Shown: in pieces, positions 1-64,000 of the stretch
Layout of the letters: each line of letters begins with the position of its first letter
Position numbering within the stretch: position 1 is the first letter of the stretch
From: Halobacteriovoraceae bacterium
GTDB taxonomy: Bacteria; Bdellovibrionota; Bacteriovoracia; Bacteriovoracales; Bacteriovoracaceae
Direction of reading: 5' to 3'
DNA length: 64,000 nucleotides
NCBI GenBank assembly: GCA_963719505.1
Contig: CAVRCF010000005.1
Location: forward strand, 512,001 to 576,000
Made by a program: the position numbers and the translations under genes
Notes under the pieces: generated by a model
Seen by the model: the letters and a program-made list of their open reading frames with translations, nothing else
What the model was told of the DNA's origin: nothing
Databases searched by the model: none

Positions 1-1
1 T

Positions 2-595
2 AGAGTGACTTGTTCCACAGTACTCAGTACAATAGATTCTATAATCTCCAAGCTTATTGGCCGTAAAAGTGATCTTTGATCTCATTCCAGGAACGGTATC
101 TCTTTTCACTCTGAATGACGGAATATTAAAACTATGAAGAACGTCGACAGAAGTCATATCCAATAAAATTGGCGTATCAATTGGAATATACATGATGTCT
201 GTAGCTGAAACTTCTTTCTTGTCTTTTTCGTAGGTAAATTCCCAAAGCCACTGCTTACCAGTGATTTTAATTTTGTAGGCGTTGTCTGGGACTTCGTTCA
301 TCTTATAATAAGCGATAAGACCCCATACAGCGATACCAACAAAAATAATCGTTGGGATAACCGTCCAAATTGTTTCGGCTAAAGTATTATGAGGGATGTA
401 AGCTGATTTATCATTATTCGATTTATGATAACGAATAACGAAAAAAATCATCGCGGACATTAGTCCAACAAACCCTAAAATACTTAAAATCATGACAACA
501 CCATAAAGATCATCAACTAAATGAGCTTGCGTACTCGCTTGCTCAGGTAGAGAAAATCCAAATAGCATGTACAGAATTTCACTCATTTTTTCCAT
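2..595 (-). CDS. coxB: cytochrome c oxidase subunit II (3' end beyond window)
   Basis: Manual translation of the minus strand from ATG 595 (or 586): two TM helices (ETIWTVIPTII), TGKQWLWEFTY, DVLHSF and the CuA motif CTEYCGTSHS at the window edge. Not in the ORF track because it is truncated. Confidence 0.93.
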   Translation of the reverse strand, partial: MEKMSEILYMLFGFSLPEQASTQAHLVDDLYGVVMILSILGFVGLMSAMIFFVIRYHKSNNDKSAYIPHNTLAETIWTVIPTIIFVGIAVWGLIAYYKMNEVPDNAYKIKITGKQWLWEFTYEKDKKEVSATDIMYIPIDTPILLDMTSVDVLHSFNIPSFRVKRDTVPGMRSKITFTANKLGDYRIYCTEYCGTSHS

Positions 596-606
596 ACCAC
601 ATTCCT

Positions 607-1464
607 TTAAGTTTGTTTTCGTTGCTTTTCTTTACGCCATACTACAAAGAAGAAAATCAATAGCACTATGACAATGAGAACCGCTCCTACTCGCATAAGA
701 TTATAAGCGTAAAATGCATAAGTTTTTTTCTCTGGATCATACTGGAGACAAAAAAGAAGAACCTTATCAATGACAGATCCAATTTTACCTTCACTTGCCT
801 CAACCAACGAGAGTCTAAGAACTTTCGGTTGGATGTTTAATCCAAAGTGGTAATAAGATAGCTTACCGCCCGGAGTTGCAATATAAGCCGCAGCAGCGTG
901 GGCCCATTCTTGCTGTTCAGCATTCCAAGCATATCTAAAACCAATTGTTTTTGTTATTTGATCAATACTTTTCTGAGTCCCTGTTAAAAAATGCCATCCT
1001 TTTGCTCCAGCATCACCATACTCATTTAAGTAGGCTTTCTTTTTCATCTGTGCAACTTTTGGACTCTCCGCTGGATCAATACTAACGGCGACAAATTCAT
1101 AATCTTTACCAATTTTTAACTTAAGCTCTTTAAATGTCTGCAACAAAGTATTTAAATGAGTATTACAAAGCGTTGGACACTTATAATAAATGAGCATAAG
1201 AAAAACTGGTTTATCACCAAAGTACTTCCCAAGCTTAACCACTTCACCGATTTCATCAGTAAAAGGAAGCTCTAGATCCAACTGCGCACCAAGATGTTCG
1301 TCGATACCAACCTCGTCCATAAAAGCTGGTCTCTCGTTCTTGGCACCTTTCAATTCATTTTGATCGAGAGGTCCTGCCCCACCGATGGCGAAAACGTTTA
1401 TGCTAGCGCACAAAAGAATTAGCAAAGTGATGGCTTTTAGCAATGTTAACTTTAACGCGCTCAT
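607..1464 (-). CDS. SCO1/SenC family copper chaperone
   Basis: YYKCPTLC (CxxxC), SIDP, WHFLTG, conserved His (AHAA) and a C-terminal TM anchor; directly upstream of coxB. Confidence 0.9.
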   Translation of the reverse strand: MSALKLTLLKAITLLILLCASINVFAIGGAGPLDQNELKGAKNERPAFMDEVGIDEHLGAQLDLELPFTDEIGEVVKLGKYFGDKPVFLMLIYYKCPTLCNTHLNTLLQTFKELKLKIGKDYEFVAVSIDPAESPKVAQMKKKAYLNEYGDAGAKGWHFLTGTQKSIDQITKTIGFRYAWNAEQQEWAHAAAAYIATPGGKLSYYHFGLNIQPKVLRLSLVEASEGKIGSVIDKVLLFCLQYDPEKKTYAFYAYNLMRVGAVLIVIVLLIFFFVVWRKEKQRKQT

Positions 1465-1578
1465 ATCTATACTTTGATAATGGTTTTTTACTCAATATTA
1501 TTTTGACACAGTATCGACAAAAATAGCTAATCAGGCAAGTATAAAAAGGCTTAAACAGGTGATAATTCTAAGATAATT

Positions 1579-2610
1579 CTAAGCAGCAATCGGAGGACTT
1601 TCCTTCATTTTACTGTGCGCATAAAAAGAAAGAATAACTAAAACACACGCCCCAAGCTGATGCAAAAGTGCGACAGATAAAGGTATTGAATAAATGATCG
1701 TTACAACACCAAGCACAAACTGCAGATGAATCATTCCAGCAAGCATTTTAAAAGATCGTTTTTGTTCAGGAGTATTAAGTTTTTTCTTATAGAAAATAAA
1801 AATAAAAGAGAAGAAAAACAAACACCATCCGCCCATGCGGTGAATGAATTGAATCATCGTTCTATTTTCTAGAAAATTCTCGATGAGAGATGGGTAAGAT
1901 AAAATAGCGTCAGGAATCCAGCTTCGCCCCATTTTTGGAAATGTATTGTACCCTACTCCCGCATCCAATCCAGCTACAAATGCTCCATAGATGATTTGAA
2001 AAGCCAGAAGAACAATAAAAACAACAACAATATTTCGCCCAGTTTTATGAGTGGAAACTTTATCGTCTTGATTTTTCTTAAGACCAAATATAATCCACGA
2101 GATGTAACCGATGATCAAAAATGCAAGCCCTAAGTGAGCTGCCAATCTAAAATGAGAGACATCTGGCCTATCAACTAATCCAGACTTCACCATATACCAT
2201 CCTAGTAATCCTTGTAATCCGCCTAAAATGAAAGCGACAAGAAGTTTAAGATTCAAAGAGCGCGATACCTTTTTCTTTACGACAAAGTATAAGTAAGGAA
2301 AAAAGAAAACCAACCCTATTAGTCTTCCCCATAAGCGATGAAAATATTCCCAAAAAAATATAGATTTAAAGTCTGAAAGGGACATCCCTTGATTGATTTT
2401 GATGTATTCAGGAGAGAGTCTGTAGTCGTTAAAAACCTTCATCCACTCAGCTTCGTTAAGAGGTGGTATAGAACCCATTAAAGGTCTCCAATCCACCATC
2501 GACAACCCTGAGTCGGTCAATCTTGTAATCCCACCTATCATCACCATGGTAAAGACCATGATGCACACGATAATTAACCAGATAATGATAGGGCGATTAT
2601 TTTTTGTCAT
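1579..2610 (-). CDS. ctaA: heme A synthase (COX15/CtaA)
   Basis: GGITRLTDSGLSM, FFWEYFHRLWGR, QGLLGWYMVKSGL, RLAAHL, QFIHR and LHQ motifs; multi-TM. Confidence 0.95.
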   Translation of the reverse strand: MTKNNRPIIIWLIIVCIMVFTMVMIGGITRLTDSGLSMVDWRPLMGSIPPLNEAEWMKVFNDYRLSPEYIKINQGMSLSDFKSIFFWEYFHRLWGRLIGLVFFFPYLYFVVKKKVSRSLNLKLLVAFILGGLQGLLGWYMVKSGLVDRPDVSHFRLAAHLGLAFLIIGYISWIIFGLKKNQDDKVSTHKTGRNIVVVFIVLLAFQIIYGAFVAGLDAGVGYNTFPKMGRSWIPDAILSYPSLIENFLENRTMIQFIHRMGGWCLFFFSFIFIFYKKKLNTPEQKRSFKMLAGMIHLQFVLGVVTIIYSIPLSVALLHQLGACVLVILSFYAHSKMKESPPIAA

Positions 2611-3050
2611 TATTTAATATTTAGAACTTTGAAAGTTGTAATTTTACCTTTTGGTGTCTTAGCAACAGAGTCGATATATTTAACCATAGCTTGAACTTCT
2701 TCTTTGCTCATTTGGTGCTCAGCCATCATATTTGGCTTGTACATTTGGTAAAGAGAGTAAGCAACTTTGTCACCATAAACGATAGCTTTCCCGTTGAGAG
2801 TCCCTTTCTTCTCACCGTAGTCTTCTTCATCGGCATCACCATTGATCATTCCCTCTGGGTAGTTAATAAATTTAACCATCCATTCAACAGTACGTCTTTT
2901 GCCAACACCCGCAAGATCTGGACCTGTTTTATCGCCCGTACCAATATTGTGGCAAGTGGCACAGTTTCCTTTGAAAACTTTCTCAGCATCATAAGCAAAA
3001 GCTTGAACTGATAAGAGAAGTAAAGTTGTGATTAATAAGTTTATTTTCAT
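2610..3050 (-). CDS. periplasmic monoheme cytochrome c
   Basis: Signal peptide from MKINLL (ATG 3050), CATCH, GPDL, distal Met (PNMM); its stop overlaps the ctaA start (TAATG). Confidence 0.88.
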   Translation of the reverse strand: MKINLLITTLLLLSVQAFAYDAEKVFKGNCATCHNIGTGDKTGPDLAGVGKRRTVEWMVKFINYPEGMINGDADEEDYGEKKGTLNGKAIVYGDKVAYSLYQMYKPNMMAEHQMSKEEVQAMVKYIDSVAKTPKGKITTFKVLNIK

Positions 3051-3166
3051 GTGTAACCCCTTTTTTGTAGTTAAGGCGAATATAAACCCAAAACAGTTAA
3101 ATGTAAGCATAAAATCCCCTAGATATCGCTATTTTCGGTCTGCGTCTAATTTCTGCCAAAGCGAGT

Positions 3167-3193
3167 TAAAGTCCCTCGAATAAAAGCCGAAAA
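3167..3193 (+). promoter_or_regulatory. sigma28 (FliA)-type promoter
   Basis: TAAA-N15-GCCGAAAA, 34 nt before ATG 3228. Confidence 0.6.
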
Positions 3194-3227
3194 GACTTAC
3201 TGACACAACTTATGAAAAGGATTTCAA

Positions 3228-3905
3228 ATGCACACGACAACAAAAACTCCCAAATCTTGGGTTTTAAAACTACCATTTTTATTTATTCTTTTGTTTGCCA
3301 GCTCCTCTTGTCTAACTCAAGGAGAGACTCCGAAAATTCCAGGTCTCGATGGTCCTAACTTTAATATTATCGACGGAAAGATTCTTCTATCGGTGGGCCT
3401 TGAAAATGTCGAACTTCCAGTCGCCCTCACTCTTCCTCTACCGAAGATGAAAAACTCTTCTGTAACCCTTGGTACAAGGCTTGAAGGTGGATCGATGATT
3501 CAAGTGGCGTTTGATCTTAATGATGTCAAAAGTGATGTTTTCAGGATCGTTCCAGGACAGACTCTACCGGATGGAAGAGCTTTCCCATTTATTATGGGAG
3601 GAGAACTTCCTGCACTCGCTTTTAATATTCCTAAAGCTTTTGATATGACATTTTATGCTTCAGATAAGGCATTTGGATTTTTTCTACCGGTAAAGCTGCC
3701 GGCTGAGTTCCAATACGGAGTCACCATGAGACTTAAAATAAATGAAAAAAAAGTGGGTGTTTTTACCGTCGTTGGTAATAATGCTTACGGAGAAGGCTCA
3801 GGCCTGGTGCTTATGCTCACTTTACAAGAAATTGAATCAAACGAAGATCTTAAAGCTCTTTTGAAGTTTTCGAAGAGAAAGAAGAATAAAGACGTACTCT
3901 TTTAA
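3228..3905 (+). CDS. hypothetical lipoprotein
   Basis: Hydrophobic signal ending ASSSC, AAGGA RBS, followed by a terminator. Confidence 0.7.
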   Translation: MHTTTKTPKSWVLKLPFLFILLFASSSCLTQGETPKIPGLDGPNFNIIDGKILLSVGLENVELPVALTLPLPKMKNSSVTLGTRLEGGSMIQVAFDLNDVKSDVFRIVPGQTLPDGRAFPFIMGGELPALAFNIPKAFDMTFYASDKAFGFFLPVKLPAEFQYGVTMRLKINEKKVGVFTVVGNNAYGEGSGLVLMLTLQEIESNEDLKALLKFSKRKKNKDVLF

Positions 3906-3914
3906 TAAAATCAA

Positions 3915-3943
3915 AAGGTTAGCCCTCGGGCTAGCCTTCTTTT
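3915..3943 (+). terminator. Rho-independent terminator
   Basis: AAGGTTAGCCC-TC-GGGCTAGCCTT followed by CTTTT. Confidence 0.75.
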
Positions 3944-3950
3944 AACATGT

Positions 3951-3979
3951 GTAGATTTGTAACTGCTCAATAAAGTGTT
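3951..3979. repeat. left TSD (8 bp) plus left terminal inverted repeat (21 bp)
   Basis: GTAGATTT followed by GTAACTGCTCAATAAAGTGTT. Confidence 0.92.
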
Positions 3980-5708
3980 CTTCAAATCTTTAAAAATATT
4001 TATTTTGAACTAAACATCAGAAATTGTTTGGCCATCCATCTCTTTTTTGTAAATATATCTCCATGGCATTTGATGAATTAAAAAACATGGCAATGGGATG
4101 GGTAAATACTTGGAATAAAGGCAAACTCAAAAGAAAGTTAAAAGAGACTGCTCAGCGTGCTGTAGACCTTACTATAGAAAATTCAGAGTTGGAAAAAAAG
4201 AATAGTGAACTCATAGATGAAGTTCGTCGTCTCAAAGGTGAAAAAGAAAAACCTAAAATAAAGCCAACAAATACTAGTGACCTAAATCCACCTCCGAAGA
4301 AAGAACATAAGAAAAAGTCTAAAAAGAAAGATATCGAAGTTGATGAAGAGATTGAAATTTCTCCAGATAAAAATGAACTCCCTAAAGACGCTAAATTCAT
4401 CGGTTCTAGAGATGTTGTGGTCCAAGAAATAGTATTTAATCGCAGAAATATAAAATTCTCTATTAAGAGATATTACTCTGAAAGTCTCGGTAGAGTTATC
4501 GAAGGTGAGATACCTTCAGGTTTCAAGGGCCATCAGTTTGGTCCTAAACTTCGGTCCCACATTCTTTATTTGAATTACAAATTAAGAGTTCCCCACGAAA
4601 AGATTAGAGAAATGCTCTCTGAGCTGAAAATTGATATTAGTGCAGGAACTATAAATTCAATTCTAAATAACCTGACTGATGACTTTCAGGTTGATCTGGA
4701 ATCCGCAAGACATGCAGGACTAAAAAGAGATTCGAAAGTTCATATCGATGATACTGGGGCGAAAGTTAATGGAGTAAAAGCTTACACATTTGGAGTAAGC
4801 CATAAGTACTTTACTAGCTTCACTACGAGTTTTGAAAAGAATCGTTGGGCATCGGTGGGAGCACTCTTTGGAGGTGAGCAAAGGTTTATTTTCGATAGAG
4901 CTGCAATTGATTTTATTGGTAAGAAACTAAAACGTCCCAAGGTTACAGTATTTTTTAACCTTCTAGAAAAGAAGATAAGTTTTAGTCGAGAAGAATTAGA
5001 GGTCTTTTTTGAAGATTCGACTTTCTCAGATGTAACTAAAAAACAAAAAGATATCGTTAGAACTGCTGGTGCACTTAGTTATGCGAACTCTAGAGCGAAT
5101 GGACCACCAATAAGATTTTTAATCTCAGATGAAGGGACAAATTTTAATGGGCTTCATAGGAACCATCAGCTTTGTTGGGTGCATGAGATTCGTAAATATA
5201 AGCTATGTGAGGTTTTCAAAAGAATAGAGAGTGAAACCCTTGAGAAATTGGTTCGTCAGTGGAGAGCTTTTTATAAGCTCATGAAGAGGTACAGGAATAA
5301 TCCTGACGCCGTTAAGAGAATACAGATTCGATCAGAATTTGAGAGGATCACGTCTTTAAAAACATTAGTTAAACCACTGGATGCACAGCTTGGAAGAACA
5401 AGAAAGAATAGAGATAAACTTTTACTATTTTTGAAATACCCACAACTTCCTCTGGATAATAACCTTTGCGAAAGAGACCTTCGAGAACGAGTGATAAAAA
5501 GAAAAATCTCACTTCAAAACCGCTCATTGAAAGGAATGAAGTCTTGGGACTTGATGCTTTCACTGGCCTCAACTTGTAGAAAAATAAATTTGAGTTTTTG
5601 GCGATATTTAGAAGATCGAATCTCCCAACGAGAAGAAATTCCATACCTGGGCAAGCTAGTTCAAGCTATTTAAATCCTATAAATTTAAACACAATATTGA
5701 GCAGTTAC
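3959..5708 (+). mobile_element. IS66-family insertion sequence (single-ORF, ISBst12-like), 1750 bp
   Basis: Left IR GTAACTGCTCAATAAAGTGTT (3959-3979) and right IR rc GTAACTGCTCAATATTGTGTT (5688-5708), 19/21 identical. GTAA ends and 8 bp TSD GTAGATTT (3951-3958, 5709-5716) are typical of IS66. Confidence 0.93.
4063..5673 (+). CDS. IS66-family DDE transposase
   Basis: N-terminal coiled coil, FGPKLRS, HIDDTG, LISD, HQLCWVHEIR, LPLDNNLCERDLRERVIKRKIS. ATG 4063 preferred over TTG 4024. Confidence 0.92.
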   Translation: MAFDELKNMAMGWVNTWNKGKLKRKLKETAQRAVDLTIENSELEKKNSELIDEVRRLKGEKEKPKIKPTNTSDLNPPPKKEHKKKSKKKDIEVDEEIEISPDKNELPKDAKFIGSRDVVVQEIVFNRRNIKFSIKRYYSESLGRVIEGEIPSGFKGHQFGPKLRSHILYLNYKLRVPHEKIREMLSELKIDISAGTINSILNNLTDDFQVDLESARHAGLKRDSKVHIDDTGAKVNGVKAYTFGVSHKYFTSFTTSFEKNRWASVGALFGGEQRFIFDRAAIDFIGKKLKRPKVTVFFNLLEKKISFSREELEVFFEDSTFSDVTKKQKDIVRTAGALSYANSRANGPPIRFLISDEGTNFNGLHRNHQLCWVHEIRKYKLCEVFKRIESETLEKLVRQWRAFYKLMKRYRNNPDAVKRIQIRSEFERITSLKTLVKPLDAQLGRTRKNRDKLLLFLKYPQLPLDNNLCERDLRERVIKRKISLQNRSLKGMKSWDLMLSLASTCRKINLSFWRYLEDRISQREEIPYLGKLVQAI

Positions 5709-5716
5709 GTAGATTT
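5688..5716. repeat. right terminal inverted repeat plus right TSD
   Basis: AACACAATATTGAGCAGTTAC followed by GTAGATTT. Confidence 0.92.
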
Positions 5717-5814
5717 CGTAACAATATGCTGATTGTCCTATAATTTTTTCAATTTACACCATCTCCCACTCTTAACATCATATTATAGTCTCAATACAAA
5801 TTTGAGGTAGAACC

Positions 5815-6960
5815 ATGATTAGACTTATCGTTTTATCTTTATTCTTGACCCTCATTTGCGCTTGCGGAAATGAAGCCATTGATAAAGCTAAAACTAATTC
5901 TATTACAAGCGAAAGTAGTGTTGAGGATAAGAAGCTCTCTGAATCTGAAATAATAGGCGAAGAGCTTATTAGTGCAATTGCTAATCAAGATGAGATTCTA
6001 GTGAAGCAAGCTATCATCTCTGGTGCAAATACCAACTACGTATCAGCATCAGGAAAAACGCCTCTAACTCTCGCAGCAAAGTATGGATTCACAAAAATAA
6101 CTCTTATCTTAATTCAAAATGGGGCCAATCTTAATACCGAGAATTGGTTTGGTCAGTACCCTATAACTGAAGCAGCTTCAAACAACCATAGAACACTTTT
6201 AAAGCTTTTGGTTCAATTTGGTTCAAACATAAACCAATTTGATTCAAACGGTCAGTCTGCACTTTCCATAGCTCTTAAGGCAAAAAATTACCTCCTGGCA
6301 AATACCATTATTAATCTTGGAGGAGACATAGAAGTTATCGATAAGGATGGAAACTCAGCCCTTGATATCGCTTTAAGAGAGAAGATTGAAGATGCAATTC
6401 CGCTTCTCCATGATGTAGCTAGGGTGAGACAATCCGGATTAAGCGTTGATCATCTGTTAGAAATCATTACAGACAAACGCATGACTTCATTTAAATACCT
6501 TTTACAAAACATCGAGTTCTCCCAAGAAATTAAAAATTCAAATTTGGTCTTTGATGTTTTAAATATTAAAACTTCTTATTATCGAAATTCATTTTTAAAC
6601 TCTCTTATCAAAAATGGCTTTAATATAAATGGAGATTCTGGCAACAACGTTCCACTCATTCAGGCCGTTAGCCTCAGAGACTTTGATTCTGTAAAGGTTC
6701 TCCTTGACGCTGGAGCTGAAGTAAATATTTTAAACAGAAGTAAAAGAACGGCTTTAACTTACGCCATTAGTGATCTTTCACCGACAATGGTTAATCTTCT
6801 TTTTAAAGCAAATGCTACTCGCTTTTATGAAACCGACATAGAGAGACGATTTTTTATCGATGCCTGCAATTTTCTTCCTAATGTTGGTGGATTCCTCATG
6901 CGAAGAAATGACGAAAAGATTGAAAAGAAAAGAGAGATTAAAAAAATCTTAGATTGCTAG
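5815..6960 (+). CDS. ankyrin-repeat lipoprotein
   Basis: Lipobox ICAC; ankyrin-like repeats GKTPLTLAA, GQSALSIAL, GNSALDIAL, TALTYA; GAGG RBS. Confidence 0.85.
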   Translation: MIRLIVLSLFLTLICACGNEAIDKAKTNSITSESSVEDKKLSESEIIGEELISAIANQDEILVKQAIISGANTNYVSASGKTPLTLAAKYGFTKITLILIQNGANLNTENWFGQYPITEAASNNHRTLLKLLVQFGSNINQFDSNGQSALSIALKAKNYLLANTIINLGGDIEVIDKDGNSALDIALREKIEDAIPLLHDVARVRQSGLSVDHLLEIITDKRMTSFKYLLQNIEFSQEIKNSNLVFDVLNIKTSYYRNSFLNSLIKNGFNINGDSGNNVPLIQAVSLRDFDSVKVLLDAGAEVNILNRSKRTALTYAISDLSPTMVNLLFKANATRFYETDIERRFFIDACNFLPNVGGFLMRRNDEKIEKKREIKKILDC

Positions 6961-8255
6961 TCAGCTTTTTTCCAAGGTGCAACTTTAAAAAGTAAAAGCA
7001 TTCCCGGAATCGCAAAAAGTGTGCAGACATAAAAGTAACTAGTGTAACCGATGCCATTTAATGTTCCAAAAATTTCATAAAAGAGACCATCCGTCACCTT
7101 TACACCTTCGATCATTAAACCTGATATGACCCCTGAAAAAGATTTTGGTATAGCAAAAAGTGAGGTCAATAAAGCCAGTTGGGTTCCAGTGAAGTTTTTA
7201 TTGGTGTTTTTTGCGATATAGGCCATCAAAGCCGCTGAGCCAAGTCCAACACCAAGATACTCAAAAGCCACTACAACTCCCAAAGCAAAAACGTCGGGAC
7301 CTATTTCATTGAGGGCCGCAAAACCCAAGATCGATGCCATTTGAACAAAACCAAAAATCCAAAGTGATTTATTGATGCCTATTTTAAACATCAAAGCGCC
7401 GCCCATAAAACCACCGACAACCATCGACCAGATAGCAACAGTCTTCGTCACTCCTCCGATCACAGACATGGAAAAGCCGACATCAATATAGAATGGTGTT
7501 ATTAAAGAAGTTGCAACGGTATCGCCAAATTTATAAAATAAAATAAATAACAAAATATAAAAACCAGTTCCAAAACCATCACGATTAAAAAACTCTCTAA
7601 AAGGCTCAATCACAGCTTCCGTTAAAGTCTTTGGGGCCACAACCTCATCTTTAATCTCAGAGATGACAAAAGAGTAGATCACTCCCATAAACATAAAAAG
7701 GCCAATAATAAGAAAGACATATTTCCATGCCATCACATCAGAGAGAATAAGCCCAAGGGAGCCCGGTATAAAAGCGGAAAGTCTATAGGCATTAGCGTAA
7801 TAGGCATTACCAAGACCCAGTTCATTGTCCGGAAGAAGCTCTCTTCTATAGGCATCTAAAACAATATCCTGAGTCGCAGAGAAGGCACCGATCGCAAGCC
7901 CAGCGTAAAGAACGTAGTCTATTTGGGATTGGGCATCAATGAAGGCGTAGGCGATCATCGAGAGCATGATAATAACTTGAGTAATAAGCATCCAACCTCT
8001 TCTTCTTCCTAAAAAAGGTGGAGTGTATCTATCCACAAGAGGGGCCCATAAAAATTTAAAAGAGTAAGGCAAAAGAACAAAACCAAAAAATCCTATTGTC
8101 TTTAAATCGACACCCTCTGAGCGAAGCCAAGCAGGGATAAGATTAACCAGAAAATAGATAGGCATACCGGCGGCAAATCCGTTAAAGATACAGTTGAGCA
8201 TTCTCTTATTAACGATGGCTTCTTTTAAAGAGAGTTTTTTTATGGAATTTACCAT
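6957..8255 (-). CDS. ampG: AmpG muropeptide MFS permease
   Basis: LPYSFKFLWAPLVDRY, LGRRRGW, SATQDIVLDAYRRE, FYKFGD, TQLALLTSL. Confidence 0.92.
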   Translation of the reverse strand: MVNSIKKLSLKEAIVNKRMLNCIFNGFAAGMPIYFLVNLIPAWLRSEGVDLKTIGFFGFVLLPYSFKFLWAPLVDRYTPPFLGRRRGWMLITQVIIMLSMIAYAFIDAQSQIDYVLYAGLAIGAFSATQDIVLDAYRRELLPDNELGLGNAYYANAYRLSAFIPGSLGLILSDVMAWKYVFLIIGLFMFMGVIYSFVISEIKDEVVAPKTLTEAVIEPFREFFNRDGFGTGFYILLFILFYKFGDTVATSLITPFYIDVGFSMSVIGGVTKTVAIWSMVVGGFMGGALMFKIGINKSLWIFGFVQMASILGFAALNEIGPDVFALGVVVAFEYLGVGLGSAALMAYIAKNTNKNFTGTQLALLTSLFAIPKSFSGVISGLMIEGVKVTDGLFYEIFGTLNGIGYTSYFYVCTLFAIPGMLLLFKVAPWKKAD

Positions 8256-8264
8256 GACAGCGGC

Positions 8265-9401
8265 CTAGGCATAAGTTTTATCTTTATATGAAAATGCTTT
8301 ATCCATAAACTTTGATTCCAGTTTACGGCTCGATTTTTTCTTGAGATTTATTTTTCGAAGATTAAACTTAAGCTTTTTGAGTTCGAGACCTATCGCCTTT
8401 GCTAACAGAGGCGGAACTGCATTTCCAATTTGTCTAAATTGAGCTGTTTGAGAGCCTTCAAAGATAAAGTTTGCAGGAAAGCTCTGGCAAGAAGCAGCTT
8501 CTCTCACGGTCAAATATCTCGCCTCTTCTGGGTGATAATACATAGATCTTGAAGTCAAAATAGTAGGCGCTGGTTTGTCCCACGCAAGTCTTTGGAGACG
8601 GGTTTGTCTAAATCTTTTTTCACTTATCTGGTCCCAGTCAACATCATAGCGCAGGCTTTTAGGGAGAAAGCTTATTTCGTCTTTCTCATACCGAATTCCC
8701 TGACCAGGTGGGATATGCTTGAGTCTTTTTTCATCTAGTTTATTTTTAATTGTTGCAGCTTCAATATTATGATTAAAAACCTTACCAGTTTTAGTTTCAA
8801 TATTTTGAAAGGCTTCAAGAACTGTTATTTCTGTTTTTTTAGCTCTTGCACCATGACTAACTTTTGGAAAAATAGGCTCGGCTTGCCTAACTCCCATAAT
8901 GATTGTTCGGCGTCTTTTACTTGGAACGCCATATTCTTCGGCGCTCATCACCCTAGCGTCCATCTCATAACCAAGTTTTTCAAAACTTTTAAAAATTGTT
9001 TTTAAAAGCTTCTCATTTTTCTTCGCAAGTATCCCCGTGACGTTCTCAAAGATCACAACCTTTGGATTGGTCAGTTTTACAATGCGAATAAATTGTTTAA
9101 AGAGAGAATTTCGCTCATCACTAGCATCACCTTTTCCAACCGTAGAGAAACCTTGGCAAGGAGGTCCACCCACGACCATATCAATTTGTTCAATATCAAT
9201 ATAGCTTGCAAGTTTAGCTTTTGAGAGTTTATGAATATCCATGCAAACTGCTTTTGCATGCTTGTGATTTTTAGCAAACGTTTCAACAGCATATTTGTCA
9301 AAATCGACACCAAGGACGCACTTATGTCCGGCCATCTCCAAGCCTTTGGAAAAACCACCACAACCAGAGAAGAGGTCTATAAATTTAAGAGAATTGGCCA
9401 T
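8265..9401 (-). CDS. DNA (cytosine-5)-methyltransferase, orphan
   Basis: C5-MTase motifs: DLFSGCGG (I), GGPPCQGFS (IV), FENV (VI), RRR (VIII), RYLTVREAA and QIGNAVPP (IX/X). Confidence 0.93.
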   Translation of the reverse strand: MANSLKFIDLFSGCGGFSKGLEMAGHKCVLGVDFDKYAVETFAKNHKHAKAVCMDIHKLSKAKLASYIDIEQIDMVVGGPPCQGFSTVGKGDASDERNSLFKQFIRIVKLTNPKVVIFENVTGILAKKNEKLLKTIFKSFEKLGYEMDARVMSAEEYGVPSKRRRTIIMGVRQAEPIFPKVSHGARAKKTEITVLEAFQNIETKTGKVFNHNIEAATIKNKLDEKRLKHIPPGQGIRYEKDEISFLPKSLRYDVDWDQISEKRFRQTRLQRLAWDKPAPTILTSRSMYYHPEEARYLTVREAASCQSFPANFIFEGSQTAQFRQIGNAVPPLLAKAIGLELKKLKFNLRKINLKKKSSRKLESKFMDKAFSYKDKTYA

Positions 9402-9428
9402 AAGCTCTCACAAATAAAATTATTTAGA

Positions 9429-9441
9429 TAAGTTATTGATT
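9429..9441 (-). promoter_or_regulatory. IHF-like binding site
   Basis: rc AATCAATAACTTA matches WATCAANNNNTTR, in the divergent MTase/GT2 intergenic region. Confidence 0.35.
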
Positions 9442-9597
9442 ATTCTAACTATTTCCTCCTTATCCTGTCCACTATTTTATCGTTATACCCCTTTCTCTCA
9501 AAGAGGAGTCTTTTCGAATTGAAAAAATCTCAAATCCTATAAGTCGATAATAAGAATGGAGATTCCCAAAAGATAATATATTAGCTAGTCTCTAGCG

Positions 9598-10305
9598 ATG
9601 TTGTCGGTTGTTATCCCCACATTCAATGAAATCTCCAGTGGCTATATCCAAAAGTCATTTCCTTTATTGAGTAATACCGAGGGACTTGAAGTTATATGCG
9701 TTGATTCAAATAGCACAGACGGAACAATTGATCTCATTAAAAAGCACGGATTCAAGCTTATTAGTGTCGATACGACATCGAGGGCAAAAAGACTGAATAT
9801 TGGCATACAAGAGTCAACCGGAGATATGATCCTTCTTCACCATCCAAGGAGTCTTCTCAATGTAGCAGCTTTTCACACTCTCATGACCGAAGATGACCTT
9901 TTTTGGGGTGCATTCACTCACAAATTTGATCTCGATCATCCACTTTTAAAATTTACCTCTTGGTGGTCAAATTTATGGCGAGGAGATCGACGTGGCATTT
10001 TTTATCTTGATCACTGCATCTACGTGCAAAGAGAGATCTTTGAAGAAGTAGGACTAATGCCTGAGATTGATATTTTTGAGGACACTGAACTTTGTAAACT
10101 TTTAAATACCTACTGCATGCCACTTAGACTCGATGAAATTAGTCTAACGAGTGCTATAAGATTTAAAAATAATGGAATCTGGAAACAGGCCCTAATGAAC
10201 CAAATCTTAAAGTGGAAATACTACTTTAAAGCAGATCATAAACAGATGAATCAGTTGTATGAAAAAAAGACGGCTTTAAACTCAAAATACCAAAAAGAAG
10301 ACTAA
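9598..10305 (+). CDS. glycosyltransferase family 2 (TIGR04283-like)
   Basis: SVVIPTFNE, VDSNSTDGT, RAKRLNIG, FEDTEL, TSAIRF. Confidence 0.82.
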   Translation: MLSVVIPTFNEISSGYIQKSFPLLSNTEGLEVICVDSNSTDGTIDLIKKHGFKLISVDTTSRAKRLNIGIQESTGDMILLHHPRSLLNVAAFHTLMTEDDLFWGAFTHKFDLDHPLLKFTSWWSNLWRGDRRGIFYLDHCIYVQREIFEEVGLMPEIDIFEDTELCKLLNTYCMPLRLDEISLTSAIRFKNNGIWKQALMNQILKWKYYFKADHKQMNQLYEKKTALNSKYQKED

Positions 10306-11028
10306 CTAATTATTTAATTTCCAATCGTAGTCCAAGTATTCAATCTGTACATTTTTTTGAGTCTTAATATAGCCTTGGATAAACTTTTTTGGACTTCCAA
10401 ACTTCTCTTTAAAGTCATCCCCGTACCACTTAAAAATTTTGGAAATGAAAAGGGTATTTTTTGACTCGTCATAAAAGTTCTTTTTCTTATTTTCAAGAAA
10501 GTTTTTCGTTGCACTTTCTAATTGTTGATCTAATTTGGATCCAACGTAGGCTTCTTGCTTTAATGAAGGACAACCTTTACTTGCACAGTTGACAGCAAAA
10601 TGAATTTTTGGTTCTTCAAAGTCTTTACGTATCGTCGAGTGCTCAATATCATTTAAAGTCATCTCTTTTCCAAAAAGAGTAATAAATTTTTGATCCCAAG
10701 GGCCAGTAAAAATACTTCCCACATCTTTTATTGAATCAATTGGATAGTGATCGATAATAAGTTTGAGGGTGTATGCATTGTATGCATTGATCCAAAAAGC
10801 TAATTTTTGATTTTTCGAAAATCCTTCAAAATCATTTTTTGATAACGCTTCAAGCTCACTCAGATAAGCTTTTAGCTTTTCACTATTCTTTTTTAATTCT
10901 TTATAATTAACAGAAACCTGATACCCATTTCTAGAAGTGTAATCCTTAAGCAGGTCGCTAAACTTTTGATGACTATGGTCAAACGCTAAGACATTAAAGG
11001 CAAATAAGCCCAGCAGAATAAGTTTCAT
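10306..11028 (-). CDS. DUF547 domain secreted protein
   Basis: LAFWINAYNAYT, LNDIEH, IHFAVNCASKGCP, SKIFKWY, YDWKLN. Start MKLILL at 11028 is coupled to the upstream stop. Confidence 0.88.
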   Translation of the reverse strand: MKLILLGLFAFNVLAFDHSHQKFSDLLKDYTSRNGYQVSVNYKELKKNSEKLKAYLSELEALSKNDFEGFSKNQKLAFWINAYNAYTLKLIIDHYPIDSIKDVGSIFTGPWDQKFITLFGKEMTLNDIEHSTIRKDFEEPKIHFAVNCASKGCPSLKQEAYVGSKLDQQLESATKNFLENKKKNFYDESKNTLFISKIFKWYGDDFKEKFGSPKKFIQGYIKTQKNVQIEYLDYDWKLNN

Positions 11029-13148
11029 TACGATCTCCTCCATGCATGATATCTTTGAACCCATTTGAGTAAATTTTCGGGAGCATTAGCTTTTTTCCAA
11101 TTACCAGCAACAGATTTATTCGCCTCACTCATGGTTGGATAACTGTGAATAGTTCCCAAAATACTTTCTAAACCTTTTCCATGTTTCATATTGGTAACGA
11201 ACTCAGTAAGCAACTCTCCAGCACCGACTCCTACAATTGTCGCTCCAAGAATTTTATCGTCTCCTTTTGCTGTGAGAACTTTAACAAAACCGTAATCATT
11301 CCCATCGGCAATAGCGCGGTCCAAATCATCTATTCCATATTTTGTTATATCGTACTTTAGCCCCGCCTCTTTGGCCGTGTGTTCAGTATGCCCTACTGTT
11401 GCCACTTCTGGATCAGTATAGGTAACCCAAGGGATAACAGAGTAGTCCACCTTAAAGCGTTTAAAAGGAGAAAAGAGAGCATTGACAGCACAATACCAGG
11501 CTTGATGAGAAGCTGTATGCGTAAGCTGATAAGGACCGGTGACGTCTCCACAAACATAAATATTTGGATAGTTCGTTTGAAGAAACTCATTGGCTTCAAT
11601 AGTTCCATTTTTTCTCATTCTCATTTTTAGATTATCTAAACCAAAACCATCGACATTGGGTTTTCTACCAACGGCGACAAGAACTTGATCAAACTCAATC
11701 TCGACTTCACCATCTTTTGTTTCACAAACTAAAGTCTTACCTTTAAATTCGATCGCTTTATGTGAAGTCTTTATGAGAACGCCTTCACCTTCAAGCCTTT
11801 TAGCAACCTCGGATGAAACATCTGGGTCTTCTTTGCTCATGATTCGCTCACCCATCTCAATAAGATGAACTTCACTTCCAAAGCGATTAAAGGTTTGGGC
11901 CATCTCCAGTCCAATTGGCCCCCCACCTAAGATCACAAACCTTTTTGGCAACTCTCTAATAGACCAAAGATTATTCGATGTAAGGTAGTCAATTTTATCC
12001 AACCCCTTGATTGGCGGGACAAACGGTGACGCTCCAGTAGCGATAGTAATATTTTTTGTTGTTAGGATTTTTCCATTTACTTCAACTTCCCAAGGAGAAA
12101 TAATTTTGGCTTCCCCAGTGTGGCATTCGACACCTAAACTTGTGTACCGCTCTACCGAATCGTGAGGCTCAATCTTTGTGATAACATCTTGAATTCGATT
12201 CATCGCTTTTGCAAAGTCAATGGACTCGATACTAGCATTGATACCAAAGTCTTGGGACTTATTAATGGTATGAGCGACCTTTGCACTTTTGATTAAAGCT
12301 TTTGATGGCACACAACCTGTGTTGAGGCAGTCTCCACCCATTTTTTCTTTTTCAATCAATGCAACTTTAGCTTTTACAGCTGCGGCGATATAAGCGGTTA
12401 CAAGACCCGCAGAACCAGCCCCGATAACCACCATATTATAATCGAGAGATTTCGGCTTTTTAAAAGTTTTAAATACTTTTCTCGCTTTAATCATTTCAAT
12501 TATTTTTTTGGAAACGAGAGGTAAAAATCCAAGAAGAACAAATGAGCCAATAAGCTCTGGACTTAAAATGCCTTCAAGCTTTTCAATCTGACTCAACTGA
12601 ACACCGGCATTAACATAAACCGCCGTTCCCAAAAGCATCCCTAGTTGGGATACAATATAAAAAACACCTGTCTTCATGGGAGTAAGACCCATCACGGCAT
12701 TGATGAGAAAAAAAGGAAATATTGGAACAAGTCTTAATGTAAATAAATAAAATGCACCCTCTCTTTTAATTCCATCATTAAAGGTTTTGAGTTTATCTCC
12801 AAATTTGTTTTGTATCGTCTCCCTTAAAATTGTACGAGACAGAAGAAAAGCCAGTGTCGCCCCAATGGAGCTAGCAAAAGAGACCAAAAGTAGTCCCCAC
12901 CAAAGACCAAAGATGGCACCTGCTAAAAGGGTCAAGATCGTCGCACCAGGAATTGAGATTGCCGTTGCAATAATATAAATCCCAAGGAAGCTGCCCATGG
13001 TGAGAAGTTGATTCTCTTTGTAAAAGCTTTGAAGGCTCTGTTGATTTTCTTTTATGAATTCAAGAGTGAGATAAGATCCTAGGTCAAAGTATTTAAACGC
13101 ACCAAAGATGGCGATCACTATGACCAGTAGAAATATTTTCTTTTTCAT
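11028..13148 (-). CDS. TVP38/TMEM64 (DedA/VTT) domain fused to a pyridine nucleotide-disulfide oxidoreductase
   Basis: N-terminal TMs with LRLVPIFPF; GAGSAG FAD motif, GGDCLNTGCVPSK redox disulfide, GGGPIG, HSYPTMSE; no MerA C-terminal CC. Confidence 0.88.
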   Translation of the reverse strand: MKKKIFLLVIVIAIFGAFKYFDLGSYLTLEFIKENQQSLQSFYKENQLLTMGSFLGIYIIATAISIPGATILTLLAGAIFGLWWGLLLVSFASSIGATLAFLLSRTILRETIQNKFGDKLKTFNDGIKREGAFYLFTLRLVPIFPFFLINAVMGLTPMKTGVFYIVSQLGMLLGTAVYVNAGVQLSQIEKLEGILSPELIGSFVLLGFLPLVSKKIIEMIKARKVFKTFKKPKSLDYNMVVIGAGSAGLVTAYIAAAVKAKVALIEKEKMGGDCLNTGCVPSKALIKSAKVAHTINKSQDFGINASIESIDFAKAMNRIQDVITKIEPHDSVERYTSLGVECHTGEAKIISPWEVEVNGKILTTKNITIATGASPFVPPIKGLDKIDYLTSNNLWSIRELPKRFVILGGGPIGLEMAQTFNRFGSEVHLIEMGERIMSKEDPDVSSEVAKRLEGEGVLIKTSHKAIEFKGKTLVCETKDGEVEIEFDQVLVAVGRKPNVDGFGLDNLKMRMRKNGTIEANEFLQTNYPNIYVCGDVTGPYQLTHTASHQAWYCAVNALFSPFKRFKVDYSVIPWVTYTDPEVATVGHTEHTAKEAGLKYDITKYGIDDLDRAIADGNDYGFVKVLTAKGDDKILGATIVGVGAGELLTEFVTNMKHGKGLESILGTIHSYPTMSEANKSVAGNWKKANAPENLLKWVQRYHAWRRS

Positions 13149-13228
13149 TGTTAAGCCTTTTTATTCAAGATTATAGATCAATTTCGCTATAAGTGAATAA
13201 AAAGACTTGGTTATTACATGAATTTGGA

Positions 13229-14281
13229 TTATTCGTTATCGATTTTGTTTAACGCGTGAAAGAAACCGGTCTTTGCAACCCTTTTAGTCAGCTTTTTCAC
13301 GTAATAATAATATCCCTCATTATCTAAAAGATAAAAAGATCCATCAGCATAAATAAAGTAGTTCGTTCCAAAGAATACTGGCAGCTCTGAACTTCTATCA
13401 ATATCGTACTCTGATGTGACTTTCACTTTTCGATCAGATATTCCTCTGTCGTAAGAACCAGAAAGAGAGATAGTATGGATATTAAAGTCCTTATCAAAGA
13501 AATAATTCCCCCCAACTTTTACAATAGATTCTAATTCAATATTTTCAAATCTATACATGGCCCCATAATATTGTTTCTCACCGTTATCGTCCAAAAGTGC
13601 AACAACTTCATTGTCCTCACCTCTTATAACTTCACCAGCGCTATCAAGACTAGCTACTGTCTCTGAACCAAAAGTATAGAGAATATTATTTTTCAACACC
13701 ATATAGTTGTGTCCGATGATCTCAATATCCTTCACGTCGTCAATAAAAAGTTCAGTTTTCTCTGAATAATAACCTTTAAAGTCTATCATAAAGACTCTTT
13801 TGTCTTTTGTGATAAAGAAGTTTCCACCAACGACTTCTAATCTTCTTAAATCAACCCCTTCAATTTCTTCATAGTGAATGAGGACACCATCATTTCTAAC
13901 GATATGAATTTGACCAGATCTTGTGATAAAGAAATTTCCACCAAAGTGCTTAATTGACGAATCAAGCTCATAGTATCTTTTATGATAAACAAATCCATTG
14001 GCATCGACTGTATAGATCTCACCTTCGCGAGTGACAAGATAGTTTGCTTTCACTTCTTCAAGTTTATTTTCAGGTAAGTAGAGATGTTCAACATCAAAGA
14101 TAATATTAGAATTCTCTCCTAAAAAATAAGATCGAACGGAACCAACCTCTCCAGTGTCGTAGAAAATAAATGACTGTGAGGTTCCCTTGGCAACTTTGAC
14201 GCTATCAAGATTTCGAGTCAGACCTAATAAACTTATCGATAATAAGACAACGACTAAAAGTAATTTTAAAGAGTTTTTCAT
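13229..14281 (-). CDS. secreted repeat protein (possible beta-propeller)
   Basis: Signal peptide; repeated G-G/H/T-N-F/Y-F/M motifs. Confidence 0.6.
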   Translation of the reverse strand: MKNSLKLLLVVVLLSISLLGLTRNLDSVKVAKGTSQSFIFYDTGEVGSVRSYFLGENSNIIFDVEHLYLPENKLEEVKANYLVTREGEIYTVDANGFVYHKRYYELDSSIKHFGGNFFITRSGQIHIVRNDGVLIHYEEIEGVDLRRLEVVGGNFFITKDKRVFMIDFKGYYSEKTELFIDDVKDIEIIGHNYMVLKNNILYTFGSETVASLDSAGEVIRGEDNEVVALLDDNGEKQYYGAMYRFENIELESIVKVGGNYFFDKDFNIHTISLSGSYDRGISDRKVKVTSEYDIDRSSELPVFFGTNYFIYADGSFYLLDNEGYYYYVKKLTKRVAKTGFFHALNKIDNE

Positions 14282-14289
14282 ATTCACCT

Positions 14290-15018
14290 TTATCTTGTTT
14301 TTAACATCCACGCTTCAACTTCTCTCGCCCACGAGATCGCCTTTGATCTTTGAGAAGAGCAACTAAAGTGCACTCCATCACAGCCTGTGGCCATATAGTG
14401 GTTTGAGGAGAAAAATTCACATGTATTTAGAACAACTTCTTTGAGCATTTTGTAGAGAACATCTTGGTTTTTTTGAGTCTTTTTCATTCCCATTGGTGGT
14501 CCAACCCAAAAACATTTTAAATTATTTAACTTAACCACCTCTAGCATCTTAAGAACATAATCCTGTCTTTTATTATATTCCCATGTGTTGATGACTCCAT
14601 CTTTGTTCGAGATTGCTGCAGCATCATTGGCCCCAAGTGCGATAAGAACTGTTGAGAAATTAAATTGATCATCCTGCCAAGAACTGTGAACAAGTGGAGA
14701 TGAAAGGACATCATCGAACTTTGGTACAAGAACTTTTTGTCTCCAATGAGTCGGACTAGGGTGAAGTTGCTGCCTGTTTTCTTGTGATTTGAATTGATGA
14801 AAGACGCCACCTGAGAGCAAATAATCAGTTTCACTCATCCAGTGCAAGGAAGAAGATGAAGAATGGCCTAAAGTCACTACTCTTTCGAACTTGGAAGCCT
14901 TACTTAGCATTTCATGTAATTTGGTACCAAAAGGTCCAACTGTATGGGAATCCCCTATAAACAGGAGATTCTCCGCAAATGCACACGTACATATCAAAAA
15001 TAAAAGTAATAACTTCAT
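14290..15018 (-). CDS. SGNH/GDSL hydrolase, secreted
   Basis: FIGDSHT, LGAND, WVGPP, DGVHF. Confidence 0.85.
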   Translation of the reverse strand: MKLLLLFLICTCAFAENLLFIGDSHTVGPFGTKLHEMLSKASKFERVVTLGHSSSSSLHWMSETDYLLSGGVFHQFKSQENRQQLHPSPTHWRQKVLVPKFDDVLSSPLVHSSWQDDQFNFSTVLIALGANDAAAISNKDGVINTWEYNKRQDYVLKMLEVVKLNNLKCFWVGPPMGMKKTQKNQDVLYKMLKEVVLNTCEFFSSNHYMATGCDGVHFSCSSQRSKAISWAREVEAWMLKTR

Positions 15019-15168
15019 GCAATATATCTAGCTCAGAAGCCTATCTGGGTAAATGGCATAGAAGTATTATTGTAATTTTAACAGTTTGCACCTAGGAATA
15101 TACGTATTTTACCTAGTATTTGCGCTAAACATAATTTATCTGATAAAATAAAGTATAGGGAGATTACC

Positions 15169-15672
15169 ATGACCATGAACGCACTCCTCTTAGACGCAAG
15201 TTACTACCCAATTAAGATTATTGATTGGAAAAGGGCCATGATCCTTTTCTTCACAGAAAGAGCCGAAGTTGTTGAACATCATCAAGACTTTAGTGTGAAT
15301 TCAACTCACGCAAGTTTTAAGGTTCCAAAAGTTCTGCGCCTTCTGGTAAATTTCAAAAATCTCTCACGTGTAAAATTCAACAGATCAAATGTTTTTTACC
15401 GAGACAAAAATACTTGCCAGTACTGTGGGGATAAATTTAAAGATTCTGAACTAACATTTGACCACGTTATGCCAAGAAGCCGCGGAGGCCTGACGACCTG
15501 GCAAAATATTGTTTCGGCCTGCATGGACTGCAATAATAAAAAAGATTCAAAGACTCCTGAGGAGTGGGGAAGAAAACTTCTCAAAATACCTGAGGAGCCC
15601 AAATGGACTCCACTATTGGCATTTAGATTATCGAATAAGGACAGATCCCTATTTTCAACTTGGCTGTTTTAA
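15169..15672 (+). CDS. HNH endonuclease (McrA-like)
   Basis: RDKNTCQYCG, LTFDHVMPRSRGG, WQNIVSACMDCNNKK. Confidence 0.9.
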   Translation: MTMNALLLDASYYPIKIIDWKRAMILFFTERAEVVEHHQDFSVNSTHASFKVPKVLRLLVNFKNLSRVKFNRSNVFYRDKNTCQYCGDKFKDSELTFDHVMPRSRGGLTTWQNIVSACMDCNNKKDSKTPEEWGRKLLKIPEEPKWTPLLAFRLSNKDRSLFSTWLF

Positions 15673-15683
15673 CTAGAGTTAAA

Positions 15684-16025
15684 CTAGTAAGAGTAACAGT
15701 AGATTGAGTGGTGAGCAGAAAGATATCTGTCATTTGGATTCCAATTATTGAATCTTCTATAATCAGTCATTCCTCTATAAACGACAGAGCTATAGTATTC
15801 AGTTCTGAAACTAGTCATGGTTCTGATATTAATTGATCCAGAACATCTAACGTCTTTATCAGTGTGGTTCCAAACTCTTACGTCAATGCCATTAGGCCAA
15901 ACTGTAATGCGAGGATAAACAATTGTTTTGTCAGTTGAAATTTTGCTATCTGTTTTTACAACTTCAGAGCTTGCAAAGAGTGATAAACTTGAAAGTAAAA
16001 GTGCAGTCGTGATTAATGTTTTCAT
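15684..16025 (-). CDS. small secreted hypothetical protein
   Basis: AGGAG RBS, signal peptide MKTLITT..LFA, two Cys. Confidence 0.7.
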   Translation of the reverse strand: MKTLITTALLLSSLSLFASSEVVKTDSKISTDKTIVYPRITVWPNGIDVRVWNHTDKDVRCSGSINIRTMTSFRTEYYSSVVYRGMTDYRRFNNWNPNDRYLSAHHSIYCYSY

Positions 16026-16041
16026 TATTATCTCCTTATAA

Positions 16042-16386
16042 TTAGTAGAAATAATAGCTCTCCACAACTGCCTTGTCTAATCCTTGATCTCTAAAATCAG
16101 GAAGAAGACTGAGTTGTCTTACAAATATTTTATCTTTACGCATAAAGCCACAAAGAGTTTCTTTTAAGTAAATAAAGACGTAGTCCCCTGGGGTGAATTC
16201 GTTACTGTCTGTATCAAGATCACCAAAGAGTTCGATTTTTGGGTCCTCAAAACTTTTAAGTTCTTCAAATGTTAGCCCAAATTTTTTTAAGGTATGCCCA
16301 TAAGGACAATGAATACAAGCAGATTTACAACATCTACCTCGACTTTTGTGCACCGAAGCTGGAACGGCTTTATAATCACTCGACAT
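16042..16386 (-). CDS. small Cys-rich protein (DUF5522-like N-terminus)
   Basis: RGRCCKSACIHCPYG motif; overlaps the end of the U32 gene. Start uncertain (16386 or 16404). Confidence 0.6.
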   Translation of the reverse strand: MSSDYKAVPASVHKSRGRCCKSACIHCPYGHTLKKFGLTFEELKSFEDPKIELFGDLDTDSNEFTPGDYVFIYLKETLCGFMRKDKIFVRQLSLLPDFRDQGLDKAVVESYYFY

Positions 16387-18829
16387 GCTTTTTTCTATCC
16401 TCATAAGTCTTTTTATTAAAAAGTTGGCCCGTCGTTACTCCGTATGAGCTCACCTCTCCCATTTTCTCAATCACAGATCTGGGATCTACTTTCTGTGAAA
16501 TAAGCTCAAGATATGACTTTATTTTTACATTTAATTCTTCACTTGTCTCTTGCAGAGCTTCAAGTCTAAAGTTTTTAACACCAGTGTCAATCCAACCTGG
16601 GACCAAGCTTGCGGCACTCATAGGGTTGGCATTATACATGGTATTTCTGCATTCTTGATCAGCTTTAATTTCATGGGTATTTCCAAACATATCTTTTAAA
16701 TGAACTTTATGTTTTTCACAGGGCTTGCCACAATCTCTAAAAGAATTACCTTTTGATAAGAAGGCTGCAAACACACAATGCTCCATATGAAACTCGGGCA
16801 TATATTGATGAACAGTGATCTCTACTGATGATCCATCTACATTCTCAATAAGATCATTCAGCTGAATGGCATTAAGATCATAGGACAGACAGATTGACTT
16901 CAACTTTTTTCCTTTTAGATAATTAAAGGTGTATGAATTTGAAACGTTTAGTGAGAAGTCTCCATAAAGATCAAAGTTACTGTCTTGAAAGTAATTTAGC
17001 GCTCCTAGATTTCTAATAAGGATTCCATCTGGTGCCGCTCTCTCAATAAGTCTAAAATTATGATACTCATTTGGCTTTAAGATCCGAGTGGTTGCAATGG
17101 CTGTGTTGAAACCCTTCTCCTTGAGAAGCTTCACACTTTTAATATAATCCTTACCAAATTCATAATCTAAAGTCACAAGACCAATGAATTCGCTTGCCGA
17201 GAATTCATCCACAAACCCCATACACTGTTCAAGTGTTCTCAAAAGAATATTTAGCACTGGTTTGTGATCACGAGTTTTGGTTTCCAAAAGAGTTTTAGAA
17301 ACAAAGGGCTGAATGTTTTGGATTCTAAAGAGTCTTTTTTCATGAAGCTTTGCCACCATGTCTTGTTTTAAAAGCTTCAAGACTTTGCTGGGAATAAAGA
17401 GACCATCGTCAATAATCGCCTGGTGTGAACGTACCTGATAAGGAGTGTGAGAGAGTCCTGATAGAGCACTCATTACACTTTCAGCCGTTGCTGATGAGTT
17501 ACTCGCCTTCTCACAAATAAATTCGGAAACACTTACGACTTCCACATCATCAATCAAAGCCGTTACCATTATGTTTTTATCAAGCTTGGCTTCAATTTTT
17601 AAATCTATGAATAATTTTTTAAAATGACTCTTATCTGTATAGGATTTTTTTAATTCTTTTGAAAGAGAATCTCTCGAGTTGACAAAAACTCTCGCATCAA
17701 ACTCCACTTCTTTTAAAGAGAGCTTATTATCAAATTTAACAAGGTATCCGTCCGCTTTTTTAGTGACGGTATAAACGGAGGCTCCAAAACTTGTTTTCAG
17801 TCCGGAGATATAAAGTCCATCTCCATTTTGAATTTCAATTTTTGATTCAATAAGGAGTGCATCCTTGTGTACTTTTAAAACCTTCCCAACCTCAAGACCT
17901 CTATTGGATCCATAGCTTCCATCAACGAGTTCTTGATGAGCAACACCACCGAGCCATCCATTATAAAAACCTCTTGAAAAAGTTAAAGCCATTCTTTGCT
18001 TGGAAAGCTCGTCCACCTTATCTGAGTCGATAGCTTGTCGATAACTACTGGCCACACTTGCCACAAATTCTGGAGACTTAAGTCTGCCTTCAACTTTAAA
18101 AGATTCAACACCCAGTTTTTTTAGTGCCGGTATATCATCTATTCCACAAAGATCTTTTGGAGAGACGAGAAATTTTTTATCTAATAGCTCTTTCTTTTTA
18201 TCGTCGACAAAAAGCTCGTACTCAAAGCGACAGGACTGGGCACATTGCCCCCTATTGGCGCTACGACCGCCGAGACTTTCACTGGTAAAGCACTGTCCAG
18301 AATAGGCCACACAAAGTGCTCCATGAACAAAGACTTCCAACTCTTTATTTGTTTTTTCTTTAATTATTTTTATCTCTTCCAGTGAATTTTCACGGCCAAG
18401 AACAAAACGCTGTATATTTAAATCATCCAAAAGGGCAATCGCCTCATGATTCGTTGTGGTCATCTGAGTCGATGCGTGAATAATTTGATCCGGAGCAATT
18501 TGACGGATAATTTTAACAAGGCCCAGATCTTGAATGATAAGAGCATCTGGCCCCATTTTTAAAACTTCTAAAATCGCGGTGACAGCGGCATCAATTTCAC
18601 TTTCAAAAATGAGAATATTAAAAGCGACATGAACATGAACATTATAGAGATGGGCCAAATCTATAATCTCTTTCAGCTGCTCAAAAGAATGATCATGACT
18701 TCTCCCCCTAGCATTAAAGCCGGGCATCCCAACATAGATTGCATCGGCTCCATTGTGAATGGCAGCGGTTGCCATAGTGATATTTCCACAAGGCAATAAT
18801 AGTTCGCTAACAGGCTTAGAGGTATTCAT
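16376..18829 (-). CDS. U32 peptidase-family RNA hydroxylase (RlhA/YdcP-like, long form)
   Basis: GADAIYVG, HASTQ, EVFVHGALCVAYSGQC, SANRGQCAQSCR, SPKDL, KVEGRLK; second Cys cluster near the C-terminus. Confidence 0.85.
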   Translation of the reverse strand: MNTSKPVSELLLPCGNITMATAAIHNGADAIYVGMPGFNARGRSHDHSFEQLKEIIDLAHLYNVHVHVAFNILIFESEIDAAVTAILEVLKMGPDALIIQDLGLVKIIRQIAPDQIIHASTQMTTTNHEAIALLDDLNIQRFVLGRENSLEEIKIIKEKTNKELEVFVHGALCVAYSGQCFTSESLGGRSANRGQCAQSCRFEYELFVDDKKKELLDKKFLVSPKDLCGIDDIPALKKLGVESFKVEGRLKSPEFVASVASSYRQAIDSDKVDELSKQRMALTFSRGFYNGWLGGVAHQELVDGSYGSNRGLEVGKVLKVHKDALLIESKIEIQNGDGLYISGLKTSFGASVYTVTKKADGYLVKFDNKLSLKEVEFDARVFVNSRDSLSKELKKSYTDKSHFKKLFIDLKIEAKLDKNIMVTALIDDVEVVSVSEFICEKASNSSATAESVMSALSGLSHTPYQVRSHQAIIDDGLFIPSKVLKLLKQDMVAKLHEKRLFRIQNIQPFVSKTLLETKTRDHKPVLNILLRTLEQCMGFVDEFSASEFIGLVTLDYEFGKDYIKSVKLLKEKGFNTAIATTRILKPNEYHNFRLIERAAPDGILIRNLGALNYFQDSNFDLYGDFSLNVSNSYTFNYLKGKKLKSICLSYDLNAIQLNDLIENVDGSSVEITVHQYMPEFHMEHCVFAAFLSKGNSFRDCGKPCEKHKVHLKDMFGNTHEIKADQECRNTMYNANPMSAASLVPGWIDTGVKNFRLEALQETSEELNVKIKSYLELISQKVDPRSVIEKMGEVSSYGVTTGQLFNKKTYEDRKKHVE

Positions 18830-18892
18830 GAAATTGTCCTTTTTAGTTGGTGGAGTTAACCATAAAAGTAATCTGTATGCAATGCAATAAAC

Positions 18893-18916
18893 AAAAGCCC
18901 ACTTTTAAAAGTGGGC
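18893..18916 (-). terminator. Rho-independent terminator
   Basis: GCCCACTTT-TA-AAAGTGGGC with a T-tract on the minus strand. Confidence 0.7.
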
Positions 18917-18961
18917 CCTCTTATAAGAAAAGAATTTCTCATTTGTGACTTTTTCTTGTTT

Positions 18962-19393
18962 TTAGTTTTTTTGAATCTTACACCCAAATCTATAGAGCTC
19001 TCCACCGATACTCAAAAGAGATCCTGCGCTGGCGATATCACCTTTGAGCGCCGACAACATAGTAGAGTCTAGTTCACCAATAATCATATCGAGTTGTGGA
19101 ATCTTAAATTTGATTGTTGTTGCAACACTTGTAACTTCCCCAGGAACAATCGACGTTATATTTCCTCCACCTTCAAGTTGAATTTTTCCATATTTTGGAG
19201 ATTCAATTTCAAGATCGACCATGATTTCGTCTTGATCCATTGGAATAGTATCGTCAACACTGAGAATATGTTCAGCCTTATCTTCAACTTTAGTTAACGC
19301 ATTTTTGACTGAACACTTTAAAGTTACTTCGTGGGTTGCTGCAAAGCTTGAAAGACTACCTAAGACAATTATACCAGTTAATAATTTTTTCAT
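18962..19393 (-). CDS. secreted hypothetical protein
   Basis: GAGG RBS, signal peptide MKKLL..SSFA. Confidence 0.7.
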   Translation of the reverse strand: MKKLLTGIIVLGSLSSFAATHEVTLKCSVKNALTKVEDKAEHILSVDDTIPMDQDEIMVDLEIESPKYGKIQLEGGGNITSIVPGEVTSVATTIKFKIPQLDMIIGELDSTMLSALKGDIASAGSLLSIGGELYRFGCKIQKN

Positions 19394-19589
19394 TTGATCC
19401 TCGCTTGTTGAGAGTAGAGTTAAATCTATTAATAGAGGCAACCTACCAGCAACAAAGGCCTATAGCATTACGTCATGTAAAAATGACACTCCACGCAATG
19501 AATCAGCGACTTAGCTTCTACGCTCTATAAGTCTTTATAATTCAACATTTATGGGTACAATAGTGAAGTTACTGATTAAAGGTGGAAAT

Positions 19590-20504
19590 ATGACAACTCA
19601 AACTAAAACAACGACAGCTCAACTCAATAAAGATCTATTTGAAAGTCTGCTTGAACTTATTCGCGTGACTTCGACAGTTATCCCTGACGATGTCCAAAGA
19701 GTGATTATGAAAGCTCTCAAAAGCGAGAAGAAAAACACATCTGCAAAATATGCCATGGACATTATTGACGCCAATATAAAAATGGCAAAAACAAAGTCTC
19801 AACCTATTTGTCAGGATACGGGAACCATTGTTTTTAAAGTTTATCACCCAGCTGGTTTCTCTCAATTGGCCTTTAGAAAAATTATTGAAAAAGCGGTTAT
19901 TAAAGCGACAAAGCTTGGTTATCTTCGCCAAAACTCAGTGGACACTCTTACAGGGAAGAATGAATGCATGAATGTTGGTGGTGGACATCCTCAAATAAAC
20001 TTCATCGAGACGACGAAAAAAAATATTGAAGTAAAACTCATGCTCAAAGGTGGAGGCTGTGAAAATGTCGGTGCCCAGTACGCCATGCCATACACACCTC
20101 TTGAAGCCGGACGCGATCTGGCGGGAGTGAGAAAAGTTATTCTCGATGCCATTCAAAAAGCTCAGGGAAAAGGCTGTGGTCCAGGAACCCTAGGAGTCTG
20201 TATTGGTGGAGATAGGGCCTCTGGCTACGCCCATGCAAAAGAGCAACTTCTGAGAACTATGGATGATGAAAATCCAATAAAAGATCTCGCAAAACTTGAA
20301 AAAGATATTGTTACAACGGCCAATAAACTTGGAATTGGACCCATGGGCTTTGGGGGAAAGACAACTCTTTTGGGATGTAAAATTGGGGCGATCAATAGAC
20401 TTCCGGCCTCTTATTACGTTTCCATCTCTTATATGTGTTGGGCCTTTAGACGCCAAGGTGTAAGCCTTAATAAAAACCATAAAATTTCAAAGTGGTTATA
20501 CTAG
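19590..20504 (+). CDS. class I Fe-S fumarate hydratase/tartrate dehydratase, alpha subunit
   Basis: PICQDTG, LRQNSV, KGGGCEN, GKGCGPG, LGIGPMGFGG, CWA. Confidence 0.9.
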   Translation: MTTQTKTTTAQLNKDLFESLLELIRVTSTVIPDDVQRVIMKALKSEKKNTSAKYAMDIIDANIKMAKTKSQPICQDTGTIVFKVYHPAGFSQLAFRKIIEKAVIKATKLGYLRQNSVDTLTGKNECMNVGGGHPQINFIETTKKNIEVKLMLKGGGCENVGAQYAMPYTPLEAGRDLAGVRKVILDAIQKAQGKGCGPGTLGVCIGGDRASGYAHAKEQLLRTMDDENPIKDLAKLEKDIVTTANKLGIGPMGFGGKTTLLGCKIGAINRLPASYYVSISYMCWAFRRQGVSLNKNHKISKWLY

Positions 20505-20522
20505 TAGCGAGGATAATAGATT

Positions 20523-21089
20523 ATGAAAAAATTAGACTACCCTTTTAAGAAAGCGGATATAAAAAAATTAAAAGTTGGAGATATGGTTTTAATCTCCGGA
20601 AAGATGTTCACTGGTCGAGATGCTGTTCATCATAAAATTCACAAAGGGGCAAAGCCACCGGTGGATCTCAAAAATCAAATCATCTACCACTGTGGACCAG
20701 TTGTCTTAGAAACGAGTAAAGGAAAATACGAAGTTAAAGCGGCTGGACCTACAACTTCAATAAGAGAAGAACCTTACCAGTGGGAAGTTATGCGTGACTA
20801 CGGAATTATCGGAGTTATTGGAAAAGGTGGAATGGGTCCAAAGACACTTGCCGCTTGCAAAAAATATGGCTGTGTTTATATGCATGCTATCGGTGGTGCG
20901 GCTCAGGTTCTGGCAGAGAAAATTGTCTCTGTCGATAATGTTTACTGGAAAGAGCTTGGAAGTCCGGAGGCGATTTGGGAACTTACGGTAAAAGATTTTC
21001 CCGTTGTTATTACTATGGACGCCCACGGAAACTCTCTTCATTCTGAGGTTGAAGATGCATCTTCTAAGAAGCTTCAGTCTCTTTTATAG
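20523..21089 (+). CDS. class I Fe-S fumarate hydratase, beta subunit
   Basis: TGRDAVH, YHCGPV, AGPTTSIR, GKGG, MDAHGNSLH. Confidence 0.9.
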   Translation: MKKLDYPFKKADIKKLKVGDMVLISGKMFTGRDAVHHKIHKGAKPPVDLKNQIIYHCGPVVLETSKGKYEVKAAGPTTSIREEPYQWEVMRDYGIIGVIGKGGMGPKTLAACKKYGCVYMHAIGGAAQVLAEKIVSVDNVYWKELGSPEAIWELTVKDFPVVITMDAHGNSLHSEVEDASSKKLQSLL

Positions 21090-21840
21090 TTTTATTATTT
21101 TGTTAAGCGATGCCAGCGCCCTTGAATTCATCGCCCACAGGGGTGAGAGTGCGAACTACCCCGAAAATACTTTAAGCGCCATCTCTGGAGCATTAGAGTC
21201 TCAATTTAACTATATCGAGATAGACGTTCAAATGAGTAAGGATCATAAAATTATCGTTATTCATGATGACTCCGTCGACCGAACCACAAGTCAGACAGGT
21301 TTAGTGAAAGACTACACTCTTAGTGAAATCAAAACGATCGACCCTACTATTCCAGAACTCTCAGAAGTCTTGGCTCTTTTTAAAAAAACCTCCATCCCTC
21401 TCATCATAGAGGTCAAAAATTCAGGAAATAAAAACAAAGGCATTGAGAAGATCATTGCTGAAGCCGTCAAAAAATCTAAAGCTAAGAACATTATCTATAA
21501 GTCATTTACTAAAAAGGTGCTCGATCGCTTTAGAAGCCTGGATGATAAAAAGCTTCTGTATGTCACACTTGGAAATATACCTTTTACTGGTCTCTACATT
21601 GATGACTGGCCAAGATTCGGATCAATTTTTGATTACAAAGATGTGGATTTTTATCAGGTCCACAGATATTTCATCAATGAGAACTCAAAGAAGATGGCAA
21701 AGAAACGAGGAGCAAAGCTCATTGCTTGGGATGTTCAAGATATAACGACCGTAAATAAAATGAATCAATATGGTGTTGATATTATAGAAACAGATTATCC
21801 ACCAGCAAGCTTTACTGAAAATCCTAACTTCTCTAAGTAA
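21055..21840 (+). CDS. glycerophosphodiester phosphodiesterase, secreted
   Basis: IAHRG, PENTL, IEIDV, IHD, IEVK, IETDYP; start 21055 with a GAGG RBS. Confidence 0.88.
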   Translation: MHLLRSFSLFYSFIILLSDASALEFIAHRGESANYPENTLSAISGALESQFNYIEIDVQMSKDHKIIVIHDDSVDRTTSQTGLVKDYTLSEIKTIDPTIPELSEVLALFKKTSIPLIIEVKNSGNKNKGIEKIIAEAVKKSKAKNIIYKSFTKKVLDRFRSLDDKKLLYVTLGNIPFTGLYIDDWPRFGSIFDYKDVDFYQVHRYFINENSKKMAKKRGAKLIAWDVQDITTVNKMNQYGVDIIETDYPPASFTENPNFSK

Positions 21841-22142
21841 GCTTTCATCTTCTCTCTGCAATCGCCCTGAACCTCGATAGTATCATTTTTATAAGATCCA
21901 CCGCTTCCGCAAGTTTTTTTCAAATCCTTGGCCAATTTTTGAAAATATTTGGGATTGTGAGGAAGATCTTTAATCAATGAGACCGTCTTTCCTCCCCTTT
22001 TGTTTATTTCAAGCCAAATTCTCAAATCAATCTCTGAAGGTTTGATCTCTTGGACACTTTTATCTTCAGAGACTTTTCTTTGATCTCCATCTTCTTCGGA
22101 CCACAATAGGTTTACTTTTTCTTTTTTAATGAGCTTTGCCAC
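21795..22142 (-). CDS. yciH: SUI1/eIF1-family translation initiation factor
   Basis: RGGKTVS, LKKTCGSGG, IEVQGD, KLAGG; GTG start with a GAGG RBS. Confidence 0.88.
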   Translation of the reverse strand: MAKLIKKEKVNLLWSEEDGDQRKVSEDKSVQEIKPSEIDLRIWLEINKRGGKTVSLIKDLPHNPKYFQKLAKDLKKTCGSGGSYKNDTIEVQGDCREKMKAYLEKLGFSVKLAGG

Positions 22143-22213
22143 AAAATTCCTCTCTTAGATTTTACTTATTAAGACTTTCGGGGGTATAAAGCCATAATAA
22201 TAAAGGAGTCACC

Positions 22214-22978
22214 ATGAAGCTAGTAATTATTTTTTCACTTCTCATCACCCAAGCCTTTGCCCAGACGAGACAACAAATTGTTGATGAGGCTTCAAAACTA
22301 ATTGATAACGCAAATTATTCTAATGCTGACCAGCGCACTCTAAGTCGCGCGTTAAATCTCGTTCAAAGAGCGAATCTTCTTTTGGACAATGGAGACACAA
22401 GACCTGATACCGGGAAGGTATGTACTATTAGTGGTTCTAATAATTGGGTCTACATAGATGTTAATGGAACGAGAGCTCATTCAATTTACAATAACGGAAC
22501 TGAAGTTTTGGCAAAAGTCAGAGCTTTAGGCTGTAAAAGGCACTCAATAAACGTCACGGTCTTTGCGTCGACTCAGTGGAACTATTTAAAGGTTGGAGAC
22601 ACTAATATCTTCTCATTTTATAATAGTGGCGACCTGCTGATGAGTGCCCTAGAGAGCATCCAAACGATCGATGCTTTCAATATTGATATTCAAGAGGCGA
22701 CACTTACATCGAATAATAATTGGGTTTACCTAAAACTATCAGGTCATAGTATCTTCTCTTTTTACAATAGCCCTGATCAAGCAATCTTAAAAATTGAACA
22801 ATACCCGATTTTAAAAAATCTCATGAGAAGGAATCGTCACCAATGTTCCATTCAACAATCAAACGGATGGTCTTATGTTTATTTTGATCAGTCAGCGATT
22901 TATTCTTATTATAATAACTGGAGCCAAGCAGAACAAAAGTTAAACTACCTTATCGCTCTTGGAATATGTTTAAGATAA
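22214..22978 (+). CDS. secreted protein with four aromatic beta repeats
   Basis: AGGAG RBS, signal peptide, four W-x-Y..S-x-Y-N repeats. Confidence 0.7.
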   Translation: MKLVIIFSLLITQAFAQTRQQIVDEASKLIDNANYSNADQRTLSRALNLVQRANLLLDNGDTRPDTGKVCTISGSNNWVYIDVNGTRAHSIYNNGTEVLAKVRALGCKRHSINVTVFASTQWNYLKVGDTNIFSFYNSGDLLMSALESIQTIDAFNIDIQEATLTSNNNWVYLKLSGHSIFSFYNSPDQAILKIEQYPILKNLMRRNRHQCSIQQSNGWSYVYFDQSAIYSYYNNWSQAEQKLNYLIALGICLR

Positions 22979-22979
22979 A

Positions 22980-23531
22980 ATGAAGTATATTGCCTTTTAC
23001 AAGCCCTATGGAGTTCTATGTCAGTTTACTGGAGAAGCTGGGGATAGAACTCTATCAGAATTCGATCTCCCTAAAGGTGTATACGCAGCAGGTAGATTAG
23101 ATAAAGACAGTGAAGGCCTTCTCGTTTTAACAGACGATGGGCTTTTCAATCAAAAATTGACCAACCCTAAATCCAATAAAGAAAAAACTTATCTTGTTCA
23201 GGTTGAAAACACTCCCTCATCTGAAAAGCTAGAAACACTCTCTCGTGGTGTTATCATCAAAGGCGGATATAAAACTCTCCCCTGCAAAGCTAAGTTAATC
23301 TCAGACCCTGGCTTTGAACCTAGAGACCCTCCTATCAGAGAAAGAAAAAGTATCCCAACAGCATGGTTAGAGATAAAACTTGTTGAAGGGAAAAATAGAC
23401 AAGTTCGAAGTATGACAGCTAGTATAGATCACCCTACATTGAGACTTATAAGAGTATCTGTAGGTAAATTAAATATTGAACAACTAAAACCTGGTCAATG
23501 GATTCAGGTTAAAAAGGAAGACATATTATGA
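22980..23531 (+). CDS. rluE: rRNA pseudouridine synthase (RsuA/RluE family)
   Basis: YKPYGVLCQF, AGRLDKDSEGL, PPIRERK, EGKNRQVR. Confidence 0.85.
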   Translation: MKYIAFYKPYGVLCQFTGEAGDRTLSEFDLPKGVYAAGRLDKDSEGLLVLTDDGLFNQKLTNPKSNKEKTYLVQVENTPSSEKLETLSRGVIIKGGYKTLPCKAKLISDPGFEPRDPPIRERKSIPTAWLEIKLVEGKNRQVRSMTASIDHPTLRLIRVSVGKLNIEQLKPGQWIQVKKEDIL

Positions 23532-23782
23532 AAACAGAGATCTCAATAGATCCAAAAACTATGGATGCAAAAATACAATTTCAATTTGATGATTTCAAAG
23601 GGCCTATAGATTTTAAGAATTCTGTCGCTATTATTTCCATGATTGCTGGAGACTTTAGTTTAGACCCTGAGCTAGAGTTAGAGGATTTAACAGATTTAGT
23701 GGTCCAGGGTAAAGAAGCTGGCAACACATCCATCATCTTTGAAATTGGAGAGGATGGTATTGAAGCTGAGTTCTCTAAATAG
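23528..23782 (+). CDS. small acidic hypothetical protein
   Basis: 84 aa ORF with an ATGA overlap to rluE. Confidence 0.6.
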   Translation: MKTEISIDPKTMDAKIQFQFDDFKGPIDFKNSVAIISMIAGDFSLDPELELEDLTDLVVQGKEAGNTSIIFEIGEDGIEAEFSK

Positions 23783-24001
23783 CTGTAATTAAACAAATGT
23801 GTAGTTTTCTACATATTTGGGTATGACAAAGACAAATATTAATTATATTTTAAATCCAATTAGTTGGGGAATTAATTAAAAGAGATATTGTTTTACGCGG
23901 TGTGTAATTAGTACATTTAACTGATTATCTTACAATGAGATCGAAATTTTGTGTTTAAATCATTTAGAAACAAAATTCGAAACACGCATAGGAGCAATAC
24001 G

Positions 24002-24871
24002 ATGAGAAAAACATTTTTGGCAGTTTCTGCATTTGCACTGACCATGGGAGCATTTGCACAGACAAATACGACCACTACATCAGTAAAAAAATCAACATTT
24101 GACAAAATTAAAGAGAAAACATCTCTTGGATATTTCTCCGAGTACGGGGCAGAACTAAGTAATCCTAATAGCTCAGCGAACCTAAGACCAAATATTTGGA
24201 ACTCTATAAAAGCTAAATATCAAGTTAACAAGGCCACATCTGCCTTTATTGCCCATACTTTTACGTTAAACCAGTTTGAGGAATCAAATAGAGACGATGA
24301 CGGAAATAGAACGAACCTAAGAAGATACACTGATAGCGATATCAGAATTGGTGCTGAAACTTGGGGGAAATATAACAGTAATGTAAGTTTTAGAAATAGA
24401 GTGAGACTTGAAACAGCAGCAAACGGTGACTTAGCTTTTGGCCCTTCTGGGGTTGTTGGCGATGACGCTGATATGTTGGGCAGAATTAGAGCATCTCATT
24501 TAGCGACAACAACAGTGGGAAGACTTAGTCTGACAGGTGTTGCAACGTTTAGAAAATGGTTTTTCAACGACGCTGAAGTTGCCGACAATGCATCACAATT
24601 CGACCTTATTCCAACAGCAGTTGCTGAATATGCAATTACAGATAAAGTCACAGCTTACGCTGAATATTCAAAGTTCATTATGCACAGAGGAACAGAGGAA
24701 ATTTCTTTCGTTGAAGAGGGATACCAAGAACTCTATATGGGATCAAATATTTCTATCGCAAGTGGTTTTAACCTCGGTATTTTTGCTTACTTGAGTGGAT
24801 TTGGTGCTGCTGGAATGGTGCCAGACGAAAACATGGCCATGAGAATACAAGTCTCTGGAGCAATCTTCTAA
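24002..24871 (+). CDS. outer-membrane beta-barrel protein, hypothetical
   Basis: AGGAG RBS, signal peptide, amphipathic strands, C-terminal Phe (QVSGAIF), own terminator. Confidence 0.7.
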   Translation: MRKTFLAVSAFALTMGAFAQTNTTTTSVKKSTFDKIKEKTSLGYFSEYGAELSNPNSSANLRPNIWNSIKAKYQVNKATSAFIAHTFTLNQFEESNRDDDGNRTNLRRYTDSDIRIGAETWGKYNSNVSFRNRVRLETAANGDLAFGPSGVVGDDADMLGRIRASHLATTTVGRLSLTGVATFRKWFFNDAEVADNASQFDLIPTAVAEYAITDKVTAYAEYSKFIMHRGTEEISFVEEGYQELYMGSNISIASGFNLGIFAYLSGFGAAGMVPDENMAMRIQVSGAIF

Positions 24872-24908
24872 ATAAAAAAACACTGAAAATATCATGGCCC
24901 AAGATAAG

Positions 24909-24932
24909 AAGCCCTCGCAAGAGGGCTTTTTT
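24909..24932 (+). terminator. Rho-independent terminator
   Basis: AAGCCCTC-GCAA-GAGGGCTTTTTT. Confidence 0.85.
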
Positions 24933-24981
24933 ATTGGTATATTATCCTCTTGATACGAAACAAGTAAAAAGGAATAAGTTT

Positions 24982-25743
24982 ATGCTAATAGTCGTCTCTC
25001 CGGCCAAGAAGCTCGATTTTGACTCAGCTCCGCCTACCCAGGAACATTCTCAACCACAGTTTCTAGATACCACTAAGAAAATAATAAAAGACCTCAAAAA
25101 ACTAGAAGCATCCGAGCTGATGAAACTGATGAAAATCAGTCAGACGCTGGGTGAATTAAATTATAATCGAAATCAAAATTTTAAAACTCCTTTTAGTTTA
25201 AAAAATGCCAAGCAAGCGGCTTTCGCTTTTAAAGGCGATACTTACCAGGGTCTTGAATTTGAATCCTTCTCCAAAGCCCAGATGAATTATGCTCAAAACC
25301 ACTTTCGTATTCTCTCTGGCCTTTACGGACTTTTGAAACCACTTGACCTCATCCAGCCCTATCGACTTGAGATGGGAACCAGCTTTGGGATTGGGAAAGA
25401 GAAGAATCTCTATGGCGTATGGAGAGAACAAATTACACAAACCCTTCAACAAGAGCTTAAGAAAGAGAAAACTCTGGTCAATCTTGCAAGTAAAGAATAT
25501 TTCTCAGCCATCGAGTTTGAATCCCTTGATGCTCAAGTGATAACCCCAGTTTTCAAAGAACAAAAGAATGGCAAATACAAAATCATCAGCTTTAATGCCA
25601 AAAGGGCCAGAGGAATGATGAGCCAATTTATCCTTAAAAATAAAATTGACTCTATAGAGGGGCTCAAAAAATTTGATATGGATAATTATAAATTTAATAG
25701 CGAAATGAGCTCCAGTGAGGAACTCGTATTCACGAGGTCTTAA
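24982..25743 (+). CDS. yaaA: peroxide stress protein YaaA
   Basis: SPAKKLDF, FKGDTY, LSGLYGLLKPLD, YRLEMG, NLASKEY, AKRARG. Confidence 0.92.
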   Translation: MLIVVSPAKKLDFDSAPPTQEHSQPQFLDTTKKIIKDLKKLEASELMKLMKISQTLGELNYNRNQNFKTPFSLKNAKQAAFAFKGDTYQGLEFESFSKAQMNYAQNHFRILSGLYGLLKPLDLIQPYRLEMGTSFGIGKEKNLYGVWREQITQTLQQELKKEKTLVNLASKEYFSAIEFESLDAQVITPVFKEQKNGKYKIISFNAKRARGMMSQFILKNKIDSIEGLKKFDMDNYKFNSEMSSSEELVFTRS

Positions 25744-25744
25744 T

Positions 25745-27076
25745 ATGTTAATAAAAAAAACGATTCGAAGCATACCGGAGCTCAAAGAACATATACTGAC
25801 CCACGCACCAAGTTTTTACTTCTCCTCGCAAACCTCGACAGTCGTGCCTTACGATAAGCTTGAAAAGATCTTCAGTGGTGATAAAGACTATGTCCTATGT
25901 GACCTGTCTCAAATGCCGACAAAAATGACCTTAAAAGACAACGGCAACCTTCATATGGTTGGCGGTGTTAGCTGGAAAGAGGCCCGAGAGTTTCTTAAAA
26001 CAAAAAACCGCACGATTAAAACAGCTCCCACGGAAGAGCTTGCCCTTATTTCAGCTGGAGCAGCCACTAGTTGCACTGGAGAGAGGTGTTTTAAGTTTGG
26101 AAACTTGAGGTCCCAAATAACGGCTTTAAAATACATAAACTATAAAGGCGAAGAAATCACACTGAGCAGCGATCAGGAAATTGAACAAGACCTTACCCAC
26201 TTAAAAAGTTATCAAACTGACTTCTCCCATTACGAAGAATATAAAAATGCTCCCTACCCAAGATTTGAAAAAGAAATTGATCTCATGATTGGAACAGAGG
26301 GACAACTCGGTGTCATTACAGAAATAGAGATCGAAACCACCGAAGATGTGAATGTGAACCATCTCTTTATGCTGCTTCCAAAATGGGAAGACAATACGGA
26401 CCTTCACTTAGAAGTCGCTCGCAAAGTACAGTCATTTAGAGAGGATATTATTCTTTGTGAGTTTATTGACTCAAATGCCTTTAGCTTTTTAAAAGAAGAA
26501 GACAGACCAAACAATGGAAAAGATGCTCTCTTTTTTGAAATCATCACTGATTCTTTTGAAAAAGTGTATGAAGAATTTATCTCGAATATTGAAGGTGTCA
26601 ATGAAGAAGAAATCTTTGAATTAACAGCAACAAAATTTCACGCATTAAGGGCTTCAATTCCAAGAGCCGTTTTTGAAGAAAACTCAAAAATGGGAGTGAC
26701 TAAAATGGGCACTGACGTCCAAGTCAGTATCGAAAACTTCGAAAGCCTTTTTGATATCTATAAAAGCTTTACCAAAATCGGCGTTCGCTATAATCTCTTT
26801 GGACACTTCGGCGATGCTCATCTTCATTTTAATTTTATGCCCACAGATAAAGATGTAAGCTTGTGCCAAAAAGAGTTTGAAAAACTTTATAAAAAGGTCG
26901 TTGAACTCAAAGGATCTCCTTTCGCAGAACACGGCATTGGGATAATCAAACAAAAATACATCACTGATTTTTGGAGTGAAAACCAAACGAACCTCTTTAA
27001 AGAATTAAAAAAGAAACATGATCCCTATAACCAGTTCTTTCCTCAAGGCTTCATGACACTTGTGGCAAGTTTATGA
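25745..27076 (+). CDS. FAD-linked oxidoreductase (GlcD/D-lactate dehydrogenase-like)
   Basis: IGTEGQLGVIT, FGHFGDAHLHFN, AEHGIG, DPYNQFFPQ. Confidence 0.8.
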   Translation: MLIKKTIRSIPELKEHILTHAPSFYFSSQTSTVVPYDKLEKIFSGDKDYVLCDLSQMPTKMTLKDNGNLHMVGGVSWKEAREFLKTKNRTIKTAPTEELALISAGAATSCTGERCFKFGNLRSQITALKYINYKGEEITLSSDQEIEQDLTHLKSYQTDFSHYEEYKNAPYPRFEKEIDLMIGTEGQLGVITEIEIETTEDVNVNHLFMLLPKWEDNTDLHLEVARKVQSFREDIILCEFIDSNAFSFLKEEDRPNNGKDALFFEIITDSFEKVYEEFISNIEGVNEEEIFELTATKFHALRASIPRAVFEENSKMGVTKMGTDVQVSIENFESLFDIYKSFTKIGVRYNLFGHFGDAHLHFNFMPTDKDVSLCQKEFEKLYKKVVELKGSPFAEHGIGIIKQKYITDFWSENQTNLFKELKKKHDPYNQFFPQGFMTLVASL

Positions 27077-27822
27077 AATTTCTTCTCTTTCTTTTTAGCT
27101 TAAATGCCATTGCTGGCTTTGATCTCTCTTTGGGCACTAGCTTTAGAAGTTATCCTGCCATTGGAGCAGAAATAAACGCAGAAGCTGGATTCAATCAACT
27201 GCTTTGGGGCGAGGTTGATAAAGAGAAACCTTTTTATGGCTTTATTAGACCTGCATTATCTCTGTCAAGTAGTGTTGTGGTAAATAATTACGACGCACGA
27301 ATTGAATTTAATCCCATCTCATTTGTCAGTTTTGTTAGAGGCTATAAACATGTCACCTCAAAGTTTGATGAGTTCTCATTTTACGAATGTCGTAAAGTAC
27401 GATGTACCGGTGATATGAAAAGAGACTATTCAAAACTCAAGTTTGCCCTAGGAAGTCATGGTCTTTTAACTGTGGTTGAACTTGGGATGTATAATAATGA
27501 ATATACCGGCAGCACAGATGAGCAAGTTGCAGAGTTTCGCTTCGCAACCCTTGCAGACTCTCAAAGCGATTCTATGTACCATTCAAGATATGTCTTAGGT
27601 CTAAAGCACGATACAGGCCTCTATGGTCTAATGGCCGACCACACTCTTCTCAATGGCTCAGGTGATACCTATAATATGGATCTGTTTATCTATACGACTA
27701 AAATAGAGAGGTCACTCTATACATTTGGCTTGGGGCAGTTTTATACATCTCAAGTTGATAAAGGCATCATTGCTGTTTTTCAAATGAGAACACAGTTTAT
27801 TGAGGGAATGAATCTTTTTTAA
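27073..27822 (+). CDS. secreted/outer-membrane hypothetical protein
   Basis: Signal peptide, beta-rich, C-terminal Phe, ATGA overlap with the upstream gene. Confidence 0.6.
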   Translation: MKFLLFLFSLNAIAGFDLSLGTSFRSYPAIGAEINAEAGFNQLLWGEVDKEKPFYGFIRPALSLSSSVVVNNYDARIEFNPISFVSFVRGYKHVTSKFDEFSFYECRKVRCTGDMKRDYSKLKFALGSHGLLTVVELGMYNNEYTGSTDEQVAEFRFATLADSQSDSMYHSRYVLGLKHDTGLYGLMADHTLLNGSGDTYNMDLFIYTTKIERSLYTFGLGQFYTSQVDKGIIAVFQMRTQFIEGMNLF

Positions 27823-28106
27823 AATGTACCTGGGCAGTCTGAATTATTAAAAAGGATTTCTCTGTCCTCTTCAGCGCACTGGTTGTTTAAATTATTATCT
27901 CTAAGGGCAAGACAGATTTTATCAAAAGTACTTTCTTTTTGCTCTCCTGTAGTGCAATCCACTTCAGTCAGCTCATATTGATAGAGCTCAGTTACTGCAG
28001 AGTCGACTTGCGCTTCTTGAATTTCTACCTGTGATGAAAACGGGTTAGCCTCTTGCCCACAAGAGATTAAGGTCAATGAAAATAAGGCCAAGATAAGAAC
28101 TTTCAT
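27819..28106 (-). CDS. small lipoprotein with four further Cys
   Basis: MKVLILALFSLTLISC lipobox; start 28106. Confidence 0.7.
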   Translation of the reverse strand: MKVLILALFSLTLISCGQEANPFSSQVEIQEAQVDSAVTELYQYELTEVDCTTGEQKESTFDKICLALRDNNLNNQCAEEDREILFNNSDCPGTF

Positions 28107-28117
28107 ACTCTTATTAG

Positions 28118-28134
28118 AGCAAGTAAGATGCCAG
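28118..28134 (-). promoter_or_regulatory. sigma54 -24/-12 promoter
   Basis: CTGGCATCTTACTTGCT (GG-N10-GC, near consensus); predicted +1 abuts ATG 28106. Confidence 0.6.
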
Positions 28135-28179
28135 TATCTTCGTCCTAATTTCAAGGTCTTAGACGATAGAACTGTTGAA

Positions 28180-29217
28180 TTATTTTACACAGTCTATATC
28201 TTTGCCATTGTGAAAATCGATCACTTCTTCAACTGTACATACTTTATGACCATTATCTAACAGATGATCCATTGTCATTGCCGAGGCAATAACTGATTGA
28301 CTGTGAATATCATGATAGAGGATGATTCCTGAATTCTTAGGAGTCAGCTTCATCTGTTTTATCACCCTATTGAGAATGCTTTGTGGATCTTTATCTTTCC
28401 AATCAAGCGTATCTATATTCCAAAAGATATGAATAAATTTATTTTTTGCGATGACTTTTCTTAAGGTGTTATTTCTCATTCCAGAGCCAAAAGGAAGTCT
28501 AAAGGTAGTGGTATTAACATTTAAAAGCTTTTCTAGATCTGCTTTTGCCGAGGTAATTTCGTATTCTAAAGTTGAAGAATTAGCTTTATTTAAGTCTGGA
28601 TGAGTATAACTATGAAGAGCAATATTCATGCCTGAATCGACCACATACTTTGCCGTTTCAGGATATTTTTTTGCTTGAGAAGTAAGCATGTAAAAGGTTG
28701 CTTTAATGCCTCTTTGGTAGAGATTATCTACAACAGTTTTTGTTTTCGATCCTCTGGGTCCGTCATCAAAGGTTAATGACCAGACTTTTGTTGGAAAGGT
28801 ATTCCCTGTAAGGTTTCCAGAAGTCGTCGTTGAAGGAAATAAAACACTCCCCTCACTTTTTAAGACATCGTCTCTTTGAGCTTTAATCAAATGGGCATGA
28901 GCTGTGATGTCTTGAACAACTTTTGCGTATAGTTTTGAATTGGTAATCTTAAGTAAAGAGAGATCTTTGGACTCGAAATTTTCTCTTTTTTCAATATAGC
29001 TTCGAGCGCTCAATATTTTAGCATAGAGGTGGGTGTTTAATATTGAGTCATCGCTTTTGGTCACAAGGCGTCTATCAAGTTCAGCATCAAACTGATCGAT
29101 TAGCTGATCGACATAAAGAGATGCATATCCTTTTTCAATAGTTTGTTCAAAGGGCTTTTGCTCTTGGGCCCACGCTAGTGAACTCAATATGGCCAGAGGT
29201 AGTATAAGTGACTTCAT
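28180..29217 (-). CDS. secreted CE4 polysaccharide/peptidoglycan GlcNAc deacetylase
   Basis: GGAG RBS, signal peptide, TFDDGP, HSYTH, FRLPFG, WNIDTLDW, LYHD. Confidence 0.88.
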   Translation of the reverse strand: MKSLILPLAILSSLAWAQEQKPFEQTIEKGYASLYVDQLIDQFDAELDRRLVTKSDDSILNTHLYAKILSARSYIEKRENFESKDLSLLKITNSKLYAKVVQDITAHAHLIKAQRDDVLKSEGSVLFPSTTTSGNLTGNTFPTKVWSLTFDDGPRGSKTKTVVDNLYQRGIKATFYMLTSQAKKYPETAKYVVDSGMNIALHSYTHPDLNKANSSTLEYEITSAKADLEKLLNVNTTTFRLPFGSGMRNNTLRKVIAKNKFIHIFWNIDTLDWKDKDPQSILNRVIKQMKLTPKNSGIILYHDIHSQSVIASAMTMDHLLDNGHKVCTVEEVIDFHNGKDIDCVK

Positions 29218-29260
29218 AGAATAATCTCCTTGGAACAATGAGATTATCACGGCCTGTAAA

Positions 29261-30388
29261 TTATCTGGATTTTGACGACTGTTTTTGTAATAAATACAGG
29301 ACAATACCTTGAAAAATAAATCCCAGTGAAAATGCCATCTTGAGTCCAAAAGCGTCAGAGACAACGCCAAAAACCCCATGAATAATCATTATCATTCCAT
29401 TAACAAATTTCATCATCAGTGGAATGAGTTCATCCGCCTTCTCCTGATAGGTTTTACTGACCCACCCAAGCATACAGGGAAAAAAGAAAGACATCGACAG
29501 ACCACATAATGATAAGAAAAAAGGATGAATCCACATGCCAAGGGTAATGGCCAATACTGAAAGACCACTTGAGATCTTCAAAATAAGTAACTCATCTATC
29601 TTAATTTTAATAAAAGCAAAGCTCAAACGCCCAACAAGAAGAAATAAAAAGAACAAGCTTAAAAAAAGAGCAGACTTTCCCGGTTCAAGAAGCCACACTT
29701 TATTAATATAAATGACCATTCTCGTAGAAACTAAAATCTCTGACGAAACGTAAAGAGAAATCAAAATCCCTAAACGAAAGGAGGTGGATCTATCGACCAA
29801 AACTTCTGAGCTCACCTTAGGAGAAAAACTATCATTTTGGATAGGTAAAAAAACAATCAAAACAAGTGCGGCACAGGCACTCAAGACAAAGAAAAAGGAA
29901 TACCAAGAAAAGCCAAAGCCTAGGTAAAAACTCAAAACTAAAGGTGCTGTGAAAGATGCTAAGCCATACATTGCATGCAAGCCCGAGAAAATCATCTGCT
30001 TTTTATCATCTGGAACATTTCGCGACAGTATTAGATTGTTTCCAACAGACAGAAGTCCCACAGATAAACCCAGAATCAGACTTCCCAGCAAAAACATTTT
30101 AAAGCTCAATCCCTCGCCTGCACAATAACCATAAATTAAAGTTGAAATGACCAACAGAAATACGGAGAGCTTCATAGAGTTATTAACCCCAAAAGTTCTA
30201 AAAATGGTTCCCGAAAAAAGTGTCATCATAAAAGCAAAGCCAGATGACAAACTAAAAACAAGGGAACCTTGTGAATTACTTAGATCAAAGAAAGTTAAAA
30301 TTTCTGGGTAAAGAGGCCCTCGAGAATTATCGATTAAACCAAAGACGAAAAGCGAGAAATAGGAAAATAAAATTAAAGACCACTTCAT
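29261..30388 (-). CDS. MFS transporter
   Basis: About 12 hydrophobic segments; LHAMYGLASFTAP and FLLVGR MFS-like motifs. Confidence 0.8.
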   Translation of the reverse strand: MKWSLILFSYFSLFVFGLIDNSRGPLYPEILTFFDLSNSQGSLVFSLSSGFAFMMTLFSGTIFRTFGVNNSMKLSVFLLVISTLIYGYCAGEGLSFKMFLLGSLILGLSVGLLSVGNNLILSRNVPDDKKQMIFSGLHAMYGLASFTAPLVLSFYLGFGFSWYSFFFVLSACAALVLIVFLPIQNDSFSPKVSSEVLVDRSTSFRLGILISLYVSSEILVSTRMVIYINKVWLLEPGKSALFLSLFFLFLLVGRLSFAFIKIKIDELLILKISSGLSVLAITLGMWIHPFFLSLCGLSMSFFFPCMLGWVSKTYQEKADELIPLMMKFVNGMIMIIHGVFGVVSDAFGLKMAFSLGFIFQGIVLYLLQKQSSKSR

Positions 30389-30432
30389 AGAGACCAGTTT
30401 ATACTGATCTCTAAAGTGTACGTCTAGATTTT

Positions 30433-30564
30433 TTAACTATTGTTGATATTATTTTTCACTATAAGTCTCGCCTGCTTTTTAGCGAATCGATTGTAGTGAA
30501 TTAAAGAGCTTCCCAATCCTAAGAATACTAACATTAAGCCTAATACGTTAACATCTGTTTCCAT
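30433..30564 (-). CDS. 43 aa single-TM small protein (not in ORF track)
   Basis: METDVNVLGLMLVFLGLGSSLIHYNRFAKKQARLIVKNNINNS; GGAG RBS; in-frame alternative ATG at 30576. Confidence 0.55.
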   Translation of the reverse strand: METDVNVLGLMLVFLGLGSSLIHYNRFAKKQARLIVKNNINNS

Positions 30565-30685
30565 ACTTTTCTCCATAAAGTTTAGTGTCCTCGTGACGCG
30601 TTTATTACAATCTATAGACCTTCCTGGTCTATAAATCCCACTCCTTGGGAAGCTGTAGCGGCTACCATCCTAGTAACCCTCTTGC
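30565..30685 (-). ncRNA. candidate CsrA/RsmA-binding RNA or structured leader with tandem AGGA-loop hairpins
   Basis: Hairpins GGTTACT-AGGAT-GGTAGCC (30660-30678), TCCCA-AGGAG-TGGGA (30636-30650) and TATAGACC-AGGAA-GGTCTATA (30613-30633), downstream of a sigma54 promoter. Confidence 0.5.
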
Positions 30686-30695
30686 CCCTATATGA

Positions 30696-30712
30696 AGCAC
30701 GAATCATGCCAA
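30696..30712 (-). promoter_or_regulatory. sigma54 -24/-12 promoter
   Basis: TTGGCATGATTCGTGCT (GG-N10-GC). Confidence 0.65.
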
Positions 30713-30727
30713 GTTTTAAAATCATAT

Positions 30728-30740
30728 TATCAAGCACTTA
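30728..30740. promoter_or_regulatory. IHF binding site
   Basis: TATCAAGCACTTA = WATCAANNNNTTR, just upstream of the sigma54 -24 box. Confidence 0.55.
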
Positions 30741-30948
30741 GCTCTAACTATAATGATACTGGTGTCATAGGACCAATAAAACTGGAGCTCTTTTGGTGTT
30801 TCTAAACAATATTGGGTGATTTTTTTAGTCTACCTTAAAACTCTTGAAATCATCTTTTCGATATGTCACCATTTATAGGAAGCTTCGCCGCACGGAGTTT
30901 CAAGTGAAGAAAAGATTTTTTCACTCAAGCTTAAGGAGTATAAGCACT

Positions 30949-31173
30949 ATGAATTCTGCATCTTACTATCTCATGAAAAACGGTTTTATTTTACGTCTAG
31001 AAGAGCCCCTAGATCAAGCGGATGTTCCTCTACTCATCAAAGCAAATTTATTTGATAAAGAACAAGTAAATGCTTTAAATCAAGAACAAGCGAACTTTAG
31101 AGTTGCAATCTTTAGAGACGAAATCTTGGAACTACCTGAATATTCAGAAAGAGTTTTTGGACAAGTTTACTAA
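30949..31173 (+). CDS. small hypothetical protein
   Basis: AAGGAG RBS before ATG 30949; 74 aa. Confidence 0.6.
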   Translation: MNSASYYLMKNGFILRLEEPLDQADVPLLIKANLFDKEQVNALNQEQANFRVAIFRDEILELPEYSERVFGQVY

Positions 31174-31182
31174 AAGTATATC

Positions 31183-31209
31183 TCATTTAAATTTTTAATT
31201 TGCCGATAA
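31183..31209 (+). promoter_or_regulatory. sigma28-type promoter (perfect -10)
   Basis: GCCGATAA at 31202-31209, 7 nt before the ATG; -35 weak (TCAT). Confidence 0.45.
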
Positions 31210-31216
31210 GGTAGAC

Positions 31217-31882
31217 ATGAAGTTAATCCTCTTAACATTGCTCATGTCCCTTTCGGCACGCTCTTTTGACCTTTTACCACATTGTAAAATCGAGGGAAAC
31301 CAACAGAATATATCTTGTGAACACAAAACTAATAGCAAAGAAATTAACGACCTAATCGCTGTTATTATTGGCACAGAATATAAAGATCTTATTGAGGATT
31401 ACACGCAAGGAAGAATACAGACAAGGATTTTTAAAAGCGATAATTACTATTTAAAAACTTCATTTAAACTGTCCCATATTCTTAAAAATGAGCGCACCTA
31501 CTTCATCGATTTAAACGAAAACCTTTTTGATTGCTCTCCTGACTATCAGTCTTTAAAAGCAATTTTAACCCATGAAATACAACATCTATCAGACTACAAA
31601 AAAATGAACGTCGCCAAGCTAATCCAGTTAGGCGCAAAGATGCTTTCGCGAAAAGGTCGCTCAAAATACGAAAGAGAAACTGACTTTAAAGTGTTGGAAA
31701 AAAAACAAGCAGTTGGTATTAGAGGCTATCGAAAATGGATATACGAAAGGCTTGATGACAAAGGATTAAAATTCAAGAGATGCTTTTATTACACCCCTGA
31801 GGAGATTGACCGCTATATCTCTGGGGAGAGAGATTTTAATGATTACTATGAAAAGTACTGTAAAAATATCAGAAAGAAATAA
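31217..31882 (+). CDS. secreted HExxH putative metallopeptidase
   Basis: Signal peptide; LTHEIQH plus a downstream YERETD. Confidence 0.65.
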   Translation: MKLILLTLLMSLSARSFDLLPHCKIEGNQQNISCEHKTNSKEINDLIAVIIGTEYKDLIEDYTQGRIQTRIFKSDNYYLKTSFKLSHILKNERTYFIDLNENLFDCSPDYQSLKAILTHEIQHLSDYKKMNVAKLIQLGAKMLSRKGRSKYERETDFKVLEKKQAVGIRGYRKWIYERLDDKGLKFKRCFYYTPEEIDRYISGERDFNDYYEKYCKNIRKK

Positions 31883-32519
31883 TGTCAATTTTTAAGTTAG
31901 TTTTTATGGAGTCTTTAAATTTTACTTCAAGTTGAGCGCTCGCTTTTTCTTCAGCTTTAAAAATAATTTTATCGTCCGTTATATCAAAGCACTCAATGCT
32001 TTCAAGTGAATAACCTTCTTTGTAATAGTAGAATGATAAAAACTCTTCCACGATTTCAAATTGCTCTGAGAGGGAACGACTCTCCAAAGTTCCCAAGTTC
32101 TCGTCAAAGAAAAACCTTTGCCCTTTCGATCCCAAAACAAGGGACTTCATTTTTTCACCGAGACCCACAACCTCATACAGTTCCTGAGAATAGGCCGAAA
32201 AAGCACTTTGAGACTGATTGTCCCTAAGGAAGTAGTCGAGCTCTTTAAGAGGAAATCTATCTATCGCCTCAAGGGGTTTACCTTGAATAAGATGAAAAAA
32301 TCCATCGATAACACCTAAATACTCTCCTCTATATGAAGTCTCGTAACGTGCTTTGGAAACCAGCAGCTCGCTATCTTGAAAAGTATTAAAAAAGATTGTC
32401 ACTTCAGCTTTCAATTGGTTTAAAGTCGTTTTAAATTCATGGTCAAAGAGCTCTTTTTCTCCATGTCTTAAATGTATGGGACTGTCAGATAAAGACAAGC
32501 ATCTTTTTGAAAAGATCAC
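31869..32519 (-). CDS. hypothetical protein
   Basis: 216 aa ORF with a GTGA overlap to the upstream phosphoesterase. Confidence 0.6.
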   Translation of the reverse strand: MIFSKRCLSLSDSPIHLRHGEKELFDHEFKTTLNQLKAEVTIFFNTFQDSELLVSKARYETSYRGEYLGVIDGFFHLIQGKPLEAIDRFPLKELDYFLRDNQSQSAFSAYSQELYEVVGLGEKMKSLVLGSKGQRFFFDENLGTLESRSLSEQFEIVEEFLSFYYYKEGYSLESIECFDITDDKIIFKAEEKASAQLEVKFKDSIKTNLKIDIISF

Positions 32520-33370
32520 TCAGAGATCTCTGCTGTGTGGAGGACAACTCTTTTACTATCAACAACACCAATAAATTCATAGCCAAATTTAATTGGAGAA
32601 CTTGCTTGCAAAGTAAGAACTAAATAGCCTGCTTTTGACTCGCCCCAGACTTTGGCTTTTTTTCTAAGAGGTCTCAACTTCCCCCCTGCACCAGAGATGA
32701 GATATCTAACTCCATCCCGCTGCCCTTCATCACTGAGGTGGTGTTCGTGGCCAGATATGTAGACCTTAGTATTTGGGCTTAAAGCTCGTTTTATAAATTC
32801 TCTAACGATAAAAGGAGAATCCCCGTGGGCTCCCGAGCTGATTAAAGGATGATGCCCTGTAAAAATTGAGAACTTACACCCGGCAAATTCACTGGAAATA
32901 TCATCAAGCCATAGCAGTTGCTTGATAAAAAAAGCATTTGTATCCAAAGTTGTTATACAAATATCCCCTAGTTTTTGATGATAAAAAGGAGATGGAAAAA
33001 TTATATTTTTATAGTTTTTAGCAATGTCATACCAAACCTGAGTGTTTCCTTGATAGTCGTGGTTGCCAAGGCTTATATAAAGAGGAGTGGATTCTAAAAG
33101 CTCTTTATAAGGTCCTACAAATTTCTGAGTGAAATTTTTATCTTCAATACCTGAAAGCCCATCCTTATAGATAATATCACCTAGCATATGGATATCAGCA
33201 CATCCTTCTCTACTTAGAATTTTAGCTACGGCCATTTGTTGTTTTTTACCAGAACCAGTATCACCGATAAAGCAAAGCTTTGAGCCAACGGGTAGTGAGG
33301 TTTGACTAAAGACTACTGGATCCTGATGAAAAAAATTGCATGATGAAAACAAAAGAAAAAAGCCCCACAT
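32516..33370 (-). CDS. calcineurin-like metallophosphoesterase (purple acid phosphatase-like)
   Basis: IGDTG, LGDIIY, LGNHD, GHHP, SGHEH, SGAGG. Confidence 0.88.
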   Translation of the reverse strand: MWGFFLLFSSCNFFHQDPVVFSQTSLPVGSKLCFIGDTGSGKKQQMAVAKILSREGCADIHMLGDIIYKDGLSGIEDKNFTQKFVGPYKELLESTPLYISLGNHDYQGNTQVWYDIAKNYKNIIFPSPFYHQKLGDICITTLDTNAFFIKQLLWLDDISSEFAGCKFSIFTGHHPLISSGAHGDSPFIVREFIKRALSPNTKVYISGHEHHLSDEGQRDGVRYLISGAGGKLRPLRKKAKVWGESKAGYLVLTLQASSPIKFGYEFIGVVDSKRVVLHTAEISE

Positions 33371-33383
33371 AATGTGAGGCTTT
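33356..33383 (-). terminator. terminator of the act operon
   Basis: rc AAAGCCTCACAT-T-ATGTGGGGCTTTTTT; overlaps the annotated start of the next gene. Confidence 0.6.
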
Positions 33384-33407
33384 ATATTTTTACTAAAAGT
33401 TAAAATA

Positions 33408-34601
33408 CTATTGATGAAGATGAATACCTTCTTCTAGTTGAGGATCGCCTTTTGCGATAATATCTTTTTTACTAAAAGCAGAACCAACCACAAAAATAAA
33501 CAAGCCTGCAAATCCAAGCCACTGAGCTAATTGAAGTGCACCAAAGCCACTTGAAGCAAGAGAATGAACACCATGGTGCTCAAAAACTTTTGGAGCAACC
33601 AATAGATAGAGATCTAAAAAGTGACCAACAAGTAAAATGATAGCGACAAGTTTTAATCTTTTCATATTTCTTTTAGCTGGACGGCTCATAAGAAGGAGAA
33701 AAGGTGCTCCCCAGTTAAGGATAAGGTTTAAAGCCCACTGAAATTGCCAGTGTTCAAATCTTAAGACGTAATATTCAGTTTCCTCTGGAATATTTGCATA
33801 CCAGATAAGTAAAAATTGAGAAAGCCATGTATAGGCCCAAAAAGTTGAGAAACCAAACATCCATTTTCCCATATCGTGAAGATGGTTATCGTTGATGATG
33901 CCCTTGAAGTAGCCTCTCTCTTTGAGAAAGATAGTTGCAAGACAGATAAATGACATACCCGAAACAAAACTTCCCGCAAAAACATTGACGCCGTAGATGG
34001 TAGAAAACCAGTGAGGTTCAACACTCATAAGCCAGTCAAACGAAGCAACAGAGATAGCAATGGCAAACAAGACAAGCCCTAATGCACTTGAACCGACAAT
34101 CTTATCAGCAACATCATGACCTTCGTCTTGTCTTAGAGATAATTTCGTTAATCGCATTCCAACAAAAATCCACGCTGCAAAAATGAGAACCATTCTTATC
34201 ATATAGAAAGACTCATTTAACCATGCTGTCTTTTGGCTTAAAATGGGATCATTTGCTACAAGCTCCGTATGAGTCCATTCATAAACTGAATGAAGACCAA
34301 AATACGTCAGAAGCATCAAGACAGCACCGTAAGGTAAGAATTTAGTCATTGCTTCAGGAATACGTTTATAAGGCGTAATCCAAGATGCCTGTAAAACTCC
34401 TGTTACTGCCAAAAAGAAAACTCCTGAAACTGCAATTGTCACGAAGTAGACATTATTAACAATAAAATCAACCCAAGCGATTGTGGGATTCAAAAGAAAG
34501 CCACAAACTGTCGCAATAATTCCAATGACAATGAGAACTAAAGAGGTTGTTTTAAGTCCGCCTTTGAATTCATAATTTTTTATATCTAAGTTAGTACTCA
34601 C
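33408..34601 (-). CDS. actF: alternative complex III subunit F
   Basis: About 10 TMs, DWLMSVEPHWFSTIYG, HDMGK, FWAYTWLSQFLLIWYANIPEE. Confidence 0.9.
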   Translation of the reverse strand: MSTNLDIKNYEFKGGLKTTSLVLIVIGIIATVCGFLLNPTIAWVDFIVNNVYFVTIAVSGVFFLAVTGVLQASWITPYKRIPEAMTKFLPYGAVLMLLTYFGLHSVYEWTHTELVANDPILSQKTAWLNESFYMIRMVLIFAAWIFVGMRLTKLSLRQDEGHDVADKIVGSSALGLVLFAIAISVASFDWLMSVEPHWFSTIYGVNVFAGSFVSGMSFICLATIFLKERGYFKGIINDNHLHDMGKWMFGFSTFWAYTWLSQFLLIWYANIPEETEYYVLRFEHWQFQWALNLILNWGAPFLLLMSRPAKRNMKRLKLVAIILLVGHFLDLYLLVAPKVFEHHGVHSLASSGFGALQLAQWLGFAGLFIFVVGSAFSKKDIIAKGDPQLEEGIHLHQ

Positions 34602-34610
34602 GTTTATCCC

Positions 34611-35180
34611 CTATTTCCTTCTCTTTTTCTTTTTCATTAGTTTTTCACGAACGTATTCAGAAACATGCCATCTATCTATTGGATGAAGTTGCTGAGCGTA
34701 TGAAGACATATTCCCAAGACCATATGTGATCACATTATAAACATGACCTGCAGGGTACTTATCTCTTTTCTTCCACTTTCTAGCGTTGAACTTAGGAGGT
34801 TTTGGATAACCACCTTTAGTAACGACAAGTCCGTCCGCTAACCCTTTGTCTCCGTGACAAGAAGAACACATTGCTTGGTAGAGCATTTCTCCGCGCTCCC
34901 AAGCATAATCATCCATTTGATACGGATTCGAAAGAACTTGTGGGTTACCTTCTTCATTCATTGGATGAGGAAGAAAGCCTCTAGAGATTGTTCCTTCTCT
35001 GGCCAATTGGTTTGTCTGCCCATTAGCATAAAGATAGTTCTCCGTCTGCGCTTCATAAGCCTTGGAGTAAGCCATATCAGTTATGATATTGTAACCCGTG
35101 CTATTTTTTCCACCTGAGCAGGAACTAAAAGCAAGAATTGAAATCAGGCTTATCAGTAATTTTGTTTTATTATTTTTCAC
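34611..35180 (-). CDS. actE: alternative complex III monoheme cytochrome c lipoprotein
   Basis: Lipobox FSSC, DMAYS, CSSCHG, GNMSSYA. Confidence 0.88.
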   Translation of the reverse strand: MKNNKTKLLISLISILAFSSCSGGKNSTGYNIITDMAYSKAYEAQTENYLYANGQTNQLAREGTISRGFLPHPMNEEGNPQVLSNPYQMDDYAWERGEMLYQAMCSSCHGDKGLADGLVVTKGGYPKPPKFNARKWKKRDKYPAGHVYNVITYGLGNMSSYAQQLHPIDRWHVSEYVREKLMKKKKRRK

Positions 35181-35190
35181 TAATTTCCCC

Positions 35191-35715
35191 TTATATACTT
35201 AAATCAATATTTTGAACTCTAACTTCTACAGCTCCACCCTCTTTTAAAAGAGCAGTGACATCGTCGAGATTCGTTTTGTTTTTATCAATTGCCATTATAA
35301 ACTTATCATCAGTCTGAGCTGGATCGATGATCACAGGTTTCTTCCCTGGAAAAAGTTTATTGAATGCCAAAAATGCAGCAACAGTAGTATGTGCACCAAT
35401 AAGAACAGTGAATTCAAAAGTAATTGGTAGAAAACTTGGAATAGACATAAATGGCTTTCCACCGATGTTGATAGGCCAATCAATATTAAAAACCCACATT
35501 TGAAATGATAACGCCAAAACCATACCCGTTAGACCAGCTAACAAAGTGATGTAAGGCAGAAAACTTCTTTTGATACCCATGGCCTCATCTAATCCATGGA
35601 CAGGAAAAGGAGTGTAAATATCGTAGATTTCAATATTCTTTGACACAAGCTTCTCTGTTGAATGGAGAAGCTTCTCGTCGTCCAAAAAAGTTGCGATTAC
35701 GTAGTCTTTGTTCAT
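35191..35715 (-). CDS. actD: alternative complex III subunit D (DUF3341)
   Basis: YTPFPVHGLD, DWPINIGGKP, PITFEFTVL. Confidence 0.9.
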   Translation of the reverse strand: MNKDYVIATFLDDEKLLHSTEKLVSKNIEIYDIYTPFPVHGLDEAMGIKRSFLPYITLLAGLTGMVLALSFQMWVFNIDWPINIGGKPFMSIPSFLPITFEFTVLIGAHTTVAAFLAFNKLFPGKKPVIIDPAQTDDKFIMAIDKNKTNLDDVTALLKEGGAVEVRVQNIDLSI

Positions 35716-37090
35716 TATTTATTCCCTCTCGCGTATCTATAAACAGACTTAACTTCTGCCACAGCGATTCCTGGAAAGAATCTAATGAAGAGGAAAAAAA
35801 GTGTAAAAAATAATCCAAATGTTCCAATAAATGTCCAAATCTCAACCCAAGTAGGAGAATACATAACCCACGAAGATGGAAGATAATCTCTGTGAAGTGA
35901 AGTTGTGATAATAACAAATCGCTCAAACCACATCCCGATATTAACAAAGATTGAAATAATAAAAACAAAAACCATATTTCTTCTAAGCTTTTTAAACCAA
36001 AAGAACTGAGGAGAGATAACGTTACAAGAAATCATTGACCAATATGCCCACCAATATGGACCAGTAGCTCTAGTTAGTAAAAGCATATTGCTCGTATTCA
36101 TTTCCTGAATACCAAGCCATAAAAAACTCAGTTCCGTAGGCAAGACCAACCATCGATACCAGTAAGACAATAACCTTACACATGGCATCAATATGACCTT
36201 CAGTAATATAGTTTTCCCAGTTCATGATCTTTTCTCGTGAGAATCAAAAGAGTACAAACCATGGCAAAACCAGAAAAGATTGCACCGGCAACAAAGTATG
36301 GAGGAAAGATAGTTGTGTGCCATCCAGGAATAACTGAAGTTGCAAAGTCAAAAGATACAATCGTGTGAACCGAAAGAACTAGTGGAGTTGCAAGGCCCGC
36401 AAGAATAAGTGATAAAACTTCAAAGTGATGCCAAGTTCTTGTTGAACCATTCCAACCAAAAGAGAAAATACCGTATATTAATTTTCTATAATTTGATTTC
36501 GTTCTATCTCTTATTGTTGCAAGATCTGGAAGAAGACCCATATACCAAAAAACTAAGTGAGACTGTTAGGTAAGTCGAAATTGCGAAAACATCCCAAAGA
36601 AGTGGTGATCTAAAGTTAACCCAAAGAGGTCCTCTTGTATTTGGATAAGGAAAAACCCAATAAAGAAGCCAAGGACGTCCAGCGTGAATAAGGGAAATAT
36701 ACCAGCACAGGCAACAGCAAAAATTGTCATTGCCTCAGCTGCTCTGTTAATCCCCGTTCTCCATCTTTGTCTAAAGATTAAAAGAATCGCAGAAATAAGT
36801 GTTCCTGCGTGACCAATACCAACCCAAAAAACGAAGTTCGTAATATCCCAAGACCAACCAACAGTCTTATTCAGATCCCCAAGTACCAATCCCAGTTCCA
36901 ACTTGATAAAGAATGACCATCAAAAACCCTATCGTTAAGATAAGAAGCAGAAATTGAAAAACCTATAAGCCAAGCTTTAGTAGGTGGAGCTTCAAGTGTA
37001 TCAAGAATATCTTCAGATATTTGCTTATAGCTTCTCTCTTCGGTTACAAGCTAATTCTGTTCTTAATTTTGAAACATGCGCATCTGACAT
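35715..37090 (-). CDS. actC: alternative complex III NrfD-family subunit C (frameshifted in this assembly)
   Basis: Fragments 36566-36901 ([23 protein letters not shown]), 36200-36541 ([29 protein letters not shown]) and 35715-36191 ([18 protein letters not shown]) join through several indels; start ATG 37090. Confidence 0.85.
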
Positions 37091-37104
37091 AATCTATTCC
37101 TTAC

Positions 37105-40018
37105 CTATTTATTTCTAATTTTTGTTAAGTAACTAACTCTTGGTTTAACATTAAGTTCTTCAAGAACTGTATAGTTTCTCTCGTGCCCTAGATATTCTAG
37201 AGATTTTGACTTCTTTATCATTCATATCACCAAAGACAATTGCATCACCCGGACAAGACTGCTGACAAGCAACTTTGATATCACCGTCTTTAAAGCTACG
37301 TCTTTCTCTTTTTGCCTGTAAGTTTTCCATCTTGAATTCTTTGAATACACAGAGAACATTTCTCCATGACTCCACGAGATCTAATTGAGAAACATCTGGG
37401 TTAAGAGCCATTTTCGCCATTTTGTCTGAGCGATCATAGTTAAACCAGTTGAATCTTCTAACTTTATAAGGACAGTTGTTTGCACAATATCTTGTCCCAA
37501 CACATCTGTTATAAATTTGCTGATTGATACCATCACTTGAGTGAACAGTGGCAAGAACAGGACAAACGTTTTCACAAGGAGCATTTTCACAGTGCTGACA
37601 AAGCATTGGCATGTGCATAACTTCAGGTTGATGCTTCATCACCTTTATAGTAACGATCAAGTCTCATCCAGTGCATTTCACGTCGGTTAGCAACTTCTTG
37701 ACGACCAACAACGGAACATTGTTTTCAGCATTACAAGAAACAATACAAGCACTGAACATCCAGTACAATTATTGAGATCAATGGACATTGCCCACTGATG
37801 CCCATCTTTTTTATGTTCAGGATAAATATTTACAAGTTTTGCACTTCTGTGACCTGTCTTTGGATTTTTTGAATAATCAGACAAGCCCAGCTTCTCTAAC
37901 GATATCTCTGCCTTCCATATATTGGTGAGTTTGAGACTGAGCTAGACCTTTAAAAGTTCCTGTTTTTGATATTGTTCCATAAGATAAAGAGTTTTGAGTC
38001 GATCCATTAGCAAACCTATTAAAAGCAAAGGCATTACCACCAAGGTTCTTTGCCACTTTACCAGCGACACTTCTTCCGTACCCAACTGCAACTGCAACTG
38101 TATTCATCTCAGTTCCAGGTTGAACAATTGCTGGAATTGTTATCTCGTGAGAATCAGATTTAAGAGTAACTAGATCTCCCGACTTGATTGAATTATCTTT
38201 TGCGTACTTTGGACTAATCATCGCATAGTTGTCCCAAGTTGCTTTGGTAATTGGATCAGGAAGCTCTTGTAGCCATGGATTATTGGCCATATCCCCATCC
38301 ATTATCGCCGTTTTTTGGTAAGTGATAATTTGAAGACCTGACTTATAAGTGATGTTCTGAACGTTTCTCACGTAAGGAGCAACGCCAATTGAACTTGTAT
38401 TAACATTACTTGAGAGACCATCAAGAGAAACAACGCCATCATGAAGAGACTTATTCCAAAAGTCAGTCGCATTTATATAGCCAGAACTTTTTGAGAAAAG
38501 ATTTTTCTCCCAAAACCCTTTCATATAATCGTAGAAAGTTCCTTTCATTGAAAGAGTGGCCATCAGAGTTTCTGAAAACATTCTTGAACCAAAAAGTGGC
38601 TGAACCACAGGTTGAGTAAATGAGAGTTCTTTTGAAGAAACTAAAGTATCTGACCAAGTCTCGTATGGATGATTTCCAGTGGCATTGAAATTTGAAAGTG
38701 AACTTGTCTCGTCGTTAGATAAAGCAAAAGTTACTCTTGTATCGACCTTCGCATAAGCCTTCTTAAATATATCAGCTTTTGGATAGTTGTAAGCTGGATT
38801 TACTCCAACAAGTAAAACTGCTCCGACGTTTCCGGTATTCATCTTAGTCACTAACTCTTCAAAAGCTTTGTCGTCAGCAAGAACCTTATGATCTGAAGCC
38901 ACAACACTAATGGTCTTTCCATAACTGCCTAAAGCGACATTGATTTGGTTAACAATAACTTGAACATTCACATCAGTGTCACTTGATACAACCAAAGACT
39001 TTCCACTGTTGGCCTTAAGTTCTTTAACTAGGCTTGCCACCATATCCTTGTGAGCAGAGTCAACTTTTACTTCTGCTCCGGTAACTCCTTGAAGAACGCC
39101 AAGAAGAATCGATCTAGAGTCCTTAAGAGATTTAGTATGTCTAAAGTCTGCATTTGAACCCGTTAAACTCATGATCGGCTCAATTTGAATATGTCTACTC
39201 ATTCCACCTTGGGCTTTTGGATTTCTCTTAGAAACATATTGTTTCGTATAAGCAGAAGAATTCCCCCAACTTCCTAGAAAGTCAGCACCAAAAGATAAAA
39301 TTAAATTAGCTTTATCAAAGGAGTATTCATTAGTTGCTTTCTTACCAAATGAAATTTCATTAGCAGCCGTTTGAGAGTAATCAGAAGTTCCTTCGTAAGC
39401 TATATGTGTTGCCCCAAAAGATTGACAAAACTCTTTTATAAGAGCGATTTCACTTGGTGAAGCCATGGCTGGTGTAACGATGTGAATTTCTTTTCCAGAT
39501 TCTTTTGCCGAGTTTAAAGCAGCAATAAGTTTTTCATCAAACTGATTCCATTCAACACTTTGTCCATCTACTAAGGGAGCATCTAGACGATTTGAATCGT
39601 AAAGAGATAAAACTGAAGCTTGAGCTTGAGACCCAACTCCCCCACCAGTGAAGGTCGATTTAGCATTACCTTCAATCTTTATAGGACGTCCTTCTCTCGT
39701 CTTAACGAGAACAGGTGTTCCTTTGAAAGTAGATCCGTACCAGTTTGCAACTCCGGGAAGAACTGTATCATTTTTATATAAATAAGGGATCGCGGCTCTT
39801 ACTGGAATTTTCACACACCCAGTTAATGGAAGTGCTGTGACGGAGAATCCCATAATCTTAAGAAAACTTCTTCTCGATTTTTCTACCGAAAAAGAATCAA
39901 ACTCATCGTCCTTAAATTCTTTATCTACTTTTTCTTGATCTTGAACTTTGTTTTCAACATCTTGCCAATAACCTTCAGAAGGTTTGTTGCCGTTTTCATT
40001 TGTTTCAAATTTGCTCAT
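37105..40018 (-). CDS. actB: alternative complex III subunit B (molybdopterin-oxidoreductase-like plus Fe-S; frameshifted C-terminal part)
   Basis: Tat motif [36 protein letters not shown]; Fe-S part [37 protein letters not shown] spread across frames; stop TAG at 37105-37107. Confidence 0.88.
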
Positions 40019-40066
40019 TATATTTACCTTTAAAATTATTAATTATTTAAAATTAGTAATGAAATA

Positions 40067-40672
40067 TTAGTAATGACACTTAGAACAGTCACCGCCGGCA
40101 TTACTCTTGCCTTGAACAGATCCTTCAAATGCGTCCTCTTTACCTTTACCACCGTGTGCTTCGTCGTTAGGAGGAGCGATTCCGTTTTCTCTGTGACAGT
40201 TTATACACCAACCCATTGCAAGTTTTTCCTCTTGCCAATAAACTTCCATCTCTTCAACAGGACCGTGACATTTTTGACAAGCAAAACCCGCAACATTCAC
40301 ATGTTGTGCGTGATTAAAATAAGCGAAGTCTGGATAATAATTAACTTTTTTCCAATGAATATTTTCACCAGAATCGACGGCTTTTTGTATTTTCATTATT
40401 TCTGGAGAATTTACTTTTACTTTGGCATGACAGTTAAGACAAAGCTGAGTCGGTGGAATTCCAGCATGACGACTTTTGTCTGCACCGAAGTGACAATATT
40501 TACAATCTATTTTTAACTCGCCCGCATGCTTTGCGTGAGAGAAAGCGATTGGCTGGTCAGGTTGGTAACCTTGATTAAAACCAATGTGCCTAGCCTGAGT
40601 GACGACAAACGCCCCAAGCGCACTAAACGCTACAAGTGCTAAAAGAGCACCAAACAACTTCTTCATACACAT
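40067..40672 (-). CDS. actA: alternative complex III pentaheme cytochrome c
   Basis: PDQPIAFSHAKH and five CxxCH motifs (CKYCH, CLNCH, CQKCH, CINCH, CSKCH). Confidence 0.92.
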   Translation of the reverse strand: MCMKKLFGALLALVAFSALGAFVVTQARHIGFNQGYQPDQPIAFSHAKHAGELKIDCKYCHFGADKSRHAGIPPTQLCLNCHAKVKVNSPEIMKIQKAVDSGENIHWKKVNYYPDFAYFNHAQHVNVAGFACQKCHGPVEEMEVYWQEEKLAMGWCINCHRENGIAPPNDEAHGGKGKEDAFEGSVQGKSNAGGDCSKCHY

Positions 40673-40939
40673 TCCTTAAAAAAGTGGTTAATTTAATTAA
40701 AATTTGCTTTTATTCTAAGTATTTACATATCATTTCACAAGGGTAATCGACAATTGAAATCTGATTGACACATCATTTTGTCTAACTACTCATTGCGCAA
40801 AGTTGCAATGCACTTTCTAGAGGGGCATTCGTTGAATATAGGTCAATTTTATCCCTATATAAAAATAATTTGCAAGGCAAACATTGAGAGGGTAAATGAA
40901 AAGAAATTATTTAGTAACTTTTAATATTGGAACGTTTAT

Positions 40940-42064
40940 ATGGAATTTCTTGGCGGCTTAACACCAGAAAGGTTTTTGAAAGAATACTGGGAGAAGAAAC
41001 CACTTCTTATTCGAGGGGCATTTCCTGGAGCTCATAAGCTTTCAACTTTTGAAGAATTTAAAGAGCTGGCCTTCGATGAAGAGTTTGAAACTCGCATCAT
41101 CTATAATAGTGAGAACAAATACTCTGTAGAAGAAGGACCTTTTGGCGAAGAAGCGTTTACGAGTGAAAAATATACCTTTGCTTGCCACAACCTTAATACA
41201 TTATCAGCAGATTTTTTTGAACTAGAGAAGTGTGTCGACTTTATTCCAAAGTGGCTCTTTGACGATGTCATGGGTACCCTATCAAACACTGGAGCAACCA
41301 TCGGTGCTCACATTGATAAATACAATGTTTTTATTTTACAAGGAACAGGAAGACGCCTTTGGAAGCTTCAAGAAAATCCCGATCATACATACGATCCAGA
41401 TAAACAGCTCAAGATTCTCAAAAACTTTAAACCCAATATTGAATGGACTCTTGAGCCGGGTGACATGATCTATATTCCCTCCAGTGTTGCTCATGAGGGA
41501 ACAAGTTTAGAAGACTCTCTATCCTACTCAATTGGCTTTAAATCGATTGAAGATCAGATTGTATTAGATAATTTTCTCACCGATTGCTTAGAAAATATCG
41601 AGACAGAAAAATATTTAAAGATTGATCATTTAGAAGTTCCAAAAGACAAAAATTCGATTCCTAAATGTCTGATTCCTCTCGTTCATAAAAGGTTACAAAG
41701 TTATATTGGTGATGAAAATTTTTTCAGAAATTGGTTTATATCCTTTCTCTCAAAGGGAAAGGATGAGGTGGTGGAAGGAGAAATATTTATCCAAGAAGAA
41801 ATTATCGCCAATAGTAAAAGGGATCTTATCTTTAAAGATCAGCTCACAAGAATTGCAACTTTTGATGAAGATTCAGATAAGATATTAAGTATCAACAAAG
41901 TACTCTATAGAATTGAGAAAGAGTCTTATGGTGAAGTTGAAAGATGGTTTAGCGCAAGTGTCGACACGCCCATCGAGATAAATTTTCACAATTTAGACAA
42001 TGATCAGTGGCCTCTTTTAATTGACCTTTTTAAAAGAGGGATCTTTTATTTTGAGCCTTCATAG
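40940..42064 (+). CDS. roxA: JmjC/cupin ribosomal protein uL16 hydroxylase-like
   Basis: FLKEYWEKKPLLIR, HIDKYNVFILQGTGRRLW, LEPGDMIYIP, AHEG, YSIGF. Confidence 0.8.
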   Translation: MEFLGGLTPERFLKEYWEKKPLLIRGAFPGAHKLSTFEEFKELAFDEEFETRIIYNSENKYSVEEGPFGEEAFTSEKYTFACHNLNTLSADFFELEKCVDFIPKWLFDDVMGTLSNTGATIGAHIDKYNVFILQGTGRRLWKLQENPDHTYDPDKQLKILKNFKPNIEWTLEPGDMIYIPSSVAHEGTSLEDSLSYSIGFKSIEDQIVLDNFLTDCLENIETEKYLKIDHLEVPKDKNSIPKCLIPLVHKRLQSYIGDENFFRNWFISFLSKGKDEVVEGEIFIQEEIIANSKRDLIFKDQLTRIATFDEDSDKILSINKVLYRIEKESYGEVERWFSASVDTPIEINFHNLDNDQWPLLIDLFKRGIFYFEPS

Positions 42065-42147
42065 AGTTTTGCTGATAAGTACCTAAAATCACGTTTTTAA
42101 ATTAAGATAGACTTAAGCATAAATGTACAAAATCTTAGAGATTTTTC

Positions 42148-42175
42148 TCAAATTTTGACCTTTTTACACCGATAT
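42148..42175 (+). promoter_or_regulatory. sigma28-type promoter
   Basis: TCAAA-N15-ACCGATAT just before ATG 42183. Confidence 0.4.
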
Positions 42176-42182
42176 GTTGGTG

Positions 42183-43571
42183 ATGCTTTATAAAACTATT
42201 TTTACTATCATCTTAATCGTCTTCACTCATCTAACCTGCTTTGGCTCTGAGGCTTTTGACGATATTATCGAAGAGATTATACCCACCACAAAACTCACTA
42301 AGGACCAACTTCTCACATTAAAAAAAGAGATGGGAATTCAAAAACTCTTTATTGAAGGGGTTAAGAAAATTGAGTTAAGAGGTGGTGAATTTGTTGATAT
42401 TGAACGCTCTAGAAGTACCCTGCAAGACCTCCTTGTAGACTCGATGAATGCCAAGGCAGATAATCTTCCCGCAGAGGCAAAACGGAAGTTTCAAGACATA
42501 GTAAAAGAAGGGTTTAATAAGAATACGTTGACGGAAATTTTAAAAGGGACGCGAGATAAAGCTTATAGTTTTGCTCGAGGAAAAAAGGTTTATATGAGCT
42601 CGATCGTCAGAAGGTTTGGCTTCGATGTTGGTCTCGTCTATCTTTTAAGCTCACAGGTAGATTTTACTTTTCCAATGTATATGGTGGCCAATGGACACAC
42701 GGCTTATGGAGTTCTTTTGGCAACTCCAATTACCAGCCTCACGGTGGGTACCTACGCAGCTATTAAAAGTGCCGTAAAATACAGACAAGTTGTCAAAGGT
42801 CTTGGTGGCATGAGTATAGCCAAAGAGCATTTAAATGTTTTTAAAAGAATGAAAAACTATTTTGGTCAAAATCTCTTAAGAAAATATGACCTTTTCGATA
42901 TTTTTGTTGGGAAGCAAAGCTATGCTCTTACGATCGAGAAGAGAAACCTTATGACGAAGGTGATGAGAAAGCTTGGATGGAGCCAAGGTATTAATTATGA
43001 AAATATCATAAGCTATATGGATGACAATAATCTGATGCCAAAGCTTGTTGAAAAAATGAAAACCAGTGATCTTCACCCTACTTCTAAACTCATTCGAATA
43101 CTTGCCAAGATCGAACAGTCCAATGACGAGGAAGTCTTTCATAAAATAAGAGAAAAGTTTGGAAAGTATATAAACGAGATTAGCTCTTTACCTGAGTTTT
43201 CGACACAGCGTCAATGGGTTATGAAGATCATGGACTCTAAAAGTTTTGATCATTTTATTAAGCTATTGGGCAAAATGCCAAACGATATTCCACCGGCTAT
43301 TTTTGACTCCATTTGGAGAAATAAGATTATTCTTTCATCCCAAAAGTCTATCAATCATTACACTGGAAAAAACGAATATGTCGCCTTTAGAAAACTCTCA
43401 AATGACTATGACAAGGAGCTTAGAGGTATTTTAGCAAACTCCACGGCAACTGATTTGAGTGCATCACAAAGAAAGTTATTTGCTGATTATGTATTTGATT
43501 CCCTTGCTGGTGTAGGAATTTGTCAAAATCTTTTCAAAAGAAAATCAGAAAATTTTGTTCCATTTTTATAA
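42183..43571 (+). CDS. hypothetical secreted helical protein
   Basis: Signal peptide and an internal hydrophobic hairpin; no family recognised. Confidence 0.65.
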   Translation: MLYKTIFTIILIVFTHLTCFGSEAFDDIIEEIIPTTKLTKDQLLTLKKEMGIQKLFIEGVKKIELRGGEFVDIERSRSTLQDLLVDSMNAKADNLPAEAKRKFQDIVKEGFNKNTLTEILKGTRDKAYSFARGKKVYMSSIVRRFGFDVGLVYLLSSQVDFTFPMYMVANGHTAYGVLLATPITSLTVGTYAAIKSAVKYRQVVKGLGGMSIAKEHLNVFKRMKNYFGQNLLRKYDLFDIFVGKQSYALTIEKRNLMTKVMRKLGWSQGINYENIISYMDDNNLMPKLVEKMKTSDLHPTSKLIRILAKIEQSNDEEVFHKIREKFGKYINEISSLPEFSTQRQWVMKIMDSKSFDHFIKLLGKMPNDIPPAIFDSIWRNKIILSSQKSINHYTGKNEYVAFRKLSNDYDKELRGILANSTATDLSASQRKLFADYVFDSLAGVGICQNLFKRKSENFVPFL

Positions 43572-43595
43572 AATCTACCATAAGATGTTTGAATT

Positions 43596-43681
43596 GCTCG
43601 GGTGGTGGAATGGTAGACACGCTACGTTGAGGTCGTAGTGGGGGCAACCCTGTGCTGGTTCAAGTCCAGTCTCGAGCACCA
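43596..43681 (+). tRNA. tRNA-Leu (GAG)
   Basis: Acceptor stem GCTCGGG/CTCGAGC, D-loop GGTAGAC, anticodon arm CTACG-TTGAGGT-CGTAG, long variable arm, T-loop GTTCAAGTC, encoded CCA. Confidence 0.96.
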
Positions 43682-43701
43682 TTTGTTAGCCGGAGCCTTT
43701 T

Positions 43702-44013
43702 TTGGGAAACTTCATTCAAAAAAGACCCGATCTCATTATTTTCTTTTTTATTTCTTACTATATTTATTCAAACCATGGCCATAAACCTCAGGTTTCAGCT
43801 GTTTTTACCGCAATCAAGTATCTTGCCTATTTCTATGCCTTAAAAAATGTCATCTACCCCTCAAAAGATTTTTTTAAAAAAGGTGTGAAGAAACTAAAGG
43901 AGTTTGATTTTGAAACAACCGAGGACACACTTAGGGTTGTCATGACGTTTCTCGTTTTTGCTTTTGGGGTTTATCTTATTGTTGAGTTACTTTTCCAAAA
44001 CAAAACCATCTAA
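43702..44013 (+). CDS. small membrane hypothetical protein
   Basis: TTG start after GGAG; three hydrophobic segments. Confidence 0.45.
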   Translation: MGNFIQKRPDLIIFFFISYYIYSNHGHKPQVSAVFTAIKYLAYFYALKNVIYPSKDFFKKGVKKLKEFDFETTEDTLRVVMTFLVFAFGVYLIVELLFQNKTI

Positions 44014-44027
44014 TTCCAGGATCAAAT

Positions 44028-44054
44028 TTAGTTTTTTCCAATAATAACCGATAA
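44028..44054 (+). promoter_or_regulatory. sigma28-type promoter
   Basis: TTAG-N15-ACCGATAA, 7 nt before GTG 44062. Confidence 0.4.
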
Positions 44055-44061
44055 AGAAAGT

Positions 44062-44610
44062 GTGAAACTTTTTATTCTCTTTACATTAATATCCGCCTCT
44101 TCTCTTTTCGCACAAGACATAGTGGAGATCCCCTCAGGAACAAAATTTAGTTTCAAAATGGATGAGATCCTAAAAAAGCAAAGTGAATGCTTGAAAACTG
44201 GTGACAGCTACAGAATTAAGAATCAAGTTCACTTTATCAATGGACAGCTTGACTGCAATGGCCCCATCTTTCAAAGGTCATGCTTTGTTGAGTTTCCTAA
44301 AAATGCTCAATATAAGTCTAATGAAGTATGCTCACTCGATTGTATAGAGATGGACTCACATGTAATAGAGACAAAATTTAGAACAAACAATTGCCCCCAA
44401 CTTCGATGTAGACCACTTATGTTCACGGGCCTATTTACGGGGCCTGACATCGGGGTTAAAAGTTTTAAGTATAACGTGGGAAAATATATAAATTTTTCTC
44501 ATGAAGAAGGTGTTAATCAGGAACAAAAAAAAGTGACTGATAAATATCCGCAGGGAAATAGTTCACAAAACTCCTCTCAAATGAACTCAACTTCTGTGCA
44601 AGAGCAATAG
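44062..44610 (+). CDS. Cys-rich secreted hypothetical protein
   Basis: Signal peptide, seven Cys, low-complexity C-terminal tail. Confidence 0.65.
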   Translation: MKLFILFTLISASSLFAQDIVEIPSGTKFSFKMDEILKKQSECLKTGDSYRIKNQVHFINGQLDCNGPIFQRSCFVEFPKNAQYKSNEVCSLDCIEMDSHVIETKFRTNNCPQLRCRPLMFTGLFTGPDIGVKSFKYNVGKYINFSHEEGVNQEQKKVTDKYPQGNSSQNSSQMNSTSVQEQ

Positions 44611-44612
44611 AT

Positions 44613-44644
44613 AAAAAAAGGAGAAGCAAATGCTTCTCCCCTTT
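44613..44644. terminator. bidirectional terminator
   Basis: AAAAAAA-GGAGAAGCA-AA-TGCTTCTCC-CCTTT between convergent genes. Confidence 0.75.
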
Positions 44645-44666
44645 AAACAATCTTTTAAATTTTAAT

Positions 44667-46031
44667 TTATTCAGCCATTTGTTCAGTTGAACTCTCTGAG
44701 ACACTTTTTGCTGTCACAACAACATCTACTCTTCTGTTCAGAGCACGACCTTCTTTGGTTTGGTTATCTGCAAGTGGCATATTTGGACCAAAACCTTTAG
44801 CATCAACGGTATTATCAACTCCATTTTTTCTTAAAATAGTCGCTACATTTTGTGCTCTATTTTGAGATAGTTTCTCATTGATCATTTTTGATCCAGTTGA
44901 GTCTGTGTGTCCTTGAACAACAATATCTTTAGCGTTGAAGTCTTTAACAATATTTGAGATCTTTTCAACAATCGCTTTCGAACCTGCAGGTACGGCTGCT
45001 TGACCCACTGGAAAATTCATTTTTTTGAGTCTAATGATAAGCTTGTTCCCTTGTTGGTAAACTTCTGCTTCATCTTCAGAAAATTCTTTTCTCACATCAT
45101 CCATAGCTTTTTGAAAAGCAATTTGGTCTGACTGGCTTATCAGTGCGGATCTTTGGTCGACAATTTCTGATTGTTGACTTTGAACGACAGCACCTAAAGC
45201 GAGAAGGTTTGACTCAGCTGTTCCAAGCTCTCTATCTTGCTTAACAATTTTTAGAGCTGCTCTTTCTGGAGTTTTCTCTCCGTTTTCAGCAATAACATCC
45301 ATAACATCTTTCAAAAGAACTGTACTCTCTAATGCTTTATCAACACTGTCTTGAAAGTTCTCAGGATTTCTTGGATTCTTTGCAATTAAGTTTTTGGCCA
45401 GCATAATATCTTGGTTTGCTGACTTGTAAGTCATTGGTGCTAGGTCATCTGCATCTTTGCTATCTTTGAATTTTTCAATAGCTCTTTCCGCTACACCTAA
45501 CCTCTTCCACTGCACGGCCATAACTTCAGCTTCTAAATATTTGTTTTGAAGTTCAGCTGTTTTCTTAGCAGAAATATCTGATTCAAAGTCATCTGTGTAA
45601 TCGATAAAATCACTATCTATGTCTCTTAATTTTTCGGTTAATTTGTTGGTTGAACTTGCACCTGCTGAAACAGCTGCCTCTCTTGCCGTAAGAATCGAAG
45701 AGAAGTTTTTCATTCTCTCTTTTGACAAGCGCTCAGCTTTCATGAAAAATGCTGTTGCATAAGCTGAATCATCTTTAACACTTTGAGCTTCATCTGCTTT
45801 ACCCATGTCGTCTTTTGCTTCTTCTAAATAATCCATTCCATCAAAGTAAGCTCCTTTGGCAAGAACATCAGCTTGAACATTCCAAGCACTTGTTTTAGAT
45901 TGTTCTGCTTTTTGAATAGCTTCCGATGGTGAGTAGTCAGCAAAGCCGTCGGCTTTCTTTATGTTTGTGGCACAACTCGTTGCAAATACGGCCAAGGTTG
46001 CCAAGCCTAATGTTTTCATTTTGTTTTTCAT
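44667..46031 (-). CDS. OmpA-family lipoprotein with a long helical N-terminal region
   Basis: Lipobox ATSC; VQGHTDSTG, NEKLSQNRA, GFG, GRALNRRVDV. Confidence 0.88.
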   Translation of the reverse strand: MKNKMKTLGLATLAVFATSCATNIKKADGFADYSPSEAIQKAEQSKTSAWNVQADVLAKGAYFDGMDYLEEAKDDMGKADEAQSVKDDSAYATAFFMKAERLSKERMKNFSSILTAREAAVSAGASSTNKLTEKLRDIDSDFIDYTDDFESDISAKKTAELQNKYLEAEVMAVQWKRLGVAERAIEKFKDSKDADDLAPMTYKSANQDIMLAKNLIAKNPRNPENFQDSVDKALESTVLLKDVMDVIAENGEKTPERAALKIVKQDRELGTAESNLLALGAVVQSQQSEIVDQRSALISQSDQIAFQKAMDDVRKEFSEDEAEVYQQGNKLIIRLKKMNFPVGQAAVPAGSKAIVEKISNIVKDFNAKDIVVQGHTDSTGSKMINEKLSQNRAQNVATILRKNGVDNTVDAKGFGPNMPLADNQTKEGRALNRRVDVVVTAKSVSESSTEQMAE

Positions 46032-46165
46032 AAATTTCTCCTTTAAGGTTTATGTTAAAGGTAGAATATAGGGAAAGGTGATCATTTATCTAAAGGATCA
46101 ATGTTAATATGTTGTAGATACATACACATTTTAATAATACTTTCACTCAGGTATCAGGCTTCTCT

Positions 46166-47452
46166 TTACTCAAATACAAGTCTAGTTGCGGCTTTAGACT
46201 CTTTTACATAAAAAATTGCATCGTATTGAATACCAGGCTTAAAATATGAAGGTTCGTTCTCACCGTGAAGCCACCACTTTCCTCCTCTGTCAATCCAACG
46301 AGTGGAAGGATCAACGATAAGCAAGTCCCCATATTCCTGAAGGACGTAATCAAGTGCATCGTCTTGGTCTAAGGTAATATAGTCACCATCTCTTGAGCTG
46401 GAAACATCATAGCCAGAAACCGCAATGGACTTATAATCTTTTCCGTAGTGGGCCACAAGGTTTTCGCCTGTGGATCTTACATCGACCCACTTCATTGGAT
46501 TACCTGGATTATTTGGAACAATAATAGACTGCTTTTTCGATACGTGAATATTGTGAGCGAGTAGAATCGCTTTATGGTCATTATTATATTTTTTCATCCA
46601 CTGTGTAACAAGATAAGCTTGTATATCATCTCTTAAATTAAGAACTCTTTGAACGTTAACCACAAAAAGATCTCTGTAGGTTTGATAAACATAAGAGACT
46701 TTTAAGGCAAGCTTTGCGTAAAAATAGTCTTCATCCTTAGCGCCTTTATATCCATTTAAGAGAGTCTGCATATTGGAAAGTGATCCAAGGCAAATATTAT
46801 GACTTTCTGTTGGCAGTCTCCAAGTCTCTAATAAATAATGCCATGCTGGCAATGTGTCCCCGTCGTCCCAGCTATCAATTTGCCAAGCAAAGCAATTTGC
46901 ACTTGCTTTGACGAATAGATTTTTAAACGTGTCTCTTTTAAAAAATTTATGAGCTTTACCGATTAACTTTTTATTGACCCAAGGCTCTTCCCAGATATCG
47001 ATGCCATGAAATTTAACAGGCTCTTTTGCCGTTTTATTAAAGTCACAAATCCAAGATAAAAGTTCTCTCGTTTCTGTGTTCGAATAAATCCCTGTTAAAG
47101 ATTTTAAAGCTTTGACAAAGAGCTCTTCTGAATGAGTCTGTTGATGGCAAGACTTAAAATATGAATTGATATTACTAGTTTGAAAATAAGCATCTTCGAG
47201 GAGAATAAGTCTAAAATCGTCGATAAGAATCATTTTTTTTATCATGGCCGTTCTGGCTTTTGTAAAGCCACTTGAACCATGACCACTTTCTCCAATACCA
47301 ACAATTTTTGCATCTTTTACAAGACGAGAAAGAAAGCCGTATTCACTATTAGAAAAACTCTCAAGAGATTGGACAACCTTGACTCCAGGCTTGGAAAAAG
47401 CGTTAAAGCTTATGAGTACAAGAAAAAAGCACGTCGGGCATAAATATTTCAT
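46166..47452 (-). CDS. erythromycin esterase-family hydrolase, secreted
   Basis: VGIGESGHG, FHGID, RDDIQA, LAHNIHV, QYDAIFYV. Confidence 0.8.
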   Translation of the reverse strand: MKYLCPTCFFLVLISFNAFSKPGVKVVQSLESFSNSEYGFLSRLVKDAKIVGIGESGHGSSGFTKARTAMIKKMILIDDFRLILLEDAYFQTSNINSYFKSCHQQTHSEELFVKALKSLTGIYSNTETRELLSWICDFNKTAKEPVKFHGIDIWEEPWVNKKLIGKAHKFFKRDTFKNLFVKASANCFAWQIDSWDDGDTLPAWHYLLETWRLPTESHNICLGSLSNMQTLLNGYKGAKDEDYFYAKLALKVSYVYQTYRDLFVVNVQRVLNLRDDIQAYLVTQWMKKYNNDHKAILLAHNIHVSKKQSIIVPNNPGNPMKWVDVRSTGENLVAHYGKDYKSIAVSGYDVSSSRDGDYITLDQDDALDYVLQEYGDLLIVDPSTRWIDRGGKWWLHGENEPSYFKPGIQYDAIFYVKESKAATRLVFE

Positions 47453-47556
47453 TTTATTCCTAGATTAGATAATTTTGAGCATCTTTTATCACAATCTGAG
47501 AAACATATGGAGAGGATAGTAATTATTTCTCGAATACTAAACAGGATTTCAATGAC

Positions 47557-48444
47557 CTATAGCTCAAAATCTTTAATAAGCTTGTCACTAATGGGAGTTG
47601 AGATCGTTCTTTTCTTAGCAATGAGCCAATAGGTCTCATTAACCCCTTCAAGACGACCAATTTTAATAAGTCTTCCATCCTCAACAAGAGGAGCCGCAGC
47701 AAACTCAGGCAAAAAGACAATTCCTTTTCCATGTTCTGCCATAAGCTTCTTGACACTTGAATCCTGAACCTCCGCAATGAGATTGTAATGGATACGATTC
47801 AGATGGATGAACTGCTCGAGATCATATCTTAGTTGAGTATGTCTTGTGGGAAGAATGAGAGGTTGGTCATTGAGACTACCTGGAAAATCTTCAGCAAGGT
47901 CCTTAAATTCTTTACTTGCGTAAGCAGAGATAGGTTGGGTTGAAAGGGCACTCACGATGAGGTCATCTTGATTTGATAGTTCTTTATTAGTGGATAAGAC
48001 CAAATCAACCTTGTGGTTATTTAGGTCTTCTATTAATTCTTTTGGCGTGCCTTCCGTGAGTGTCACGAGACAATTATCACCAACTTTTTGAGCGTATTCT
48101 GTAAGCTCACACGTTAATATTTTTGGTGCACTGTCAACAACACCAATTTTGTAATGAAATTTCTTAGATAGATTTTCATCGTTAAAAACTTGCATGAATT
48201 CCTCGCCCTTGAGGAAAATTTCATTCGCATACTCAAGGGCGAGTTTTCCAGCATCAGTTAATACGAGAGATCTATTCTTTCTCAGAAATAACTTTTGCCC
48301 TAGGCAGTCTTCTAGATTTTTTAACTGACTACTCAAAGAGGGCTGCCCGACAAAGAGCTTTTCAGAAGCTTTAGCGATACTGCCTTCAGTCGCTATGACC
48401 CTGAAGTATAAAAGGTGATGATAATTAAGCCATTTATTTTCCAT
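47557..48444 (-). CDS. LysR-family regulator (NhaR-like)
   Basis: WLNYHHLLYF, EGSIAKASEKL, QPSLSSQLKNLE, LTDAG. Confidence 0.9.
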   Translation of the reverse strand: MENKWLNYHHLLYFRVIATEGSIAKASEKLFVGQPSLSSQLKNLEDCLGQKLFLRKNRSLVLTDAGKLALEYANEIFLKGEEFMQVFNDENLSKKFHYKIGVVDSAPKILTCELTEYAQKVGDNCLVTLTEGTPKELIEDLNNHKVDLVLSTNKELSNQDDLIVSALSTQPISAYASKEFKDLAEDFPGSLNDQPLILPTRHTQLRYDLEQFIHLNRIHYNLIAEVQDSSVKKLMAEHGKGIVFLPEFAAAPLVEDGRLIKIGRLEGVNETYWLIAKKRTISTPISDKLIKDFEL

Positions 48445-48479
48445 AGATAACCTTAACCTAAAAAGTTAAAGCTGCCTAC

Positions 48480-48659
48480 TCATCTACTTTGTATTCTTTC
48501 AAAAGCTCTGTTTTCTGTAGGGTTTGCCCAACGGTTTTCTAGCTGCTCGTCCGACATCGAGTCAGGGTGCCGATCTGAGAGAGTTGAACAAGACATTCCC
48601 AAGAATATAAACATCGAGAAAAAAAGAGCAACAAGCGAATTTTTTGAAATTGTTTTCAT
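48480..48659 (-). CDS. 59 aa lipoprotein (not in ORF track)
   Basis: MKTISKNSLVALFFSMFIFLGMSCSTLSDRHPDSMSDEQLENRWANPTENRAFERIQSR; GGAGG RBS. Confidence 0.7.
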   Translation of the reverse strand: MKTISKNSLVALFFSMFIFLGMSCSTLSDRHPDSMSDEQLENRWANPTENRAFERIQSR

Positions 48660-48736
48660 TTTTATAACCTCCCAAGGTCATAGATAGACTACCATTTCAT
48701 CGATTGAGATAAAATTTCAAAAAATCATCTCGATCA

Positions 48737-48751
48737 TTCGTCTAAAACGAA
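48737..48751. promoter_or_regulatory. LysR-type operator TTCG-N7-CGAA
   Basis: TTCGTCTAAAACGAA upstream of the small lipoprotein/LysR unit; same motif at 49657. Confidence 0.55.
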
Positions 48752-49599
48752 CCAAAAATCCAAGCATTAATAGAGGTACTATTGAGGGCATAATTTTGAT
48801 CTGGATTTGTCTTCAAGTGGGGAAAAATAGTTAACTCTCTAGAGAAGTTATAATAAAACCCAATCCCAACATCAGTATCCTCTCTCATAAAGACCTGACT
48901 CGCCCTATTGGATTCATCATCTTCTACAAAAGTGTCGTACCATATTTGAAAATTGAGCTTATCTGAGTATTTATAAATTATATAAGGGGAAATGGTAGAT
49001 TCAAACTTTTCTCGCTCGATAGCACTGTCATAGACATAAAAACGAAACCAAACCCAAGAACCTAAATCAAATTCTTCGTTCAAAGCAAAATTAAGAGTTT
49101 GAAACCCTCCGGGATTTAGCAATAACCCATCTTCCCGCGTCCCATCCTCAACATTCGCCAAGATAGTGTTAAGCGCTCCAGAGGCAGTAAACCGACCATT
49201 ACTATACCATGTTCCCGCAACTCCAAAAACAGGGTTAAGAAACTCAAACTGATTATCATCGCTTTGATCGTCCTGGGCATAGGTGATAGCAAATCTAGGA
49301 TTTATAACAAAGTTAAAGCGATCGTTAAGTTTATATCGATAACTCACTTGGTGCCAAGAGTTGATCTTCCCATCCCTTTCACCATCATCACCAGAGACAT
49401 TCTCTGAAATATCATCAACAGCTGGCCCTTCAAAAATAGAGAAATGGGAAAAGGAGCTCTTCTCTCTGAGCTTCATCCAAAAAGTGTTTATTGATTTTAA
49501 AGAAGAATTTTCTACACCGATCCTAGAGGAGGCAGCTTGACCTCTCCAGGGTATAAGAAACAGTGCAAAACAAGACAATAAAAGAATGTTATTTTTCAT
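48742..49599 (-). CDS. outer-membrane beta-barrel protein, hypothetical
   Basis: Signal peptide, amphipathic strands, ends WIFGSF; N-terminus resembles 24002..24871. Confidence 0.7.
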   Translation of the reverse strand: MKNNILLLSCFALFLIPWRGQAASSRIGVENSSLKSINTFWMKLREKSSFSHFSIFEGPAVDDISENVSGDDGERDGKINSWHQVSYRYKLNDRFNFVINPRFAITYAQDDQSDDNQFEFLNPVFGVAGTWYSNGRFTASGALNTILANVEDGTREDGLLLNPGGFQTLNFALNEEFDLGSWVWFRFYVYDSAIEREKFESTISPYIIYKYSDKLNFQIWYDTFVEDDESNRASQVFMREDTDVGIGFYYNFSRELTIFPHLKTNPDQNYALNSTSINAWIFGSF

Positions 49600-49656
49600 C
49601 CATAACTAATAGCATCAAGGCTGAACTCAAAAAAATTGATAATATCAATGCAATAG

Positions 49657-49671
49657 TTCGATTAAAGCGAA
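49657..49671. promoter_or_regulatory. LysR-type operator TTCG-N7-CGAA
   Basis: TTCGATTAAAGCGAA upstream of the barrel gene. Confidence 0.55.
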
Positions 49672-51075
49672 TTACTTTTCAACAGTGGCCGTTAAAGCCC
49701 TATATTTGGCCAATTGAGCGTTGAACTCATTTACTTTTGTCCACTTGGTTACTTTGGCGTCGGCTAAATACTGTTCCCTAATATTAATAAGGAAAAAGTC
49801 ACTTGAACCTTTGCTAAATTTCTTTATTTCAGCTTTAACAAGCTGGTCAGCATAACTTATCTCCAATATAGACTGTTGAATTATTTTTTCTAAATTTTCT
49901 ATATCTACAGCTAAAGATTTTACTTTTGTTACAATAGAGTCTTCAATAAATCTGGTTTTGCGTTTCAACAGTTTTTTCTTAATCCGAACTTGGGATAATT
50001 GACTACGAACTAAATTTCTCTCAAGAGGGATATTCAGTTTGACCAAAGCCTTAGCCTCTTTTTGCTCAATGGTCCTATCAAAAGATTCATCCACATCACC
50101 AAAGTCTTGGGAGACGGAAAGATCTAATTCAACAGACGGATTAAGATTATTTTCTCTAAATTCTTCATCATTGAGCAGTTGAATATTTTCTGTCTGAAGC
50201 TCCTTAATTTTAGGATGATTTACAATAATGTCACTGATATCTTTACCGACATTGAGATTCACTGGGGAAAAAACAAAGTCTTTGGGGAGGTTTTCATCAG
50301 TTAATTTTTTTGGGAATCCATTTGCATCTCTATAAAACAGAGATAGGTTTAAAGAAGACTTTAAGTAGTCCTTGAGAGAGTCAAGAAACTTCCCTCTTCT
50401 TTTAACGATGTACTGCAAATTTTCAACTTCATAAATTTCAGAAAGATCACCGGCTTTTATTCTCTTTTTTAAATTCTTGTTTCTCGAAACAGCGAAATCG
50501 AGTAATTCCTTGTGAACGTAAAATATTTTTCCTTTTGCAACCCAATCCCAGTAGGCTTTTGAGAGTTCCGAAATAATTATTTGTTTTTCGTAAAAGTTCG
50601 ATGCATCAACTTTTGTTCTCTCTAACTTCGCATTTTTAAGTTTGAGTCTTTTTGAATCGATAAGACTGTCTCTCCATAGTGAAAAGCTCACTCCGGCTTT
50701 AAACTCTCCTTCTTCAAGAGTTCGTTGACCATTTTCATACGTTGGAAACTTGCCATTACTTTGTCGGTAGCTTGAGTATATTTTGGAATTTAATAACTGA
50801 AGAGGTTTTGAAATCTTTAGCTCTACGCTATCTCCACTATAGAAGCCCGCAAGCCTTTGATCAGTAGTCGCGTCTAGCTGAGTATCAAATGAGCCGATTG
50901 CCTCATTAATTTTTTGATCTATCAAATCTCTTTTAGATATTAAATTAAGTAAAATGGGATAGTGCTTTTTGCTGTTTAGAATCACATCCTTAAGAGTCAG
51001 CTCTTTTGCACCTACGTCAATGGAGAAGAAGAGAATAAGGGCCAAAATGAAAACGAATATTCTTCCTCTTTTCAT
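49672..51075 (-). CDS. TolC-family outer membrane factor
   Basis: Signal peptide, AYWDW, FSKGSSDFFLINIRE; in an operon with HlyD and ABC genes. Confidence 0.85.
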   Translation of the reverse strand: MKRGRIFVFILALILFFSIDVGAKELTLKDVILNSKKHYPILLNLISKRDLIDQKINEAIGSFDTQLDATTDQRLAGFYSGDSVELKISKPLQLLNSKIYSSYRQSNGKFPTYENGQRTLEEGEFKAGVSFSLWRDSLIDSKRLKLKNAKLERTKVDASNFYEKQIIISELSKAYWDWVAKGKIFYVHKELLDFAVSRNKNLKKRIKAGDLSEIYEVENLQYIVKRRGKFLDSLKDYLKSSLNLSLFYRDANGFPKKLTDENLPKDFVFSPVNLNVGKDISDIIVNHPKIKELQTENIQLLNDEEFRENNLNPSVELDLSVSQDFGDVDESFDRTIEQKEAKALVKLNIPLERNLVRSQLSQVRIKKKLLKRKTRFIEDSIVTKVKSLAVDIENLEKIIQQSILEISYADQLVKAEIKKFSKGSSDFFLINIREQYLADAKVTKWTKVNEFNAQLAKYRALTATVEK

Positions 51076-52103
51076 TTTTTATACTCACTAGGAGAATTTT
51101 CCAAAGAAGGAGGGAAACCATTAAATTGTCTCCAAAGCTCGTAGCCCAGTTTGACAGAATTGAGTGTAATCCAGCCCACAACTCTTGTCCCCTGCCTAAG
51201 GAATTTATTATCCGGCCACTGTTCACCTTTTTCGGGAACCACGATAACTCTAAATTTTCCACTCTTCGCAGCGGAAGCGTCGACATTGAGAACAACGCCA
51301 CCAAATGTTCCAACGGCAACTGAGGGCCAACCACTAAATTGAATTGCAGGCCATCCTTCAAATTGAATTCTCACTTTCCGACCAGGAAAAACAAGTGGGA
51401 GATCATTTCCCGTGATGAAGATCTCAACAGCCGTTTGCTTCGTTTCAGGAACAAAACTTGCCAGTTTATCACCTTCTTTAACAAAAACTGAACCTGAGCC
51501 TTGAAAAATACGAAGAACAGTACCATCTCTTGGAGCTGTTACCATTTGAGTTTGTTGCCTTGAAAGCTTAACTTCTGTCTGAGCTAACTTCACAGCATAG
51601 TCAGCTTCGCTTGCAAGGTACTTTTTATAATCAATCTTTGCCTTCTCTAGGCTCAGTTTAGATGCTAGTCCGTCTTTAAAAAGGCTCTCTTGCCTTTTAA
51701 AATTCAAAAGAGATGTCTCAGCCGCGGCTTTAGCTGCTTCAAAGCTTTTAAAAACAGATTCCTTCTCACTTCTCAACCTTTCAATATAAAGCGGATCATT
51801 ATCAACGATCTCTACCAAGGGATCACCTTTTTTAACTACAGCACCATCTCTGACGAGCCATTTATTAATTCTTCCTTTAAGATTTGACGTAATGTCTTGA
51901 ATTCTATCATTGGGATTGAGGGCACTAACCACCCCCATTCCTCTGGAGGTTTGTTGCCAGGGAACGAGAACGAGGACGATGACAAAAAAAAGAAAGAAGC
52001 TGATGAGGACTTTAGCAAATGTTTTAGACCATATAGGAAGTTTCTCCTCTTGAAGAGATGCAAATGTACTCAGATCTTCTCTTTCTATCCTATTCATCTT
52101 CAT
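51072..52103 (-). CDS. HlyD-family membrane fusion protein
   Basis: One TM, VPWQQT, lipoyl half-motifs VRDGAVVKKGD and APRDG, QFEGWPAIQFSGWP. Confidence 0.88.
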   Translation of the reverse strand: MKMNRIEREDLSTFASLQEEKLPIWSKTFAKVLISFFLFFVIVLVLVPWQQTSRGMGVVSALNPNDRIQDITSNLKGRINKWLVRDGAVVKKGDPLVEIVDNDPLYIERLRSEKESVFKSFEAAKAAAETSLLNFKRQESLFKDGLASKLSLEKAKIDYKKYLASEADYAVKLAQTEVKLSRQQTQMVTAPRDGTVLRIFQGSGSVFVKEGDKLASFVPETKQTAVEIFITGNDLPLVFPGRKVRIQFEGWPAIQFSGWPSVAVGTFGGVVLNVDASAAKSGKFRVIVVPEKGEQWPDNKFLRQGTRVVGWITLNSVKLGYELWRQFNGFPPSLENSPSEYKK

Positions 52104-53769
52104 ACCTACTTAAGCCTCTTTCATCAAAAATTAATTTCTCTTTATAGACCATACCGTCGGTTTCTTTATTCGATATATGAATAATAAGGATATCAAGCTT
52201 TTGAAGCTCTTTAATCATGGCGGACATTCTTTTGTCTTCAACTTGATCAAAAACTTCCGTCAAAACGAGGACTTTTGGTTTATTAACCAAAGCCCGAGCT
52301 ATTTCAAATCGAAGAAGTTGCGAGGACCAAAACGGAAAACCAGAAGGCAAAACGTTTGTATCGAGACCATCACCAAAGGAATTAAAACTATCCCCCAGAA
52401 AACCTTTATGCAAAGCTTCCCTGAGTTCAGTATCACTAACTCCATCCATCCCCCAAGAAAGATTATCTCGAATTGTCCCCTCGAAAGTTGTGGACTTCGC
52501 TATAACTTGAATTTCTGAGCGAAAGGAGTTTTGAGTAATAGTACCGTAGGTCACTCCACCAAAAGTTATAACTCCGCTATCTGGTGAATCAATTTGCTGA
52601 ATAAGATTTAAAAAGAGTTGCTTTGAAGAGTAAACTCTCGACTCTACAAGATAAGCATTTTTGGCTTTAAAATCGTAATCATAGCAAAAGTTATGTTTAC
52701 CTCCTGCAATCCTAACCTTCTTTAAGGAGAGATCCCCGCCTGAAAATGAGTTTGAACTATTGTCTTTTACTTCTAATTCAGGAACCAGTTTATGAAACTG
52801 TGAGATTTTTTCTACAGCTGCGTAAAGGTCATAAAACGACTCCAAATATTTAGCAGAATTTGAAAGGCTTGAGAGAATAACAGTTATAATAAGTTCTGCT
52901 GCAACTAATTGCCCTAAAGAAAGCTCTCCGTTTATCACTAAAAAGCCACCTAGACCTAAAACAAAGGCACTCATAACGGCATAGATAGAGAGAAGAAATA
53001 TCTTCTGAGAGAAAAGTTCCCTAAAATGGATCTTTCTTTGGTCGAGATAATTTAGAATGAGCTTATCTGACTTTTTAATCGCTTCTCTTTTTTTGGCTTC
53101 TGACTTGAAAAAATAGTTAGCTCTCGCTAACTCCTCTAACCAACCAGCAACACTATACTTTGCCTTCGACTCGTAAATGGCACTCTTGAGTGCTGCTTTA
53201 CCATATATCTTCCAAACAAGAATGATCATAGCAATAAGCAAAACGTCAAAGATCAAAAAATACGGATGATAAAAAGCTAAAATGAGAAGGCCCACGACTG
53301 TTTTTAAAACCAAGGACAGTCCATCCGTGAGAAGCTTTGTGACATTTTTTTGAACGGTCATTACGTCAAAGTATCTATTCATTAGCTCTACAGCGTTTTG
53401 CTCATTCACTTGGTCGTGATTGGCGTTGAGAATTTTAACAGTAATTTCACTACTTGTTCTGGCATAAAAACGCCTTTGAAAACACTCAATAATATAGGTT
53501 TGATAAGCTTTCAAAGTACCTGAAAAGATAAGAAGGAATAGGAGCAGCACCGAAAGAACAACTAATGGTTGAACCAAAACATTTGAAGAGACTGTATTAA
53601 CGAGGGCTTGAACAGAAATAGGGATTGCGAGTGTCAAGACACTTACACCCAATCCGTAAACAATTGAGACCGTATAAAAAGCGGTCTCATCACCAAGAAT
53701 AAATCTTAGATTTTGTTTTACTTCAGTATAGCTTATTGTATCTATTTTTTTTTTAAATAAGCCTACCAA
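52090..53769 (-). CDS. ABC exporter (TMD plus degenerate NBD)
   Basis: LAIPISVQALVN, NRYFDV, LSLGQLVAAELI in the TMD; Walker A/B, signature and H-loop are all altered. Confidence 0.85.
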   Translation of the reverse strand: MVGLFKKKIDTISYTEVKQNLRFILGDETAFYTVSIVYGLGVSVLTLAIPISVQALVNTVSSNVLVQPLVVLSVLLLFLLIFSGTLKAYQTYIIECFQRRFYARTSSEITVKILNANHDQVNEQNAVELMNRYFDVMTVQKNVTKLLTDGLSLVLKTVVGLLILAFYHPYFLIFDVLLIAMIILVWKIYGKAALKSAIYESKAKYSVAGWLEELARANYFFKSEAKKREAIKKSDKLILNYLDQRKIHFRELFSQKIFLLSIYAVMSAFVLGLGGFLVINGELSLGQLVAAELIITVILSSLSNSAKYLESFYDLYAAVEKISQFHKLVPELEVKDNSSNSFSGGDLSLKKVRIAGGKHNFCYDYDFKAKNAYLVESRVYSSKQLFLNLIQQIDSPDSGVITFGGVTYGTITQNSFRSEIQVIAKSTTFEGTIRDNLSWGMDGVSDTELREALHKGFLGDSFNSFGDGLDTNVLPSGFPFWSSQLLRFEIARALVNKPKVLVLTEVFDQVEDKRMSAMIKELQKLDILIIHISNKETDGMVYKEKLIFDERGLSRYEDE

Positions 53770-53984
53770 TTAGTTGCACCTTTATCGTGAAGAGTTTGAA
53801 ACCTCTTCAATCGTTCATATTCAATTTCTTGTTTCTCTCTTTTTATTTTATCGGAATAAGACTCAGTTTGTCTTTGTTTAATTAATTTTTTTTTTGGCTT
53901 TGACTCCAAAAAAGTCGAGCAAGATAATGAAATCAATAGAAAGAAAAGAATAAAACTGCACCTAGCGATCATTGGTTTAAACAT
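53763..53984 (-). CDS. small lipoprotein
   Basis: GGAGG RBS, lipobox SLSC(ST); first gene of the ABC/HlyD/TolC operon. Confidence 0.65.
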   Translation of the reverse strand: MFKPMIARCSFILFFLLISLSCSTFLESKPKKKLIKQRQTESYSDKIKREKQEIEYERLKRFQTLHDKGATNW

Positions 53985-54051
53985 AACCACCTCCAGACAT
54001 ATATTAGCATTTACTATTGTTAACTGTTACTATATAATACTAACAACATAG

Positions 54052-54066
54052 TTAAGGAAAACTTAA
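54052..54066. promoter_or_regulatory. LysR-type palindrome TTAA-N7-TTAA
   Basis: TTAAGGAAAACTTAA immediately before the divergent LysR start. Confidence 0.45.
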
Positions 54067-54067
54067 G

Positions 54068-54961
54068 ATGTATTGGCTCAACTACCAACAATTGCTTTAT
54101 TTTCGAGAGATTGCCCATGTTGGAAGTATCTCTGTAGCGGCTAAGAACTTAAATATAAGCTCCCCAGCGCTCAGCATGCAGCTGAAATCTCTTGAGGAAT
54201 CAATTGGCCATCAGCTCTTTGAAAGAAGATCTAAGAGATTGTTTATCAATGACTATGGAAAATTTGTTCTGTCCTATGCTGACAGAATATTTACCATCGG
54301 TGGAGAGCTCATTTCATCTATAAACAAGGCTTCTTTAGTGGGCACAAGTCACTTCAAGCTTGGCTTCAACGATGCTTTACCCAAAACGTTAACGACCAAA
54401 GTGACAAAACTTTTAATAAATGAATTTCCACAAATAAGTCTCTCTGTCATTGAAGGAAATATTCCCTCTCTCCAAAAAAGCCTTAACCAATCCGATTGCG
54501 ATATTATTTTTACTAACAGATCTCCAAACCTAGAAAAAGGAGACATAAAATCTATTCGATTTCATCAAAGTGACCTCTATGTTTATGGCGTTGAAAAGTA
54601 CAAATCAATTTCAAAGAACTTTCCAAAGTCCCTCGAAGGCTCACCTTTTATTCTGCCAAGCGTACCTTCTGAGATGAGAAGAAAGATAGATTTATGGTTT
54701 ATAAAAAATAATATTCACTACCGACAAGTCATTGAAGCACAGGACTCAAGCGCTAAGAAATCAATGGCCCTTGAAGGTTTAGGGATGGTTATTATTCCAA
54801 GTTACGGAGCAGAAGAACTAGTTCGAGAAAAGAAACTCTACAAGATAGGTAAACTCGATAATGTTCAAGAAGACTTTTATTTTTCAACGAGAAAAGAGCA
54901 TACAATCAACAAAGAAATTATAGAATTTCTCGATAAACGGCTGCGCGAATCAGCGCTATAA
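54068..54961 (+). CDS. LysR-family regulator (NhaR-like), second paralog
   Basis: WLNYQQLLYF, GSISVAAKNL, SPALSMQLKSLE, EAQDSS. Confidence 0.9.
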   Translation: MYWLNYQQLLYFREIAHVGSISVAAKNLNISSPALSMQLKSLEESIGHQLFERRSKRLFINDYGKFVLSYADRIFTIGGELISSINKASLVGTSHFKLGFNDALPKTLTTKVTKLLINEFPQISLSVIEGNIPSLQKSLNQSDCDIIFTNRSPNLEKGDIKSIRFHQSDLYVYGVEKYKSISKNFPKSLEGSPFILPSVPSEMRRKIDLWFIKNNIHYRQVIEAQDSSAKKSMALEGLGMVIIPSYGAEELVREKKLYKIGKLDNVQEDFYFSTRKEHTINKEIIEFLDKRLRESAL

Positions 54962-56206
54962 GTTGATAGCAGCTTGCATAAGAATTCCACAAAACCAAGC
55001 TCCGTAAGTCCCTACAACATAGCCAAGCACGGCCAAAAGAACCCCAACCGGTGCCAGTGAAGAGTGAAAGAAGCCTGCCACTACAGGAGCCGAAGCCGCT
55101 CCGCCAATATTGGCCTGGCTTCCAACAGCAATAAAGAAAAGTGGTGCCTTTACTAACTTGCCTATGAACATGATGAAAACGGCATGAATACTAATCCAGA
55201 CAAGACCCACAAGAAAAATCCCGGGGTTGTTAAAAATTGCGAAGATGTCCATATGCATACCAATTGATGCAATCAAAATATAAAGAAAAATATTTCCTAT
55301 TTTACTCGCTCCGTAATTTTCGAATTTTTTTACCTTGGTAAACGAGAGAGTGACCCCGATGGTAGTAGACAGAACAATGAGCCAAAAGAACTTACTTGTT
55401 AACGAAAACTTTGAAAGCCCAGGAGCATGTTCAGCTATAAAAGGTCCTAAAAAGTCAGCTCCAACATGTGACAGTCCTGTCGCAACAAAACCTATGGCCA
55501 AGATATACATCAAATGATTGAAGCTTGGGTTCTTTCCCCCATCGATAGAGAGTTTTTCTACTTTTGCGATAATAGTGTCGACACTTTTATTATCGGCCCC
55601 TATCCACGCATTAACTTTTTCTTTTTTTGAAGCTAAAAATAGTAAAACGGCGAGCCAAACATTAGCCACTAATATATCGACAACAACCATCATAGAAAAA
55701 ATCTTATCATTGACTGAAAAGACTTCTTTCATAGAGGCTTGGTTGGCCCCTCCACCAATCCAAGAACCAGCGACTGTCGTCATCCCTCTCCAAACTTCGT
55801 CTAGATTTAAACCATCGAATACATTTGGCATAAGAAACTTAACGAAAAGAAGGGCCAGTGGTCCACCTATGATAACCCCAAAGGTTCCTGCAAAAAAGAC
55901 CGCTAACATCTTGGGTCCAAGTTTTAGAATTTCTTTTAGGTCCACACTCATCGTCAAAAGAACGAGAGTGGTTGGCAAAAGGTAGCGTGAAGAGACGAAA
56001 TAGAGTTTTGATGATTCCCCATCAATAATATGAAAGCTATTTAAAAGTCCTGGAATAAAGTAGCAAAGAAGAAGGCTTGGTACAAAAGTGTAAAACTTTT
56101 TAAAGAATCCGGTCTCTTTACTCGAAGTATAAAAAACCAGTCCAAGACAAAGGAATAAGAGTGCTAAAACAACAGCGTCGTTTGTAAATAAAATTTGTTC
56201 TTTCAT
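54956..56206 (-). CDS. DUF819 family membrane protein
   Basis: GSWIGGGAN and GSQANIGGAASAPVVA; many TMs. Confidence 0.85.
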   Translation of the reverse strand: MKEQILFTNDAVVLALLFLCLGLVFYTSSKETGFFKKFYTFVPSLLLCYFIPGLLNSFHIIDGESSKLYFVSSRYLLPTTLVLLTMSVDLKEILKLGPKMLAVFFAGTFGVIIGGPLALLFVKFLMPNVFDGLNLDEVWRGMTTVAGSWIGGGANQASMKEVFSVNDKIFSMMVVVDILVANVWLAVLLFLASKKEKVNAWIGADNKSVDTIIAKVEKLSIDGGKNPSFNHLMYILAIGFVATGLSHVGADFLGPFIAEHAPGLSKFSLTSKFFWLIVLSTTIGVTLSFTKVKKFENYGASKIGNIFLYILIASIGMHMDIFAIFNNPGIFLVGLVWISIHAVFIMFIGKLVKAPLFFIAVGSQANIGGAASAPVVAGFFHSSLAPVGVLLAVLGYVVGTYGAWFCGILMQAAINL

Positions 56207-56244
56207 AGACTTAGTATAGAAATAAAAAACCTAAATTGAAATAA

Positions 56245-56631
56245 CTAATCAGAATTTAAATTGAGCTCGTTTACATAGTATTTTATTCTTTTAGAGTCAT
56301 CTTTAAGACGCTTTATCTGTTCAACAATAGTATCGGCCATCATTTTTGGCGAGTCATCGATGGAGACTTGAAAGTCCCAGTTTTTCTGATGGTGAAAGAT
56401 ATAGTCCTCTTCCTCTGGTTCATCCTCAAAATCACACTCATCTAGATCCATTTCACTAAATTCGTTCAAAAGATCAGCTAAAGGATCATCAAGAGGAAAA
56501 TTCTTGGAAGCCGGATGGGCCACATCATGGGGAATCTCTTCTTTGGAGCTAGGTTCATCAGTTCTTCTTCTGTCTTTAAAAGACAGTGGAATGACATTGT
56601 TTCTACGGTCCACTTCTGTTGCATTTTTCAT
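56245..56631 (-). CDS. acidic hypothetical protein with DRR motifs
   Basis: AGGAG RBS; VDRR and KDRRR; downstream of a sigma54 promoter. Confidence 0.6.
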   Translation of the reverse strand: MKNATEVDRRNNVIPLSFKDRRRTDEPSSKEEIPHDVAHPASKNFPLDDPLADLLNEFSEMDLDECDFEDEPEEEDYIFHHQKNWDFQVSIDDSPKMMADTIVEQIKRLKDDSKRIKYYVNELNLNSD

Positions 56632-56681
56632 TTTTTAAACATTCTCCTGTAAAACTAAAGAACTTATAACATCTTATTAGC

Positions 56682-56698
56682 TGCACTAACTGTGCCAA
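56682..56698 (-). promoter_or_regulatory. sigma54 -24/-12 promoter
   Basis: TTGGCACAGTTAGTGCA (GG-N10-GC). Confidence 0.65.
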
Positions 56699-56733
56699 AG
56701 TTTTCGTACCGGAGTGGAAAAATCATCCAAAAA

Positions 56734-56746
56734 TATCAATAACTTA
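56734..56746. promoter_or_regulatory. IHF binding site
   Basis: TATCAATAACTTA upstream of the sigma54 promoter. Confidence 0.55.
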
Positions 56747-56839
56747 GAGCTGGTATGTAATAAATTCCTGAAAAAAGGTTGATCAGTTCCAAAAGTTAAT
56801 GATCACTTTTTTAACATCCTAATTTTATTAGTTTTTTCT

Positions 56840-56867
56840 TAAAGAAGATTAGAGTTATCTCCGATAA
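56840..56867 (+). promoter_or_regulatory. sigma28-type promoter
   Basis: TAAAG-N15-TCCGATAA, 23 nt before ATG 56891. Confidence 0.55.
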
Positions 56868-56890
56868 GCCCATGGGAAGGCAAAGAAACT

Positions 56891-58231
56891 ATGTTTTATA
56901 ACTATAATCCAAGTGACAAAGAAAATCGATTCACCATGGTGTGGCTTGGATTTCTTTTTCTAACAATTATGTATACAGCTTTTGAAGCTCCAGTAAGCTT
57001 CGTCCTAGACTATGACGTGGAAGAGCATAATATGTGGTGGGATGCCTTATTCTCTTTGGTCTTTTTTACAGATATTCTTTTAAGGCTCACCGGGAAACTC
57101 AAGCTTCCAAATGACTTGAACGGAATGAGTGATAAAGACATCGCAACAACTCCTTATATTAAATCTGTCTGGCTCCCTATTGATATTATAACGTCAATGC
57201 CTTTTGATATCATTGCCGCAACCTTAGGATTATCTGTACCAATGAAAGTTCTCTCTCTTTTAAGGCTTGCTAGAGTCGTGAGAATAGTAAAGCTGAGAAC
57301 CTTAATAGACATCTTTGATTTTCTCCCAAAGTGGGCCAAGGCTTCACTTGTTGTTGGTACAATTATGACTATTATCCACTGGATTGCTTGTGGATGGATG
57401 ATCGTTAACCCACAAACTCAACTGGATCCAATAACTTTTTACAATCACTCGCTCTACTGGACAATCACAACCCTAACGACAGTCGGCTATGGTGATATCA
57501 CTCCGACCACGAATATTGGACGGGTTTACACGATGGCTATTATGCTCGTTGGTGCAGCAACTTACGGTATTATTATCGCTAATTTCTCAAGGCTGATTAT
57601 GCTTGCGGATAAATATAAAGAAGAGAAAAAAGAGAAGATGAACGGGATGATGCAGTTTATGAAGTACTACAATATTCCTATGAGTCTTCAAAAACAAGTT
57701 TTCTCATTTTATAATCACCTTCTTACAAAGAGCATTTCTGATCAAGATACAACGATTATTAAAGATTTACCTCAGGCTTTGCAAAACGAGTTAAACATCT
57801 ATCAAAAAATTAAATTTATTAGAAGCGTTCATATCTTTAAAGATGCCTCCACTCCATGTTTAAAAATGATTGCAGAAAAACTTGAGCAAACCTTTCACTC
57901 TCCCAATGAGTTCATTATTAGGAAGGGTGATGTCGGTGAGGAAATGTTTATTATTGGCCATGGAGAATTAGAAGTCTCCTCTGGTGAGAAAGTTCTCAAT
58001 GAAATAAAAGCCGGACAATTTTTTGGTGAAATTGCCCTTCTCCAAGACACTGTTCGTGGAGCTGATGTCAAAACCAACTCCTACTGTGATCTTTATACTT
58101 TTAAAAAAGAAGACTTTTTAGAAGTCATTATTAAATATCCAACCTTAAAAACTAAATTTGAGCAAAGATACAAGAAAAGAAAAGCTGACCAGTCGACTCC
58201 AGAAAAAAATGAGACTCCGAAAGCTGCCTAG
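56891..58231 (+). CDS. cyclic nucleotide-gated K+ channel (6TM plus CNBD)
   Basis: S4 LRLARVVRIVKLR, filter TTVGYGD, C-linker, CNBD FFGEIAL..RGADV. Confidence 0.92.
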   Translation: MFYNYNPSDKENRFTMVWLGFLFLTIMYTAFEAPVSFVLDYDVEEHNMWWDALFSLVFFTDILLRLTGKLKLPNDLNGMSDKDIATTPYIKSVWLPIDIITSMPFDIIAATLGLSVPMKVLSLLRLARVVRIVKLRTLIDIFDFLPKWAKASLVVGTIMTIIHWIACGWMIVNPQTQLDPITFYNHSLYWTITTLTTVGYGDITPTTNIGRVYTMAIMLVGAATYGIIIANFSRLIMLADKYKEEKKEKMNGMMQFMKYYNIPMSLQKQVFSFYNHLLTKSISDQDTTIIKDLPQALQNELNIYQKIKFIRSVHIFKDASTPCLKMIAEKLEQTFHSPNEFIIRKGDVGEEMFIIGHGELEVSSGEKVLNEIKAGQFFGEIALLQDTVRGADVKTNSYCDLYTFKKEDFLEVIIKYPTLKTKFEQRYKKRKADQSTPEKNETPKAA

Positions 58232-58277
58232 TTTAGAATATTTTTGATTTCCGCACAAGATCCCTTAAAATAGTCTC

Positions 58278-58490
58278 ATGAAACCAAATTGCATAAAATG
58301 CAAACACTACTTTATCACTTTTGATCAGTATGCGCCCAAAGGATGCAGAGTCTACAATATTAAAAGTCAAAAGCTACCATCAGTCATTGTCAAAGATGCC
58401 AATCAAGGGCGCGAATGCCTGGGCTTTGAACCTAAAGCGTCCAACGAAAAGAAAGAAAAAAATTTAAATGATGACAAGTATTGGAAGTAA
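58278..58490 (+). CDS. small Cys-rich putative metal-binding protein
   Basis: CIKCKH..GC..C; directly preceded by TTGATT-16-TAAAAT. Confidence 0.7.
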   Translation: MKPNCIKCKHYFITFDQYAPKGCRVYNIKSQKLPSVIVKDANQGRECLGFEPKASNEKKEKNLNDDKYWK

Positions 58491-58491
58491 G

Positions 58492-59646
58492 TTACTGCAG
58501 TTTTTTAAATAAGCTGGGACCAATTTTAGATATCATTGCGCCCCCAAGACAGACGTCGCCATCATAGAAAACGATTGATTGCCTAAGGGCTGCCGCTCTT
58601 TGAGGTGACTCAAATTCAACTCTAAGCCCTTGGGCTGTTTCAGTCACTAGGCAGGGCTGATCTTGTTGTCTATAGCGAATTTTGGCCATGCAATGCAAAG
58701 GAAAAACTGGTTTATCGTGCACCCAACTCAACTCATCGCAATCTAAGAACTCACAAAAAAGAGCGGGGTGCTTCTCCCCTTCCACGACGTAAACCGTATT
58801 TGTGCTCTTATCTTTATCGGCCACGAACCAAGGACCACCTGGACCGCCAAGACCCAAGCCTTTTCTTTGACCATTTGTATAAAAACAATATCCATCGTGA
58901 GGACCCATAACTTTTCCATCGTCGAGACGAACAAAGTTTCCTTTTTGTTCGGTCAAATAAGTTGAAAGGAAATTTTTAAAATTTCTCTCCCCGATGAAGC
59001 AAATTCCAGTTGAGTCTTTTTTAGTCGCTGTGGCCAAGTTAAAATCACTGGCCATTTTTCTGACTATTTTTTTCTCTAAGCCCCCTATGGGAAACAAAAC
59101 ATTCTGAAGAACTTCAGCTTGCATTGTATAGAGAAAATAGGTTTGATCCTTACCTTGATCTTTTCCTTTAATAAGTCTTCCATCTCTTTTTTGGCAATAA
59201 TGACCAGTTGCCAAAAAGTCAGCTCCAAGTTCCCGGGCCTTTTGAAAAAAGACTTTGAATTTGATTTCTCTATTACAAAGAATATCTGGATTTGGCGTAA
59301 AGCCGGCTTCATATTCATCCAGAAAGTGTTGGAAGACATTGTCTCTATATTCTTTAACAAAGTTTATGGAGAAGTAAGGAATTTCTAATTGCTCGGCCAC
59401 TGCCACAACATCTTCATACTCTTTTTCAGACTGACACCGACCATTTTCATCTTCCTCTTCCCAGTTTTTCATAAAGATGCCAATAGTCTTATAGCCCATC
59501 ATTTTTATCATCAAAGCTGAAACGGATGAGTCGACTCCACCACTCATCCCAACCACCACAGTTTGATGGGTATTGGCCTCAAATTGAGCAGGTGTAATCT
59601 CAATGCCCACTGAATTTAGGTATTTTAGGTTCTCATCGATTGTCAT
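58492..59646 (-). CDS. mnmA: tRNA 2-thiouridine(34) synthase MnmA (D-type)
   Basis: MSGGVDSS, TPNPDILCNREIKF, ATGHY, KDQTYFL, KDSTGICFIG. Confidence 0.95.
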   Translation of the reverse strand: MTIDENLKYLNSVGIEITPAQFEANTHQTVVVGMSGGVDSSVSALMIKMMGYKTIGIFMKNWEEEDENGRCQSEKEYEDVVAVAEQLEIPYFSINFVKEYRDNVFQHFLDEYEAGFTPNPDILCNREIKFKVFFQKARELGADFLATGHYCQKRDGRLIKGKDQGKDQTYFLYTMQAEVLQNVLFPIGGLEKKIVRKMASDFNLATATKKDSTGICFIGERNFKNFLSTYLTEQKGNFVRLDDGKVMGPHDGYCFYTNGQRKGLGLGGPGGPWFVADKDKSTNTVYVVEGEKHPALFCEFLDCDELSWVHDKPVFPLHCMAKIRYRQQDQPCLVTETAQGLRVEFESPQRAAALRQSIVFYDGDVCLGGAMISKIGPSLFKKLQ

Positions 59647-59691
59647 GAGGGGTTTATAGCTTGAATATCATGATATGACAACAAGCATTAC

Positions 59692-60789
59692 TTATAAATC
59701 TAGGCCATATCCTAGAATCCCTATCCCAATATACTGGTAGGAGTTTAGAAGGCTTTGTTGATTGAGAGTCTCGGGAAAGTCATCGGAGGTTTGAAAGTTT
59801 GGATTGAAATCTTCTTCCCAATTTTGAGAGAGAGTCATATTGGCGATTTTTCCAAAGCGGACATTATCTGAGTGATCAAAGTTGTTCTGGTCTAAACTAA
59901 AACGCATACTTGTCCCTGATTTTTTCACATACTGATTAATTTTATCGTAGAGATTTTTATCGAGACCTTTGGGATCTTGGCGCTTGTCTCTGGTATAGGC
60001 CTTAAAGTTTCGAAGTCTTTTATTTTCATCGTTACTTTTGGAATCGTAGCCTAGCATTTCAAGATTGATGACACCAACTTCATTTGAATCGAGCTTTTTT
60101 GCAAAGTGATAACTTCCAAGAAAGCCCAAAGACTGCGCATCTAAAAAAACAAATCTCAGTGTATTTTTCAACTCGTAAGGAGCAATCTTTTCAATGAGTT
60201 TAAACATAACGGCAACACTTGAGGCATTAAAATCTGCTCCAGGCATTTTTGATTTTTCATCCACCTTCATCGTTTTTGCATCATGAACAACTGTATCATA
60301 ATGTGTCGTTAGAGTGAGAGTGTTTGAAGATTTACCTTTAATTGTAAGGATGAAATTTTTTGCCTCTATCTCTTTTTTACTTTTAATCAAATCCTTCATA
60401 TATTCTTTAAAGGAGAACCATTTCTTATATTCCTCTGATTTGGGTTTAAAAAGTGGTTTAATCTTTTTAGAAAAATCTTGTTCAAAGTTTTTAACGCCTT
60501 CATCAACATCAATATTATAAAGATCAACCTCTAGCGAGACATTTTTCATTTTATCAAAAAGCCTAAGTTTCTTTTCAATGAGATTTTGAACATTCTTGTG
60601 GCCTGAAGTTCCAAAGAACCGATTGGGAGTTCCAGCATAAACAATTTCTCTGACAGAATCGATAAGCTCTTTTGGCTTGGTCTTCCCCACATAGCTTTTC
60701 ACTCTATAAATACTGGTTAAATCTGTGTTGGCAAAAAGGAGGGTTGAGCTAAAACTTAAAATCAGTAAATATTTCTTCCTCATCTTCAT
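59692..60789 (-). CDS. M28 peptidase-fold secreted protein, probably inactive
   Basis: THYDT, GADFNASS, DAQSLGFLGS, NLEMLG, SDN, FQT; several metal-binding and catalytic residues substituted. Confidence 0.75.
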   Translation of the reverse strand: MKMRKKYLLILSFSSTLLFANTDLTSIYRVKSYVGKTKPKELIDSVREIVYAGTPNRFFGTSGHKNVQNLIEKKLRLFDKMKNVSLEVDLYNIDVDEGVKNFEQDFSKKIKPLFKPKSEEYKKWFSFKEYMKDLIKSKKEIEAKNFILTIKGKSSNTLTLTTHYDTVVHDAKTMKVDEKSKMPGADFNASSVAVMFKLIEKIAPYELKNTLRFVFLDAQSLGFLGSYHFAKKLDSNEVGVINLEMLGYDSKSNDENKRLRNFKAYTRDKRQDPKGLDKNLYDKINQYVKKSGTSMRFSLDQNNFDHSDNVRFGKIANMTLSQNWEEDFNPNFQTSDDFPETLNQQSLLNSYQYIGIGILGYGLDL

Positions 60790-61945
60790 CTCCTTTTCTA
60801 TAAACAGCTACGCGGTCAATATTCTTATATTCACCTCTAGCGTTAACAAAGCCACTGCCGATAACTTTTGCATTTCTCTTGTCGGAGTTATAAATCACGA
60901 TCTGCTCTCTTTTATAAAGAGGCTTTATCTCTTGGGTAAACTCGATATAGGCTGACTTATTATTTTTAAAATAAAGATGTGCTTCCATATGTTCGTTGGA
61001 GTATTTAAACTTAATATAGCAGTGCAGAGGCTTTCTCATATCAAGCCTTAAACTTGTCTCGAGTCCCGTTAACTGAGCACCTAAAAAGGAAACTTCCTCG
61101 AGTTTTCCTACTATAATGTCTCCGACTCTTGCTTTATAACCAATAATTTGAAACGTTTTATCAAGCTTTACACCACCGTCAGCTACCAGATCTTTTTGAC
61201 CAATAAAATGTTCAGTAATTCCAGCGTGCTCTCCATAGATAGTTTCACCATCGGAAGAGATATAATTGCCTTTTTTAATCAGTGAAGGAGCAACCTTGGC
61301 CGCAATAATATCTTTTACTGATTCAACAGATTTAAAACAAAAGTCAAAATGCTCGTTCGATGGATTTTTATGTAAACCATAATTTTTTGCGATCTTCAAA
61401 ACCTCAACCCGTCGAAGCTCTCCCAGAGGTAGGATCAGATGCTTGAGAATCTCTTGATCAAGTCCTGCCAACAAGACGGACTGGTCCACATCAATATTAT
61501 TATTAGCATGAATATAGAATTCGTTTGAATTTAGATTTTGATGGACCTTACAATAGTGGCCAGTTGCGATCATATCAGCATTTAATGCCTTCATTTTTTT
61601 CAAGAGAATTTTCATTCGAATAGAAGTGCACTGAAAGCAAGAACTGTTGGCCAAGGCGTTGAGCTTTCCCTCGACTAATCTATCCATGACCTCATAGTCA
61701 AACTCCGACTTAATATCCGAGGCATATAAAGGAATTTTCATTTTATCACATAGCTTTTGGACACTATCCATATCACTTATATGGCATTTGGGAGCATCGT
61801 GATCACCAGAGAAACCAGTTACCATCGCTAATCCGATAACGTCAAAGCCTTGTTTTTTCAGTAAAAAAGCCGCAACAGCTGAGTCGACTCTCCCTGTGAG
61901 TGCCACAACAACCTTCTTAACCGAGCCTTTTACTACTGTATCCAT
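60749..61945 (-). CDS. divergent MnmA paralog (CxxC, C-type-like)
   Basis: LTGRVDSAVAA, SSCFQCT, ATGHY, DQSVLL, DFCF, IGQ, EQIVIY; start 61945 with an AAGGA RBS. Confidence 0.82.
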   Translation of the reverse strand: MDTVVKGSVKKVVVALTGRVDSAVAAFLLKKQGFDVIGLAMVTGFSGDHDAPKCHISDMDSVQKLCDKMKIPLYASDIKSEFDYEVMDRLVEGKLNALANSSCFQCTSIRMKILLKKMKALNADMIATGHYCKVHQNLNSNEFYIHANNNIDVDQSVLLAGLDQEILKHLILPLGELRRVEVLKIAKNYGLHKNPSNEHFDFCFKSVESVKDIIAAKVAPSLIKKGNYISSDGETIYGEHAGITEHFIGQKDLVADGGVKLDKTFQIIGYKARVGDIIVGKLEEVSFLGAQLTGLETSLRLDMRKPLHCYIKFKYSNEHMEAHLYFKNNKSAYIEFTQEIKPLYKREQIVIYNSDKRNAKVIGSGFVNARGEYKNIDRVAVYRKGDEDEEEIFTDFKF

Positions 61946-61990
61946 AAGAATCTCTATTCCTTTAGGCAAATTATATCGTAAATATTTAAT

Positions 61991-62017
61991 TTAACAAAGA
62001 TGGTAAAATGACGATAA
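61991..62017 (+). promoter_or_regulatory. sigma28-type promoter
   Basis: TTAA-N15-GACGATAA, 8 nt before ATG 62026. Confidence 0.35.
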
Positions 62018-62025
62018 GGATAAAG

Positions 62026-62664
62026 ATGATTAAAAATAACCTGGAGCAATATTCACTCTTCTTGTTTGATCACGAGAACGAAAGCACTTTTGAGATGCCA
62101 AATCCGTTGAAAGAATTCATCTCTTTTATGAAAAGTAGTGGCACAAGTGGTGTCATTGATTTTAGTTTTTCAGCCGGTATCAGCTCCCTACACCCATCAA
62201 AGACTCTAAAAGATAATTTTATACTAGACTCTGTTCCTAGTAGTCTTATCAAGAATAACGAAGATAATTTTAAATCACTATTAAAGACCATTAAAAATGA
62301 AACGCTTATAGGATTAGTGAACTCTTTGAAACCCTTTGACAAGGAGCCCCAGTACTACTGTGAGAATGATATCTCAGTAGCTTCAATGGTAAAATCTCTC
62401 CTTTCAAAATCAAAATATATTTTTATTGATGATACTCAACTTAAACTTGATCATGAAACTCTTGAGATAATTAAAGACTGTATTAAAATCGAGATGGAAC
62501 AAAATCAAAGAAAGGTCTTCATCAGCACTAAAAGAGCAACGAGTTGGCTCAGTATCACCAGTGCTATTGTCACAAATAAAAACGGCTCGTTTAGCGTTAA
62601 AGATATGACAGAGCAAAAATCAATCTACCATCACAAGCATTTAGATCTGGTTAAAGCGAGCTAG
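62026..62664 (+). CDS. degenerate ABC-ATPase-like hypothetical protein
   Basis: LHPSKTLKDNF and SLLSKSKYIFIDD resemble the ABC helical and Walker B regions; no Walker A. Confidence 0.5.
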   Translation: MIKNNLEQYSLFLFDHENESTFEMPNPLKEFISFMKSSGTSGVIDFSFSAGISSLHPSKTLKDNFILDSVPSSLIKNNEDNFKSLLKTIKNETLIGLVNSLKPFDKEPQYYCENDISVASMVKSLLSKSKYIFIDDTQLKLDHETLEIIKDCIKIEMEQNQRKVFISTKRATSWLSITSAIVTNKNGSFSVKDMTEQKSIYHHKHLDLVKAS

Positions 62665-63652
62665 TCTTTACTGAACAATTCATCTTAAAAGACTTTGATG
62701 TAAATTTATTCATCGCCTTTACTCTTAACTGTAAAATCTTATTTCCCAATCTAATATCAAAATTTGCAACATCTTTTTTAAACTCACTCACAAGTGGCCA
62801 GGCCACCTCTAACATCTTGTCATACTGCTCGATACTATTTGAATAAGGAAGATATCGTTTTTGCTGGGCTTTATAGAAACAGGTTGCCTGAATAATCTCT
62901 TTATCTCCAAAGCCAAGCAGAGGAAGAAGGTCGAGGCATAGTTTTTCAGGATCAGTTGATAGAAGATTTTTTATATGAAAATAGACTAATTTATTAATGG
63001 CGTAAAGCATCTCTTTATAAAGGTCTCGGTCTCGTCCTTCCAATTGACCAGATAACTGAGTTTTACCAAGATCAACCCAGGAAGCAAAACTCCCCTCGTA
63101 CTCCATGTCGTGATTTGAAAACAACTCATTGCCAAATCTGTTAATGATAAGGTCGCACTCATTATTAAAGCTGTCTTGGATAGCAATCATTTTGTCATGA
63201 GAAAAAGATTGAAAATATTTTGTAAAGAAACTTCTAAGTCCCGCACTCTTGGTATTAACGTACGCTTGAGCTTTAGATAGTTTAAGGCTTATCGGATAAA
63301 AAGAAGTATTAGACTTTAAAATAATATCCGCTTCTGAAAAAGTTGAGTTTTGAGAAGCAAGAGCAACTTTACCGACGATGGCAATATCAGTGATATTCTC
63401 CAAGGAGATCTGCTGAATAATATCATCGGCCAGGCCTGAAGCGAGAGCCGGCAGATCAATTAATAACTCAGGGTAATACTGTCTTATAAAAGACTCTTGA
63501 ATCTGCAACATTTTTTTGAATTCATGAGACAAAGAAGCTAGAAACTTCATTTCAATATTTAGCTTTCTACTCAGACTTGAACCAACGAGAAACTCAAAGA
63601 GGTTTCCTTTATACTCGCTAAGAAGAGCTTGCTGGCGGGCCGTTGAGCTCAC
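62651..63652 (-). CDS. PD-(D/E)xK-fold, type II restriction endonuclease-like protein
   Basis: KGNLFEFLV helix, EADIIL, PISLKL motifs; GTGA overlap with gsk. Confidence 0.5.
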   Translation of the reverse strand: MSSTARQQALLSEYKGNLFEFLVGSSLSRKLNIEMKFLASLSHEFKKMLQIQESFIRQYYPELLIDLPALASGLADDIIQQISLENITDIAIVGKVALASQNSTFSEADIILKSNTSFYPISLKLSKAQAYVNTKSAGLRSFFTKYFQSFSHDKMIAIQDSFNNECDLIINRFGNELFSNHDMEYEGSFASWVDLGKTQLSGQLEGRDRDLYKEMLYAINKLVYFHIKNLLSTDPEKLCLDLLPLLGFGDKEIIQATCFYKAQQKRYLPYSNSIEQYDKMLEVAWPLVSEFKKDVANFDIRLGNKILQLRVKAMNKFTSKSFKMNCSVKTSSL

Positions 63653-63999
63653 TTACTCCAGTATCCATCTTCAAGTCCATCCTCTCTTTCAGGAAGTCCC
63701 TTAAGGAGTCGCGGTGAGTTTTGATTTAAAACCTCAAAACTTACCCTATTGGCGTATTTTGATATTTGAGAGATAGATGAATAGGTCAAATATATCGAAT
63801 CGTGTTTGGGAGAATTTGGAACCACATCTCTGTGGTAACAATTGGCACTTATATCGTGAAGAAGAGCAGATAAAGCGGCATCACCAGCACCATTTGTATT
63901 CTTTATCGTCGCCGGTCCACCTTTAAAAGGACTAATATGCGTATAAATCTTTAGAGGATTTTTGCAGTCACTTTTTCTCATTGCTCGGGAGTATTCAAA
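63649..63999 (-). CDS. gsk: inosine/guanosine kinase, C-terminal part (start beyond window)
   Basis: NTNGAGDAAL PfkB motif; LTYSS..KYANRVSFEVLNQNSPRL..GLPERED..YW matches the enterobacterial Gsk C-terminus. Confidence 0.88.
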   Translation of the reverse strand, partial: FEYSRAMRKSDCKNPLKIYTHISPFKGGPATIKNTNGAGDAALSALLHDISANCYHRDVVPNSPKHDSIYLTYSSISQISKYANRVSFEVLNQNSPRLLKGLPEREDGLEDGYWSK

Positions 64000-64000
64000 C

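Follow-up and report, generated by a model that had tools for sequence, protein, structure and literature searches.

A putative sigma-54-dependent leader with GGA-loop hairpins precedes a small membrane peptide gene in Bacteriovoracaceae

The window, a 64,000-nucleotide stretch of DNA from a Halobacteriovoraceae bacterium, was analysed around a gap on the minus strand for which a sequence-only reading had proposed a promoter, a run of hairpins and a hidden ORF. These elements were observed directly, on that strand and at the positions proposed. The features of the locus are as follows, with hairpin loops in square brackets.

30760..30775, minus strand: candidate activator-binding site (enhancer box) TGGTCCTATGACACCA, lying about 50-65 nt 5' of the -24 element; one of several recurring boxes
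30728..30740, plus strand: IHF-consensus match TATCAAGCACTTA, of which only the CTAAGT part (minus strand) is conserved
30696..30711, minus strand: sigma-54 type -24/-12 promoter TGGCATGATTCGTGCT, from sequence and conservation; predicted +1 near 30685
30660..30678, minus strand: hairpin 1 (H1), GGUUAC-[UAGGAUG]-GUAGCC, at the predicted 5' end of the RNA; from fold and covariation
30636..30650, minus strand: hairpin 2 (H2), UCCCA-[AGGAG]-UGGGA, from fold; a GGA hairpin lies here in five of five orthologues
30613..30633, minus strand: hairpin 3 (H3), UAUAGACC-[AGGAA]-GGUCUAUA, with a stem extendable to 11 bp
30588..30590, minus strand: fourth GGA, weakly structured in the present genome
30565..30581, minus strand: Shine-Dalgarno (SD) hairpin, ACUUU-[AUGGAGA]-AAAGU, with a 5-bp stem; abuts the start codon
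30433..30564, minus strand: conserved ORF for a 43-aa peptide with a single transmembrane (TM) segment, METDVNVLGLMLVFLGLGSSLIHYNRFAKKQARLIVKNNINNS; AUG at 30564
30377..30425, minus strand: strong hairpin 3' of the ORF, over the MFS start codon
29261..30388, minus strand: MFS transporter gene (Pfam MFS_1, E 2.4e-14)

The promoter element TGGCATGATTCGTGCT carries GG and GC at the spacing of sigma-54 -24/-12 elements (TGGCAT-N5-GTGCT) and matches 9 of the 11 specified consensus positions. Sites scoring at least 9 of 11 number 430 in the genome, so a match of this quality is commonplace and the promoter call rests on conservation, not on the match. We compared five distinct orthologues, namely the present genome, two retrieved by DNA similarity (G002 and G001) and two retrieved by peptide similarity (L143 and L145); none was retrieved by its promoter. 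TGGCAY-N6-TGCT was present in all five. The stretch after the promoter, TCATATAGGG, resembles the yATATAGGGTA found 3' of the -12 element at many strong sigma-54-like sites of the genome, and a covariance model built from the promoter and H1 (model R1) scored 59.7 bits at the locus (E 2e-12). The genome also encodes rpoN (206.9 bits) and enhancer-binding proteins, with eight Sigma54_activat matches at E < 1e-40 plus weaker ones. Its conservation, together with the presence of rpoN, bears out the sigma-54 promoter that had been proposed at 30696-30712, from which transcription is predicted.

An accompanying IHF site, proposed at 30728-30740, fared less well. The consensus does occur there, but at chance frequency (9 matches in the 64-kb window against 7.85 expected), and its WATCAA half differs in G002, L143, L145 and G001; CTAAGT is invariant among the orthologues, and a CTAAAT/CTAAGT box was found at the same position in other units of the family described below. 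The genome holds three genes of the HU/IHF family. An IHF-assisted promoter is not supported, the consensus being neither above chance nor conserved in full. A promoter-like site on the plus strand (30727-30754) faces the divergent gene and was the only such site seen. Further upstream, boxes of the GGTCCTA and TG(A/G)CACC types were found at many related units. Hexamer counts in 35 upstream regions exceeded those of a downstream background (GTGTCA, 13 against 0.6; GTCCTA, 12 against 0.8; AGGACC, 15 against 1.1), an enrichment that is a lead only, since the loci share ancestry and most of the background is coding sequence. No activator gene lay beside the units examined in other genera, and their neighbours shared no functional partner: one unit (g77) is flanked by YqeY and an M24 peptidase, another (g49) by a histidine kinase, an OmpR-type regulator and a porin.

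The hairpins were folded singly and compared with shuffles. H1 gave -9.3 kcal/mol (z -2.3), and H3 gave -12.4 kcal/mol (z -5.3), with none of 200 shuffles as good. H2 (-6.0 kcal/mol, z -0.8) was, alone, not better than shuffles, and its 5' arm pairs with the ORF in a fold of the whole transcript. All three GGA-loop hairpins that had been proposed are thus present, although the loop of H3 is AGGAA rather than a tetraloop. The fourth GGA, expected near 30590, lies at 30590-30588, but no convincing hairpin surrounds it (-2.1 kcal/mol, z -0.8; 47 of 200 shuffles equally good). The AUGGA said to overlie the SD was confirmed as AUGGAG at 30576-30571, and the SD sits in addition within the loop of its own 5-bp hairpin (30581-30565). 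The ORF itself begins AUGGAA, which places one more GGA at the start codon.

Clusters of this kind were rare in the genome. We scanned its 3.69 Mb in 130-nt windows, on both strands, for GGA within a 3-8-nt loop closed by at least 5 bp; the locus was the only window with four sites, and 28 windows had three. Under a looser rule that accepted 4-bp stems the locus had five sites, a count exceeded by 14 collapsed windows across the genome, of which most look like coding sequence. This looser scan returned 275 windows, many of them coding, and was dropped as a discriminator. The GGA count at the locus is marginal by itself (7 against 4.2 expected, a level that 6% of shuffles also reach). A 10-nt complement between AGCUUCCCAA (30653-30644) and UUGGGAAGCU in the ORF (30516-30507) was considered as a conserved long-range pairing and rejected; G002 and L143 retain it, but in L145 it is shifted and G001 lacks it.

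The hidden 43-aa single-TM ORF of the sequence-only reading proved to be real in the sense that its peptide is conserved, with residues 1-24 nearly invariant among five database variants. An upstream in-frame ATG (30576) is AAG in G002, L143 and G001, and TAG in L145. The peptide has 71 database relatives, all unnamed or 'hypothetical', and no Pfam family. Related peptides of 31-52 aa, each with a single TM segment, occur downstream of the same leader type in other genera. Behind the TM segment these peptides share a conserved polar-aromatic-basic tail, which is clearest in type A, where it reads LQHxSY+K. Searches with 21 of these peptides found no NCBIfam family for any of them and no ESM Atlas lead above 0.84.

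The strong hairpin 3' of the ORF (-21.5 kcal/mol, z -4.9; none of 200 shuffles as good) is a possible leaky terminator or translational gate. A scan found no canonical terminator at the locus, the hairpin having no U tract; seven consecutive U come after the corresponding stem in G002. The MFS gene is possibly co-transcribed with the peptide ORF by read-through. It was read 3' of the peptide gene in G001 and G002, and the ATG at its start position is kept in L143 and L145, which were read as far as that codon. After the units of other genera the MFS gene is absent, and a similarity search with the MFS protein across genome contigs gave no confirmed relative.

Comparison of the five orthologues revealed that the promoter, three to four GGA hairpins, the hairpin with the SD in its loop, the AUGGA and the peptide are kept in every one, while the stem sequences differ. 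At the H2 position the stems include UUCCCA/UGGGAA, UCCCAA/UUGGGA and, in G001, UUUUCAU/AUUAAGG (6 bp, one mismatch); H3 is likewise retained with different stems, as is the SD hairpin (five of five). The fourth GGA, weakly structured in the present genome, lies in proper hairpins in orthologues (GUC-[AGGAA]-GAC, GAUCA-[GGA]-UGAUC and AUACUA-[GGA]-UGGUAU). Conservation of the GGA loops in relatives, on which the sequence-only reading had staked its case, therefore holds in five of five orthologues despite changed stems.

Genomes were searched with a pattern consisting of the promoter, 10-35 nt and TAGGATGG. Matches were found in 14 of 237 family genomes and in none of the reversed control. Model R1 at E <= 1e-4 was found in 9 of 23 Bacteriovoracaceae genomes, and the 127 genomes taken from 24 other families of the phylum gave no match. 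Counting weak matches, R1 reaches 83 of 151 family genomes, an upper bound since matches at E 1e-3 to 1e-2 are probably due to nothing more than the promoter. Units of other genera often stand in tandem: one genome (G191) has, at spacings of about 400-430 nt, three small-peptide units and one that encodes a larger membrane protein, two (G192 and G201) have two units each, and another (G220) has two small-peptide units and one for an 88-aa membrane protein. Most of these units end, as judged by eye, in a terminator-like GC-rich hairpin and U tract. The present genome has a single copy. The same leader type also precedes protease and DksA/TraR-type genes. Judged from sequence, the unit family is widespread in Bacteriovoracaceae, and it is so far undescribed; literature on CsrA with Bdellovibrio, or on Halobacteriovorax/Bacteriovorax with sRNA or sigma-54, yielded no description of such an RNA.

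Small hydrophobic peptides behind long structured leaders recall type I toxin-like modules such as the tandem hok, ldr or ibs-type loci, in which the leader holds the peptide off. Peptides of 31-52 aa with a single TM segment, a sequestered SD and the tandem arrays of some genomes would all suit such a module. However, the locus showed neither a gene for an antisense RNA nor an overlapping element on the opposite strand, a regulon rather than an addiction module is indicated by the predicted sigma-54 dependence and by a leader shared with genes of the protease and DksA/TraR types, and the conserved tail after the TM segment suggests a specific partner. We regard this explanation as highly unlikely.

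The structure of the leaders was examined across the family. Among 14 loci from five genera, 81.7% of the cells of H1 were paired, compared with 37-47% for slid partners, and seven of eight pairs had changed on both sides. None of 500 shuffles reached the covariation score, a statistic that overstates independence because the pattern used to select the 14 loci contained the loop itself and because paralogues or orthologues are numerous among the units. The closing C-G pair (loop C-UAGGAUG-G), which lies outside the search pattern, was invariant across the 14 loci. Covariation among Bacteriovoracales relatives, to which the first interpretation had looked for confirmation, was thus found for H1. 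RNAalifold on 13 type-A leaders recovered H1 alone, because MAFFT misses the register of the short second hairpin; by eye, that hairpin presents GGA in 11 of the 13 and is GGC-[AAGAA]-GCC in the other two. Between H1 and the SD, the 21 small-peptide units hold 21 GGAs in local hairpins, against 6.0 expected, and none of 500 shuffle sums reaches this count; GGAs in total number 127 against 85.8 expected.

A candidate regulator to read such loops is encoded in the genome. csrA gave one match (93.3 bits), with fliW next, directly after flgK and flgL, so that csrA, fliW and rpoN, the three genes the earlier interpretation called for, are all present. Across the family csrA was found in 150 of 151 genomes searched, and its phylogenetic profile is uninformative because the gene is near-universal. 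In the present genome the flagellin leaders have one GGA-loop hairpin and a AAGGAGGA SD, and the rod-binding/flgM/flgN/flgK/flgL operon carries the same loop, GCUAGGAUGGG, in its leader, along with an AACC-[AGGAA]-GGUU SD hairpin; csrA and fliW follow downstream of this operon leader within one flagellar cluster. The H1 loop core AGGAUG agrees with RUACARGGAUGU, the SELEX consensus in which a hairpin loop presents GGA, as given in the available portion of the review PMC4347634. The ACA of that consensus, which the same portion describes as 100% conserved in the E. coli SELEX, is ACU or ACC at the present loci. CsrA of B. bacteriovorus represses the two-hairpin hag leader of B. subtilis, as stated in the available portion of PMC13443453.

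It is also conceivable that the GGA loops do not serve CsrA at all, and act instead as SD-like ribosome standby or enhancer sites, as sites for another RNA-binding protein or an sRNA, or, in the case of the 5' hairpin, mainly in protection of the RNA against 5'-end-dependent decay. AGGA and GGAG resemble an SD, and H1 stands at the extreme 5' end, where stabilising hairpins act. Moreover, the 8-nt loop CUAGGAUGG is more tightly conserved than the known need of CsrA, and it deviates from the E. coli ACA rule as that review gives it. A stabiliser, on the other hand, needs no invariant loop, and the H1 loop is invariant while its stem varies; the flgM-operon leader has the same loop as well, and leaders of flagellin genes, which are classical CsrA targets, also contain GGA loops. 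We consider explanations of this kind quite improbable.

The reading that we favour, and hold to be reasonably likely on the sequence evidence, is that a sigma-54-dependent mRNA has its promoter, 5' leader and first cistron at this locus, and that the single FliW-type CsrA would control its translation. The sequence features expected of a CsrA-bound leader are present: GGA in hairpin loops, a site over the SD and start codon, and csrA in the genome. A conserved ORF follows the leader in 21 of 21 small-peptide units, with the SD and start codon within GGA sites, and every other downstream region that was read also bears an ORF; an ORF in every unit, with its SD or start codon within a GGA site, is the layout of a repressed mRNA. 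A heavily CsrA-controlled leader had been offered as the second of two options by the sequence-only reading, and it is this option that fits the conserved promoter and hairpins, the presence of csrA, fliW and rpoN, and the conserved peptide.

The other option, a dual-function RNA in which the peptide mRNA is also a CsrA sponge, we judge to be unlikely. According to this option, firing of the activator would let the leader titrate CsrA and de-repress flagellin and other targets; the tandem, terminator-bounded copies of other genera would act together, as an RNA antagonist alongside FliW. Five to seven GGA motifs lie in about 125 nt at the locus, a density like that of small Rsm RNAs, and the locus is the top GGA-hairpin cluster of its genome. 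Other genera have the units as short transcripts, in tandem and closed by strong terminators. The Rfam CsrB model matched the L145 leader at 24.1 bits (E 0.0024), below its gathering score of 71, and in C. jejuni, which has a FliW-type CsrA, the flaA mRNA is both a target and a titrator of CsrA, as reported in the available portion of PMC4894983. Sponges of the class are, however, non-coding transcripts, and the conserved 43-aa ORF sets the present RNA apart; with an ORF in all 21 small-peptide units and GGA sites over their SDs and start codons, a plain repressed mRNA suffices. At the gathering threshold Rfam returned no Csr/Rsm family (clan CL00106) in the 64-kb window, its only match being a tRNA at 43596-43678, and a search of 30300-30900 at E <= 10 returned chance-level matches only. 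The present genome, moreover, has its one copy without a clear terminator, titration hinges on RNA abundance, and the same leader type fronts ordinary protein genes.

For a CsrA-repressed mRNA, the following sequence of events can be proposed. An enhancer-binding protein, perhaps bound at the TGGTCCTATGACACCA box, would activate RNA polymerase-sigma-54 at 30711-30696. The RNA, starting near 30685, would at once fold a hairpin with UAGGAUG in its loop, followed by two or three more GGA-loop hairpins, the hairpin presenting the SD GGAG, and the AUGGA start codon. CsrA dimers would dock on the high-affinity upstream loops and bridge to the sites at the SD and start codon, and the bridged CsrA would block the ribosome, so that the 43-aa membrane peptide, presumably functional, would not be made; repression is thus the direction of control that we infer. 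Capture of CsrA by free FliW would clear the sites and allow the peptide to be translated, and any read-through RNA of the MFS gene may then be translated too.

A sigma-54 promoter with a fixed 5' CsrA-type hairpin on many unrelated genes suggests two-key control, by the signal of an activator and by free CsrA. The analysis also yields a conserved set of candidate CsrA targets in a sister family, Bacteriovoracaceae, a covariance model able to find the units, and an unannotated family of 31-52-aa membrane peptides. A bolder proposal, which we consider doubtful, is a regulon that spans the family Bacteriovoracaceae, in which sigma-54 and one activator would drive RNAs that all start with a high-affinity CsrA hairpin. 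The multi-copy, tandem, terminator-bounded peptide units would double as antagonists of FliW-type CsrA, and one activator signal would reset the whole CsrA regulon, to which flagellin, the flgM operon, secreted proteases and a DksA/TraR-type regulator would belong. If so, these would be the first such sponges outside Gammaproteobacteria, and the state of flagellar assembly would be tied to the predatory life cycle. Titration of CsrA by the units would change the view of FliW-type CsrA systems as lacking RNA antagonists.

Among known systems, CsrB, RsmY and RsmZ (Rfam CL00106) share with the present units the dense, repeated CAGGAUG/UAGGAUG-type loops, and resemble them in the small, terminator-bounded, multi-copy form found in related genera and in the sub-threshold CsrB match of one orthologue. 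They differ in that the present unit is coding and reaches the gathering score of no Rfam model, and in that its promoter is of the sigma-54 type, whereas Csr/Rsm sponge RNAs have GacA/UvrY-dependent sigma-70 promoters. To our knowledge, no sponge RNA has been described in lineages with a FliW-type CsrA. The Qrr sRNAs of Vibrio, which depend on sigma-54 and LuxO and exist in several redundant copies, are similar as small multi-hairpin RNAs with paralogous copies, their own sigma-54 promoters and shared upstream activator boxes; they are non-coding, act by Hfq-dependent base-pairing without GGA loops, and have no sequence or structural relation to the present units. SgrS/SgrT and RNAIII/hld, dual-function sRNAs that encode small peptides, offer a parallel for a short, regulatory-looking RNA with a small peptide gene, with the difference that a regulatory role of the present RNA itself is hypothetical.

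Closer likenesses are found among CsrA-repressed mRNAs. The E. coli glgC, cstA and pgaA leaders carry several GGA sites tens of nucleotides apart, the last of which cover the SD and start codon, and the ribosome is blocked. The present leader has the same arrangement of multiple spaced sites with the last over the SD and start codon, but in another phylum and with a FliW-type CsrA; almost all of its sites lie in covarying hairpins, and the first has a constant position at the 5' end, directly behind a sigma-54 promoter. In the CsrA-FliW-flagellin circuits of B. subtilis (hag) and C. jejuni (flaA), a FliW-type CsrA is likewise encoded beside fliW in a flagellar cluster, and the targets have one GGA in an upstream hairpin loop and one over the SD (for hag, in the available portion of PMC13443453), as do the flagellin leaders of the present genome. 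The locus differs from these circuits in having a promoter of the sigma-54 rather than the sigma-28 type, four to five structured sites rather than two, and a tiny membrane peptide rather than a flagellar protein as its product, and its design recurs on many unrelated genes and in tandem arrays.

Reading of the minus strand confirmed the positions that the sequence-only reading had assigned. The elements of the locus are as follows.

Elements of the locus
30775-30760, minus: upstream box TGGTCCTATGACACCA, of the GGTCCTA/TG(A/G)CACC type
30711-30696, minus: sigma-54 -24/-12 promoter TGGCATGATTCGTGCT, with GG and GC at promoter-type spacing
near 30685, minus: predicted +1, placed from the GG/GC spacing of the promoter
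30678-30660, minus: hairpin 1 (H1), GGUUAC-[UAGGAUG]-GUAGCC; folded alone, -9.3 kcal/mol, z -2.3
30650-30636, minus: hairpin 2 (H2), UCCCA-[AGGAG]-UGGGA; folded alone, -6.0 kcal/mol, z -0.8
30633-30613, minus: hairpin 3 (H3), UAUAGACC-[AGGAA]-GGUCUAUA; folded alone, -12.4 kcal/mol, z -5.3
30590-30588, minus: fourth GGA, unstructured; site folded alone, just -2.1 kcal/mol
30581-30565, minus: Shine-Dalgarno (SD) hairpin ACUUU-[AUGGAGA]-AAAGU, 5 bp, with the SD in the loop
30564-30433, minus: 43-aa ORF, starting AUGGAA
30425-30377, minus: strong hairpin 3' of the ORF; -21.5 kcal/mol, z -4.9

The three AGGA-loop hairpins described earlier stand, with the loop of H3 corrected to AGGAA, and the fourth GGA forms no real hairpin in this genome. 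The GGA noted over the SD is present, although the separate hairpin that holds the SD had been missed. Downstream, a terminator scan found no canonical terminator after the 43-aa ORF; the strong hairpin there occludes the start codon (AUG) of the MFS transporter gene that follows (29261-30388). A perfect 10-nt complement was also seen on the minus strand between the 5' flank of H2 (30653-30644, AGCUUCCCAA) and ORF codons 17-20 (30516-30507, UUGGGAAGCU); it is used in the whole-transcript fold and is kept in the orthologues G002 and L143 and not in G001.

Orthologues were chosen independently of promoter and hairpins. DNA similarity located the region in two same-genus genomes, G002 (78% identity) and G001, and peptide similarity added two more distinct metagenome versions, L143 and L145. 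The promoter, TGGCAY-N6-TGCT, was kept in 5/5 distinct sequences, as were the UAGGAUG-loop 5' hairpin with two or three further GGA-loop hairpins, and the SD within a hairpin loop together with AUGGA at the start codon. Loops (drawn by eye from the printed arms) were constant among orthologues while stems changed: H1 occurs as GGUUAC/GUAGCC, GCUAC/GUGGC, GUAAC/GUUAC and GAGAAAC/GUUUUUC, H3 as UAUAGACC/GGUCUAUA, UGGGCC/GGACCA and GGCC/GGCC, and the SD hairpin as ACUUU/AAAGU, CGUGUAU/AUGUAUG and GAUAA/UUAUC. Because the in-frame ATG at 30576 is replaced by AAG in G002, L143 and G001 and by TAG in L145, the conserved start is that of the 43-aa ORF. The peptide proposed earlier is conserved as well, with residues 1-24 near-invariant and a variable tail among five database variants; all 71 of its database relatives are unnamed or 'hypothetical', and there was no Pfam, NCBIfam or Atlas lead.

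Rarity was assessed on both strands of the 3.69-Mb genome in 130-nt windows, using a strict rule (GGA within a loop of 3-8 nt on a stem of at least 5 bp). This locus was the sole window with four such sites; 28 windows had three, mostly within long ORFs. A looser GGA-hairpin rule did not discriminate the locus genome-wide, and the promoter match alone is not significant, with 430 genome sites scoring at least 9/11. The IHF consensus once placed upstream was not upheld (9 matches in the window vs 7.85 expected), its WATCAA half not being conserved and only the CTAAGT part being kept. A sigma-70-like match, TTATCA-16-TATAAT (10/12; 30727-30754, plus), overlaps this IHF-like/CTAAGT region of the sigma-54 promoter and faces a divergent 74-aa gene (30949-31173).

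Searched as an exact pattern, the promoter followed 10-35 nt later by TAGGATGG matched 14 of 237 genomes of the Bacteriovoracaceae; the reversed control matched 0. In the 14-locus alignment the loop-closing C is invariant, although it lies outside the search pattern, and the 8-bp H1 stem covaries, with changes on both sides in 7/8 pairs. Of the alignment cells in the stem, 81.7% were paired, vs 37-47% with slid partners, and the covariation score was reached by 0/500 shuffles. R1, a covariance model built from the promoter and H1, matched 83/151 family genomes at E<=0.01, the weak matches probably being promoter alone; at E<=1e-4 it matched 9/23 family genomes and 0/127 genomes of 24 other families in the phylum. 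Between H1 and the SD of 21 peptide units, GGAs in local hairpins numbered 21 vs 6.0 expected (0/500 shuffle sums as high). Total GGA came to 127 vs 85.8. Both statistics overstate independence because the units are mutually related. A second exact ACTAGGATGGT in the window (2195-2207, minus), inside an apparent membrane-protein coding region, matched R1 at 11.6 bits through the loop only and looks like chance.

The recurring unit comprises, 5' to 3', a sigma-54 promoter, an NAGGAUG-loop 5' hairpin, one to five more GGA hairpins, an SD and an AUGGA start, encoding a 31-52-aa single-TM peptide and usually followed by a strong terminator. Two peptide types occur, MEMMxVLxGMMxMxxxSLxLQHxSY+K and one resembling the window's peptide. 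Units also stand in tandem in other family genomes: three for small peptides and one for a larger membrane protein, ~400-430 nt apart, in G191; two each in G192 and G201; and, in G220, two for small peptides with a third for a membrane protein of 88 aa. The same leader type precedes genes for apparent subtilisin-like proteases (called by eye from N-terminal sequence), whose SD occupies a CAUC-[AAGGAA]-GAUG loop, as well as DksA/TraR-type genes, small basic peptides and other secreted proteins. In the genome under study (G000), a sigma-54 promoter and ~200-nt leader at G000:C1:1223416(+), with several GGA hairpins including UUCGAAAA-[AGGA]-UUUUUCGAA, precede a 163-aa zinc-finger protein, DksA/TraR-type by eye from its Cys-rich motif, whose start reads UAGGAUG; DksA-like genes of other genera share the leader type (loci L039, L045 and L060).

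GGTCCTA and TG(A/G)CACC-type boxes are enriched upstream of units, and the TGGTCCTATGACACCA box may be an activator site; no activator gene adjoined the units examined. Many sigma-54-like promoters precede small secreted proteins in this genome. A second sigma-54-like promoter in the window, TGGCATCTTACTTGCT at ~28133 (28043-28135, minus), lies directly 5' of a small lipoprotein-like ORF (27819-28154) and is a weak R1 match (16.9 bits) without a GGA hairpin leader. Four sigma-54-like promoters outside the window (G000:C4:148275(-), C4:144008(-), C1:990237(-) and C1:774633(-)) are followed by ~130-150 nt with no obvious ORF, share the layout AGCUGGAU...CCCCACCUCA...UAUCCAGCUU with an anti-SD-like CCACCUC motif, and may form a sigma-54-driven sRNA family. 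The sigma-54 scan also returned five identical copies of a stretch no shorter than 166 nt (the 16-nt site and a further 150 nt) starting TGGCAGTTCTTTTGCT, at G000:C5:83631(-), C5:1090904(+), C3:216026(-), C3:214165(-) and C1:44599(+); most likely they represent a repeated mobile element rather than promoters.

In all units read, the ORF is present and its SD and start codon lie within GGA sites. Given this layout, and given that ordinary protein genes have the leader as well, it is economical to read the unit as a repressed mRNA in which CsrA, docked on the 5' hairpin, would form a bridge to the SD. It is possible that the transcript also titrates CsrA, as the earlier description of a sponge-like RNA had it; the density of GGA sites, the tandem copies bounded by terminators in other genera and the precedent of the C. 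jejuni flaA mRNA (PMC4894983) leave room for such a role.

The genome has one csrA (93.3 bits) followed by fliW, both lying after a rod-binding gene, flgM, flgN, flgK and flgL; csrA was found in 150/151 family genomes searched. Flagellin genes are the classical targets of FliW-type CsrA. Here they have sigma-28-like promoters (by eye), one GGA-loop hairpin and a AAGGAGGA SD. The leader of the flgM operon (rod-binding/flgM/flgN/flgK/flgL; G000:C1:253567(+), the same as L061:268), just upstream of csrA-fliW, contains AACUC-[GCUAGGAUGGG]-GAGUU. Its CUAGGAUGG loop, the same as in the units, and its SD-in-loop hairpin AACC-[AGGAA]-GGUU suggest that this operon, which immediately precedes csrA itself, is under CsrA control.

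The Rfam search gave no matching family for the leader, one orthologue leader reaching a sub-threshold 24.1 bits with CsrB (gathering score 71), and literature searches turned up no report of this type of RNA from the lineage, in line with the sequence-only reading. According to PMC13443453, B. bacteriovorus CsrA represses the hag leader of B. subtilis, and CsrA control in the predator is described as little known. The SELEX consensus for CsrA (RUACARGGAUGU, its GGA lying in a hairpin loop; PMC4347634) agrees with these leaders in the loop core AGGAUG and differs in its ACA, which is ACU or ACC here. Judged from sequence, the leaders would be of the CsrA-type multi-site kind, each joined here to a sigma-54 promoter and a small membrane peptide.
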